Shown here: positions 1 to 39,546 of the stretch, one piece after another
Position numbering within the stretch: position 1 is the first letter of the stretch
Layout: each line of letters opens with the position of its first letter
Assembly: GCA_035327385.1 (NCBI GenBank)
Contig: DAOLDN010000002.1
Span: forward strand, 1 to 39,546
DNA from: Verrucomicrobiota bacterium
GTDB lineage: Bacteria > Verrucomicrobiota > Verrucomicrobiia > Limisphaerales > JADLHS01
Reading direction: 5' to 3'
Length of the DNA stretch: 39,546 bases
The notes under the pieces: generated by a model
Seen by the model: only the letters and a program-made list of their open reading frames with translations
The model's database searches: none
Told to the model about the DNA's origin: nothing
Made by a program: the position numbers and the translations under genes

Positions 1-39
1 GTCGCGAACGCTACTAATTCAGAGCCCTGATTTCCATCG

Positions 40-73
40 GGCGGCGTCCGGCAACAGACGCCGCCTTTTCTTT
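40..73 (+). terminator. Rho-independent terminator-like hairpin (GGCGGCGTC / 8-nt loop / GACGCCGCC followed by TTTTCTTT)
   Basis: Perfect 9-bp GC-rich stem at 40-48/57-65, followed by a T-run on the + strand. It lies between the window edge and the 3' end of the convergent xthA gene. Confidence 0.6.
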
Positions 74-99
74 CCCTGCAACTACAATCGAGGCGGATT

Positions 100-855
100 T
101 CAGATGTCCAGTTCCACACCCACCGGACAATGATCGCTGCCAGCGATGTCCGGACGGATGAACGCCCGCTTCAATCGTGGCCGCAACGCGGCGCTGATGA
201 GAAAATAATCTATCCTCCATCCGACGTTCCGCGCGCGCGCGCCGCTCATCTGGCTCCACCAGGTATAATGGCCTCCGCCCTTCTCGAATTCGCGGAATGT
301 ATCCACGAAGCCCGCCTTTACAAACGCGCCGAACCCCGCGCGTTCCTCCGGCGTGAAACCGTGATTGCGCACGTTCGCCTTCGGGTTCGCGAGATCAATC
401 TCCGTGTGCGCCACGTTCAGGTCGCCGCAAAAAACAACGGGCTTCCAGCGTTCCAGTTTCTTCAGATGGCGCAGGAAGTCGCGGTCCCATTCCTGACGGT
501 AGGCCAGACGTGTCAGTTCGCGCTTTGAGTTGGGCACATACACGTTGACCAGAAAGAAATCCTCGAATTCCGCGTTGAGCACGCGTCCTTCGCGGTCGTG
601 TTGCGCCACCCCGATGTGCGGCGTCACCCGCAGCGGTCGCGTTTTGGTGAAGATGGCCGTGCCGGAGTAGCCCTTTTTCTCGGCGCAATTCCAGTACGTG
701 GTGTATTTGGCCGGCCAGAGTTGTTCCACGTCGTCCGGGCTGCATTTGGTTTCCTGAAGACACAGCACGTCGGGCTTTTCCTGGTCCAGATATTCCAGGA
801 AGTTTTTCTTCAACACCGCGCGCAACCCGTTGACATTCCATGAGATCAGCTTCAC
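100..855 (-). CDS. xthA: Exodeoxyribonuclease III (AP endonuclease, EEP family)
   Basis: 251-aa ORF with MKLISWNVNGLRA...LCLQETK...GDLNVAH...SDHCPV, the full set of Xth/APE1 catalytic motifs. Confidence 0.95.
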   Translation of the reverse strand: MKLISWNVNGLRAVLKKNFLEYLDQEKPDVLCLQETKCSPDDVEQLWPAKYTTYWNCAEKKGYSGTAIFTKTRPLRVTPHIGVAQHDREGRVLNAEFEDFFLVNVYVPNSKRELTRLAYRQEWDRDFLRHLKKLERWKPVVFCGDLNVAHTEIDLANPKANVRNHGFTPEERAGFGAFVKAGFVDTFREFEKGGGHYTWWSQMSGARARNVGWRIDYFLISAALRPRLKRAFIRPDIAGSDHCPVGVELDI

Positions 856-962
856 GAGTGAAGGATAAACCGGAAGCTGTACGGAAGGCCATCAGTAACC
901 AACGGCGCGGAATAGAGGTTGATAAGCCCCGCAAAGTGGTGCATCTAAACCAGCGTCATGTT

Positions 963-1778
963 ATGAAAACACCGTGGCAACTGTTCACGTTGGCCTTCCT
1001 TCTGGCAGCCGCTCCCGCAGGGGCGCAGGACATGACTTTGGAACGACCGTTGCCCGATGTCAGGGACGTGCTCAAGGGCATCGTGGAACGCGCGCAACAG
1101 GAGGACGACGAACGCGCCTTCAAACAGCACTACACCTATCACCGTACAAAAGTGAAGGAGACCCGCAACGGCGACGGCGACTTGAAGAAGCGCGAGGAGA
1201 AACGAAAAGTTCACATTCCAAAATCCACGGTCGAGGTTGCAGACGACGACGATGATTCCCCCGTGGCCGATGGCCAGTCCACCACAAATTTTCTCTATGA
1301 AGGAAAGGGCAAAGCGTTTGAAAAGTCTGATTTTGCACTCACAGACGATCTGCTGTCTCGGTTTGAATTCAGGATGGTCGCCCGCGAAACGATCCGCGGA
1401 CGACCGATGCTGGTGATCGATTTCAAACCCGCGAACAAGAAGCTTCCCGAACACACCCTCAAGGACAAGTTCATCAACAAGGCGGCGGGACGCTTCTGGG
1501 TGGATGAGGAGGATTACACCCTGTCGAAAGCCGAGGTTCATCTCACGGACCGGGTGAACGTGATTGGCGGTCTTGCGGGGGCGATTTGGAAGTTCAATTA
1601 CAGGTTCGACCGCGAGCGCACCGAGGAAGGATTCTGGTTTGTCCGCTCAACGGGCTGGCACGCGGAAGGGCGGCAGGTTTTCCTGAGGCGAACGATTGAT
1701 TATCACGAGGAAAAAACGGACGTGAAGAAATACCCGTTCTCAATCCACGCGCGCGAGGACGGGATCACCACTCAATGA
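963..1778 (+). CDS. Secreted hypothetical protein (signal peptide; charged N-terminal region)
   Basis: An internal ATG at 963 gives MKTPWQLFTLAFLLAAAPAGAQ, a signal peptide. The ORF-track start at 840 would overlap xthA. I recognise no family. Confidence 0.6.
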   Translation: MKTPWQLFTLAFLLAAAPAGAQDMTLERPLPDVRDVLKGIVERAQQEDDERAFKQHYTYHRTKVKETRNGDGDLKKREEKRKVHIPKSTVEVADDDDDSPVADGQSTTNFLYEGKGKAFEKSDFALTDDLLSRFEFRMVARETIRGRPMLVIDFKPANKKLPEHTLKDKFINKAAGRFWVDEEDYTLSKAEVHLTDRVNVIGGLAGAIWKFNYRFDRERTEEGFWFVRSTGWHAEGRQVFLRRTIDYHEEKTDVKKYPFSIHAREDGITTQ

Positions 1779-2802
1779 CCGCCGCGCCCCAGGTCAGTCC
1801 CGCGCCGAACACCACCAGCAGGATCAGATCCCCGCGCTGAATTTTTCCCGACGACACCGCTTCGTCCAGTGCGATGGCCACCGATGCCGCCGAGGTGTTG
1901 CCGAAACGGTCCAGGTTCACGAACATCTGTTCCGGTGTTGCTCCCAACCGGTCACCCACGGCGTCAATGATTCGACGGTTCGCCTGATGAGGGATGACAC
2001 ACTTGATCTTCGTGATGTCCAGTTCGCAGCGACGCAACGCCTCCGTCGCCGCTGAACACATCGCCTGCACCGCGTTCTTGAACGTGTCCTTGCCCTCCAT
2101 GCGCAGGTAATGCAAACGCGCGTCCACCGACGCGTGAGTGGCCGGACAACGACTGCCACCGCCCGGCATGTAGAGCAATTCCGCTTTCGAGCCATCAGCG
2201 CCCATCACCGCCGTCAACAACCCGTGCGTGCCCGGACGGCTCTGCAAAATCGCCGCACCAGCACCGTCGCCAAACAACACGCACGTGTTGCGGTCCTTCC
2301 AGTCCACGATGGACGACAACTTTTCCGCGCCGATGACCAACACCGTGTCGTAGGTGCGGGACATGATGAACTGCTGGCCGATCTCCAGCCCGTAAATGAA
2401 TCCCGAACACGCGGCCTCCATGTCGAACGCCGCGGCGCGTTTCGCTCCGATCTTCTGCTGCACGAGGCACGCCGTGGAGGGAAACACCATGTCCGGCGTC
2501 AATGTCGCCACGATGATCAGGTCAATCTGCTCGCCCGTGACGCCGGCGTTGGCCATCGCCCGCAACGCCGCTTTTGTCGCCAAGTCGGAAGTGAACTCGT
2601 TTTCCGCCGCCAGCCGCCGTTCCTTGATGCCGGTGCGCGTGGTGATCCATTCGTCGGTTGTCTCCACCATTTTTTCGAGGTCGGCGTTGGTGAGAACTTT
2701 TCCCGGCACATAAGCGCCGACACCGGCCACGGAACAGGTGCGTCCCTTGAAATCGTGTTTGGCTCGCGGGTTTTTGAACTTGGGATTCGGTGCGGGCGTC
2801 AT
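1765..2802 (-). CDS. fabH: 3-oxoacyl-ACP synthase III (FabH)
   Basis: TDEWITTRTGIKERR, the active-site region ACSGF, HQAN and GAGLTWGA motifs. The start was trimmed to the ATG at 2802 (MTPAPNPKF...), which overlaps the plsX stop by 4 nt. The upstream 123 codons of the track ORF run out of frame over plsX. Confidence 0.9.
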   Translation of the reverse strand: MTPAPNPKFKNPRAKHDFKGRTCSVAGVGAYVPGKVLTNADLEKMVETTDEWITTRTGIKERRLAAENEFTSDLATKAALRAMANAGVTGEQIDLIIVATLTPDMVFPSTACLVQQKIGAKRAAAFDMEAACSGFIYGLEIGQQFIMSRTYDTVLVIGAEKLSSIVDWKDRNTCVLFGDGAGAAILQSRPGTHGLLTAVMGADGSKAELLYMPGGGSRCPATHASVDARLHYLRMEGKDTFKNAVQAMCSAATEALRRCELDITKIKCVIPHQANRRIIDAVGDRLGATPEQMFVNLDRFGNTSAASVAIALDEAVSSGKIQRGDLILLVVFGAGLTWGAAVIEW

Positions 2803-3839
2803 GCTGTTGCAGTTTGCTGTGGGGCGCTGGAGGCCGCAATCTTTTCGTTGGCTCGGGCAATGTCGTGCGCCAGCGTCGAGTTGATGCCGTGGCCGATTTC
2901 CTCCGCTGCCACGCGCACGGCGCTGGCAATGGCGCGTTCGCGCGAAGAACCGTGCGCCTTGATGACGACGCCGTTCAATCCTAGGATCGCCGCTCCGCCA
3001 TACACTTCCGGGTCCACGCGCCGTTTCAATCCGTCGAACGCGCCCTTGGCCAGCAACGCGCCCACTTTGCGAACGGGATGCGACACGATCTCTTTCTTCA
3101 GGATATGACCGATGGCGCGGCTGAGACTTTCGGCGGTTTTCAAAACGATGTTCCCCACGAACCCGTCGCAAACGACCACGTCCACCGCGTCGTTGAACAG
3201 GTCAAAACCCTCGACGTAGCCGATGAAATTCAGGTCCAGTTGCGAGCAGAGTTTCGCGCTCTCGCGGGTCAGGTCGTTGCCCTTGGATTCCTCCGTGCCG
3301 TTGCTGAGGACGCCCACGCGGGGACGGTCCAGACCTAGGATTTCTCGGGCATAGACGCTGCCCATCACGGCGAATTGCGCCAGGTGCAACGGTTCGCAAA
3401 CGGCGTTTGCGCCCGCGTCGAGCAGGATGAAATCCTGTGTGCGCGACGGGAAACGGCAGGCGATGGCGGGGCGTTCCACACCGTCGAGACGGCCCAATTT
3501 CATGGAGCCGGCCACGAGTGCGCCGGTGTTGCCGGGTGAAATGACCGCGTCGGCCTCGCCTTTGCGCACCAGTTCGATGGCACGAACCAAGGAGGAATCC
3601 TTCTTCTTGCGGATGCCTTCGAGGGGCTTGTCCTCCATCGTCAGCACTTCACTGGCGTGGACGATCTTGACGCGGGAATCGGTAAGCCCGGCCTTGGCGA
3701 GCGCGGGCTGGAGGAGTTCCTGTTGGCCGACGAGGTGAACGACGGAGATTGATTTGTCGTCGGCGAGGGCCTGTTTGACGCCTGCAATGGCGACCTCAAA
3801 ACCGTGGTCGCCACCCATGACATCCAGTGCGATTCGCAT
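2799..3839 (-). CDS. plsX: Phosphate acyltransferase PlsX
   Basis: MRIALDVMGGDHG..., a typical PlsX N-terminus. It sits in the conserved rpmF-plsX-fabH order. The start is taken at M16 of the track ORF. Confidence 0.9.
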   Translation of the reverse strand: MRIALDVMGGDHGFEVAIAGVKQALADDKSISVVHLVGQQELLQPALAKAGLTDSRVKIVHASEVLTMEDKPLEGIRKKKDSSLVRAIELVRKGEADAVISPGNTGALVAGSMKLGRLDGVERPAIACRFPSRTQDFILLDAGANAVCEPLHLAQFAVMGSVYAREILGLDRPRVGVLSNGTEESKGNDLTRESAKLCSQLDLNFIGYVEGFDLFNDAVDVVVCDGFVGNIVLKTAESLSRAIGHILKKEIVSHPVRKVGALLAKGAFDGLKRRVDPEVYGGAAILGLNGVVIKAHGSSRERAIASAVRVAAEEIGHGINSTLAHDIARANEKIAASSAPQQTATA

Positions 3840-3876
3840 AGATGACGGAGCGGAAACTCGCGTCCGCCGGCACGGT

Positions 3877-4065
3877 TCAGGCACCGGCTGTCACGGACAG
3901 GACCTGCCGGCCTTTGTAGTAACCGCACGACGGGCAGACACGGTGCGGGATGTAGGGGGCGTCGCATTGCGGGCATTTGCCGACCTGCGGGAGGGTCAGA
4001 ACGCTGTTGTAAGCCCGACGCATGCGCTGACGGCTTCGTGATGGTTTGCGCTTGGGTACACCCAT
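3877..4065 (-). CDS. rpmF: 50S ribosomal protein L32
   Basis: MGVPKRKPSRSRQRMRR... plus a CxxC...CxxC zinc ribbon. It lies between the yceD-like gene and plsX. Confidence 0.9.
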   Translation of the reverse strand: MGVPKRKPSRSRQRMRRAYNSVLTLPQVGKCPQCDAPYIPHRVCPSCGYYKGRQVLSVTAGA

Positions 4066-4078
4066 AAACTTCTCGATT

Positions 4079-4573
4079 CTAAAACTTCAGTTTGTCCAGT
4101 TCAGCCCAGGCGGATGAAACGTCTTTTGTCCGGCCCGCGCCCTTTGATTTCGGTTTCCTGTCCGCAGCCGTGCCCGTTTTCTTCAAGCCTTTGCACTGCG
4201 GCCCACACAACGGATGTTGCGGTAGGGTGAGGAGAATATCTTCCCGCATATAGGGCGTCAAGTCCACGCAATCGCCCTCCACAGGCGCTGCTTCCTCCCC
4301 TTCCAACTCCACGTGACACACCCAGTCGTCCAGTTTCAGCTCGTGTTTCACAGGTTTCAAACACCTCACGCAAAGGCAATCCAGCGTCAAAACCAGCCGG
4401 CCGCGCAACAACAGGCTTTGCTCAAGCCGTTGCACCGTCAGGTCATACCTCAACGGCTGCTGGACGCGCACCAGCTCGTCGCGTTCGTCAATATCCAGAT
4501 CCGCAGCCGGCAATTCGCCTTTGAGCGAAAGGTCCTTGGCGACAAGATGGCGCAGATTGACGATGAGCGGCAT
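4079..4573 (-). CDS. yceD: DUF177 / YceD-family protein (23S rRNA accumulation protein)
   Basis: 164 aa with C-terminal cysteine pairs (CLCVRC...CGPQC). It sits immediately upstream of rpmF, as in most bacteria. Confidence 0.8.
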   Translation of the reverse strand: MPLIVNLRHLVAKDLSLKGELPAADLDIDERDELVRVQQPLRYDLTVQRLEQSLLLRGRLVLTLDCLCVRCLKPVKHELKLDDWVCHVELEGEEAAPVEGDCVDLTPYMREDILLTLPQHPLCGPQCKGLKKTGTAADRKPKSKGAGRTKDVSSAWAELDKLKF

Positions 4574-4588
4574 GGCGTTTCTTTCCGG

Positions 4589-5068
4589 TCATTGCTTCAG
4601 CTTCGACATGATGGCCGCATTCACGTGCCCCGGCACGAACTCGCCAACGTCTCCGCCCAGCTTCGCGATTTCCTTCACCATCCGCGAACTCAGGAACGTG
4701 TAGGTCAACGTGGGCATCATGAAAATCGTCTCAAAACTCTCGTTCAGGCTGCGGTTCATCAAAGCCATTTGCAGTTCAAATTCAAAGTCCGACACGGCCC
4801 GCAAACCGCGCAACACCACCTGCGCCTGCCTCCGCCTGACGTAATCCACCAACAGACAATCGAACGCGTCCGCCTCCACGTTCGGGAGGCCTGCGATGGA
4901 TTGGCGCACCAGCGACAACCGCTCCTCCACGCTGAACAACGGATGCTTGCTCTCGTTGCGGGCGACGCCAACGACGACACGGTCGAACAACTTCGACGCG
5001 CGCTGCACCAGGTCCAGATGGCCGTTGGTCATCGGATCAAAGCTGCCGGGATAAATCGCCGTTCGCAT
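4589..5068 (-). CDS. coaD: Phosphopantetheine adenylyltransferase
   Basis: MRTAIYPGSFDPMTNGHLDLVQRA (the T/HxGH nucleotidyltransferase motif). At 159 aa the length is typical. Confidence 0.93.
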   Translation of the reverse strand: MRTAIYPGSFDPMTNGHLDLVQRASKLFDRVVVGVARNESKHPLFSVEERLSLVRQSIAGLPNVEADAFDCLLVDYVRRRQAQVVLRGLRAVSDFEFELQMALMNRSLNESFETIFMMPTLTYTFLSSRMVKEIAKLGGDVGEFVPGHVNAAIMSKLKQ

Positions 5069-5236
5069 GCCCGGACTTTAGCAGACCCAATGGTCAGGGT
5101 GAAAGGAAACAAAAAGGCAAAGCGGAAAGCGGAAGTCGCTAAATCCGAAATGGAGCACCGGTCTCCGACCCGGCGGATTCCACAGAAGCACATGGTCATA
5201 ACTGCCGCACTCCAATACGGAGGTATACCTCATCAC

Positions 5237-5917
5237 TTATTGAAGGGCCTTACGCGCTTTATCCGCTTCATCCTTTTTGCTTATTGCTTCGCTTCCAGTT
5301 TGGCTTACCAACCCGGTGAGTGCATCGGTGATAGTTCCTGCATAATAGTATGCAATAATGTCACGGATCCCGCTTTGAAGCGGATATGCTGCATCTGGCT
5401 TCGCCATCCCTTGAAGCAGAAGTTTCTCCTTTTCGGCGCGCATAGCACGCATTTGCAGTTGTAGTGCCTGAATCGTGTTATTCTGAAACGCGTGCTTGTC
5501 AATTGATGCATTGGCGCCGATTACACCTGTCGCTATCGCGGATAGGATCGTTTTTGTTTGTTGAGCACCCGAAGCAGTCGCCGCAGCAGTTAAGCCAAGC
5601 GTGGCAAGATCTACGCCGATGTCTTTGAGAGTCTTGTCGTCTCTCAAAACGAGCTCGTACTCGTGATAGTTGAAATCCACGACAGCCATAAGATCGTTAA
5701 GAATTGAATTCCTTACTTGCGCCCTGTTCATGCCAGCGTCGTTATAAACCGTTAAGTAGTAATTTGAGCTGGTTGTCACGGTATAATCGAAAGAAGGCAG
5801 ACGTTTCGCGTTTAGAATTTGTGGTTTGTCAGGCCCGACTGTTGAACACCCGGTGAGACAGGATAACGCAAAACCTGCTGCAAGATTGACAAGTCTGATC
5901 TTTTTTACTGCATACAT
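5237..5917 (-). CDS. Hypothetical lipoprotein (lipobox LTGC)
   Basis: N-terminus MYAVKKIRLVNLAAGFALSCLTGCS. The gene is visibly lower in GC than its flanks. No recognisable family. Confidence 0.6.
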   Translation of the reverse strand: MYAVKKIRLVNLAAGFALSCLTGCSTVGPDKPQILNAKRLPSFDYTVTTSSNYYLTVYNDAGMNRAQVRNSILNDLMAVVDFNYHEYELVLRDDKTLKDIGVDLATLGLTAAATASGAQQTKTILSAIATGVIGANASIDKHAFQNNTIQALQLQMRAMRAEKEKLLLQGMAKPDAAYPLQSGIRDIIAYYYAGTITDALTGLVSQTGSEAISKKDEADKARKALQ

Positions 5918-6145
5918 AGCTTTTTCCTTTGTTTGAGTTGTTTGGGGTACGTATGCGGAACTGAAGTGTCTGCCGCGCGTAAAAAAACAGTATTAAAACC
6001 AAAGGCGAGACGCAAGTCGTCCGTGATGCAAAATGAGTGGCTTCCACCGACCACAATGACCGTCAGTCGGACGCCAACGCTACAGATGTCGCGCTCACAG
6101 CGAGTGAAGCAAGAGTCTTCCGAGCAACCATTTTTGACATCAGCC

Positions 6146-6949
6146 TTAATTCTCTGACGTCGTTTCGGGCATTTCCTGTTCATCAACCGGCAGCACGGCG
6201 CAGACCGGTGAGATGTGAATTTCATTCCGGGCCACGCGGGTGTTCGCGGCGTGCTTGCGCCACAGCCACGCCGCCACCACGGAATTTCGGGCCTGCACGA
6301 TGGCCGCCGTTTCCTTGTCGCGCATTTCCGGCAACGCCATGATGTGACCGTCCAGGACTTTGTTCGCCGCGTGTTCTTCACTTGTGCCGTCGGTGTCTTG
6401 TTCATCAAATCCGGCGACGGACGCGGGAATTGCGGGTTGCTGGTGCGCGGTCAGGACCGTGACGAGAAAGAAGAATTGTTTGTCCGCCGACCAGTTCAAG
6501 CCGGTGCGGATGTCTTTGGGCAGTAAGCGCACCAGGGTTTCCAGGTCCGCGCCGGCTGTCCCCGGCGGCACCTCTTGATGGACGTCCACCCAATAGCCAT
6601 GATCAGACTCGTCCGAGCCTTCCTCATGCGTCTCTCCGGTCAATTCATTCGCGAGTTGCAGCCAATCCAGCGGTTGTGCGCCGGATTCGGTGAGCAACTG
6701 GTCCACAACTTGTGTGACAACAATCCGCTTGATGGTTACCTGCGCGGGCTGTTCTTCATCGTGCAAGCCACACAGCCAGTCCTCAAACTGTTTTTGCGCC
6801 CGTTCCACATCGCCTCCACAGAGGATGGCACTGGAGCAGTTGTCCCAGCTTTGAAGCTGGTTCACCACCTGCGCACCTCGACCCGGCGTGGGAACCATTT
6901 TCATCGTCGTGAAACCGGCGGAGAACAAATACGCGTTCATACGGTGCAA
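6146..6949 (-). CDS. Hypothetical acidic protein
   Basis: 267-aa ORF starting 28 nt downstream of the cinA stop on the same strand. No recognisable motifs. It is the longest ORF here that is not antisense to a recognised gene. Confidence 0.45.
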   Translation of the reverse strand: MHRMNAYLFSAGFTTMKMVPTPGRGAQVVNQLQSWDNCSSAILCGGDVERAQKQFEDWLCGLHDEEQPAQVTIKRIVVTQVVDQLLTESGAQPLDWLQLANELTGETHEEGSDESDHGYWVDVHQEVPPGTAGADLETLVRLLPKDIRTGLNWSADKQFFFLVTVLTAHQQPAIPASVAGFDEQDTDGTSEEHAANKVLDGHIMALPEMRDKETAAIVQARNSVVAAWLWRKHAANTRVARNEIHISPVCAVLPVDEQEMPETTSEN

Positions 6950-6977
6950 TTTGAAGGCTCAACGCTTGCTGGACGGC

Positions 6978-8243
6978 TCATCCGCCACAGGCCATCCGCC
7001 GTAGGTGATCCAACGCCTGCTGGGTGGTGACGTGTTTGAAGGTTTCGCGGTCGAACGGATTGAGGTGTTTATGCACGGAACTGCCGGCCGGCCCGGCGAG
7101 ACCGATGAACACTGTCCCAACGGGTTTGGTTTCAGTGCCGCCGGACGGGCCGGCGATGCCGGTGACCGATACTGCATATTCCGCGCCCGTCCGCTGTCGC
7201 GCGCCTTCGGCCATTTCGCGGGCGACGGCCTCGCTGACGGCCCCGTGTTGCGCGAGGGTTTCCGCGCGCACGTCCAGGAATTTCTGTTTGGCTTCGTTGC
7301 TGTAGGTGACGAGGCCGGCGAGCAGGATGGCGGAAGCACCGGGAACGTTCGTGATGCGGTTGGCAATGCTGCCGCCGGTGCAGGATTCCGCTATGGCAAG
7401 CGTCTGTTTCCGTTCCGTCATGGTGCGGACGATGAGGGTTTCCAATTCGTCGTCGTCCGCGCCGAAGATGGCGGTGTCGAGATGTTGGCGAACGATGGTT
7501 TCGGCGTCGGCCACGAGTTGCGCGGCCTTTTCACCGCGAGCGACCAGTCGCACGTCCACCTGCCCCACCCGGGCGCAGTAACCCAGTTCCAGTCCCGATG
7601 TCGTGAACGGCCGCAGCGGTTCGCAAATCTTTTCCTCAACGATGGATTCCGGCACGCCCGTGGTGCGCAGTGTCCTGCAAATGAAAGTGGTCGCAGGCGG
7701 CAGCACCAGCGTGAGCAGCGGCACCACGGAATCGGTGAACATGGGCCGCAGTTCCCGTGGCGGTCCGGGCAGCATGATGAGCCAACTGCAATCGCGGTGA
7801 AGGCGGTAGGGATTGGGCCGCACCTCGACGGCAAGTCCGGGAGCTGTGCCGTTGGGATTGGGCAAAACGATCGCACCTTCCGGCACCATGGCCTGAACGC
7901 GGACGCGGTCAGGCATCGCGCGTTTGCGGGCTTTGAAGAATTCGCTGATATGCGCCAGCACGTTGGCGTCCTCGCGCAATTCCCTTTCCAGGAGATCGGC
8001 GATGAGTTCGCGTGTCAGATCGTCGGAGGTTGGCCCCAAACCGCCGGTGGTGATGACAAGGTCGGCCCGGCAGAGGGCCTCGCGGACGTTATGGATGATG
8101 TCGTGCGGATTGTCGGCGATGGCGACCTGGCGGTTGACGACGTAGCCGAGGTCGGCGAGACGGCGGCACAGCCATTGTTGATGCGTGTTGAGCGTGCGGC
8201 CCAGCATCAGCTCGCTGCCCGTGTTGATGAGTTCGACAATCAT
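6978..8243 (-). CDS. cinA: CinA-family competence/damage-inducible protein (MoCF-biosynthesis domain plus nicotinamide-nucleotide amidase PncC domain)
   Basis: MIVELINTGSELMLGRTLNTH...ITTGGLGPTSDD...ESCTGG...GIAGPSGG. The start is trimmed to M27 of the track ORF. Confidence 0.88.
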   Translation of the reverse strand: MIVELINTGSELMLGRTLNTHQQWLCRRLADLGYVVNRQVAIADNPHDIIHNVREALCRADLVITTGGLGPTSDDLTRELIADLLERELREDANVLAHISEFFKARKRAMPDRVRVQAMVPEGAIVLPNPNGTAPGLAVEVRPNPYRLHRDCSWLIMLPGPPRELRPMFTDSVVPLLTLVLPPATTFICRTLRTTGVPESIVEEKICEPLRPFTTSGLELGYCARVGQVDVRLVARGEKAAQLVADAETIVRQHLDTAIFGADDDELETLIVRTMTERKQTLAIAESCTGGSIANRITNVPGASAILLAGLVTYSNEAKQKFLDVRAETLAQHGAVSEAVAREMAEGARQRTGAEYAVSVTGIAGPSGGTETKPVGTVFIGLAGPAGSSVHKHLNPFDRETFKHVTTQQALDHLRRMACGG

Positions 8244-8352
8244 CGCCTGTGGAGTGCGCAGTGTAGGATGAAACCTGCTCCAAAGCAAACAGCGCCGGGA
8301 TTCCCCGGCGCTGCCGCACAAACTGTCGGATGAAACCCGCCGGCTCCCGCAA

Positions 8353-9188
8353 TTATTGGGATTTTTCCTGTTCCTGTTTTTGGAGTTTTTCCACGTCCTC
8401 AGCCTTGATGGTTTCGATCTTGGCGCCCTTTTTCATTTCGTCGAGCGACGGCACCTTGATGATGTCGCTGGTCAATGGAGCGCGTTGGGGCGCGGGTTGG
8501 ACGGAAACCAGTTCCACCTCGAAAAGCAACGTTGAGCCGGGACCGATGCGGGGAGGCTGCCGGCGTCGCCGTAGGCGAGTTCGGCGGGGATGGCCAGTTC
8601 CCATTTCGCGCCGGGTTTCATCATGGACAGGGCCTCGGACCATCCGCGGATGACGCCGCCCGCATGGAATGATGCGGGGCGTCCGGCCCCGGCGTTGCTG
8701 TCGAACTCCGTTCCGTCAACGAGTGTTCCACGATAATTGACATAAACGGTGTCGTTCGGTTTTGGAGAATCACCCTCGCCTTCCTTGATGATCTTGTATT
8801 GAAGGCCGCTTTCGGTGGTGACGACTCCGGGCTTGGATTTGTTGGCGACGAGGTAGGCTTCGCCTTCCGCCTTGTTTTTCTCGGCGGCCTGACGACGTTT
8901 CTCCTGCTGTTTGGCCATGAGTTGCTGCTGGTATTGGCCGAGAGTGTCGCGGATTTGGTCGTCGGTAAGAAGGTTCGGTTCGTCGGAGACGGCATCCTTG
9001 AGGCCGCGGACGAGGTATTCGTAATTGACCTCGACATCCTGGCGTTTCCAGTTGCTGCCGATGTTCAGGCCGATGGCGTAACTGATTTTGTCCTGTTCGT
9101 TGGTGAAAGCGGAGGATTCCTCTGCGGACAAAAGACTGCCCGCGGTGAAAAATGCGAGCGTCGCGAGTGCTTTGGCTTTTGTGTTCAT
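8353..9188 (-). pseudogene. FKBP-type peptidyl-prolyl cis-trans isomerase (FkpA/Mip-like) with an interrupted reading frame
   Basis: ORF 8472-9188 carries the signal peptide, the FKBP N-domain and the core (VYVNYRGTLVDGTEFDS...PAELAYGDAG). The conserved C-terminus (PPRIGPGSTLLFEVELVSV...) continues in the -1 frame as ORF 8353-8643. The frame junction is near 8560-8580. Confidence 0.8.
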
Positions 9189-9255
9189 GGCGCGTGAGTA
9201 TTGTGGACTCTCCCGACGATTTCAATGTCGAATCCATGCTGAAATCCCCGGCGCG

Positions 9256-10002
9256 TCATTCGACCCAGGCACGGCACGAAACGTTCAAATCCCCGGCTCG
9301 AACAGCCAGCGCGCCGATGAAACCATCCGCCGGCTGCAAATCGGTCAACGTCCACGCCGCCGCCTCGCCGGGCCGGCCTTCAACTTCCAACACCCGCGCC
9401 GGTTCGCCGGGATGAACAGAAATCTCAACGCGACGGATGGATTCAACCAGCGCCCCGCCCGTCGCCTTTAGCCACGCTTCTTTGCGCGTCCAAAGCCGCA
9501 GGAACGCTTCGGCGCGCGAGGCTTCGGACAGTTGACCCAACGCGTTGCTCTCCCTTTGCGTGAAAAAGCGGGCGGCGATCTCCGATGCCAGCTTTGCGGG
9601 ACGTGTGTGTTCGATGTCCACTCCCACGGGACAACCGCTTGTCACGGCGATGAGCGCCAGCCCTGACGAATGAGAGAGGTTGAATCGCAACAAGCCTGCC
9701 GCCGTCCCGGCCAGTTCCGGTTTGCCGTGCGGTCCGTAAGAAAACTTCAGTGCGGCGGGGTCCAGTGACAGCGCGCCGCCCAGCAACCGACGCAACATGG
9801 CGCGCCCAACAATGTAATGATTCCGTCCGCTGGCGAACTTGAAGCGACCGGCACGATCCCGTTCGTCCGGCGAAAGCGTCTGGAACAATCCGTCAACGCG
9901 GGCTTGCGGCAGATCAAGGTCAATGCACCAGACATGGACTACATCGGCAGCGGGCGCGGCTTCCGGTGTGCCCGGATTCCACAACAGTTTGCGCGTCGCC
10001 AT
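9256..10002 (-). CDS. 4'-phosphopantetheinyl transferase, Sfp type
   Basis: SPDERDRAGRF, KFSYGPHGKPEL, FNLSHS, GVDIE and WTRKEAWLKATG motifs. The start is uncertain: ATG at 10002, or further upstream at 10101. Confidence 0.8.
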   Translation of the reverse strand: MATRKLLWNPGTPEAAPAADVVHVWCIDLDLPQARVDGLFQTLSPDERDRAGRFKFASGRNHYIVGRAMLRRLLGGALSLDPAALKFSYGPHGKPELAGTAAGLLRFNLSHSSGLALIAVTSGCPVGVDIEHTRPAKLASEIAARFFTQRESNALGQLSEASRAEAFLRLWTRKEAWLKATGGALVESIRRVEISVHPGEPARVLEVEGRPGEAAAWTLTDLQPADGFIGALAVRAGDLNVSCRAWVE

Positions 10003-10116
10003 GCAGCGCAGACTAACCGGATGACGGTTTCGATGCAATTGGAGCACGAAATTTGCATCTGACCGGATGGGGGGGACAGCCATGCCTCGGCATCCATCCA
10101 ATGCGCGGCTGGCGCT

Positions 10117-10671
10117 TCACGTTGCGGGCTCGGCCAGCAGTTTTTTGACGACTGTCTCAACGTGCTGAGGTTGCAGTCCGACAACGCGCACGATTCCTTT
10201 GCGATCAATGACGGCGTAGGTGGGATAATATTGCACCGCCCAGTCCTGCTGCGATTTAAGTTCCGTGTCCAGAGCAACCGGATATTCCACATTGTGTTGC
10301 TTCGCGTTGGATTCAAAAACCTCCTGTCCTCGCTTGCTGGTGCAAACACCGATAACCACCAGGCCCTCCGACTTGTATTTCTTGAGCATTTCGTTGTTGT
10401 GAGGAATGGCCTTCATGCAAGGGCCGCACCAGGTGGCATAGAAATCCACGACCACGACCTTGCCTTTCATGTCGGCCGGCTTGACTTCGCCATTGATCCA
10501 GTTGGTGACGCTCAACGCGGGCATGGGTTTGCCCTCCAGTGCAGCGTGCTTCTCGCGCATCTTTGGGTTGGTGTCCCAAGTCCAACTGTCGGGAAATTCG
10601 GCTGCGTGCGCAACGAGCATGATCAATGCGACCATGCCAAGGCCGCTGAGAAGGAGTTTCTTGGTGTTCAT
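10117..10671 (-). CDS. TlpA/ResA-like periplasmic thiol-disulfide oxidoreductase (thioredoxin fold)
   Basis: Signal/anchor sequence MNTKKLLLSGLGMVALIMLVAHA and the motif VVVDFYATWCGPC. Confidence 0.85.
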   Translation of the reverse strand: MNTKKLLLSGLGMVALIMLVAHAAEFPDSWTWDTNPKMREKHAALEGKPMPALSVTNWINGEVKPADMKGKVVVVDFYATWCGPCMKAIPHNNEMLKKYKSEGLVVIGVCTSKRGQEVFESNAKQHNVEYPVALDTELKSQQDWAVQYYPTYAVIDRKGIVRVVGLQPQHVETVVKKLLAEPAT

Positions 10672-10928
10672 GGCAAAAGAATCGTCTCATCCAACTGAAA
10701 TTGCAAACAGGATTCCCGCACGATTCCCGCACGAAACGGGAAGCCTCCACAAATTGAAGACCGCCGGATACGGCGGAACGCGCAGTTGGCAGCAGTCCAC
10801 GCTTCGGTTGATTTAGATCGCGGACAACAACTTTCAGATTACAGGGTGGTCTGTCGCTGCGGGTTCTGATCTTTGTCGGCAACAACTCGACGTGTCCGGC
10901 AAGTTTTTGCCTTTAGCCCGCGACGGGA

Positions 10929-12527
10929 ATGTCTCATCCTGCTGCCGTGGCTGGACTCATTGCAATTGTAGGAAGACCCAACGTCGGCAAATCCGCGCTG
11001 TTCAATCGCATCGTCGGACGCCGCATTGCCATCGTTCATGACATGCCGGGTGTGACGCGCGACCGCGTGACCGCCGAGGCCGAATGGCGCGGGCGCCCGT
11101 TCACACTGGTGGACACAGGCGGCATCGGACTTCTGCGCCGCGAAAAAGCCAATGACGTCATCGTGAAGGCGGCGGTCGAGCAGGTGGACATCGCGATCGA
11201 ATCGGCGAACGTCATCATCCTGGTCGTCAATGTGCAGGAAGGCATCGTGCCTTTGGACCGCGAAGTGGCGCAGCGTCTGCGCAAGTGTGGCAAGCCCGTG
11301 CTGGTGGCGGTCAACAAGGTGGACAATCGCGGTGTCGAACCGCAATCGCTCGAATTCGCTGAACTGGGTTTTGAGAAGTTGTTTCCCGTCACGGCCATTC
11401 ACGGCGAAGGCATCGAAGCGTTGATGGACGCGGCGTGCGCCCTGCTGCCCAGCGTTGAGAGTTCCAAGTTGGAAGGTGAAGGTTCCATAGACTCGGACGG
11501 TCATGGAAATGAGCAACTGGCAACCTGCAACCTGCAACCTGCAACTCCTTTGAAGCTCGCCATCGTCGGCAGACCAAACGTCGGCAAATCCTCCATCATC
11601 AACGCGCTCACGAAATCGGAACGAGTCATTGTCAGTCCGGTGGCGGGGACGACTCGCGATTCGGTTGATGTGCCGTTCGAGGTGGAAACGGAAGGTGTAC
11701 GGCAGAAATACATTTTGATAGACACCGCCGGCATGCGAAAGACGCGGCGCGTGGACGACACGGTGGAATTCTTCAGCGTTCAACGGGCCGAGGACTCCAT
11801 CGAGCGTTGCGACATCGCCGTACTGGTGCTCGACGCCGAGAGCGGGATTCTGGAGCAGGACAAGAAAATTGCCGACAAGATCGTCGCGGCGCGCAAGGCG
11901 TGCATCCTGGTCGTCAACAAATGGGATCTGTACGAGGAAACCGTGCGCAAGGCGCGCGAGGAGGAAATCGAACGGCGCAACAGCGACACGAAGCACGGCG
12001 AGCCGGAGCGGATGACGACGTTGTCCGATTTCGCCGGCTGGGTGCAGGAGAAGTTGTTCTTTCTGGACTACGCGCCGGTGATCTTCACGTCGGCCAAAAG
12101 CGGCTTTCATCTGGATCGTTTGTTGGAAGCGGTGCGTTACGTGGCGGCGCAGTTGCAGCAGAAGATTCCCACCTCGATCCTGAACCGCACCCTTCGCGAT
12201 GCCGTGGAGCGCCGCCAGCCGGTCAGCGCGCAGGGTCATCGGTTGAAGTTTTATTACGCGACGCAGGTCAGGGAATCACCGCCCACATTCCTGCTGTTTG
12301 TGAATCGTGACGAACTGTTTTCCGAGCCGTATAAGAAATTTCTCGCCGGTGAAATGCGCAAGGCGTTCGGCTACGAAGGCTGTCCCGTGGTGCTCGTTCC
12401 CAAACCGCGCCCAAAGACCATCGAGCCTGTGCGCGTGCGTCGTGAACAGGCGAGAAAGAAACGACCCTTCCCGGACGCCAGGCAGTCGCGTTTCAAAAGC
12501 CAATCCAGACGGCGCCACAAGCGTTGA
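10929..12527 (+). CDS. der: Ribosome-biogenesis GTPase Der (EngA) with two G domains, a KH-like domain and a basic C-terminal tail
   Basis: Two P-loops (IVGRPNVGKSALFN and IVGRPNVGKSSIIN), DTGG/DTAG and NKVD/NKWD motifs. Confidence 0.93.
   Translation: MSHPAAVAGLIAIVGRPNVGKSALFNRIVGRRIAIVHDMPGVTRDRVTAEAEWRGRPFTLVDTGGIGLLRREKANDVIVKAAVEQVDIAIESANVIILVVNVQEGIVPLDREVAQRLRKCGKPVLVAVNKVDNRGVEPQSLEFAELGFEKLFPVTAIHGEGIEALMDAACALLPSVESSKLEGEGSIDSDGHGNEQLATCNLQPATPLKLAIVGRPNVGKSSIINALTKSERVIVSPVAGTTRDSVDVPFEVETEGVRQKYILIDTAGMRKTRRVDDTVEFFSVQRAEDSIERCDIAVLVLDAESGILEQDKKIADKIVAARKACILVVNKWDLYEETVRKAREEEIERRNSDTKHGEPERMTTLSDFAGWVQEKLFFLDYAPVIFTSAKSGFHLDRLLEAVRYVAAQLQQKIPTSILNRTLRDAVERRQPVSAQGHRLKFYYATQVRESPPTFLLFVNRDELFSEPYKKFLAGEMRKAFGYEGCPVVLVPKPRPKTIEPVRVRREQARKKRPFPDARQSRFKSQSRRRHKR
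11454..11557. repeat. Heptamer-tiled imperfect hairpin embedded in frame in the der inter-G-domain linker
   Basis: The right arm is GCAACTG GCAACCT GCAACCT GCAACCT GCAACTC (11523-11557). The left arm, GTTGAGA GTTCCAA GTTGGAA GGTGAAG GTTCCAT (11454-11488), is about 70 % complementary to it by hand alignment. The element encodes SVESSKLEGEGS...EQLATCNLQPATP. Confidence 0.6.
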
Positions 12528-12618
12528 ACGGAAATGGTTTCGCCGACAGTTGTTTTCCAAAATCGAAAATTCGGCCTGCATAGGCCATCTACGCGCGGGC
12601 CCGGGAAAATGGGTTGCG

Positions 12619-12647
12619 TTGACACTTCGGCGACGCGCGTCTAGCCT
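12619..12647 (+). promoter_or_regulatory. Possible sigma-70 promoter for the lol operon (TTGACA, 17 nt, TAGCCT)
   Basis: A perfect -35 hexamer at 12619-12624 and a weak -10 at 12642-12647, just upstream of the ATG at 12656. Confidence 0.3.
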
Positions 12648-12655
12648 GCGCGGGC

Positions 12656-13927
12656 ATGTCTGGATTGCCGTTTGAATTGCTCCTCGCGCTGCGTTATCTG
12701 CGGCCCAAACGGACTTTTGTCTCCATTATCACGCTCATCTCCGTGCTTGGCGTCACGCTGGGCGTCGGCGTCCTCATCATCGTCATCAGCGTCATGAGCG
12801 GTTTCGACAAGCAGCTTCAGGACAAGATCATGGGCTTCAACACGCACATGAAAATCGGCGAACGCAACAAATCGCTCGCCGATTACGAATGGGCGATGAG
12901 CGTGGTGCGCTCCAACGCCAACGTGAGAGGCGTGACTCCGTTCGTTCTGGGCCAGGTGCTTGTGGAGACGCAGCCCGAACAGGGACAGTCCCTGGTCAGC
13001 GCGCCGTTCGTGCGGGGCGTGGACGTTGAACTTGAATCCGAAGTCAGCGTGCTGCCCAAAAGCGTGATCTTTGGCGAATTCAACCTGGCGGGTCAGGGAT
13101 TGGTCGTCGGCTCCGACTTCGCCAGCAATATGGGCATCTCAGTTGGCGACAGGCTTTCCATTTATTCGCCGCGCGAACTGCGCCGCATGAAGGACGCGCG
13201 CGGCGGCACAAATGAGATCGCCGTGTTGCCGGACGAATACGAGGTGCGCGGCATCTTCAACGTGGGTTATTACGAGTACGACAGCATGGTGGTGGTCACG
13301 TCGCTGGAGAACGCGCAGGACCTTTACGATCTCGACGACACGGTTCACGGGTTGATGGTCATGCTGAAAGACCCCTACAAAGCCCCGCAGGTGCGACGCG
13401 AATTGTTCGATCATCTCGGACGGGAGTTTCAAATCACCATTTGGACCGAGGAAAACTCCGCCATTCTCAACGCCATCGCCGTCGAGAAACAGGTGATGTT
13501 CTACATCCTCACATTCATCGTCATCGTCGCCGCGCTCTGCATTCTCAGCGCGCAAATCGTATTCGTGGTCCAGAAGACGCGCGAGATCGGCATGTTGAAG
13601 GCGCTGGGGGCGACGCGTTTTCAGGTCACGGCGTTGTTTCTCAGCCAGAGCGCGATCATCGGAGTGTTCGGCGTTGCCATCGGCTACGGATTCGGGATGC
13701 TGGCGCTGGCTTACCGCAACGAGTTTCTGCATTTCATGAACCGCAGCACCGGCTTTGAACTGTTCCCCGCGTCCATCTACGGCTTTGCCGAGCTGCCGGC
13801 GCTCATCGTCGGCCCGGACATCGCGCTCATCTGCGGTGTGTCATTTGTCATTTGCATGCTGGGCGGTGCAATCCCCGCGTGGCAGGCAGGCCGCCTCAAT
13901 CCCGTGGAGGCGCTGCGCTATGAGTAG
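12656..13927 (+). CDS. Lipoprotein-releasing system permease, LolC/LolE family (MacB-like periplasmic core plus FtsX domain)
   Basis: FELLLALRYLRPKR N-terminus, a C-terminal FtsX-type 4-TM architecture, and lolD downstream. Confidence 0.85.
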   Translation: MSGLPFELLLALRYLRPKRTFVSIITLISVLGVTLGVGVLIIVISVMSGFDKQLQDKIMGFNTHMKIGERNKSLADYEWAMSVVRSNANVRGVTPFVLGQVLVETQPEQGQSLVSAPFVRGVDVELESEVSVLPKSVIFGEFNLAGQGLVVGSDFASNMGISVGDRLSIYSPRELRRMKDARGGTNEIAVLPDEYEVRGIFNVGYYEYDSMVVVTSLENAQDLYDLDDTVHGLMVMLKDPYKAPQVRRELFDHLGREFQITIWTEENSAILNAIAVEKQVMFYILTFIVIVAALCILSAQIVFVVQKTREIGMLKALGATRFQVTALFLSQSAIIGVFGVAIGYGFGMLALAYRNEFLHFMNRSTGFELFPASIYGFAELPALIVGPDIALICGVSFVICMLGGAIPAWQAGRLNPVEALRYE

Positions 13928-14011
13928 CTCAATGCCCAATGTTCAATGCCCAATGACTAATGAGCAATGTTCATTGTTCATTGTTCATTGGCCATTGATC
14001 ATTTCCCATTT
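13928..14011. repeat. 84-bp heptamer-tiled hairpin: six NNCAATG units followed by six NNCATTG-like units
   Basis: ctcaatg cccaatg ttcaatg cccaatg actaatg agcaatg | ttcattg ttcattg ttcattg gccattg atcattt cccattt. It fills the lolCE-lolD spacer exactly. Confidence 0.85.
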
Positions 14012-14023
14012 CGGAGGTGTGCA

Positions 14024-14698
14024 GTGAATCTTCCACTTTTGGATGCACAGGGTCTGACCAAGACCTACGTCATCGGCCGCCGTTCACTGGAGGTGTTGAA
14101 GGGCGTGAACCTGAACGTCGCTCGCGGGGAATTCCTCGCGTTGCGCGGGGCGTCCGGCGCGGGCAAGAGCACGTTGCTGCATCTGTTGGGTGGTCTGGAC
14201 ACTCCCAACGCGGGCGAAGTGCGGTTCGACGGTCGCAACATCGCCAGCCAGTCCGACCGCGCCCTGACCAGATTCCGCAACCAGAAGATCGGTTTTGTTT
14301 TCCAAGCGTATCATCTGTTGCCCGAACTGGACGCATTGGAGAATGTTTGTCTTCCCGCGCGCATGGCTCGTGTGCCCGTGGACGCCGCCGTGGAACGCGC
14401 TCGCGGATTGCTGGAACGTGTCGGGTTGAAGGACCGCATTGAGCACAAGCCCTACGAACTGTCCGGTGGCGAACAACAGCGTGTGGCCATTGCCCGCGCT
14501 CTGATCAACAAACCGGAACTGCTGCTGGCCGACGAACCCACGGGCAATCTCGATTCACACACCGGCGGAGAAATCATTGACCTGCTCTGCGGTCTGTGGT
14601 CGGAACAGGATACCACGCTGGTCATCGCCACGCATGACACGAACGTGGCGGCCCGCGCGCCGCGAGTCATTCAGTTGGTGGACGGACAAATTTCGTGA
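14024..14698 (+). CDS. lolD: Lipoprotein-releasing system ATP-binding protein LolD
   Basis: Walker A GASGAGKST, signature LSGGEQQRVAIARA and Walker B LLLADEPTGNLD. The start is set at the GTG at 14024, 6 nt after GGAGG. The track start at 13967 lies inside the hairpin repeat. Confidence 0.88.
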   Translation: MNLPLLDAQGLTKTYVIGRRSLEVLKGVNLNVARGEFLALRGASGAGKSTLLHLLGGLDTPNAGEVRFDGRNIASQSDRALTRFRNQKIGFVFQAYHLLPELDALENVCLPARMARVPVDAAVERARGLLERVGLKDRIEHKPYELSGGEQQRVAIARALINKPELLLADEPTGNLDSHTGGEIIDLLCGLWSEQDTTLVIATHDTNVAARAPRVIQLVDGQIS

Positions 14699-14701
14699 CG
14701 T

Positions 14702-14777
14702 GTTGCGTATTGCGTATTGCGTCAAGTAACAGGCGGAAAGGCTCGGCGAATTCTTGACGCAATACGCAACACGCAAC
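14702..14777. repeat. Heptamer-tiled hairpin with 25-nt arms (24/25 complementary) and a 26-nt loop
   Basis: GTTGCGTATTGCGTATTGCGTCAAG (14702-14726) pairs with CTTGACGCAATACGCAACACGCAAC (14753-14777). The arms are built from TTGCGTA heptamers. Confidence 0.9.
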
Positions 14778-14788
14778 ACGCTCCCGTC

Positions 14789-15364
14789 ATGACCGATTGG
14801 GAATCACTGTATCAAGCCGGCGACATGCGTTGGGAAAAGGGCGCGCCATCGCCCGGGCTGGTGGACTTTCTGGCGTCGCACGCCCAGCTCCCGGAACAAA
14901 CCGTTTGCGTGCCCGGCGGCGGAACGGGCCACGACGCGTTGGAATGGGCGAAGGCGGGATTCCGTGTTTACGGCTACGACATCGCCCCAAGCGCCGTCCG
15001 GTTGAGCGCACAGCGAGCGGCTGCCGCCGGAGTGCCCGTTCAATTCCGACAGGCGGATTTTTTGCGAGATGAACCGCCGTTTCCGTTCGACTGGATTTTT
15101 GAGCACACGCTGTTCTGCGCCATCCAGCCGGTTGAGCGCGACCTCTACATTCGCGCCGTGCAACGCTGGCTCAAACCCGGAGGAAATTATCTCGCCATCA
15201 ATTACATCATCACCGAGGACGACGACGGCCCGCCCTTTCCTTGCACACGCGAGGAATTGGTCCGGCGCTTCTCGCCACATTTCGATTTGATTCAGGACCA
15301 TGTGCCGCGCTCGTATCCAAACCGCGAAGGTCGCGAGCGGTTGTTCTGGTGGAAGCGAAGATGA
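14789..15364 (+). CDS. SAM-dependent methyltransferase, TPMT (thiopurine/thiol/halide methyltransferase)-like
   Basis: W..LY..G...WEKG N-terminal motif and the SAM motif I VCVPGGGTGHDA. The start is trimmed to the ATG at 14789, downstream of the hairpin. Confidence 0.75.
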   Translation: MTDWESLYQAGDMRWEKGAPSPGLVDFLASHAQLPEQTVCVPGGGTGHDALEWAKAGFRVYGYDIAPSAVRLSAQRAAAAGVPVQFRQADFLRDEPPFPFDWIFEHTLFCAIQPVERDLYIRAVQRWLKPGGNYLAINYIITEDDDGPPFPCTREELVRRFSPHFDLIQDHVPRSYPNREGRERLFWWKRR

Positions 15365-15468
15365 AGCTTCAACATCCAAGCACCAAGCACCAGAGAAGCT
15401 CCAAACTTCAAGCTCCAAACCACGGGCAGTGGATTGATGTCTGGTTCTCGAAGTTTCTCTGGAGCTTT
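15365..15468. repeat. Imperfect long hairpin with roughly 7-nt periodic arms
   Basis: Left arm AGCTTCA ACATCCA AGCACCA AGCACCA GAGAAGC TCCAAAC TTCAAGC TCCAAAC. The right arm ...GGTTCTCGAAGTTTCTCTGGAGCTT pairs as AAGCTCC/GGAGCTT and AAACTTC/GAAGTTT with bulges. Confidence 0.6.
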
Positions 15469-15479
15469 ATGAACAGCCA

Positions 15480-16544
15480 ATGAACGTTGTCTCCCTCGCC
15501 CGTCACGCCATGGCAACGCGATTTGAAATCGTGCTTTATGGGGACAATGTCGTCGCACTGCGCGCCGCCGGCGAGGAGGCAATGGACGAAATCTGCCGCT
15601 TGGAGAATCAACTCAGTCTTTATCGTGCCACCAGCGAGATTGCCCAACTCAACGCCCGTGCCGCTCGTGAACCGGTGCGGGTCACGCCGGAATTATTTTC
15701 ATTGCTGCAACACGCCGCGAAGCTGTCGGCTGAAACTGAGGGCGCGTTCGACATCACCGTCGCGCCGCTCGTACGCTGCTGGGGTTTCATGGGTGGAAAT
15801 AGTGCGCCACGGCAAAGAATGAACGGACCCACCCCTGACCTCTCCTGGGAGGGGTCAGGGGTGGGTTGGTCCGCAACTGATGGACGTGTTCCAACCGACG
15901 AGGATCTAGCAGCAGCCCGCGACGTCGTCGGCATGCGACTTGTGGAATTGAGCGAGCGCGAATGCTCGGTCCGCTTTGCACGTCCCGGCGTGATGCTGGA
16001 TTTGGGTGCCATCGGCAAAGGTTACGCCGTGGAACGCGCAGCCACAGTCCTTCTCGAAGCCGGTGTGACGAGCGCATTGCTGCACGGCGGAACGAGCACC
16101 CTCCGTGCAATCGGAGCGCCTCCAGACGCAAAGGGTTGGAAGATTGCCGTGAATCTTCCGGTCGCGCCGGAGCGCCGATCTCCGACCCGGCTCGACACGG
16201 ATCAGAAGCACGCCGGGTCGGAGACCGGGGCTCCAGTCGTGTTTGAACTGCGCAATGAATCGTTGTCCGTCTCCGCCGTGTGGGGCAGGTCGTTTGAATC
16301 CAGGGGCGAAACGTTCGGTCACGTCATTGATCCGCGCACTGGCCGGCCCGTATCGGGTGCGGTGCTGGCCGCAGTCGTCCTGCCATCAGCAACGGAAACC
16401 GACGCACTTTCCACGGCGTTGATGGTGTCGGGGTACGCAGGAGGCCGCGTGTTGTCGGAGTTGCGTCCCCAGGTCAAGACGCTGCTTGTTATGACGGACG
16501 GAGAACGGTTGGGCATTGAGCGACGCGGCTTTCCACCGGCATAG
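15480..16544 (+). CDS. apbE: FAD:protein FMN transferase (ApbE family)
   Basis: AFDITVAPLV..WGF, LGAIGKGYAVE and FGHVIDPRTGRP motifs. Confidence 0.88.
   Translation: MNVVSLARHAMATRFEIVLYGDNVVALRAAGEEAMDEICRLENQLSLYRATSEIAQLNARAAREPVRVTPELFSLLQHAAKLSAETEGAFDITVAPLVRCWGFMGGNSAPRQRMNGPTPDLSWEGSGVGWSATDGRVPTDEDLAAARDVVGMRLVELSERECSVRFARPGVMLDLGAIGKGYAVERAATVLLEAGVTSALLHGGTSTLRAIGAPPDAKGWKIAVNLPVAPERRSPTRLDTDQKHAGSETGAPVVFELRNESLSVSAVWGRSFESRGETFGHVIDPRTGRPVSGAVLAAVVLPSATETDALSTALMVSGYAGGRVLSELRPQVKTLLVMTDGERLGIERRGFPPA
15825..15872. repeat. GC-rich palindrome in frame inside apbE
   Basis: ACCCACCCCTGACC (15827-15840) pairs perfectly with GGTCAGGGGTGGGT (15853-15866), and the stem extends with one mismatch toward the loop. 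It encodes GPTPDLSWEGSGVGWS. Confidence 0.8.
16169..16234. repeat. Second palindromic element in frame inside apbE (66 bp, 22 codons)
   Basis: GGAGCGCCGATCTCCGACCCGGC (16169-16191) pairs with GCCGGGTCGGAGACCGGGGCTCC (16212-16234), 21/23 complementary with a 20-nt loop. It encodes ERRSPTRLDTDQKHAGSETGAP. Confidence 0.8.
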
Positions 16545-16614
16545 GAGCGCGGGCAGCTCGCCCGCAACTTCCAGTTGTTGGTCTTGAAACTCGCGGGCGA
16601 GCTGCCCGCGCTCC
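16544..16614. repeat. Perfect 22-bp inverted repeat (GGAGCGCGGGCAGCTCGCCCGC ... GCGGGCGAGCTGCCCGCGCTCC) with a 27-nt loop
   Basis: It starts at the last base of the apbE stop codon. There is no T-run after it, so it is not a canonical intrinsic terminator. Confidence 0.9.
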
Positions 16615-16668
16615 TGTCCGGCTATTTGACCGTTGAAAACGGGGCCGGGCGCGACTAGTTTCAGCCAG

Positions 16669-17607
16669 ATGCTCGAAGACCGTGATTACATGAGGGAGTC
16701 GTATGGCGGCGGTCACTGGTATGACCGGCTGCCCGCCGCGTTGTGGCTGGTGATCGTCAACGTGGCGTTTTTTGCGGCGCAGTTGATTCTTCCGATTGCC
16801 ACCCGGTCTTCCGGTTCGCATGGAGTCTTTCTTGAGGATTATCTGGCGCTTCAACCCTTGGATTTGATCCATGGCAAGGTTTGGCAGTTGATCACGTTCC
16901 AGTTCCTTCACGGCGGACTGTTCCACCTGGTGATCAATTGCGCCATGCTCTACATCTTTGGCAAGCCCGTTGAAACCGCCTTGGGACGCGCCCATTTCCT
17001 GAAGCTGTATTTCAGCAGCGGCGTCGTGGGCGGCGTGCTGCAGGTGCTGCTGTCGTTTCTGTTCAAGGAACATTTCGGATTTCGTGAAGGCGCGGGCTGG
17101 CCGTCCGTGGTGGGCGCTTCGGCCGGTGTGTTCGGGTTGATCGCCGCGTTCGCCACGCTCTACCGGGAGCAGTCCATTACCATGCTCATTGCGTTCATCA
17201 TACCGGTGAGCATGAAGGCGAAGTATCTGCTCGTGGCGGAATTCGTCCTATGCATCCTGGGATTGTTGGACGCGGGAAGCGGCATTGCGCACGGAGCGCA
17301 CCTGGGCGGGCTGTTGATGGGCATTTTCTACGTCAAACATGTCATCCACTGGCACTGGCACTGGCCGCCGAGTTTCAAGCGTCCGGAACGCCCCGTGCCG
17401 CCGCGCGAACTGGTCAACGTCAACGCCAGGACTCAACGCTGGCAAAAGCCGCGGCCCGGCCCGGCTGAACCGCTCTCAACGGACGAATTCCTGAGCCGCG
17501 AAGTGGACCCGATTCTCGAAAAGATTTCCGCCCACGGCATTCACAGTCTCACCGATCAAGAACGCAGAATCTTGGACGCCGCGCGCAAGAAAATGGAGAA
17601 ACGTTAA
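16669..17607 (+). CDS. Rhomboid-family intramembrane serine protease with a C-terminal soluble extension
   Basis: HGGLFHLVINC, GASAGVFGL (catalytic Ser) and AHGAHLGG (catalytic His). The start is set at the ATG at 16669; the track start is a TTG at 16633. Confidence 0.85.
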   Translation: MLEDRDYMRESYGGGHWYDRLPAALWLVIVNVAFFAAQLILPIATRSSGSHGVFLEDYLALQPLDLIHGKVWQLITFQFLHGGLFHLVINCAMLYIFGKPVETALGRAHFLKLYFSSGVVGGVLQVLLSFLFKEHFGFREGAGWPSVVGASAGVFGLIAAFATLYREQSITMLIAFIIPVSMKAKYLLVAEFVLCILGLLDAGSGIAHGAHLGGLLMGIFYVKHVIHWHWHWPPSFKRPERPVPPRELVNVNARTQRWQKPRPGPAEPLSTDEFLSREVDPILEKISAHGIHSLTDQERRILDAARKKMEKR

Positions 17608-17890
17608 CGTGCAGCGGGACACTTGTCCCGTTCGTGGGCTGCGCAACGTTCGTTAAACCGCTCAATCGGGGAAAGCGCTCGCCGAATACTGATTCACGCT
17701 TTGAACCCCGGAACCACGGAGTGTCTCCGCTCCCGGTCCCGCAAGTGTGAGCCGCTCTTTTCTCCATTCGGAATACAGGAGAACGGTGAGATTGCTCGCA
17801 AATGAAATCCGCGCTTCACCACGATGAACTGGCGGCGAACAGGAGCGCAGCCACGGTCGGCGGCGGCACGAGACATGCAGCGTTTTTTTC

Positions 17891-18343
17891 ATGGTGAAGT
17901 TGTCTCCGCTTTCCAAGGTAACGTTGTATCAGAGCGTGGGGTTCATTGTGATCATCACCCTCATCATGCTGGATGAACTCGTGGCCCTGCCGTCGTTGAT
18001 CTTTGGTGATCGTCCGTTCATCGTGAATTTTCAGGAATCCACCCTCAAGATGCTGTTGATTCTTGGCGTCTGGTTTCTCGTCGCCAGATCCACCCGGCGG
18101 ATTCTGGCCCGTGTGCGGCAACTGGAGCGGTTCATGCGAATCTGCGCCTGGTGTCATCAAATTGATTTCGACGGCGAATGGATTCCCCTCGAGGAATTAT
18201 TGCGGAAGGGATTTGACACCCGCGCGACGCACGGCATTTGTCCAACGTGTTTCGAGAGGGAACAACGGGGCATCAAGGGCGAACCGGACTGCATGCTGGA
18301 AGCATCATCCACGCGATTGGCTTCCCATCAACAAAGCGCGTGA
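17891..18343 (+). CDS. Hypothetical membrane protein with a C-terminal CxxC...CxxC zinc-ribbon-like module
   Basis: Two predicted TM helices, then CAWCHQIDFDGEWIPLEELLRKGFDTRATHGICPTCF. Confidence 0.5.
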   Translation: MVKLSPLSKVTLYQSVGFIVIITLIMLDELVALPSLIFGDRPFIVNFQESTLKMLLILGVWFLVARSTRRILARVRQLERFMRICAWCHQIDFDGEWIPLEELLRKGFDTRATHGICPTCFEREQRGIKGEPDCMLEASSTRLASHQQSA

Positions 18344-18376
18344 AAAGGCTGCGGGCGGCGCGGTCGCTTCAGCGGA

Positions 18377-19258
18377 TCACCGGACGTTCGGATCAAACCG
18401 CCCGTTCCACCAGGCATTGTTGACGCCGCCAAGCTTCGAACCGTCCAGTTCGTCCGGTTTCAACGCTTCGGCATGGCCATCCACCATCGCCAGATTGACA
18501 CGACCGTTGTTGCGGTCGGACGGTGTCGCACGATGCGCGTCCGAGCCGTCGTTGCCGCCTTCGTAATACGCGTTGCCGGATCCCGGCGATGCGCTGCTTT
18601 TGCGGCTGCCTTGTGAACCGAGCGATTGCGACCCGAGTGGCGGGTCAATCACATACACGCCGGAGCCATTCACTCCGTACGGCTGGGTGGCTGAGCCTTG
18701 TCGTGCGCCCTTCGTGTCGCCAAGCACCACCGTGTTTGCGGGCGACATCACCGACGCGTCCGTGGCATGAAACGGCCGAATCCCACCCGGCACGCGCGTG
18801 TTGCCAAGGTACTGGTAATTGAAACCATAGCCGCCGTAGTATTTCGTCAAGCCGGGCGTTTCCACGCCGCCGGGCGCGGTGTGCGCGAAAGGCTTGTTCA
18901 TGTTCGCACTTTCATCAGGCCGCAGATTCGGGCTGAGATAGACCTCCATGTTTTGCATGTTCGGATAAATCAGATCCGCCCAGCGGATGCGCGCTTCACC
19001 TGCCACTGCCGGCAACGAGTGCCCGGGAAATCGGCTGTTGGAATCGTTCCGATAGAGCACCATGCCCAACCCGAGCTGGCGGAGGTTGCTGAGGCTTTTC
19101 ACGGACTTTGCCCGAACCTGCGCCTTCGACAGCGCCGGCAGCAACATGCCCGCAAGGATGGCGATGATGGCAATGACGACGAGCAGTTCGATGAGCGTGA
19201 ACCCACCGTGCTTTCCGCGTTGCGCAATCTTACGGTCTTTCGAATCGTTCAAATTCAT
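18377..19258 (-). CDS. Prepilin-type N-terminal cleavage/methylation domain protein (type II pseudopilin-like, DUF1559/H-X9-DG-like)
   Basis: [32 protein letters not shown]-terminus and a C-terminal [12 protein letters not shown] motif. Confidence 0.88.
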
Positions 19259-19388
19259 GGTGGCAAGGATAAATGAACCATTCCGGGCACGCTGCCGGTG
19301 GATTGCGCTTTTTTGTCGGTGAGTTGCGCCCGGGTCGTAACGACGATTTAACGTTTTATCCCGGCAACCATTGAAATACCCTCACGCC

Positions 19389-20882
19389 ATGATTACGCGT
19401 TACTCGCGCCCCGAAATGCGGGCCATCTGGACCGACGAAAACAAACTCAAGGTCTGGTTGCAGATCGAACTCCTCGCCAGCGAAGCGCTGGTGAAGGAAG
19501 GCGTCGTGCCCGCGAGGGATTTCAAGAAGATCAAAGCCGGTTGCGACAAATGGTTCGCCGACCTGCCCGGCCTCGTCGCGCGGCAAAAGGAACTGGAAAA
19601 GACGCTCAACCACGACGTCATCGCTTTTACGACGGCGGTCGCCGAAGTGGTGGATTCGGGGAACACTGATTTGGGGAGCACACGCGCCTCGCGTGTGGCG
19701 GTTGACGCCCCGTCAACCGCACCGAGCGCGCCATCACGCGAGGATTCTACGCGCGGTGGCGCGCATTGTTCCGACTGCGAGGGGCAGCCGGATGCACGCG
19801 AGGCGCGCGCGCTCCCCAACGCCAGCCGCTGGTTTCATTTCGGCCTCACCAGCAGCGACGTGGGCGACACTTGTTACGCCGTCCAGATGATGCAGAGCGC
19901 CGACATCCTCATCGCCGACGTGAAGGCATTGCTGCCCGTCATCGCCCGGCGCGCGAAGGAACACAAGTTCACGCCGTGCATGGGCCGCAGTCACGGTATT
20001 CACGGCGAACCCACGACGTTCGGCCTGAAGATGGCGCTCATGTATGACGAATTCAAACGCGCGCTCCGGCGTTTGGAAAGCGTACGCGAAGTTGTCGGTG
20101 TCGGGAAAATCTCCGGCGCAGTGGGCACGAGCGCGCACTTGTCACCGCGCGTCGAGGCTTACGTCTGCAAAAAGCTGGGCATTCGTCCCGCGCCCATCGC
20201 CACGCAAGTCGTGCAGCGCGACATCCACGCCGAGTTCCAACTCGCGATGGCCCTCGTCGGCGCGAGCATCGAACGTTGGGCGGTGGAGTTTCGCCATTTG
20301 CAGCGCACCGAAGTGCTCGAAGCCGAAGAACCGTTCACCAAAGGCCAGAAAGGCAGCAGCGCCATGCCGCACAAGCGCAATCCCATCACGTGGGAACGCC
20401 TCACCGGCCTCGCGCGCGTGTTGCGCGGCAACGCGATGGCCTCGCTGGAAAACGTCGCTCTCTGGCACGAGCGCGACATCAGCCACAGCAGCGTCGAGCG
20501 CATCATTTTCCCGGACAGTTGCACACTGCTCGATTACATGTTCGGCCTGCTCACGCGCCTGATGGATGGCATCGTCGTCTATCCGGCGAACATGAAGAAG
20601 AACCTCGGCCTCTCGCTCGGCATGTGGAACAGCCAGACCGTCCTGCTCGCGCTCATCAAGAAGGGCCTCACCCGCGAAGCCGCCTACAAACTCGTACAAG
20701 ACGCCGCCATGGAAACGTGGGCCGTCAAACACGCCGGCCGCGACGACGCGGATTTCCTGGAAGTGCTCAAAGCTACGCCCGAGGTAGCGAAACACTTTGC
20801 GAAAGGTGAACTGGAGAAACTCTGCTCGCTGGAGTTCCACTTCAAAGAGGTGAACAATAGATTCAAGAAACTGGGGTTGTAG
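19389..20882 (+). CDS. purB: Adenylosuccinate lyase carrying an in-frame insertion of about 50 aa
   Basis: MITRYSRPEM..., GLTSSDV, the signature GSSAMPHKRNP and WHERDISHSS. The start is at the ATG at 19389. Confidence 0.93.
   Translation: MITRYSRPEMRAIWTDENKLKVWLQIELLASEALVKEGVVPARDFKKIKAGCDKWFADLPGLVARQKELEKTLNHDVIAFTTAVAEVVDSGNTDLGSTRASRVAVDAPSTAPSAPSREDSTRGGAHCSDCEGQPDAREARALPNASRWFHFGLTSSDVGDTCYAVQMMQSADILIADVKALLPVIARRAKEHKFTPCMGRSHGIHGEPTTFGLKMALMYDEFKRALRRLESVREVVGVGKISGAVGTSAHLSPRVEAYVCKKLGIRPAPIATQVVQRDIHAEFQLAMALVGASIERWAVEFRHLQRTEVLEAEEPFTKGQKGSSAMPHKRNPITWERLTGLARVLRGNAMASLENVALWHERDISHSSVERIIFPDSCTLLDYMFGLLTRLMDGIVVYPANMKKNLGLSLGMWNSQTVLLALIKKGLTREAAYKLVQDAAMETWAVKHAGRDDADFLEVLKATPEVAKHFAKGELEKLCSLEFHFKEVNNRFKKLGL
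19673..19817. repeat. 145-bp MITE-like element with terminal inverted repeats, inserted in frame in purB
   Basis: GGGGAGCACACGCGCCTCGCGTG...CACGCGAGGCGCGCGCGCTCCCC with an internal GTTGAC-N5-GTCAAC hairpin. By hand alignment it is about 80 % identical to the element at 30129-30278. Confidence 0.85.
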
Positions 20883-20884
20883 CT

Positions 20885-21532
20885 ATGCCAGAAGATAGGA
20901 CCAAGAAGACCAAAGCGACGAAGAAGGCTGGCGCAAGCCATTTGTCCTCGGCGTCTTCTCCGTCCTATCCGCAAGGCTTCATTCCGCCGCACGGCGGCTA
21001 TAACAATCTGCTGGGATACCGCAAGTCTCAGATCATCTATGATGCCACGGTTCGCTTTTGCGACCGCTTCATAGACAAGAAATCCCGCACGCACGACCAG
21101 ATGGTCCAGGCCGCGCGCAGCGGCAACAAGAACATCGCCGAAGGCAGCCAGATTTCCGGCACTTCCAAAGAAAGTGAGATCAAGCTCACCGGGGTGGCAC
21201 GCGGCAGCTTGGAAGAACTATTGGGCGACTATCAAGATTACCTCCGCCAACGCGGCCATACCCTCTGGGACAAAAACAGTCGCGAGGCACTGTTTGTCCG
21301 CAAACTCGGCGCGCGAAATGATGAGTCCTACGAGTCCTATCGGTCTTTTATAGAAACCCGCCCCGCTGAAACCGTGGCGAACATCCTCATCTGCCTGATT
21401 CATCAAGCCAACTACCTGCTCGACCAACAACTCCGGCAACTCGAACAAGAATTCCTCCAAGCCGGCGGCCTGCGCGAACGCATGACCCGTGCCCGCCTGG
21501 CTGCTCGCGCCAAAGCGCCCATCCGCGAATGA
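20885..21532 (+). CDS. Four-helix-bundle protein (23S rRNA intervening-sequence-protein-like) with a C-terminal extension
   Basis: YRKSQIIYDATVRFC...QMVQAARSGNKNIAEG...ARGSLEELLGDYQDYL, typical of this family. It starts 2 nt after the purB stop. Confidence 0.8.
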   Translation: MPEDRTKKTKATKKAGASHLSSASSPSYPQGFIPPHGGYNNLLGYRKSQIIYDATVRFCDRFIDKKSRTHDQMVQAARSGNKNIAEGSQISGTSKESEIKLTGVARGSLEELLGDYQDYLRQRGHTLWDKNSREALFVRKLGARNDESYESYRSFIETRPAETVANILICLIHQANYLLDQQLRQLEQEFLQAGGLRERMTRARLAARAKAPIRE

Positions 21533-21905
21533 AGACCAAGACTATAGAAAAAGATTGGTGCGCCTGGCAACGGAAGGCGGAAGCTGAACCCGATCTCTCA
21601 AAACGGGAATCCGCATGGCCGGTGTTCCGCAAACTCTTTTCCCTTCCCAGCAAGGTGAACTTTGACCTGCCCGGGGATCTGGTCACTGAGGACGGTTCAA
21701 TCCTCCTGGCGATGGTGGCTGGCAGCCGGCGCGACGAACTGCGCGCGATGAGGATTTCTCCGCATCCGAAGCGATTGACGATTTCGACGACGAGAACATC
21801 ATTGCCGACTCGACACAGCCCTACATCGCGCCGCCTAAAGTGGGCCGCAACGAGCCTTGCCCGTGCGGCAGCGGGAAGAAATATAAGAAGTGTTGTGGAG
21901 GATAA
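21529..21905 (+). pseudogene. SEC-C motif protein with an interrupted reading frame
   Basis: The ATG at 21529 overlaps the upstream stop (ATGA). Frame 1 looks protein-like up to about ...SRRDELRA. The acidic tail and the SEC-C metal-binding motif ([16 protein letters not shown]...[20 protein letters not shown], stop at 21903-21905) lie in the -1 frame, which is open from 21690. Confidence 0.65.
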
Positions 21906-21911
21906 ATCGTC

Positions 21912-22619
21912 GTGAACCCCTCGCCGCCCCCATCCAAAGAAACTGCACCGGGCCGATCAAACGACATCGTGGTCTTCATGGTGCGGCGCAACACCAAATG
22001 CGCCGAGTGCGGGCGCGAGTTGTGCGACGGCAACCTGCTGCGTCTGGAAAACGATCGCCCGTTATGCCTGGACTGCGCAGACCTCGGGCATCTGGAATTT
22101 CTTGCCTCCGGCAACACCGCATTGACGCGGCGCGCCACCAAACATTCGCCGTTGCGCGCCGTGGTGGTGCAATGGGCGCGGGCGCGGAAGCGTTACGAGC
22201 GGCAAGGTATCCTGGTCACGCCGGAAGCCATTGATCGTGCCGAGACAGAATGCCTGGCCGACGAGGAGCAACGCGCCCGGCAACGCGAACGCGCGGCGGA
22301 ACGACGGCAAGCTGCGGATCACGAATATGAGATGCACGTCGCGGAAAAGTTGCGGACTTTGTTCCCGGGTTGCCCGGCAGATGAAGCCGCGCGCATCGCC
22401 GCCTGGACGTGCCGGAAACATTCCGGTCGCGTCGGCCGTTCGGCTGCGGCAAAAGAATTCGATCCGCAGGCACTGCGGCTGGCCGTCATTGCGCACATCC
22501 GCCACGAACACACGCGCTATGATGAGTTGCTGATGAAGCATGGCGACCGGCAATTGGCTCGAGCTGAAGTGCGGAGCGAGATTGACCGGATGCTGGCGCG
22601 CTGGGAAATCTGCCGCTGA
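21912..22619 (+). CDS. DUF2293-like protein (N-terminal CxxC...CxxC, C-terminal HIRHEHTRYDELL)
   Basis: The C-terminal RH.HT.YD.LL motif matches my memory of DUF2293. The start is either the GTG at 21912 or the ATG at 21978. Confidence 0.7.
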   Translation: MNPSPPPSKETAPGRSNDIVVFMVRRNTKCAECGRELCDGNLLRLENDRPLCLDCADLGHLEFLASGNTALTRRATKHSPLRAVVVQWARARKRYERQGILVTPEAIDRAETECLADEEQRARQRERAAERRQAADHEYEMHVAEKLRTLFPGCPADEAARIAAWTCRKHSGRVGRSAAAKEFDPQALRLAVIAHIRHEHTRYDELLMKHGDRQLARAEVRSEIDRMLARWEICR

Positions 22620-22751
22620 CAATAGCGCCACCCGACTCATTTTTCATGTGTTGCAACAATTTGATTTTGAACGAATTAACAAACTTTTATCGTATATGCG
22701 ACAAAAGTTCGTCCAGTGCAAATCGGAGATGGCAAACGCAGAGTCAGGTGC

Positions 22752-23357
22752 CTATTGCTCCGCTGTGGGCAACAATCGGTCGCGGTCGTAGGGCGGCTTT
22801 TCCTTGGGCGGCATTTCGAAGTCGGGGAAATCTTTCAGCCACTGGTCCCGGTCTGCATCGCTGGTGTAGTAGCGCAGCGAAAGGATGATGTCTTCCTCAC
22901 TGCAACCGCCGAGCACATCAAGATGACAGTTGCCGAATGGCAAACCGAACCCCATCAATTCCTCGCGCAACGCGTCGGTCACAAGCCAGGTGTAGAGTTC
23001 GCGATCGCTCAGGTGATTGGTGCTGTGCAGGAACAGGCGACGTTTTCCGAGTTCGTGGATGAGTTCCCAGAGTTTGGCGGAGAGCGTGGCGTCATCGAGT
23101 TTCTCGGACGGCGGAAGTTCCAAGCCCGCTTGCACCAGCGTGTCAAAGGGACAAACGAAGCCGTGCGTTTCCAGCGCGAGGACATGCTCCAGAAATGCCT
23201 CCTGAACCCTGGGATCACAGTCGGCACTCTGGCCGCTGAACATCTCACCACCAGCGACTTCATCAATTTCGCGGCGGAGTTTTTCAATGCGGATTTCGCG
23301 ATCCACATTTTCGAGGCCAAGCGGATCGTTCTCGGGCGGTTCAGGTGTGGAAGGCAT
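22752..23357 (-). CDS. Hypothetical protein
   Basis: A clean 201-aa ORF convergent with the DUF2293 gene. No recognisable motifs. Confidence 0.6.
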   Translation of the reverse strand: MPSTPEPPENDPLGLENVDREIRIEKLRREIDEVAGGEMFSGQSADCDPRVQEAFLEHVLALETHGFVCPFDTLVQAGLELPPSEKLDDATLSAKLWELIHELGKRRLFLHSTNHLSDRELYTWLVTDALREELMGFGLPFGNCHLDVLGGCSEEDIILSLRYYTSDADRDQWLKDFPDFEMPPKEKPPYDRDRLLPTAEQ

Positions 23358-23480
23358 GCCGTGACGATAGTCAATCCACGTGGGACGGCCAGTGTTTTCA
23401 GGCGGGACAATCCGCAGTGGAGTTTGAGACTTTCATTCCCGCGAGTGATTGATTAAAAGTGGCGCAGTCAAAAGCCGTCC

Positions 23481-24086
23481 ATGACCACCGCCAACAAAGT
23501 CACCATCCTGCGAATCCTGTTGATTCCATTTTTCGTGGTGGAGGTGCTCTATTACGTCAAAAGCGGCAATGAACTGCACCGGGCAGCGGCATTGGTGACA
23601 TTCGCAGTGGCGGCGATCTGCGACGGTGTGGACGGTTACATTGCGCGCCGCTACAACCAGTTCAGCGAACTGGGTGCCATGCTCGATCCGCTCGCGGACA
23701 AATTGCTGCTGGTCTCGGCCGTGATTCTGTTGAGCTTCGATCACGGAGAAACCATCGGTCAAATCCCGTTGTGGCTGACGGGAACAATCATCGGGCGCGA
23801 CATCCTGTTGCTGCTCGGCCTGGGGGTCATCTACATGACCGTGGGCAAGGTGAAGGTGCGCCCGCGAATGATCGGCAAGCTGGCCACGGTGTTGCAGATG
23901 GTGTCGGTGCTTTGGATTTTGCTGCTCTGGGACAGGACGCTCAATCCCGTGTGGATACAGGTCTGGACGGTGGGGGCAGCGTTCTGCACCGGGGCCTCGG
24001 GACTGTTGTATGTCTGGGACGGAGTCAGGCAACTGAGTTCCAGCCCACACAGTTTCGCGAGCAACCGTCCACCGGACAACAAGTGA
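23481..24086 (+). CDS. pgsA: CDP-alcohol phosphatidyltransferase (PgsA-like)
   Basis: The D-G-x2-A-R-x8-G-x3-D-x3-D motif: DGVDGYIARRYNQFSELGAMLDPLADK. Confidence 0.85.
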   Translation: MTTANKVTILRILLIPFFVVEVLYYVKSGNELHRAAALVTFAVAAICDGVDGYIARRYNQFSELGAMLDPLADKLLLVSAVILLSFDHGETIGQIPLWLTGTIIGRDILLLLGLGVIYMTVGKVKVRPRMIGKLATVLQMVSVLWILLLWDRTLNPVWIQVWTVGAAFCTGASGLLYVWDGVRQLSSSPHSFASNRPPDNK

Positions 24087-24169
24087 GGCGCATTCCGAGT
24101 TCCGCATTGGGGATGATTGCACGGGATTTGCGTTGAATGAAAACGACACTATCCTTCCGGCACTGAATC

Positions 24170-24643
24170 ATGGCCACTGAATTGAAACTCAAACTGAAGG
24201 AAGGCGACAAAGCGCCTGCATTCAAAGCCCCGACCAGCGGCGGCGGCACGCTTTCGCTCGCAGATCTCAAAGGAAAAAACGTCATCCTGTATTTCTATCC
24301 CAAGGACGACACCCCCGGCTGCACCAAGGAAGCGTGCGCGTTTCGCGACCATTTCGGGACATTCAAAAAGAAGGGCGCAATCGTCCTCGGTGTCAGCACC
24401 GACCCGGTCAAGTCGCATGACAAATTCGTGCAAAAGTTCAACCTGCCGTTCACGTTGCTGGCAGACGAGGACAGGAAGATCGTGGAAGCCTTCGGCGTCT
24501 GGGGACAAAAGTCATTCATGGGACGCAAATACATGGGCACACACCGTGTGACATTTCTCATCGGCCCGGACGGGACGATCAAAAAGATCTGGCCAACGGT
24601 CAAACCGGAGGAACACGCGGAGCAGGTGCTGGCGGCGTTGTGA
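24170..24643 (+). CDS. bcp: Thioredoxin-dependent peroxiredoxin Bcp
   Basis: ILYFYPKDDTPGCTKEACAFRD, the peroxidatic Cys motif. 157 aa. Confidence 0.92.
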   Translation: MATELKLKLKEGDKAPAFKAPTSGGGTLSLADLKGKNVILYFYPKDDTPGCTKEACAFRDHFGTFKKKGAIVLGVSTDPVKSHDKFVQKFNLPFTLLADEDRKIVEAFGVWGQKSFMGRKYMGTHRVTFLIGPDGTIKKIWPTVKPEEHAEQVLAAL

Positions 24644-24741
24644 CACGCGTCATGGGACTTCAGCCGGGAGGCTGTGCGAGGGCATGCCAACATGACATTG
24701 CGGGCCGGGGCCGGTTCGTTTAGTTTCGCCTCGTGACGTGG

Positions 24742-25470
24742 ATGAAAAGAACAGCGGGCGTGTTTCTGGCCATATTCTGCATGGTCGCCCTGTGTGGCTG
24801 CTTCCCGGCCGGTTCGCGAGGACAGGACGAGGAAAAGGAGGCTCACTTCCTGGTCGGCAAGAGCCGCGTCAACGCCATGGACTTCAAGGGCGCAATCGAA
24901 TCCTTCCAACGCGCGCTGGAGGTCAACCCGCGTTCGGCGGCGGCGCACCTCGAACTGGGAATGTTGCTCGCCAAACGGGAATCCGACCCCGCAGCGGCCA
25001 TTTATCATTACCAACAATACCTCAGACTGCGACCGGGCGCGGACAATGCCGGACTCGTCAGCCAGCAGATTCAGGTGCTCAAGCAGGACCTCGCCAAAAA
25101 CGTGCTGCCGCCCGCGCTCACGCCGGAATTGCAGCGGCGTTACGAACAGTTGGCCGACGAGAACCAGCGGTTGAAGGAGGAGGTTGAAAAATGGCGCGCC
25201 TATTACGCCAGAACTGCGACTTCCGGACCGGATACGCTTCCGCACGTCGCGCCTGATCGCACGGCGCAGGCAACGCCGTCCCCAACGCCAACGCCAACAC
25301 CCGCGCCTCAGCCGACAACCCAGCGCACACACAAGGTTCAATCCGGCGACACTCCATCGTCCATCGCGCGGAAGTACGGCGTGAAGCTCGACGCGTTGAT
25401 GGCGGCCAACCCGGGTTTGAATCCCACCCGGATGCAGGTGGGGCAGACGATCAACGTGCCGGTCCAGTGA
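24742..25470 (+). CDS. Lipoprotein with TPR, coiled-coil, Pro/Thr linker and a C-terminal LysM domain
   Basis: Lipobox VALCGC, TPR-like AIESFQRALEVNPRSAAAHLELG, and LysM HKVQSGDTPSSIARKYGV...GQTINVP. Confidence 0.8.
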   Translation: MKRTAGVFLAIFCMVALCGCFPAGSRGQDEEKEAHFLVGKSRVNAMDFKGAIESFQRALEVNPRSAAAHLELGMLLAKRESDPAAAIYHYQQYLRLRPGADNAGLVSQQIQVLKQDLAKNVLPPALTPELQRRYEQLADENQRLKEEVEKWRAYYARTATSGPDTLPHVAPDRTAQATPSPTPTPTPAPQPTTQRTHKVQSGDTPSSIARKYGVKLDALMAANPGLNPTRMQVGQTINVPVQ

Positions 25471-25479
25471 CTTCACACC

Positions 25480-26280
25480 ATGTTGAACCGCGTCATCCTG
25501 GTCCTGCTGGCCGTTTTCTGGCTGGGAATGAACTTTCTGCTGTGGCGCGCAGAATACGGCGACAGTTCCGCCCTCAGCAGTCCCGTGCCGCCCGAAGTCG
25601 TCTGGGACAAAATCCGCAACTCGCCCGATTACTCCACACTGGCCATTCTCCATCGGGGCAAACGCATCGGACAATGCAGCCTGCAAACCAGCGTCAGCGA
25701 CGAGTTTTCAGGCATGGACGAGGCTCCCCGTCAGGGTGTCAAAACCGGCAACCGCGTGCGACTGGAAGGCTCCATTTCCATTCCCGAACGTCGCGGACGG
25801 CTGCGGTTTGAATCCGAACTTTTGCTCGACGGCAAAACCGAATGGGATCGATTCAAACTGCGCGTCGCGCGGCGCGCTTCATCCGTCGAAGTCGAATCCG
25901 ACGCCGCAAACCGGAATGTTCGCGTCAACGTCTCCGATGACGGAACGGACATCCAACACACCTTCACGTTTGCCGAATTGAAGAATCCGATGGCGCTGCT
26001 TGACCGTTTTTTGGATCCGGTTACATCCGGCATGCTTTCCGGCCTTGAGCCAACCCTCCTGTCAACGGAGTTGACGGTCACCGACCAACCGTTGATCGTC
26101 TGGCAGGCACGCAACGACACACTGACCATCGGCCATGAAGCCGTGCGCGTTTATCGTCTCCAGACCCGGTTGATGGACCGCTTCAACGTCGTCATTTACG
26201 TGAGCCGCGCCGGCGAGATTCTCAGGGCCGAGCTCCCACACGGCATCATCCTCGTTCACGAGAAAATCGGTGCCAGTTGA
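25480..26280 (+). CDS. Hypothetical membrane-anchored protein
   Basis: N-terminal TM helix MLNRVILVLLAVFWLGMNFLLW. Its stop overlaps the extended ORF of the downstream ABC ATPase. Confidence 0.55.
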   Translation: MLNRVILVLLAVFWLGMNFLLWRAEYGDSSALSSPVPPEVVWDKIRNSPDYSTLAILHRGKRIGQCSLQTSVSDEFSGMDEAPRQGVKTGNRVRLEGSISIPERRGRLRFESELLLDGKTEWDRFKLRVARRASSVEVESDAANRNVRVNVSDDGTDIQHTFTFAELKNPMALLDRFLDPVTSGMLSGLEPTLLSTELTVTDQPLIVWQARNDTLTIGHEAVRVYRLQTRLMDRFNVVIYVSRAGEILRAELPHGIILVHEKIGAS

Positions 26281-26290
26281 ACCGTCACGC

Positions 26291-27019
26291 ATGATCGAAC
26301 TGGACCAACTCGTGAAAAAATTCGGCGGCCTGGTCGCCGTCAACAACATCACCCTGCGCGTTGAACCTGGTGAATTCTTCGCCGTTCTGGGTCCCAACGC
26401 CGCCGGCAAAACCACCACCATCAAGATTCTCGCCGGCCTCATGAAACCCACGTCCGGCACGGCGGCCATCTGCGGTTTCGACGTCCAAATGGCCCCGCTG
26501 GAGGCGCGGCGGCGGCTCGCCTACGTTCCCGATTTCCCGTTTCTCTACGACAAACTTACGCCGTGGGAATTCTTCCGTTTCACAGGCCAGTTGTTCCGCA
26601 TGGACATGGCAGCCATCACTGCCAACGCCCGCGCTCTCATTGGACAATTCAACCTGGAGGAATACGTCCACAAATCCATCGAGGGTCTTTCCCACGGAAC
26701 GCGCCAGCGCGTGGCCATCTGTTCGGCGCTGTTGCACAACCCGGAGGTGTTCGTGATTGACGAGCCCATGGTCGGACTGGACCCGCAGCATGCCCGCGTG
26801 CTCAAGGACATCCTCAAGGACCGTTCCCGCAGCGGCATGACGGTGTTCGTCTCGACACACCAGCTCAGTGTGGCCGAGGAGCTGGCTGACCGCATCGGCA
26901 TCATCCATCAAGGCAAACTCATCGCCGTGGGAACCAAGGAGCAACTGCGCCGTCAAAGCGGCTCGTCCGGCGCGCTGGAGGAGGTGTTCCTCGCGTTGAC
27001 GGCGGAATCAGGAGGCTGA
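26291..27019 (+). CDS. ABC transporter ATP-binding protein (ABC-2-type exporter-like)
   Basis: Walker A GPNAAGKTT, signature LSHGTRQRVAI and Walker B VFVIDEP. The start is at the ATG at 26291. Confidence 0.9.
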   Translation: MIELDQLVKKFGGLVAVNNITLRVEPGEFFAVLGPNAAGKTTTIKILAGLMKPTSGTAAICGFDVQMAPLEARRRLAYVPDFPFLYDKLTPWEFFRFTGQLFRMDMAAITANARALIGQFNLEEYVHKSIEGLSHGTRQRVAICSALLHNPEVFVIDEPMVGLDPQHARVLKDILKDRSRSGMTVFVSTHQLSVAEELADRIGIIHQGKLIAVGTKEQLRRQSGSSGALEEVFLALTAESGG

Positions 27020-27031
27020 AACGCTCGCGGC

Positions 27032-27721
27032 TCAGATCTGAAAATCCGATCTGTCGCCGAACCGGATTCGGAACACCCCCCGTTCGCTGCACGTTTGCTC
27101 AAAACCGACCTTGATGAGATACGCTCCGAACTCCTTCGTGCGCGGAGCAACCACGATTTCCTTCACGCCGCGCTCACGAAAAACATCCGCCTGCTCCACA
27201 AACAAAAAGCGACCGAGCTTCAAGTCTCGATAACCGGGAATGACAAAATCAAGCACCACGCGAAGCACGCCGTCGGGCTGTTGTTCGGCGACGAAAACGC
27301 CGACCGGCGCGCAGTCGCGCAGAATGAACAGTGTCATCTGGTTTTGCGCGGGCCGGTAATTGAACTCCGGCAGAACGCGGGCGATTTCAGATTTATAGAA
27401 ATGCAGAAAGTAACGCAGGTAGTCCGATTCCGGTCGGAGTTTGAGCAGTTGGAAAAACTGTTTCGCGCGCAGCATCTTCACCAAGTGAAACGCGTTCACG
27501 ACCACGATGAGTCCGTTGAGCACGGCGACAGGATACGCGTGAATGAGCAGTCCATAGAGCGCAAAGATGGCGGCACCCGCGAGATTGATGAGCCGCAGTC
27601 GCAGGATGGAACTCATCATCAACGAAACCGCGATGAGTCCGGACGCCACGTAGCCGACCAGTTCGAGAATGAGGCGGTTGTCCATGGGAGAATAATACTC
27701 CAACCCAGGACGGATGTTCAC
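27032..27721 (-). CDS. Hypothetical membrane protein (about 3 TM, YgjV-like N-terminus) fused to a soluble, possibly GNAT-like domain
   Basis: Hydrophobic N-terminal 85 aa followed by an alpha/beta region of about 140 aa. An alternative start is at M13 (27685). Confidence 0.55.
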   Translation of the reverse strand: MNIRPGLEYYSPMDNRLILELVGYVASGLIAVSLMMSSILRLRLINLAGAAIFALYGLLIHAYPVAVLNGLIVVVNAFHLVKMLRAKQFFQLLKLRPESDYLRYFLHFYKSEIARVLPEFNYRPAQNQMTLFILRDCAPVGVFVAEQQPDGVLRVVLDFVIPGYRDLKLGRFLFVEQADVFRERGVKEIVVAPRTKEFGAYLIKVGFEQTCSERGVFRIRFGDRSDFQI

Positions 27722-27780
27722 CGTCTATTGTCCAGGGGTCAACGTGTGATGAACTCGTCGGGTGGGCGGTGTGGTGCGGT

Positions 27781-29427
27781 TCAGTACCAGTTCAAATCCA
27801 GCTTCACGTCCGACCGCGCCCATGCTGCGACGAATTGCCGCTGCACGTCATCGGCCTGCTGCGATTTGCCCTGAGCGCGCAGTGCGGCCTCGAGTCCGAA
27901 CAAGCTCCACGCATGTCGCGGCCACACTTGCAGGTCTTCACGGAAGACCGCTTCCGCCTTCGTTGCATCCCCGGATTGCAACAGCGCAGCGGCCAGTGTT
28001 GGGCGCACCGGCACCGGCCAGAAGGACGGCTCCATGTACGGCAGCGCGGACTCGATAGCCAACGCCTTTTCCAACTGTGCGATCATTTCGTTTGTGTCGC
28101 CCCTGGCACCGGCGACCTTTCCCGCGAGCCAATGCGCTGAAACGGCCAGAGTGTCGGTCACGGGAAAAATCGGCGTGTTCGCTTGCGTTGCTGCTTCGCT
28201 GTTCGCAATCGCACTCAGGGCTTTTCCTTCGCGCTCGGCGGAAGCGGCGTCCTGTTTGCCGGCGAAGGCCAGGCCGCGTGCGAAATGCCACATCGCGCGA
28301 TCAACAATGAAGTCGTTCGTGTTCGCCGGTTGCGGTATGGCGAGCACTTCATCCCACTTGCCAAAACGAATCAGCGTCAACCAGGGCAAATGCCGCAGGC
28401 GCGGCGCTTCATACGCCTTGCTGGGACCGCAATAATTTTCATTCGCGTAACGCGCCGCTTCATTGGCCGTGCGCAATGCGTCCTGGCTGCGGCCTTCAAA
28501 CAACTGTGCCCACCACAGGAAGTGGATGTTGTGGGGATAGTAAACGCCGGGATAAAAACCCTGAGCGCGACAACTGCGGATGTAATCCTTGTCCGCCTTG
28601 ATCGCGAGTTCGTTCGCGACGATCGCATCGTGATATTGGCCGACGCGCATGTAGATGTGCGCGGGCATGTGAACGAGATGACCCGCCGCCGGCGCGTAAC
28701 GCAACAGCCGGTTGGCGGCCTCCAATCCTTGTCCGGGATTCGGCCCGGCCTCCACCGCGTGGATGTAAAAATGATTCGCGCCGGGATGATTCGGGTTGCG
28801 CGACAACACAAACCGCAACGCAGCGAGGATTTCTTCTGTCTCCGGCTTGGGAGTGCGGTCGCGAGTCCAGTAATCCCACGGCATCGTGTTCATCAACGCC
28901 TCGGCGAAGATGACCTGTGCGTCGAGGTCGTCCGGGTGTTGCTTCACCAAGTCGCGCATTGCGACGGCAAAGGCCCGATCCAGCGCGCTGCGGTCGTCGG
29001 TGTGTTCAGCCTGATAGCGTTTGGCCAGCGCGGCGATGTAAGCCTGTTCTTTTGGCGTCGCGTGCGATTGATTCGCCAATGCCAGGTTCAGCGCGGCCCA
29101 GGCGTTGGTCGTGTCGCTTGCGTCCATCGGCTTGTTCACGTGTGGGCCGTACGCGTAGGCCACACCCCAATACGCCATTGCGCACGTCGGATCGAAATGC
29201 GCCGCCGAGCGGAACGAGCGGATGGCTTCCTTGTGATTGAAACCAAACATCAGACGCACGCCTTGGTCAAAATAACGCTGTGCCTGTTTCGATTGGGTGG
29301 TGACGGGATGATGTAAATCGCCGAGGCCATCAAACAACGGCCCGGGCAGTGTTTCAGTAGTGGCGGGTGACGGCATCGCGACGAGCAATAGCGCCACCAC
29401 GGAAGGGATTAAAAGAGTTCTTTTCAT
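27781..29427 (-). CDS. Secreted TPR-like repeat protein
   Basis: The start is trimmed to MKRTLLIPSVVALLLVAMPSPA (a signal peptide). Helical-repeat sequence runs throughout (AIRSFRSAAHFDP...AMAYWGVAYAY...HPGANHFYIHAVE). Confidence 0.7.
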   Translation of the reverse strand: MKRTLLIPSVVALLLVAMPSPATTETLPGPLFDGLGDLHHPVTTQSKQAQRYFDQGVRLMFGFNHKEAIRSFRSAAHFDPTCAMAYWGVAYAYGPHVNKPMDASDTTNAWAALNLALANQSHATPKEQAYIAALAKRYQAEHTDDRSALDRAFAVAMRDLVKQHPDDLDAQVIFAEALMNTMPWDYWTRDRTPKPETEEILAALRFVLSRNPNHPGANHFYIHAVEAGPNPGQGLEAANRLLRYAPAAGHLVHMPAHIYMRVGQYHDAIVANELAIKADKDYIRSCRAQGFYPGVYYPHNIHFLWWAQLFEGRSQDALRTANEAARYANENYCGPSKAYEAPRLRHLPWLTLIRFGKWDEVLAIPQPANTNDFIVDRAMWHFARGLAFAGKQDAASAEREGKALSAIANSEAATQANTPIFPVTDTLAVSAHWLAGKVAGARGDTNEMIAQLEKALAIESALPYMEPSFWPVPVRPTLAAALLQSGDATKAEAVFREDLQVWPRHAWSLFGLEAALRAQGKSQQADDVQRQFVAAWARSDVKLDLNWY

Positions 29428-29551
29428 GGTTACAGGATTGGGTTTCAAATTGTGTTGTGAGAGCAATCTACTTTTAAGTGCCGGGGGCGCTCCGGTTTGC
29501 GCACGCCATCGGGACAACCAGCGAGAAGCGCAGCTTGAGTTCATTGCTGAT

Positions 29552-30031
29552 TCAAAAATACTGGCAATGGTCCACGGTCTGGACGATTTCGTTGAGAAAC
29601 CAGGCCGAGTCCACAATGCCGTCGGCTTCGGGCAGAAGGTTGGTTTCGTTGACGCCGAACGTTGCGGCGGCGAGACGGCAAACGTAGAGATTCACGTTGC
29701 CGGTGCGTTTGAGCAGCTTGAGAAAATCGTGGATTTCCACCGGATCGCCGGCGTCGGCCAGTTGCTGGCGCAACCACGCTTCTTCATTCGCGTGACGACC
29801 GTCAATCTTCACATTGCGCACCCCGTCATGCGTCAACACTCGCGCGGCCCACAGCACGAACAAGATGTCCACCTGCACGCCGTTGCCGGCCTGCACGGCG
29901 GCAAACGTCAATGGCGTCAGCAGGCGGTCGTAGGCGTCATCGCGGATTACGATGGCCATTCGGGTCATGGGTTGGGGTTTGGCCAAGGCAGGTTGAACGC
30001 GGTTTGTTGGTGGTTCGAGAAGGGTGTTCAT
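29552..30031 (-). CDS. DsrE/DsrF-like (peroxiredoxin-like) family protein
   Basis: [36 protein letters not shown]...LYVCRLAA resembles the DsrE-like fold family. The start is trimmed to the ATG at 30031, because the track ORF extension runs through the repeat at 30129-30278. Confidence 0.6.
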
Positions 30032-30128
30032 AGTATGCGTTGAGTTTTGTTGGTTGATTAGCGCGAGGCGCTTCAGGTTCGCGGATTGGTCATTGGTTTG
30101 TTTCGGGCGTATCTCACTTTTCTGAAAT

Positions 30129-30278
30129 GGGGAGCGCACGCGCCTTCGCGTGCGGCTGTTGACTCCCTCGTCAACCGCATCCGGGAGCGCCTCCGCGCCG
30201 GATTCAACGTGCAGCGGCGCGCGTCGTCCCCGGCTGCGAGGCGCTGCCGGGTCGCACGCGAGGGCGCGTGCGCTCCCC
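30129..30278. repeat. 150-bp MITE-like element with 26-nt terminal inverted repeats, an intergenic paralogue of the purB insertion
   Basis: GGGGAGCGCACGCGCCTTCGCGTGCG ... CGCACGCGAGGGCGCGTGCGCTCCCC (25/26 complementary) with an internal GTTGAC-N6-GTCAAC hairpin. Confidence 0.9.
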
Positions 30279-30331
30279 AAAAGCCAAAAGTGCCGCAAAC
30301 CGGGATGTGGCGGGTATTTGTCATTTGCCAA

Positions 30332-31186
30332 TCAATGATCGCTGTTTGTCGTCTTGTTGGAGGCAATCTGATTCTGTTCCATCATCAACGTCTTCACGTC
30401 CGCCAGCACGAGACGAACGTCGAGCGTGCCGGAGCTGTAGATGTTTCGGATGTTGCCATCGCGGTCCACGAGGAACACGCGCAACGTGTGGTTCAGCGGC
30501 CCGGTCGGATCGGTGGGATTTGATTTGCGGTCAACGGCCTGGCCGTAGGCTTCGAGGATGGGCGACAATTTTTCCTGCGACGCGGTGGTGATGAATCTCC
30601 ATTCGGACGCGTTCTTGCGGCCCTGCGCCAGCGTCGAATAGGCGGCCATGCGTTCCGGCGTGTCGTTGCCGGGATCAAAACTCATGCTCACAAGCCGCAT
30701 GTTGGTGGCGAGCGATGAATCCTGCGCGCTGAGAATGTGCAAATCCCGCAACACGCCCGTGGCCATCGGACACGCCTTCGCCGCCGCGCATCGCGTGTAG
30801 ATGAAACTCATCACGGTGATGCGTCCATGTGTGAGTTCGCTCAATTTCAATTCGCGGCCTGTTGAATCGAGCACGTCGCCGTCCGCCGCCGGTTTCACGA
30901 CGGGCAACGTGTAAGTGCCGGGCGCGGGCGCGTCGTAATCGTGATCTGAAGTGCGGTCGCTGTCTGCGGCGAAGGCGGAAACCCCCGCGACTACAAGAGC
31001 CATCAGCAGCAGTGCAGCCCGGACTTTTGGACTGCGCCGGCAGAGCGCAGCGACGACGGCGCTTTCATCTGGCCCAAAAGATGTCCGTTCGGAGCAAAAG
31101 CGGTGTCGCGCTCCGCTTGCCACCGCAGTCCATAACGTCACCGGATTCGCAGTGCGTTTGCAGATGGATTGAATCTCAATGTTCAT
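30332..31186 (-). CDS. SCO1/SenC-family copper chaperone / thiol-disulfide protein
   Basis: Thioredoxin-fold SCO motifs: VMSFIYTRCAAAKACP (an atypical Cys spacing), SFDPGNDTPERM and LNHTLRVFLVDRDGNIR. The start is ambiguous (31186 or M62 at 31003), because codons 15-54 are a translated palindromic repeat. Confidence 0.8.
   Translation of the reverse strand: MNIEIQSICKRTANPVTLWTAVASGARHRFCSERTSFGPDESAVVAALCRRSPKVRAALLLMALVVAGVSAFAADSDRTSDHDYDAPAPGTYTLPVVKPAADGDVLDSTGRELKLSELTHGRITVMSFIYTRCAAAKACPMATGVLRDLHILSAQDSSLATNMRLVSMSFDPGNDTPERMAAYSTLAQGRKNASEWRFITTASQEKLSPILEAYGQAVDRKSNPTDPTGPLNHTLRVFLVDRDGNIRNIYSSGTLDVRLVLADVKTLMMEQNQIASNKTTNSDH
31025..31135. repeat. Palindromic element of about 110 bp with roughly 40-nt arms
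   Basis: The reverse complement of arm A (31025-31064) reads AAAGCGCCGTCGTCGCTGCGCTCTGCCGGCGCAGTCCAAAA. Arm B (31097-31135) reads AAAGCGGTGTCGCGCTCCGCTTGCCACCGCAGTCCATAA. One minus-strand frame reads CGGKRSATPL. Confidence 0.8.
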
Positions 31187-31213
31187 GGTCTTTGTGATTT
31201 GAGTTTGTGCCGG

Positions 31214-32665
31214 TTACTTCGCGGCCATTGTGCCATTGCCTATTTTGGTCGAACCGAACAGCATGTGATGCGGACGGCCCAGTTTGAGCGCGGTGAAATC
31301 GAGTTCAAACGTCGGCGTCAGTTCCTTGCCGTTCCAATTGTAGGCGCGCACGAATTGTTCGTTGTCCTCGCCCAGCTTGTCCCATTTAGCGAGAAGCGAG
31401 CTGCTGAAGTAGAGACGCTTCCCATCCCAGCTTTGCGACACCATGTTGAGTTGGCGGCCAATTTGTTTCTCGTAAATCTGCTTCGGCTGATGCGGATTGG
31501 ACACGTCGAAGACGCGCACCATGCCATCGCCGAAACAATCCACGAACAACAGCTTGTCGTCGGCGCTGATGCTCATGTCCACGGGGATCACGCCGCCTTC
31601 GCCGCCGATGGTCGCCACTTCCTTGGCCTGCCACTCTCCGGATTTGTCCTCGTAACAAAGCCACAACTTCGACGTGAGCGCGGTGGCGGTGAAGGCGTAA
31701 TTGCGCTTCTCGCCCCAGGCCCAGCGGATTTCCAGCGGTGCGCCGGGAACGTGAAACGCCTTCTTCGGCTGACGCGTGTGGAAATTCCACAGGACCATCG
31801 AATTGCCGAATTGCTTCATCGCGTCGGCGTCCTGAACCAGTTCGCCGAAGTTGCGGGTGTAATTCTTCCAGCCGGTGAATGACGTGGTGAGCATCACGTT
31901 TTTGCGCGGCAACACGCGGGCGTCGTAGCCGTAGCCGTCGGCGAATTCCGCACCCACGAGGCCGGGCGTGTCTTTCGTCGGCAGCCAGTGCGTGGCGATG
32001 TAATCGCCGTCGTTGCTGAACTCCACCAGAGCGGTGCGGCCGCCGTGATCTTTTGAATTCGACAGGCACGGGATCAACACGCGCCCCGGCAACGCATACA
32101 CTCCGTGCGGACCGACCGCGCCGCCGGTGATTTTCTCGAAGTTCTCAATCGTCTTGATGTGGCGCGGCTTCGCGGGGTTTGTGTAAACGTCGTAGATGAA
32201 AATCTTGCTGCTCTCCAGCCCCGACAACCAGAGCTGGCGGCGGTCGTCGGTGAATCCGCCGTGATGCGCCTCGTGGCGGCCATCAAGCGAATGACTGTGA
32301 ATGACCTTGCCGTAGGTTGGAGAGCCGGGTTTGACGTCAATCGTCACCAATTTGTCCGCGCCGTCGCCGAGGCCTTCAACGCCCAGCGTCCAGACGTAAA
32401 CGAATTCCTCCTGACCTTCGATGCGGGCCATGTAAGGCGAGGAACAGGTTTCATCCGCCCGCAATGGCAGGGCGCACGTCAGAACGGCGAGCGCTGCCAG
32501 GGCGAAGAAAAATGCGGCGGGCCGTTCACGACGTTTCAGGGGTTGGAACGACGACCTGCCGGCGATGCCGGGCGTTCTCTTGCCGTGGTTGCTGAAGCGG
32601 GCTGAAGCCCGGGATCCTGTGGCGCGGGGCGTTCGCTGCCATGAGTTCGATGTGGTTTGTTTCAT
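31214..32665 (-). CDS. Selenium-binding protein 56 family protein (methanethiol oxidase-like)
   Basis: Collinear matches to SELENBP1 as I recall it: LVTIDVKPGSPTYGKVIH, EAHHGGF, SKIFIYDV, PRKNVMLTT, PLEIRW, DDKLLFVDCFGDGMVRVFDVSNP and DGKRLYFSSSLLAKWDK. The start is trimmed to the ATG at 32665. The N-terminus includes the hydrophobic stretch RRERPAAFFFALAALAVL. Confidence 0.9.
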   Translation of the reverse strand: MKQTTSNSWQRTPRATGSRASARFSNHGKRTPGIAGRSSFQPLKRRERPAAFFFALAALAVLTCALPLRADETCSSPYMARIEGQEEFVYVWTLGVEGLGDGADKLVTIDVKPGSPTYGKVIHSHSLDGRHEAHHGGFTDDRRQLWLSGLESSKIFIYDVYTNPAKPRHIKTIENFEKITGGAVGPHGVYALPGRVLIPCLSNSKDHGGRTALVEFSNDGDYIATHWLPTKDTPGLVGAEFADGYGYDARVLPRKNVMLTTSFTGWKNYTRNFGELVQDADAMKQFGNSMVLWNFHTRQPKKAFHVPGAPLEIRWAWGEKRNYAFTATALTSKLWLCYEDKSGEWQAKEVATIGGEGGVIPVDMSISADDKLLFVDCFGDGMVRVFDVSNPHQPKQIYEKQIGRQLNMVSQSWDGKRLYFSSSLLAKWDKLGEDNEQFVRAYNWNGKELTPTFELDFTALKLGRPHHMLFGSTKIGNGTMAAK

Positions 32666-32756
32666 ACGTTCAAATGCGTTGAGAGTTGGTTTGAGATGGT
32701 GACGATAATGGCAGTCTGGCGTTTCGCTGGAAATGGACCGAAAGACCCAGCGCGCC

Positions 32757-33029
32757 TCACTCGGCGGTGACGGGATCAATGACGGTCCTGACCTCACGGA
32801 TGGCGTCCGCCGGGAAGCCGCCGCGCAAGGCGTGTTCGCGGATCAATTCCGCGCCGGGTGCGATATAGACGCAGAACAATTTGTCGTCGGTGACATAGCT
32901 CTGCTGCCATTGGATTTGCGGGCCGAGACTCTGGAGCACGCGACAGGATTTGGCGGAGACGGCGTTCAATTCCGTGGGGCTCATCTTCCCCGCGTTGGGG
33001 ATGTTTCGTTCGATGACAAACTTGGGCAT
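32757..33029 (-). CDS. DUF4242-like small protein
   Basis: MPKFVIERNIPNAGKMSPTEL...KLFCVYIAP matches my recollection of DUF4242. The start is trimmed to the ATG at 33029. Confidence 0.65.
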   Translation of the reverse strand: MPKFVIERNIPNAGKMSPTELNAVSAKSCRVLQSLGPQIQWQQSYVTDDKLFCVYIAPGAELIREHALRGGFPADAIREVRTVIDPVTAE

Positions 33030-33596
33030 AAGGGACTCGCTTTCTTTGGTTGTTGGTTGTTTCGCTCGCCGGCAACCCGCCGCGCGCTGACGCCCATCCC
33101 ATCGCGAATCACGTGCCATCCTTCCCAAACGGAACAAACCCCGGATTTGCAGGGGTTTTTGAAAACTATTGCGTTGACGACCGCTCGCGAGAAATCGCCA
33201 ATCACGAAATCTCGCGACGCGTACTCGCGAAAAATCGCAACCTGCCAGCCCGCATCAAAGCCAACCACGAATGCACGCGAATGAACTCGAATGGAATCGC
33301 CGCAAAAAAGCGCAAAGCGCGCAAAAAATTAAAACTGCGGATGCACGCAGAGGAACGCATATTCAAAGGGCTGCAAGCCCGCCAGATGACAGCCCGGAGA
33401 GAAGGTTAAATGCCCGCGAGTGCCGAGCAAGCGGGCACAAGCGAGTCAACGTGGCAAAGCCGGACGAGGATGGTCAGGAAACGATCAAACTACTTCCGCC
33501 CGGCCCGGGATTCGGTTCACACCCGCCGTCGGTGTAAATCTGAACGTGCGACGGAGTGATCGAGGTTGAAATGTTGCCCATGTCACTTTGCAAAAG

Positions 33597-34319
33597 CTAT
33601 CCGCACTTCAACCAGAGATGCCTGATCGTTATGTCTGGGGCGGGCAAATCGTTCTCGACGTATTTGAACTTGCGTTTGTGCTTGCTGATATGAACGGCTT
33701 CATTGATTGCGCCTGCTTTTGAGCGTAAGCACGGTTGCACGGTGCCGATTGTGGGAATCTGTTTGGTTCGCGTCGCCAATGCATCCGTCAATTTCGGCAG
33801 AATTGTATAGCCGCTGCTTGCATAGCCAACCATCACTGCGGTGGTCATTGTCCACGCATAGTCACCGCGAATGAATCGAATGATACCTTTGTCGCAATAG
33901 TGAGCGCCAACGGTGTGCGTGGCATCCACTGGTTTGCATTCGATGAAGATGCCATGCTGTGAGTACAAAGCGCCGGCAGGCCGATCCGCGAATTGCACGA
34001 ATAGATCAGGCATTTTGTCGGGGTGCGTTCCGTCAAAATTTCGAATCTTTGGTTCTCGGCCCACCGAAGCCAAAACCTCTGCGTCAAAACCGGGAATTAC
34101 GCCCTTGTCAAAAACCTCATCGTAAAGTCTCTCATGAAGTTCGAGTGTGATGGCGTCTTCGTCGCAAGCGGCGAGGTTGAAAGTTCCGCGTGGCTTTTCG
34201 CGCATAAGTCGCCAGGCCTCACACAATGCCAACTCGATTACGAGCAATGACCTCAAGGAAATTGGCGGGTTTGGCAACTGGATGCCAGCCCCTATTTCCT
34301 TGAAGAGGTTCAAACTCAT
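33597..34319 (-). CDS. PD-(D/E)xK-type nuclease-like protein (putative restriction endonuclease subunit)
   Basis: MPDLFVQF...(22 aa)...GIFIECKP fits the PD...ExK catalytic motif and its spacing. Its ATG lies 3 nt after the stop of the upstream methyltransferase gene. No specific family recognised. Confidence 0.65.
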   Translation of the reverse strand: MSLNLFKEIGAGIQLPNPPISLRSLLVIELALCEAWRLMREKPRGTFNLAACDEDAITLELHERLYDEVFDKGVIPGFDAEVLASVGREPKIRNFDGTHPDKMPDLFVQFADRPAGALYSQHGIFIECKPVDATHTVGAHYCDKGIIRFIRGDYAWTMTTAVMVGYASSGYTILPKLTDALATRTKQIPTIGTVQPCLRSKAGAINEAVHISKHKRKFKYVENDLPAPDITIRHLWLKCG

Positions 34320-34322
34320 GGG

Positions 34323-37300
34323 TCAGGGGTCAAACACGTCGAGGTGTTCACGGACGAGTTCCGCGCCGAGCAGTCGTGCCCGGCTCGGCGTCCAGTAGCG
34401 GTATTGGTTGAGCAACGCCACGAGCAGACCGCCCTCAATTTGCTGGACGATGCGCGTGCTGCCGGTGTCATCAGCGAGCTTAAGTAGCACCTCGCGGAAC
34501 AAACCATCCGGCGCGGGCATTGTCGTGCCGCGTTTTGAAATGAGCAGCAGGCCGAAGGGTGCGGAGGTCTGGAGAAACGCGGAGTCCGGTTTCCAAAGCT
34601 CAACGTACGGCTCGTCGCCAGTGACTTTGAAGAAAGGTCGCAAGATAGATTCGAGCCGCTTGCGGAATCGTTCGCGTTCCGCCGGCCGGGGCGGAGTGCA
34701 TGCGCGGTCTCGCGATTCGATGTAAGGCATCGCCACCTCCACCGTGTCGCGCACCACTTCCATGTCCCGGGCATCAAGGCCGAAAAGACTGCCGAAGAAG
34801 GTGTCAATCTCGTCGAAGACCGCCAGATCGCGAGCGATTAGTCGCTGGGAAAGCTGGGCGACCAACCGACGCTGTTCGGACGTGAGTTTCTCGAAGGGGA
34901 AAATCGGGCAGTCGTCGAAATCCGCTTTATCCAACACACGCCGCTCCGCACCGAAGCGCGGGCGCGTGCTGAGGGCGAAATGCATTCTTAGGTATGAGTG
35001 AGCGAACAACTGAACGTAACGGACGAGCGCTTCTCCATCACGGTGCTTCGCGGCAGAGTAGCCGGGAAAACATTGGTTGAATGCCACATCCTCAAAGCTG
35101 ATCAACGCCCAGCTTTTTTCGCGCTGAGGCCCTGGCGCTTGCTTCACCAGCAGCAGCGGCGCTCGGTAATTGTCTCGCGACCTTGGCCAGCACGCAGTGT
35201 TGCGGCCAAACGTCCGCAGTCCGGTGGTGTTCACGACAAACTCTCCGTCAGCGACAGAGGTAAAGTCCGGCAGGCGCTTGAGAAAGGAGGCGTCGCGTTG
35301 GGTTTGCCCTTCCTTCACCATGTAGCCGGCGACACTCAATAATCCCAACTGCTTTTCCCAGTAGTCTTCGAGTCGTGGACACCCTGCGCGTTGAAAGCGT
35401 TCAACAACGCCCGCATCAAGTGAAGTTCCCAGCGCCAGCGTCTTCCAAATCCACGGCTGGGCGAATGTCGCCTCGACTTCGATGGACTGCACGGATTTCG
35501 CATCAATCTGCATCTCGCCCTTCCGGTTCAGCGACGTGTCATATTGCGGCGTGATGAGCCGCAGCGTGTGGCCCGGCTTGGGCTGGCGATTGCGCGCAAA
35601 CAATAACATGAAGGGCTGGCCCATCTTCGGCCACACTGCCGTGTCGGAGAGGTTCGTGCCGTTGATGATGCCGGTGACTTCGACCCATCGCAGAAAAGTT
35701 TCGCGGGCGCGGCGCGGGATGTCCTCCTGCTTGAGCAGGATGCGCGCGGGCAACGCCATCGCGATTCGCCCACCTGGCTTGCACCATTCGGTTGCTTTCC
35801 AGACGAACGGCAAGTCCGGGCCGAAGTCTGGGTTTTCATACGCTGCCGCAGTTTGCTCGTTGGCGCGACGTTTGATGATGGCTTTGCTGAGTTGGTTGTA
35901 CTGCTCAGCGAGCGGACGATCTTTGCTTTTGAGGCTCGTCCAGGGTGGGTTGCTCAGAATCAAATCAAACTGTCCGTCGAAGCGATTTCCAACGTGTTCA
36001 CCAAGACTGCCAGCCACCGCGCCTTCAGCCGGGTCAACGCCTTCGCGACGGAAGTTGAACAAAACTTTACCACGCAGGTGATTGAAACGAAGGTCTTCCA
36101 ACGGCACAGGTTTCGGGTCGAGTTCAATGGCGGTCAGGTAAAGACTGAGAGAGGCGAGCCGGATGGCGGACTCGCTGATGTCGAAGCCGGTGAGTTGCGT
36201 ATCGAGGATTTTGCGAATGGCGCGTCTCGTTGGACGCTGCTTTGTCTCTTTCCACAGTTCCTGATAAAGTCGGCGGAAGGCGAGAACAAGGAAGACGGAT
36301 GCGCCACAGGCCGGGTCAAGCACCCGGGCTTCGTGGGCATTTGGAAGTTTGATGAACGCCTCGTCCACCAACGTGGCGGCGATGTTGCGCGGCGTGTAGT
36401 GGACGCTGGTCTCCTTCGCCGTGTCGTGTTCCCACTTCCACGCAAAACGCTCATAGACCTGGCTCAACAGGCCGACAGGAACATGGGCGAAGTCATACGC
36501 GCCCCAGTTCCGTTCCTCAGGGCGAAAGCTCAGCAGCGTTTGCCAGCCGGAGTCACCTGACGGTTCTTCGCCTTTTAGGATGGCGGTCAGGTGGATGAAA
36601 ACGCGTCCGCCTGTCCGCTGCCCAATTCCTTCAAAGTAACTGGTGTTGCCGTTGTCGGTGAGCGGGAGCAGGTCGCCATTGAAAGTTTTGTCCAGCCAGG
36701 CGGACGTACGGGCGGCGTTCTCGGCATTGGCAAAACAGTCGAAGATGCTTTTCGCCTTCGGCGCAATCTTATGGCAGTCGTCTTCGCGAACAACTTCACG
36801 GTCGCGCAGAAAACGGAAGAATAAAGCACGTCCCATCAGCGACAGAACATCTGTGCGCTTGAGGTTCAACGCCGCGAGCCGGTCGGCCACGCTCCACACC
36901 AGCTTGAACATGGCGGTGAAAACGTAATCGGCCTCCTTCGGTTCGCCTTGGCCGTCGTAGTGACCGTGGGCGAGCCGCGAGAAGAAGGTTAGCGCCTCGG
37001 GTGTGCCAGGTGTGTAACGCACCCATTCTGGCGTTTTGTCGTCCAGCGATACGGGAATGACTGCAAGCTCGCCGGGACGGATTCGAGCGAGGAAGGCGCG
37101 GTCGCCACGACAGGCGAGTTTGCGCCGTAATTCGTCGCACTTTTTATCCTGCTCGGCGGGTGGTTGACTGAGGCGACTTTCGTTGACGAAGAAAAGCAGC
37201 GGCTTGTCCTGACTTTCCGCCACTCCATCGGGCAGAAGCTCGGCAGGTCTGCGCGACTCGACCAGATCCAAATAGTCGAGCAATTCAGGTTTTGCGGAAT

Positions 37301-37358
37301 CACCAAACAACCGGACATTAGCGACACCGTAATTCTGAAGTTCGGACTTTAGGTTCAT
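34323..37358 (-). CDS. Large (1011 aa) gamma-class N6-adenine DNA methyltransferase-family protein with PglX/Eco57I-like architecture
   Basis: LFFRFLRDREVV helical N-domain, FAHVPVGLLSQVYERF, SVHYTPRNI, motif I VLDPACGASVFLV, GFDISESAI, motif IV LILSNPPWTS and GGRIAMALP, followed by a C-terminal region of about 450 aa that is presumably the target-recognition domain. Confidence 0.85.
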   Translation of the reverse strand: MNLKSELQNYGVANVRLFGDSAKPELLDYLDLVESRRPAELLPDGVAESQDKPLLFFVNESRLSQPPAEQDKKCDELRRKLACRGDRAFLARIRPGELAVIPVSLDDKTPEWVRYTPGTPEALTFFSRLAHGHYDGQGEPKEADYVFTAMFKLVWSVADRLAALNLKRTDVLSLMGRALFFRFLRDREVVREDDCHKIAPKAKSIFDCFANAENAARTSAWLDKTFNGDLLPLTDNGNTSYFEGIGQRTGGRVFIHLTAILKGEEPSGDSGWQTLLSFRPEERNWGAYDFAHVPVGLLSQVYERFAWKWEHDTAKETSVHYTPRNIAATLVDEAFIKLPNAHEARVLDPACGASVFLVLAFRRLYQELWKETKQRPTRRAIRKILDTQLTGFDISESAIRLASLSLYLTAIELDPKPVPLEDLRFNHLRGKVLFNFRREGVDPAEGAVAGSLGEHVGNRFDGQFDLILSNPPWTSLKSKDRPLAEQYNQLSKAIIKRRANEQTAAAYENPDFGPDLPFVWKATEWCKPGGRIAMALPARILLKQEDIPRRARETFLRWVEVTGIINGTNLSDTAVWPKMGQPFMLLFARNRQPKPGHTLRLITPQYDTSLNRKGEMQIDAKSVQSIEVEATFAQPWIWKTLALGTSLDAGVVERFQRAGCPRLEDYWEKQLGLLSVAGYMVKEGQTQRDASFLKRLPDFTSVADGEFVVNTTGLRTFGRNTACWPRSRDNYRAPLLLVKQAPGPQREKSWALISFEDVAFNQCFPGYSAAKHRDGEALVRYVQLFAHSYLRMHFALSTRPRFGAERRVLDKADFDDCPIFPFEKLTSEQRRLVAQLSQRLIARDLAVFDEIDTFFGSLFGLDARDMEVVRDTVEVAMPYIESRDRACTPPRPAERERFRKRLESILRPFFKVTGDEPYVELWKPDSAFLQTSAPFGLLLISKRGTTMPAPDGLFREVLLKLADDTGSTRIVQQIEGGLLVALLNQYRYWTPSRARLLGAELVREHLDVFDP

Positions 37359-37557
37359 TGTTCCACTGCTGGGCTCGTACTCCGCAGGAGTATGCGAACG
37401 TCCAGCTATTTTGCACGTTAATTTCTTTTACGCGCCAAAACCTAGCAGTGTCGGTCAGACAAAAACGGTCCAAGCAGAGTTTTCATGTGGTAATTGTCGG
37501 TTTCCTGCCAGATACGTTCCTTCGGGATGAATGGGGCTTTGAGTCGGCGCGGGTCGT

Positions 37558-37926
37558 TCACGGTTGGTTGGCGCTTCTGATGATTTCGATCAGCTTCTCC
37601 AGGTCTTCGCGCGAGGGTTTCTGACCGGAGAGCGTGCGGAAGAACACCGGGAGTTTCGTCACAAGTTCTTCGTCCTTGAGCACGTAATCAGGGATGCGCC
37701 CGCCATCCACGGCAGCGTAGTCGAAGAATTTGAGCCAGTCGTCAGTGCCGGGTTTGAGGCCGAGTTGCTTGGCCCAGGTGCGGAGGGTGGCTTCGTCGCG
37801 CGGCGGCGGGAGGACTTCGCGCTCGATCTTGCTCCAGTTGCTGGGGTCGTGGCCGTGTTCCAGACAGAATTCGCGCAGGCCGAGGCGTTGTTGCGCGCGG
37901 ATTTGTTTTATGAATTCGCCAAACAT
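37558..37926 (-). CDS. XRE-family helix-turn-helix transcriptional regulator (122 aa)
   Basis: MFGEFIKQIRAQQRLGLREFCLEHGHDPSNWSKIERE is a classic HTH_3 pattern. Only the last 122 codons of the 459-aa track ORF are plausible. Confidence 0.8.
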   Translation of the reverse strand: MFGEFIKQIRAQQRLGLREFCLEHGHDPSNWSKIEREVLPPPRDEATLRTWAKQLGLKPGTDDWLKFFDYAAVDGGRIPDYVLKDEELVTKLPVFFRTLSGQKPSREDLEKLIEIIRSANQP

Positions 37927-37939
37927 AGTTTTTGTTGCT

Positions 37940-37958
37940 GTGGTAATACATTTACCAC
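37940..37958. promoter_or_regulatory. 7-5-7 palindromic operator candidate GTGGTAA-tacat-TTACCAC upstream of the HTH gene
   Basis: A perfect inverted repeat 14-32 nt upstream of the ATG at 37926. A TTGCCA hexamer (minus strand, 37971-37976) lies upstream of it at about -35 distance. Confidence 0.5.
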
Positions 37959-38147
37959 GGCGGACAAGATTGGCAAGTGGGGAGTTTGATCCGGGCGATT
38001 CTTTCTCGCTTTGAGGGTTTGAGTCGTTTTTGGAACACGAACCCGGGGCTTCGACCTGCGCACAGCCACAGCGTGACAGGTTGCTCCAGGCAGTCATCCG
38101 GCGGACTGCCAGCTCTTTAATTGGCGTAAATTCGTGACATTCACGTC

Positions 38148-39546
38148 TCAGTTCTTCCGCTGAATGCCGAGCGCTTTCATGCGGGAGGAAACGGTGGATG
38201 CAGGCAATCCGAGAATTTCCGCCATGCCGCCCGCGCCGGAAATCTTTCCATTCGCCGCGGCCAGCGCGCGTTCCAGATTGACGCGCTCGATCGCTTCCAA
38301 ATCCGCGGCGCGAAGGATGCGCGGTTCGTTTTCCGCCGGGGCAGTTTCCTGCACGGCGGGGGCGACCGGATGCGACGGCAACGCACGGTCGAGATTCAGT
38401 CGCCCGTTCTGCGCGGTGATGACGGCGCGTTCGATCACGTTTTCCAGTTCGCGCACGTTGCCGGGCCACGCGCACGCTTGCAGCCGGCGCACGCAGTCCG
38501 GAGTCAATGGCGACAGCTTCCGGCCCATGCGGCGGGCGAAGCGTTTCGCGAAGGACTCGGCGAGAATGGGAATGTCCTCGGTGCGTTCGCGCAGCGGCGG
38601 CAGTTTGATGGGGAACACGTTGAGCCGATAATACAGGTCCTCGCGAAACCGGCCTTCCTTGACCTCGTGCAACAGATCGCGGTTGGTGGCGGCCACAATT
38701 CGCACGTCCGCCTTGCGGGTGACGGAACTGCCGACCGGCTCGAACGTGCCTTCCTGCAACACGCGAAGCAGTTTGCCCTGCAAATCCAGGGGCAGTTCGC
38801 CCACTTCGTCGAGAAACAACGTGCCGCCGTCGGCCAGTGCAAAGCGGCCTTCGCGTTTGCCGGTCGCGCCGGTGAACGCGCCGCGTTCGTGGCCGAAAAA
38901 TTCGCTCTCCATCAACTGCGCGGGAATGGCGGCGCAATTCACTGTCACCATCGGCTTGTCGCGGCGCGCGCCGGCGGCGTGGATGGCGCGGGCGAACAGT
39001 TCCTTGCCCGTGCCGGTTTCGCCCTGGATCAACACGACGGCGTCGGTGGGCGCGACCTGTTGCACGTCCTCCAGCACGCGCCTCAACGCCGCGCTCTGGC
39101 CGAGGATTTCATCGAAGCCGTGCAGGGCTTTGATTTCTTCGCGCAAGTATTCGGTTTGCGCGGTGAGCGCGTCAATCTGGCGTTCGGCTTCAAGCCGGTC
39201 GTTGACGTTGCGCAAAATCAGCGTGTGAAACGTCTGCCCGCGATTCTCGAAGCGCGACAGCGAGGCCTCGGCGGGAAACGGAGAACGGTCCCAGCGCGTT
39301 GCTTCAAAGCTTTGCGGAATCCACAACTGCCGCTGCCCGGCGGGACGCTGATCCAGTTCGCGCAGAAAAGATTCCAGTCGGGTCACGCTGCCGGCCGACA
39401 GGAAGTCGCGCAGATTCTCGCCCAGCAAATCCTCGGCGGTGCAGCCGAACAACCGCTCCGCCGCCGGATTCAACCGGGTGATGCGCCATTCCGTATCCAG
39501 CACCACGACGGCGTCCATGGCGCTGTGAAGCAGGGCGGACAATTCC
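38148..39546 (-). CDS. Sigma-54-dependent Fis-family transcriptional activator (PAS, AAA+ and HTH_8 domains), N-terminus cut by the window edge
   Basis: PAS-like VVVLDTEWRITRLNPAAERLFG, Walker A GETGTGKE, the GAFTGA loop (ESEFFGHERGAFTGA) and a C-terminal Fis-type HTH. The frame is open to the window end. Confidence 0.9.
   Translation of the reverse strand, partial: ELSALLHSAMDAVVVLDTEWRITRLNPAAERLFGCTAEDLLGENLRDFLSAGSVTRLESFLRELDQRPAGQRQLWIPQSFEATRWDRSPFPAEASLSRFENRGQTFHTLILRNVNDRLEAERQIDALTAQTEYLREEIKALHGFDEILGQSAALRRVLEDVQQVAPTDAVVLIQGETGTGKELFARAIHAAGARRDKPMVTVNCAAIPAQLMESEFFGHERGAFTGATGKREGRFALADGGTLFLDEVGELPLDLQGKLLRVLQEGTFEPVGSSVTRKADVRIVAATNRDLLHEVKEGRFREDLYYRLNVFPIKLPPLRERTEDIPILAESFAKRFARRMGRKLSPLTPDCVRRLQACAWPGNVRELENVIERAVITAQNGRLNLDRALPSHPVAPAVQETAPAENEPRILRAADLEAIERVNLERALAAANGKISGAGGMAEILGLPASTVSSRMKALGIQRKN

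Follow-up and report, generated by a model that had tools for sequence, protein, structure and literature searches.

The purB gene (adenylosuccinate lyase) of the verrucomicrobial DNA analysed here, a stretch of 39.5 kb (39,546 nt) that we call the window, contained a palindromic element read in frame. This insert is probably a REPIN. Its family is spread across Verrucomicrobiota and has ends that border RAYT (HUH/Y1) genes, and a RAYT would have moved the insert into a loop of PurB, where it would be carried as a translated passenger. In-frame insertion of REPs is already known; the addition made here is the presence of different repeats in one and the same loop of related genomes.

The insert in PurB and the anatomy of the element

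The coordinates of the gene, the insert, its parts and a second copy are collected in Table 1. PurB displayed full-length homology to the B. subtilis enzyme, and the Pfam domains Lyase_1 and ADSL_C were present in all homologues. The match to 1f1o was split in two parts (query residues 1-87 with chain residues 1-80, and 144-497 with 83-430), thus placing the extra residues after position 80 and before position 83 of the B. subtilis protein. The protein was 53 residues (159 nt) longer than insert-free orthologues (497 vs. 444 aa); the codons at this site in the insert-free allele L121 were AAG ATC AAT GAC GAC GCC AGC CGC TGG. In the alignment to 1f1o, the motifs HDV, WFHFGLTSSD, GRSHGIHGEP, and GSSAMPHKRNP were identical or conservatively replaced on either side of the insert, and this homology, together with the catalytic motifs, identified the product as an adenylosuccinate lyase. 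A preliminary description of this DNA, made from the sequence alone, had claimed additional residues relative to B. subtilis PurB, a frame that stays open and intact catalytic motifs, and in all of these it proved correct. We take His68, His89, and His141 (B. subtilis numbering) and the SSxMPxKxN signature loop to be the catalytic and signature positions of the enzyme. The insert site was located in a loop of domain 1, between the catalytic His68 and His89 and 7 residues ahead of the latter.

The core of purB presented dN/dS values of 0.06-0.10 against nine alleles, reflecting strong purifying selection, so that the insert is most likely translated. On the grounds of frame, selection, and analogy, it would most likely form a disordered loop 7 residues before His89. 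In a predicted model of PurB the insert appeared as coil with pLDDT values of 24-36; the model was poor (mean pLDDT 61, pTM 0.55, 50-sequence alignment) and supports an unstructured insert only. When the 52-aa insert peptide was searched against 5.8 billion proteins with a word index, which is poorly suited to such sequences, a single 74-aa match was obtained.

Table 1. Position of purB, of the in-frame insert and its parts, and of the second copy in the window.
Feature	Position	Strand	Description and basis
purB (adenylosuccinate lyase) CDS	19389..20882	+	497 aa, hosts the insert; PDB 1f1o, E = 3.6e-130; Pfam Lyase_1 and ADSL_C; dN/dS
Peptide DSGNTDLGS...EARALPN	19653-19820	+	Inside the purB ORF; segments include GSTRASR and VAVDAPSTAPSAPSR
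Entire additional segment, missing from orthologues without an insert	19659..19817	+	159 nt = 53 codons, in frame as GNTDL-GSTRASRV...EARALP; codon comparison with L121 and protein alignment
Approximate second copy of the left junction (GGGAAC ACT GAT TT)	19659..19672	+	14 nt, abuts the core; single copy in L127
REPIN core: two inverted REP units and centre	19673..19817	+	145 nt; 25-nt inverted ends, paired exact end motifs, fold z = -9.3
Left REP unit	19673..19720	+	Read from sequence; two-hairpin plan common to 204/220 ends elsewhere
Left unit, head GGGGAGC	19673-19679	+	
Left unit, hairpin 1 ACACGCG-CCT-CGCGTGT	19680-19696	+	
Left unit, hairpin 2 GCGGTTGACG-CCC-CGTCAACCGC	19698-19720	+	
Variable central part, including a hairpin GAGCGCGCCATCACGCG...CGCGCGGTGGCGCGC	19721..19769	+	Predicted fold
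Right REP unit, mirror image of the left	19770..19817	+	Read from sequence; end motif on the minus strand, 1 mismatch
Right unit, hairpin 2' TCCGACTGC-GAGGG-GCAGCCGGA	19770-19792	+	
Right unit, hairpin 1' GCACGCG-AGG-CGCGCGC	19794-19810	+	
Right unit, tail GCTCCCC	19811-19817	+	
Second REPIN copy, same subfamily	30129..30278	+	150 nt, intergenic; 88% alignment, 40-nt arms, fold z = -10.1

The core of 145 bp with terminal inverted repeats that had been described was recovered as such, its 25-nt ends being 92% complementary, and the reported internal GTTGAC/GTCAAC hairpin corresponded to hairpin 2 of the left unit. Palindromy of the REP units was evident in a 7-bp stem for hairpin 1 and a 9-10-bp stem for hairpin 2, two hairpins as compared with the usual one. 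Hairpin 1 was almost invariant, whereas the stem of hairpin 2 varied, and the loop of both was CC(C)T. The ends were complementary over 25 nt in the purB copy and over 40 nt in the second copy, as in a REP doublet, with a long terminal stem. The predicted RNA fold of the purB copy reached -112 kcal/mol with a terminal stem of around 25 bp, and that of the second copy -124.5 kcal/mol; none of 200 shuffles was equally stable in either case. At the left junction a near-repeat was found, GATTCGGGGA (19653-19662) recurring after ACACT as GATTTGGGGA (19668-19677), whereas L127 has a single junction copy (GAT TCG GGG AGC). Judging from these letters, positions 19659-19672 do not look like part of the original purB and were probably left behind by the end of an earlier element.

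The similarity to the second copy, also proposed in the preliminary description, held in formal alignment (88% column identity with MAFFT; 81% over 154 nt with blastn). This copy lies between two minus-strand genes, for a TPR protein and SCO1/SenC (gene map and Pfam), and its 40-nt arms occupy positions 30115-30154 and 30253-30292. Two copies were thus visible in the 39.5 kb of the source genome, and several copies per 8-kb stretch were present in L079, L053, and L108. Full-length relatives (75-87% identity) were found outside purB, mostly in intergenic positions, in six other genomes, along with 32 further doublets of 107-158 bp in other genomes. The variable centre was kept only within the subfamily, which includes the second copy of the window, L122, L128, L127, L057, L067, L087, L113, and L048.

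Family of the element and association with RAYT genes

The end motif occurred in at least 120 loci, 117 of which, among the matches listed, were labelled Verrucomicrobiota/PVC. The head GGGGAGC was present in all 220 ends from other genomes, and a GTAG tag (or GYAG, GTRG, or GTGG) was not found at the head of any of them. Hairpin 2 was formed in 204 of these ends with 130 different stems; its arms were 98% paired, as compared with 67% for shuffled partners, and all four pair types appeared at positions 5-10. Longer versions bearing these ends (577-635 bp) encoded a protein of around 190 aa that scored 82.8 and 90.6 bits against NCBIfam REP_Tyr_transpos NF047646 (curated cut-off 80) and 30-38 bits against Pfam Y1_Tnp PF01797 (curated cut-off 23). 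In 1.08 Mb of loci DNA from other genomes, a GGGGAGC end adjoined each of the five RAYT genes (L012, L020, L043, L081, and L079, the last being cut by the end of the locus). No RAYT gene was found by tblastn in the window, so the link to RAYT was established in other genomes and not in the source genome.

Neither side of the element carried signs of a target-site duplication: no direct repeats occurred at the flanks of 34 doublets, which extended the inverted repeat only by T-Y-Y / R-R-A, a weak preference. The sole coding partners found with these ends were Y1/HUH RAYT genes, and no DDE-type insertion sequence was among them. RAYT genes flanked by the same ends and the lack of target-site duplication indicated that a REPIN fits better than a classical MITE. 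Of the initial designation as a MITE-like palindromic element in frame in purB, the palindromic nature and the frame stood and the MITE assignment gave way to REPIN. We discarded a known structured RNA or self-splicing intron. No Rfam family reached gathering scores over the whole window, and when 19600-19900 was scanned permissively, the single match was MIR918 (35 bits vs. a gathering score of 268), which corresponds to noise from the long hairpin.

Turnover of the purB site among orthologues

The state of the site varied among 120 close orthologues, 88 of which had no insert (mostly reading xINDxA-SRWFHFG) and 32 of which were occupied. This indicated that the insert is not an ancestral loop and upheld its reading as an insertion. 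Apart from the allele of the window, the occupied alleles numbered 31 and came from independent assemblies (JGI, ENA, NCBI, and Logan); the identical PurB protein was found on 3 contigs. All 32 were in frame, a figure that partly reflects how the alleles were found, since the protein database shows intact ORFs only.

The contents of the 32 occupied gaps comprised the element in either orientation, stem variants, an ends-only hairpin, nested remnants, and unrelated palindromes, indicating that the site turns over. Thus, in L122 and L128 an element of this subfamily was inserted in the reverse orientation (84 and 79% identity, respectively, over around 149 nt), L128 also presenting a tandem pair of right ends, and in L127 the orientation was that of the window but part of the interior was deleted. 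Only the two ends were left in L123, as a hairpin remnant of 8 residues, the stems of hairpin 1 in L125 and L126 were of other types, L124 carried a different element, a GTAGCGGCGGTC-type REP doublet with GTAGCGGCGG, and in L129 a TTAAATCGT palindrome was flanked by leftover GATTCG / TCCCCC ends. Different element families occurred in alleles with 96-97% identical PurB cores. Inserts showed 81-87% identity between genomes, whereas synonymous sites there were only 49-66% identical, so simple drift after one ancient insertion does not account for them; as both orientations are also present, we rejected the view that one old insertion and its subsequent neutral divergence are the whole story. The motif xID was found in all 32 occupied alleles and was absent from 87 of the 88 empty ones (mostly xIND). 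This shared motif fits a single origin, yet no fewer than 19 changes of state are required on the PurB tree. Occupied alleles were clustered on that tree (19 Fitch steps vs. a shuffle mean of 28.3; none of 2000 shuffles reached 19).

According to the reading that we favour, a RAYT would have moved the element into the purB loop as single-stranded DNA. The copy may survive because an insert of this length leaves the reading frame unchanged, the GS...ALP frame is free of stops in either orientation, and the loop would tolerate a disordered excursion of 8-60 residues, the insert being translated as a passenger presumably without a function of its own. Once occupied, the gap would turn over. Near-identical inverted ends would permit ectopic gene conversion in either orientation, with copies elsewhere in the genome as donors, as well as deletion between the arms, which would leave the ends-only hairpin, and nesting of other palindromic elements in the occupied gap, only in-frame outcomes passing selection on the essential purB.

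The loop could instead be an active, preferred target, into which different REP/RAYT systems insert independently and repeatedly by recognizing local DNA sequence or structure, a possibility that we regard as unlikely. It would account for the occupation of one codon gap by five or more types of element, in both orientations, for the interleaving of occupied and empty alleles on the PurB tree, some occupied alleles being nearest to an empty one at 96-97% identity (P0004-P0040, P0012-P0034, and P0019-P0026), and for right junctions that vary (ALP|SRW, ALP|ASRW, ALP|NASRW, ALP|SASRW, and ALP|SPSRW); moreover, different REPs near one recB site in two Xanthomonas species offer a precedent (PMC3733652). 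However, the outer flanks of 180 ends displayed no target motif or duplication beyond the weak T-Y-Y, and no sequence was common to the junctions in UvrA and purB. The clustering of occupied alleles beyond chance and the D for N in every one of them suggest common descent of the occupied state, and newer elements bordered by traces of older ends (L129, L128, and the window) point to events within a site already occupied.

Co-option of the insert appears very unlikely. The loop would then alter enzyme behaviour or assembly near the active site, or the RNA or DNA structure would tune purB expression through ribosome pausing, RNase III cleavage, or transcription pausing. The position between two catalytic histidines, the extreme mRNA structure with its long terminal stem, the occupied state of about a quarter of the sampled orthologues and the conservation of inserts above synonymous sites would agree with such a role. 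Nevertheless, the encoded peptides were wholly different between alleles, which varied in family, orientation, and number of extra residues (8 to 54), so no conserved peptide function is possible. Intergenic copies in other genomes were equally conserved, indicating that conservation is a property of the repeats themselves instead of purB, and 88 of the 120 orthologues do without an insert. A further proposal, that several REP/RAYT systems unrelated to each other land recurrently in this codon gap in a verrucomicrobial clade or that the occupied state is kept because a structured insert tunes PurB expression or assembly, seems quite unlikely to us.

It is extremely unlikely that the insert stands outside a working protein, either with purB decaying or redundant, as an assembly artefact at a repeat, or through removal of the element from the RNA before translation. 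The source is probably metagenome-assembled, repeats are classic places of misassembly, and with 39.5 kb of the genome visible a second purB elsewhere is possible. Against this, the frame of purB continues through the insert and the homology is full-length to its left and right, its low dN/dS argues against a pseudogene, and the 3 contigs with the identical protein and the 31 occupied alleles of other assemblies do not fit an artefact. The region has no Rfam match, self-splicing introns included, and RNA excision would leave the keeping of frame and the avoidance of stops in every allele unexplained.

Relation to known repeats and other in-frame hosts

Among the closest known cases are those of Di Nocera, De Gregorio, and Rocco (2013, BMC Genomics 14:522; PMC3733652), who described intragenic GTAG/CGTC REPs read in frame, with the highest count in the verrucomicrobium Opitutus terrae. 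Like the purB element, these published REPs are short palindromic units or dimers lying wholly inside protein genes, and the REPs of that study, as those of the present family, are associated with RAYT genes flanked by repeats or long inverted ends. They differ in the head (GGGGAGC here vs. GTAG/GTGG; GGAG is not among the published variants), in the unit, which here has two hairpins and around 48 nt and is longer than a typical REP, and in the length of the insert (53 residues vs. the usual 20-30). Adenylosuccinate lyase does not appear in the published host list, and single genomes were considered in that work, whereas the present analysis compared a single site among many related genomes.

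REPIN-RAYT systems of Pseudomonas and Enterobacteria (Bertels and Rainey, 2011, PMC3116915; PMC3337134) share with this element two inverted REP units with a spacer forming a long hairpin, a non-autonomous nature, a link to a RAYT gene that has these REPs on its flanks, the lack of target duplication, and a sequence held near the family master in a family common to related genomes; in contrast, they are described as extragenic and have a different sequence and head tag. Classical MITEs (Correia/NEMIS, ERIC, Nezha, and similar elements; reviewed in PMC10969869) are small, non-coding, with inverted ends and occasional in-frame host fusions, but they derive from insertion sequences with DDE transposases and generate target-site duplications, as opposed to the HUH/Y1 partner and absence of duplication seen here.

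Resemblance to the Rickettsia palindromic elements (RPE) had been pointed out, in an unrelated lineage. The behaviour is indeed alike, although this is not the first such case, in-frame REPs having been published, in greatest number for O. terrae (PMC3733652). As summarized in two later papers (Ogata et al., 2000, via PMC10969869 and PMC3733652), RPE are palindromic repeats of around 150 bp found in frame in unrelated housekeeping genes, whose host proteins are thought to be functional with the insert on the surface. In those summaries each RPE family encodes a conserved peptide, whereas here the peptide varies with orientation and family; phylum and lifestyle differ (free-living and GC-rich in this case), and the summaries describe no RAYT link for RPE-1. 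The purB element probably falls outside RPE-1 to RPE-10, being set apart by its unconserved peptides, matches almost all from Verrucomicrobiota and no Rfam match, and the likeness is one of behaviour only.

The very name of REPs calls them "extragenic", and what is known of REPIN biology comes almost wholly from Proteobacteria. The present data add a REPIN/RAYT family, found across Verrucomicrobiota, whose units have two hairpins and whose head is not GTAG, and a clean example of a REPIN carried in an essential metabolic enzyme beside catalytic residues. The most useful point is that around 30 independently assembled alleles (empty, full in either orientation, internally deleted, ends-only hairpin, nested, and replaced) at a single orthologous position under strong open-frame selection could allow one to measure how, and how often, REPINs are gained, converted, and lost. 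If a recurrent landing site or a tuning insert were true, the site would be a natural system for watching how REPINs insert, invert, are replaced, and are excised at a single orthologous, selectable position.

In-frame inserts inflate protein lengths, show up as spurious "novel loops" when structures are predicted and can join adjacent ORFs into one (L108 and L114), and annotators of verrucomicrobial MAGs should expect them. Other in-frame hosts were sought with an ORF-spanning test on the collected loci. UvrA in L108 contained an in-frame copy, and in L114 a copy links, free of stops, an upstream ORF, read from its sequence as a putative MBL-fold exonuclease with no Pfam match, to the ORF of an ATP-dependent DNA ligase. 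Stop-free spanning frames in L035, L066, L098, and L101 were excluded as upstream regions or spurious GC-rich ORFs. These hosts agree with the published O. terrae list, in which both uvrA genes and a DNA ligase, the same gene classes, appear (PMC3733652). Two other in-frame palindromes were present in ApbE within the window.

The In-Frame Element of purB

The PurB encoded in the window aligned with its best solved relative in two separate segments (HMMER; query residues 1-87 on chain residues 1-80, and 144-497 on 83-430), and the peptide quoted in the preliminary description was recovered inside the protein, at 19653-19820. The motifs HDV, WFHFGLTSSD, GRSHGIHGEP, and GSSAMPHKRNP, which flank the insert on both sides, were intact in the alignment to 1f1o, as had been claimed for the catalytic motifs. 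The 120 best PurB homologues, nearly all of them unnamed by taxon or labelled Verrucomicrobiota, had a standard length of 444 aa, and 88 of them read xINDxA-SRWFHFG with nothing in between; because these homologues lack it, the extra block is, judged from the alignment, an insertion and not an ancestral loop. The insert-free allele L121 reads AAG ATC AAT GAC GAC GCC AGC CGC TGG in this region. In the window, the first 14 nt of the 159-nt block are a near-repeat of the junction (GATTCGGGGA / ACACT GATTTGGGGA) and resemble what is left of a former element end. The element itself proved to be in frame as described, a 145-bp core with terminal inverted repeats, and its proposed paralogue held up in a formal alignment, with 88% column identity between the two copies of the window. 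No shuffled sequence (0 of 200) folded as well as the single strands of the purB core (-112 kcal/mol, z = -9.3) and of the second copy (-124.5 kcal/mol, z = -10.1).

Features of the purB locus, of other loci in the window and of loci fetched from other genomes (L numbers)
Feature	Location	Strand	Remarks
purB, adenylosuccinate lyase	19389-20882	+	ORF, 497 aa; best solved relative 1f1o, E = 3.6e-130
Extra block vs. insert-free allele	19659-19817	+	159 bases = 53 codons
REPIN core in purB	19673-19817	+	145 nt; 25-nt inverted ends, 92% complementary
Second copy of purB element	30129-30278		40-nt arms
ApbE (FAD:protein FMN transferase)	15480-16544		two other in-frame palindromes, 15827-15866 and 16169-16234, vs. 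solved ApbE structures
Single unit of ApbE doublet's REP	5151-5175
REPIN-like doublet	16543-16615		31-nt arms, 90% complementary; DNA fold z = -10.4; head GGAGCGC
Heptad palindrome	14699-14780		28-nt arms, 96% complementary; z = -8.6; TTGCGTA repeats
ORF directly 3' of purB	20885-21532		215 aa
Insert-free purB allele	L121 323-1663		nearest to the window's core sequence
purB site	L127		same subfamily as window element, same orientation, internal deletion
purB site	L122		same subfamily, opposite strand, 84% identity over ~149 nt
purB site	L128		same subfamily, opposite strand, 79% identity over ~149 nt; plus two right ends in tandem
purB site	L123		just two ends left, giving a 31-nt hairpin, 8 extra residues
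purB site	L125, L126		same plan, other hairpin-1 stems
purB site	L124		different REP doublet, head GTAGCGGCGGTC
purB site	L129		TTAAATCGT... palindrome flanked by leftover GATTCG and TCCCCC ends
RAYT genes between inverted full two-hairpin REP units	L012 3012-3588; L020 4852-5433; L043 2231-2809; L081 1316-1950
Two REPINs, uvrA locus	L108 166-281; 1393-1546		Chthoniobacterales MAG DASQPH010000044.1
REPIN, DNA ligase locus	L114 5925-6036	-	Chthoniobacterales MAG DATMEN010000027.1

purB is a working gene, and when nine other alleles (eight of them occupied) were compared with the window, dN/dS of the core was 0.06-0.10. The insert is most likely translated; the reading frame that it uses (GS...ALP) had zero stop codons in either orientation of the element, and 76% of all frames were open across 34 elements. 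On the B. subtilis enzyme its position falls between residues 80 and 83, seven residues ahead of His89, at a site where loop length already varies among solved homologues (SES-LGEERKW vs. SETPALGEERKW). In a weak AlphaFold model of PurB (mean pLDDT 61), residues 90-145, which follow a helix and precede the SRWFHFGLTSSD motif, appeared as coil (pLDDT 24-36).

A REP Family with a RAYT Partner

Short elements displayed a common layout, with the head GGGGAGC, hairpin 1, hairpin 2, a variable centre, and then the mirror-image half. Hairpin 1 has a 7-bp stem, usually GCACGCG or ACACGCG, and a CC(C)T loop, its rare variants being altered in both stem arms (e.g., GCAGCCG, GCGCCCG). Hairpin 2, a 9-10-bp stem with GGCG/CGCC closing around another CC(C)T loop, was found in 204 of 220 ends with 130 different stem sequences, and its pairing reached 98% vs. 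67% with partner arms shuffled. Mismatches of the G·T type exceeded A·C ones (41 vs. 11 in the 220 ends, where hairpin-2 scoring slightly favours G·T; 17 vs. 4 in hairpin 1, scored without this bias), which hints that the structured strand is the one reading 5'-GGGGAGC.

With each GTDB species represented by a single genome, at least 120 loci carried the end motif GGGGAGCRCRCGCGCC(N)TCGCGTG; 117 among the 120 matches listed were labelled Verrucomicrobiota/PVC, and these include Chthoniobacterales, Limisphaerales, Pedosphaera, Akkermansiaceae, Terrimicrobiaceae, Udaeobacter, and one Kiritimatiellia. Matches L094, L105, and L120 came from MAGs labelled Alphaproteobacteria, Nitrospirota, and plain "bacterium," and could reflect either binning contamination or real spread beyond Verrucomicrobiota. 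Paired ends were spaced by 107-158 bp in 32 cases and by 577-635 bp in four; the long versions carried a ~190-aa ORF with PDHVHLL and Y(I/V)xxNP motifs, above curated cut-offs (NCBIfam REP_Tyr_transpos, 82.8 and 90.6 bits vs. 80; also Pfam Y1_Tnp). The GGGGAGC end adjoined all five genes for RAYT (REP-associated tyrosine transposase) in 1.08 Mb of fetched DNA, and no target duplication was present at the element flanks, which merely lengthen the inverted repeat by T-Y-Y / R-R-A. For these two reasons the purB element, although correctly described as a palindromic in-frame insertion, is a REPIN (doublet of inverted REP units) of a RAYT-associated REP family and not a DDE-type MITE, the class to which it had been likened; it also differs from GTAG-tagged REPs and from the palindromic elements of Rickettsia (RPEs). 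The window held no RAYT gene, and no Rfam family matched the element. In each of the four tabulated RAYT genes the open frame extends across the REP units on either side, and no clear ATG lies close to the conserved N-terminus.

Full-length matches to the purB element, covering centre and ends at 75-87% identity, were found at six loci (L057, L067, L087, L113, L048, L076), none in purB and most intergenic; on these alignments the purB copy is a member of a dispersed subfamily.

Probable Turnover at the purB Site

The same gap was occupied in 32 of the 120 orthologues, by 8 to 54 extra residues, and site states were read from the DNA of nine alleles. Occupied alleles were clustered beyond chance (19 Fitch steps vs. 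28.3 on average in shuffles, none of 2000 reaching 19), and all 32 carried D, with another residue, mostly N, in 87 of the 88 empty ones (exception P0037). The nearest neighbour of some occupied alleles was an empty allele, and four homologues (P0002, P0013, P0005, P0007) had cores 96-97% identical, yet different element families. Insert identity was 81-87% between genomes with synonymous-site identity of just 49-66%, which argues against drift and for inserts that are either kept close to the master sequence of the family or re-seeded from it.

We infer that the site turns over. An element would have entered the gap early, and the occupied gap would then have been altered repeatedly. Candidate events are ectopic gene conversion via the near-identical inverted ends (possible in either orientation), loss of the DNA between the arms, and nested insertion, and the open-frame requirement would filter each of them. 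Independent re-insertion at a preferred site, weighed on the same clustering, shared D, and empty neighbours, is an unlikely account of these states.

In-Frame Palindromes in Other Genes and purB Surroundings

In-frame REPINs are not special to purB. In the UvrA of L108, one was read in frame in the linker that precedes the second ATPase half, just ahead of PQSLTRDYL, which aligns to residue 602 of 2r6f. A second, at the UvrA C-terminus, continued with no stop codon into the uvrA-like ORF that follows, which may represent a repeat-mediated gene fusion. At L114 a REPIN connected the ORF of an ATP-dependent DNA ligase with the one upstream of it, giving a single open frame of 946 codons, the ligase N-terminal domain beginning three residues past the element; the upstream ORF, matched by no Pfam family, was read from its sequence as a putative MBL-fold exonuclease. 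One ApbE insertion was a perfect 19-bp hairpin (ACCCACCCCTGACCTCTCC / GGAGGGGTCAGGGGTGGGT), and the other a REP doublet (GGAGCGCCGATCTCCGACCCGGC / GCCGGGTCGGAGACCGGGGCTCC) encoding ...PERRSPTRLDTDQKHAGSETGAP...; this REP also occurs as a lone unit elsewhere in the window.

REPs inside genes were already reported by Di Nocera et al. 2013 (PMC3733652), with their highest count in Opitutus terrae, a verrucomicrobium, hosts including both uvrA genes and a DNA ligase, dimers coding for 20-30 residues, two Xanthomonas species that have different REPs at roughly one position of recB, and some RAYT genes bordered by long inverted repeats instead of REPs. Insertions of RPEs in frame are the classic analogue (PMC10969869), and accounts of REPIN-RAYT biology are given in PMC3116915 and PMC3337134. 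The interpretation in the preliminary description was supported and made more precise; the phenomenon is already known in Verrucomicrobiota. Adenylosuccinate lyase is absent from the host list of PMC3733652. What is new is the family description, the role of purB as host, and the range of states that a single orthologous site takes.

The REPIN-like doublet of the window begins at the ApbE stop codon and precedes a rhomboid gene. A GGAGC head is common to three repeat types in the window and may be the equivalent of the GTAG tag in this lineage. The heptad palindrome, unrelated in sequence to the GGGGAGC family, lies between ORF 13967-14698 and a TPMT-type methyltransferase gene. The ORF directly 3' of purB gave a sub-threshold match to PF05635, the 23S rRNA intervening-sequence protein family (four-helix bundle; 28.8 bits vs. 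a gathering score of 33.8). Genes 3' of purB differed in every related locus fetched, and gene order around it in almost every fetched locus. The surroundings of purB are rearranged, since a phage-integrase-like gene and IS66 transposase fragments lie upstream of it in L121.

Follow-up and report, generated by a model that had tools for sequence, protein, structure and literature searches.

Three co-oriented genes, encoding an HTH regulator, a large DNA methyltransferase and a small protein with a nuclease-like signature, raise the question of which of them form a functional unit and whether that unit is a restriction-modification (R-M) system of an atypical kind. A sequence-only reading of the window, that is, of the whole 39,546-nt stretch of DNA analysed, had proposed a self-contained module of all three. 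Comparison with related loci points to two. At a probability of roughly 0.55, the cassette is a mobile, two-gene R-M-like unit in which a Type IIG-shaped methyltransferase and a coupled small nuclease-like subunit act in a hetero-complex.

The features of the locus are collected in Table 1. The three minus-strand ORFs were found as the sequence-only reading had described them, and so were the motifs listed for their products. The large protein carries HYTPR at residues 320-324, DPACGASVFL at 348-357 and NPPW at 470-473; the small protein has PDLFV at 104-108 and IECK at 126-129. The 3-nt gap from the methyltransferase gene to the small gene and the 567-bp non-coding flank (33030-33596) were likewise confirmed. 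The neighbourhood, described earlier as a sulfur/copper-type cluster and a sigma-54 regulator, has SCO1/SenC, SBP56-like and SCO4226-like genes at one flank and a gene for a sigma-54 activator at the opposite flank. The end coordinate given for the module, 37958, takes in the HTH gene, but the HTH ATG lies 32 nt downstream of it. Promoter and terminator signals at the locus were not significant, their counts being close to those of shuffled sequence.

Table 1. Features of the locus in window coordinates
Feature	Position	Strand	Basis
Methyltransferase gene, 1011 aa, gamma-class N6-adenine, Type IIG/IIL/PglX-like architecture	34323..37358	-	ORF; Pfam, PADLOC, Foldseek
Small gene, 240-aa stand-alone protein with PD-(D/E)xK signature, putative nuclease subunit	33597..34319	-	ORF; conservation
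3-nt spacer (TGA-CCC-ATG) from methyltransferase stop to small-gene start, candidate translational-coupling junction	34320..34322	-	Sequence
5' leader of the cassette, ~120 nt, presumed promoter carrier	37359..37479	-	DNA homology to L089 and L087
3' end of the cassette, ~34 nt past the small-gene stop	33563..33596	-	DNA homology limits
Palindrome TACTCC-TGC-GGAGTA within the leader, probably chance	37378..37392	-	Sequence; comparison with L087 and L089
XRE-type HTH gene, 122 aa, neighbour of the cassette	37558..37926	-	Pfam HTH_19; context of homologues
Remnant ORF, 39 codons (VNDPRRLKAPFIPKERIWQ...), truncated 5' end of an M78 peptidase gene	37442..37561	-	N-terminal match

Pairing of the methyltransferase with the 240-aa protein is obligate, and the coupling is tight. 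When the small gene was taken as the starting point, 76 of the 77 loci that could be tested had the methyltransferase immediately upstream; when the methyltransferase was, the small gene followed directly in all 75. With these counts, the synteny in relatives that had been proposed as a check holds for the two-gene core. The junction between the genes, compared over 80 related loci, measured +3 nt (27 loci), -4 (15), -1 (11) or +2 (3). Across 2016 locus pairs, pairwise identity in one protein correlates with that in the other (r = 0.90), and both are kept full-length across phyla (identities of 36-88% and 37-94%). Related loci show no conserved ATPase, helicase, PglZ or BrxC partner beside the pair, in agreement with the earlier observation that such partners are missing.

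The limits of the cassette follow from copies in unrelated genomic contexts, since DNA homology with them stops at both ends: with L089 (85% identity) it runs from window position 37479 to 33563, and with L087 (90%) from 37470 to 33606. Judged by these alignments, the cassette appears to be a self-contained, horizontally mobile, two-gene element of ~3.9 kb spanning 33563-37479. The leader travels with it and presumably holds its own promoter.

Profile searches, recommended earlier for all three proteins, assign the large one as a methyltransferase, with Type IIG models scoring best in PADLOC. Pfam returns N6_Mtase (8.8e-14) as well as Eco57I and MmeI_Mtase, and the top PADLOC match, REase_MTase_IIG (6.7e-23), places residues 160-684 onto model positions 166-651, the first 165 positions of the profile finding no match. 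The protein is laid out as an N-terminal domain (~1-160), a helical connector (~160-295), the methyltransferase core (~296-600), a TRD-like region (~640-800) that is its least conserved part, and a conserved C-terminal domain (800-1011). Foldseek against the PDB ranked BpuSI first (3s1s, E 4.8e-13), followed by M.BseCI/CamA, BrxX/PglX and DrdV; in the predicted model, similarity to BpuSI, PglX/BrxX and DrdV extends over the whole length. Because confidence in this model is low through the methyltransferase core (pLDDT <50 for residues 266-457), the fold of the N-terminal part is insecurely assigned. Neither the first 300 residues nor the last 412 match anything in Pfam or PDB sequences. In line with the earlier failure to find a convincing nuclease motif, no nuclease domain was matched in the large protein, and its N-terminus lacks a conserved (D/E)xK across 64 loci (36-88% identity). 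Some 290 N-terminal residues are conserved, the C-terminal tail Q985-R995 is highly so, and D31, E48 and R84, invariant in the N-terminal domain, may form a non-canonical active site. The G-A-S form of motif I, previously singled out as a deviation, does not vary within the family (D348, C351, G352, A353, F356) and is not notable, because it lies within the normal variation of gamma-class enzymes.

The small protein, nuclease-like but unclassified, belongs to an uncurated family. All 483 homologues are named hypothetical and have no Pfam domains; an HMM search gave 599 clusters at 50% identity, and among the 150 of these that were listed, all members are ≤274 aa. The protein is separate, never fused to another, at 166 of 166 loci examined. 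Ten residues are invariant in 115 diverse members (E54, D105, E127, K129, Y141, G145, Y154, H214, R216 and H234), and the first four are kept in all 78 full-length copies from genome loci. This invariant E/D/E/K tetrad argues for a catalytic protein rather than a dead adaptor. The AF2 model (pLDDT 88.8, pTM 0.89) has a helix at 54-70, strands at 83-88, 106-110 and 123-131, a helix at 137-151 and a strand at 160-167, a predicted order that fits a PD-(D/E)xK core; the stretch ~183-212 is poorly conserved. Pfam, PADLOC, PHROGs, PDB sequences and Foldseek gave no significant match. The top Foldseek E value against the PDB is 0.05, to unrelated proteins, and the restriction enzymes EcoO109I and BglII and the nuclease McrC match only at E ≥0.9. 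Since Pfam, PADLOC, PHROGs and the PDB offer no match, the nuclease fold is a putative one.

The earlier proposal of an R-M-like unit, in which a methyltransferase without a nuclease motif of its own is accompanied by a separate protein with a PD-(D/E)xK signature, therefore stands in its main part, and "split Type IIG" remains its best reading: the pair is probably a restriction-modification variant of this kind. It may be inferred that the proteins form a complex, divide the labour between them and serve in defence. The first gene would supply the catalytic core and C-terminal target recognition in one polypeptide, with an N-terminal domain devoid of a conserved nuclease motif. The second, translationally coupled to the first, would supply the invariant E…PD…ExK site. 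Within the resulting hetero-complex, the large subunit would locate the target sequence and methylate host DNA; on incoming DNA, it would position or license the small subunit to cut unmethylated sites. The pair would in effect be a Type IIG enzyme with its nuclease shifted to a separate, dedicated subunit.

Known systems resemble the pair in part. Type IIG/IIL enzymes (BpuSI, MmeI, DrdV) share with the large protein the gamma-class core, the helical connector, C-terminal recognition and a single polypeptide of ~1000 aa, and they also account for its top whole-length structural match, its top defence-model match and the Pfam MmeI_Mtase and Eco57I matches. However, they act as single polypeptides with an active N-terminal PD-(D/E)xK domain, whereas the N-terminal 160 aa of the cassette protein have neither a nuclease-model match nor a conserved (D/E)xK, and a separate nuclease-like gene is always attached. 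PglX/BrxX of BREX is likewise a large Type IIG-derived methyltransferase, itself non-cleaving, and gives structural matches (8c45 and 9ewz) and sub-threshold profile matches. The NCBIfam PglX scores of 25-36 bits are nonetheless far under the cut-offs of 400-900 bits, the PglZ, BrxC, BrxA, BrxB and BrxL genes are absent from the window and from related loci, and the cassette methyltransferase is partnered instead by a small PD-(D/E)xK-like protein. MANTIS/Gao_RL and DUF499-centred systems related to BREX also combine a PglX-like methyltransferase that marks self with a separate nuclease that cuts non-self, but need AAA+ ATPases and a helicase-nuclease (doi 10.64898/2026.09.23.753747; PMC12839542); neither an ATPase nor a helicase accompanies the cassette pair. 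A split Type IIG has been proposed for Haloferax volcanii HVO_A0006 and HVO_A0237, where a methyltransferase of Type IIG-like form and a PD-(D/E)xK protein encoded apart from it are hypothesised to act jointly (PMC4389544). That nuclease is a fragment, homologous to the N-terminal domain of Type IIG enzymes, that arose by transposition, and its gene is not adjacent to that of the methyltransferase (PMC4389544). The cassette nuclease family, in contrast, has no sequence relationship to Type IIG N-termini and lies downstream, coupled and conserved across phyla, and the methyltransferase retains its N-terminal domain.

The rival that survives best, although unlikely, is an ordinary Type II R-M system, in which an unusually large methyltransferase, built of core and TRD like M.BseCI or M.TaqI but with added domains, and a small homodimeric endonuclease each read the same sequence on their own, without forming a complex. 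Adjacent genes for a methyltransferase and a small PD-(D/E)xK protein are the standard Type II layout, seen also in classical systems with a TRD-bearing gamma methyltransferase (BseCI, TaqI). M.BseCI, which belongs to a Type IIP system of the classical kind, and CamA match the large protein strongly in structure over its central and C-terminal parts, as does M.TaqI over the central part; 240 aa is a typical size for a Type IIP enzyme, and the variable stretch of the small protein could read DNA. However, restriction endonucleases usually diverge beyond recognition, whereas here both partners are unusually conserved, at full length across phyla; they never reshuffle, as the correlation of their identities indicates, and their junction is strictly coupled. 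Compared with the classical enzymes, the large protein has ~290 additional conserved N-terminal residues and ~200 additional C-terminal ones, and that N-terminal part and the conserved tail would be superfluous for a stand-alone methyltransferase. At two loci (L054 and L031), the small ORF is intact beside a methyltransferase gene into which an IS element has inserted or which is cut short; this argues only weakly against independent action because the insertions may silence the nuclease gene too.

The preferred reading of a split R-M-like unit has also to be weighed against a primary role outside defence, as a DNA-damage-induced processing or repair pair, a selfish addiction cassette or a silent nuclease-fold adaptor or sensor, which is improbable. 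One clade of the cassette lies under LexA with SOS boxes, most chromosomal copies, including that of the window, are solitary among housekeeping genes and outside defence islands, no integrase, transposase or other mobile-element gene was found beside the cassette at the five chromosomal contexts with gene calls, and phage collections yielded no homologue; the small-protein fold, moreover, has no database match. On the other hand, the invariant tetrad speaks for catalysis and against a dead adaptor, and the patchy presence of the pair in at least eight phyla, on proteobacterial plasmids and, in some copies, within defence islands on Agrobacterium and Allorhizobium plasmids fits a mobile defence or addiction element. 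DNA-damage regulation is in itself compatible with defence: CapH/CapP, reported to de-repress immune operons upon DNA damage (doi 10.1101/2022.04.27.489752), controls bona fide defence operons (doi 10.1101/2022.04.27.489752; PMC13228613).

The HTH gene, which matches Pfam HTH_19 at a borderline 4.8e-07 and has 781 homologues at 79-93% identity, was earlier taken as the third component of the module and as its C-protein-style controller, but none of the 86 pair-bearing loci compared carries a homologue. Elsewhere, its relatives are usually followed by a Peptidase_M78 gene, with a 4-nt overlap, and then by variable cargo, and it represents the repressor gene of an XRE + M78-peptidase pair (ImmR/ImmA, CapH/CapP-like) that is very widespread. 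The remnant ORF overlaps the HTH stop by GTGA, and its first 22-24 residues match the N-termini of intact 211-aa M78 proteins at L093 and L097. DNA homology to L097 (88%) spans 37958 to 37504 and then stops, and the rest of the peptidase is found nowhere else in the window. The remnant is thus the truncated 5' end of an M78 (ImmA/IrrE/CapP-like) peptidase gene, cut after ~23 codons and ~25 nt from the cassette start. The HTH gene is a leftover of a different system, context rather than component: the cassette would have inserted into an XRE + M78 switch unrelated to it, or taken the place of part of that switch, and so destroyed the peptidase gene. The palindrome (6+6) that lies 20-35 nt upstream of the methyltransferase ATG, presumably the operator proposed earlier, probably matches by chance, since L087 and L089 read TACTCCTGCGCAGTC there and the second arm is lost even in these 85-90% identical cassettes. 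Three-gene control, with the HTH protein as a C-protein on that operator timing the methyltransferase ahead of the nuclease, draws on the co-orientation of the genes with HTH upstream, on the palindrome and on regulator-methyltransferase-nuclease trios in other clades, but is very improbable and largely refuted by synteny, M78 pairing and palindrome loss, and a shared regulator could not time the two coupled genes separately.

The idea of upstream regulation fares better outside the window: other cassette clades do carry upstream regulators, but from families unrelated to the window HTH. In LexA operons of the cassette, exact CTGT-N8-ACAG boxes were present at 4 of 15 loci, where ~0.07 would be expected by the analysis's own estimate. 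Rhizobiaceae plasmid cassettes have a 96-aa XRE protein upstream, and those on Pseudomonas and Burkholderia plasmids an uncharacterised protein of 151-163 aa. In these lineages, the two-gene cassette would have acquired DNA-damage-responsive or other repressors. The window HTH gene itself shares with known XRE + M78 switches (ImmR/ImmA, DdrO/IrrE, CapH/CapP) the 4-nt overlap and the position upstream of cargo; it differs in that its peptidase gene is reduced to ~23 homologous codons. The peptidases of its relatives are only ~211 aa; CapP is described with a GAF domain (PMC13228613). The cargo that follows XRE + M78 pairs is often defence-like in appearance, as with SMODS + S_4TM.

The methyltransferase gene and the small gene behind it form an obligate, coupled and co-evolving pair, and the 3.9-kb unit that they make up is mobile. 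Among the 185,579 species genomes of bacteria and archaea that were scanned, about 200 encode a relative of the small protein. The best 80 of these 200 were examined, and they belong to Verrucomicrobiota, Planctomycetota, Acidobacteriota, NC10, Desulfobacterota (including Geobacter and Malonomonas rubra DSM 5091), Nitrospinota, Bacteroidota and Abditibacteriota, with a Methylococcaceae MAG also among them. Upstream DNA was available at 77 loci, and at 76 of them the small gene is directly preceded, in the same orientation, by a full-length-colinear methyltransferase homologue; the lone exception (L055) is a 5'-truncated remnant. The count from the methyltransferase side is based on 80 loci from metagenomes, for which the C-terminal domain served as query, and places the small gene directly downstream at all 75 testable loci. 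The sequence-only reading had proposed a synteny check in relatives, and the order of the two-gene core is kept there in both directions. The junction lengths are +3 (27 loci), -4 (15), -1 (11) and +2 (3), and the pairwise identities of the large and small proteins are correlated with r = 0.90 over 2016 pairs. Besides LexA, no third gene recurs beside the pair at the related loci, and cassettes 85-90% identical to that of the window are found in entirely different neighbourhoods.

The arrangement in the window is summarized in the table below. ORF calls confirmed the three minus-strand genes of the sequence-only reading, whose upstream limit of 37958 lies 32 nt before the HTH ATG; the motifs that it had cited were all found where it had placed them, and the 3-nt gap that it had noted after the stop codon of the methyltransferase gene, before the ATG of the small gene, is CCC.

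Features of the locus, in window coordinates
Feature	Position	Strand or side	Basis
Small gene, 240 aa	33597-34319	-	ORF call
Methyltransferase gene, 1011 aa	34323-37358	-	ORF call
HTH gene, 122 aa, start MFGEF	37558-37926	-	ORF call
Cassette including conserved 120-nt leader and 34 nt past the small-gene stop	33563-37479	-	DNA homology to cassettes 85-90% identical
Non-coding spacer, 567 bp	33030-33596	small-gene side	coordinates
SCO1/SenC, SBP56 (selenium-binding / methanethiol-oxidase-like) and SCO4226-like nickel-responsive protein	30332-33029	-	downstream neighbours

The pair also occurs on plasmids of cultured Proteobacteria, where RefSeq labels its members "N-6 DNA methylase" and "hypothetical protein". 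Pelagicoccus sp. SDUM812002 and Pseudomonas frederiksbergensis ERDD5:01 are also among the cultured carriers. On Agrobacterium tumefaciens K224 pAtK224b (L091) and an Allorhizobium pseudoryzae DSM 19479 plasmid (L102), it lies inside defence islands, together with AbiE, a restriction endonuclease, an integrase, Dnd-like genes, toxin-antitoxin systems (VapC/Phd), an ImmA/HTH pair with a nucleotidyltransferase, an HNH endonuclease and a SIR2 protein. The small protein had no match in phage and viral-contig collections. The GC content of the cassette, 0.568 vs 0.588 for the window, does not make it an outlier, and no convincing flanking inverted or direct repeats, tRNA genes or integrases were found to account for its mobility.

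Several loci carry a damaged or split methyltransferase gene next to an intact small gene. In one of them (L054, 5936-7138), which has an IS transposase insertion, no more than the final 263 aa of the methyltransferase remain; another (L031, 6438-7989) retains a frameshifted C-terminal remnant, and on B. glumae p22s3p (L092) the annotation divides the methyltransferase between two ORFs, of 548 and 448 aa. The first two were considered as a sign that the nuclease is harmless on its own. This argument was set aside as weak, because an IS insertion may also abolish expression of the nuclease and MAG assemblies can be chimeric.

The core of the large protein is a gamma-class N6-adenine methyltransferase and contains the SAM-binding and NPPY/W motifs. 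The Pfam families N6_Mtase, Eco57I and MmeI_Mtase all match above their cut-offs at approximately residues 297-565, and both DPACGASVF (348-356) and NPPW (470-473) are invariant in the family, as seen in a conservation profile of 64 loci at 36-88% identity. Among the PADLOC models, that of a Type IIG enzyme scores best (6.7e-23); its positions 166-651 align to residues 160-684, while the first 165 positions of the profile, corresponding to its N-terminal nuclease part, are unmatched. The NCBIfam PglX and MAD2 matches fall far below their cut-offs. In the AF2 model, the overall pLDDT is a moderate 71, with good values for residues 620-1011 and poor ones for 266-457. Over its whole length, Foldseek places this model closest to BpuSI, a Type IIG enzyme, among PDB structures (E 4.8e-13); M.BseCI/CamA, BrxX/PglX and DrdV come next. 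A helical connector and a C-terminal target-recognition region are present in the same polypeptide, and the least conserved stretch across the 64 loci, at about 640-800, coincides with the expected place of the recognition domain.

The N-terminus of the large protein gives a different picture. Its invariant residues across the 64 loci are G11, Y29, L30, D31, L32, E48, L55 and R84, and no conserved lysine or (D/E)xK is found among them. Pfam and PDB sequence searches with residues 1-300 of 64 members returned no match, and the same searches with the C-terminal 412 aa (600-1011) were also empty. The absence of a PD-ExK motif, already suspected from the sequence, is upheld by these results. One candidate active site, P43-D44...E60-S-R62, resembles the PD-x15-ExK of BpuSI; it was rejected, as E60 and R62 are not kept in distant members. 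By sequence, the large protein is recognizable only in its centre; it therefore has the Type IIG/IIL/PglX architecture without the defining fused nuclease of that family.

Two parts of the large protein are very strongly conserved. These are the C-terminal tail QYRYWTxSRARLL (residues 985-1011, window 34323-34400), in which R987, W989, T990, R993, A994 and R995 are invariant across phyla, and the N-terminal patch Y-L-D-L...AVAE(48) at residues 29-48. Both are candidates for a surface on which the small protein docks or for a non-canonical active site.

The small protein belongs to a large family that carries no annotation. Its 483 word-indexed homologues are all named hypothetical, none with a Pfam domain, and a full HMM search with the family yielded 599 clusters at 50% identity, the best 150 of which contain only proteins of 274 aa or less. 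Residues E54, D105, E127, K129, Y141, G145, Y154, H214, R216 and H234 are invariant among 115 members that share 25-53% identity, and so are the motifs P104-D105 and E127-C-K129; the four catalytic-type residues are kept in 78 of 78 full-length copies from genome loci. The AF2 model (pLDDT 88.8, pTM 0.89) contains, in order, a helix (54-70), three strands (83-88, 106-110 and 123-131), a helix (137-151) and a further strand (160-167), with P104-D105 at the beginning of the second strand and E127-C-K129 within the third. In the order of its secondary-structure elements, the model matches the canonical PD-(D/E)xK core.

No sequence or profile search with the small protein in Pfam, NCBIfam, PADLOC, PHROGs and PDB gave a match, even when the 64 and 115 members were scanned singly. 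A Foldseek search of the model against PDB and BFVD gave nothing at E 1e-3 or better, and the known nucleases EcoO109I, BglII and McrC appeared only at E 0.9-2.6, so no significant similarity of sequence or structure to any known PD-(D/E)xK member was detected. Because no database match connects it to a known nuclease, the assignment of the small protein as a PD-(D/E)xK nuclease rests on motif and predicted topology, from which it is a well-supported inference.

Of the subunits that mark Type I and Type III systems, no HsdR/HsdS or Res helicase-nuclease is present, and no helicase or ATPase neighbour recurs at the related loci. The MANTIS (Gao_RL) system, defined in doi 10.64898/2026.09.23.753747, includes the AAA+ ATPase MtsA, MtsB and the helicase-nuclease MtsD, all of which are absent from the window and the related loci; more generally, MANTIS/Gao_RL and DUF499 systems need ATPases and helicase-nucleases that are lacking here (doi 10.64898/2026.09.23.753747; PMC12839542). 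PglX of BREX likewise needs partners that the loci of this pair do not contain: PglZ, BrxC and BrxA/B/L are neither found in the window nor recurrent at related loci, and the PglX family scores far below cut-offs. Type IIG/IIL enzymes share their architecture with the large protein, but the N-terminal PD-(D/E)xK domain fused to the methyltransferase is theirs only. The split Type IIG enzyme hypothesized in Haloferax (PMC4389544) represents a different kind of split. A literature search for a system of this architecture, which did not include REBASE, retrieved only MANTIS/Gao_RL, the BREX-related DUF499 systems and the Haloferax hypothesis, none of which is the same, and no paper describing this pair. 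The pair is best read as a form of restriction-modification with an unclassified nuclease family.

The closest described relatives of the pair include classical Type II systems such as BseCI, and the main rival explanation is an ordinary Type II system in which methyltransferase and nuclease act independently. Adjacent methyltransferase and endonuclease genes, as observed here, are the classical layout of such systems. In the preferred reading, the two proteins would form a complex, in which the large subunit would read and methylate the target, and would direct or license the small subunit to cut unmethylated DNA. Indirect signs as to whether the small protein would recognize and cut its target by itself go both ways. 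Four observations tilt the balance towards a complex: the full-length conservation of both partners is unusual, the partners are not shuffled, the methyltransferase keeps its conserved N-terminal domain and C-terminal tail and, as weak evidence, intact nuclease ORFs survive beside disrupted methyltransferases. Should the two proteins act as a complex, the pair would close a gap in classification, with Type IIG enzymes of a single chain on one side and BREX-like systems of several components on the other. Its design, a "methyltransferase platform plus detachable nuclease", would be minimal, and it would illustrate one way in which Type IIG enzymes could lose cleavage and acquire it again.

The HTH gene is a neighbour of the cassette and not a component of it. 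The sequence-only reading had treated regulator, methyltransferase and nuclease as a three-gene unit; none of the 86 cassette loci compared has an HTH homologue, and only two genes are conserved. The proposed C-protein control is not supported either, because the controller is not co-inherited and the upstream genes differ even in cassettes of 85-90% identity. The presumed palindromic operator TACTCC-TGC-GGAGTA (37378-37392) sits within the cassette leader and reads TACTCCTGCGCAGTC in the two closest cassettes (L087 and L089), which argues against such a role.

The HTH gene has its own relatives, with 781 matches at 79-93% identity. Elsewhere, a Peptidase_M78 gene for a protein of 211 aa usually overlaps its end by 4 nt and is followed by variable cargo, such as SMODS + S_4TM, a DEAD/ResIII helicase or unknown proteins (234 and 1055 aa). 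Five of these relatives (L093-L095, L097 and L099) have an intact peptidase; in one other, the M78 N-terminus is fused to RNase H, and one has an unknown protein of 351 aa and no called M78 gene. In the window, the GTGA-overlapping ORF after the HTH gene begins VNDPRRLKAPFIPKERIWQ and is nearly identical to the M78 N-terminus. The peptidase homology ends after approximately 23 codons, and no further pieces of the peptidase exist anywhere in the window. DNA homology to L097 extends from 37958 to 37504, and the cassette leader begins at 37479. The window thus has an HTH gene without an intact M78 partner, and its HTH locus is therefore a decayed member of the XRE + M78 switch family. Because the M78 homology stops at about codon 23, close to the start of the cassette leader, the HTH gene is the repressor half that survives from a switch of the ImmR/ImmA or CapH/CapP kind (described in doi 10.1101/2022.04.27.489752 and PMC13228613), whose peptidase was truncated or replaced by the cassette. 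An apparently tidy regulator-methyltransferase-nuclease trio can thus be an accident of insertion, which calls for caution in neighbourhood-based inference.

As a unit, the HTH gene and the 5' end of the M78 gene (window 37442-37965, minus strand) are highly conserved in many metagenomes, at 79-93% amino acid and 78-88% nucleotide identity. Breakpoints recur in the 5' part of the M78 gene: the window has one near codon 23, and the relative L096, in which the remainder is the RNase H fusion, has one near codon 55. Together with the interchangeable cargo, these breakpoints suggest a hot spot of cargo exchange or recombination.

In other clades, the pair is preceded by regulators of different origin. 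A bona fide lexA gene (LexA_DNA_bind + Peptidase_S24) is present at 16 loci, mostly in Desulfobacterota, Nitrospinota and Bacteroidales, and overlaps the methyltransferase start in 12 of them. Exact CTGT-N8-ACAG boxes occur upstream of lexA at four of the 15 loci examined, with approximately 0.07 expected by chance according to our own estimate. These are exact E. coli-type SOS boxes located 9-41 nt upstream of lexA (L062, L064, L076 and L085), implying that expression of this restriction-modification-like cassette may be SOS-gated. Further lexA-methyltransferase-nuclease operons with an overlapping lexA are found at L070, L072, L074, L080-L082, L084 and L086. Rhizobiaceae plasmids (e.g. L091 and L102) carry a 96-aa XRE gene upstream of the pair, and Pseudomonas and Burkholderia plasmids carry in this place unknown ORFs of 151-163 aa that are homologous to each other. 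Regulator-methyltransferase-nuclease trios are thus a recurrent but non-orthologous theme, because LexA, the 96-aa XRE protein and the 151-163-aa ORF precede the pair in different clades; among these, the predicted DNA-damage-responsive control stands out. The LexA-linked clade offers a testable case of SOS-controlled restriction-modification.

Taken as a whole, the pair may represent a distinct and widespread class of methylation-based immunity, a tentative reading to which a probability of about 0.3 is assigned. A PglX/Type IIG-derived methyltransferase that had lost its nuclease would serve as a sequence-reading, self-marking platform, on which a dedicated, hitherto unclassified PD-(D/E)xK subunit would dock, perhaps via the N-terminal domain or the C-terminal tail. 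In several lineages, LexA and SOS-box gating would make restriction inducible by infection-associated damage and not constitutive. None of Pfam, NCBIfam, PADLOC and PHROGs recognizes the small-protein family, which comprises approximately 600 clusters at 50% identity, and current defence-annotation tools probably miss the loci of the pair or mislabel them as orphan methyltransferases. Surveys of methylomes and defence islands would be skewed by such errors, above all in Verrucomicrobiota, Planctomycetota, Acidobacteriota and Desulfobacterota.

The flanks of the cassette agree with the sequence-only reading. The SCO1/SenC, SBP56-like and SCO4226-like proteins are consistent with the sulfur/copper cluster that it had placed on one side and are unrelated to the cassette, a PAS/sigma-54 activator is located on the other side, and the 567-bp flank is indeed non-coding. 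Promoter and terminator scans of the locus performed no better than on shuffled sequence. Inside the spacer, just beyond the cassette, the Acido-Lenti-1 sRNA motif of Rfam (RF01687) matches below its threshold at 33367-33427 on the minus strand (24.2 bits vs a gathering score of 37), with both stems formed. It is followed on the same strand by two terminator-like hairpins, at 33335-33350 and 33310-33322.
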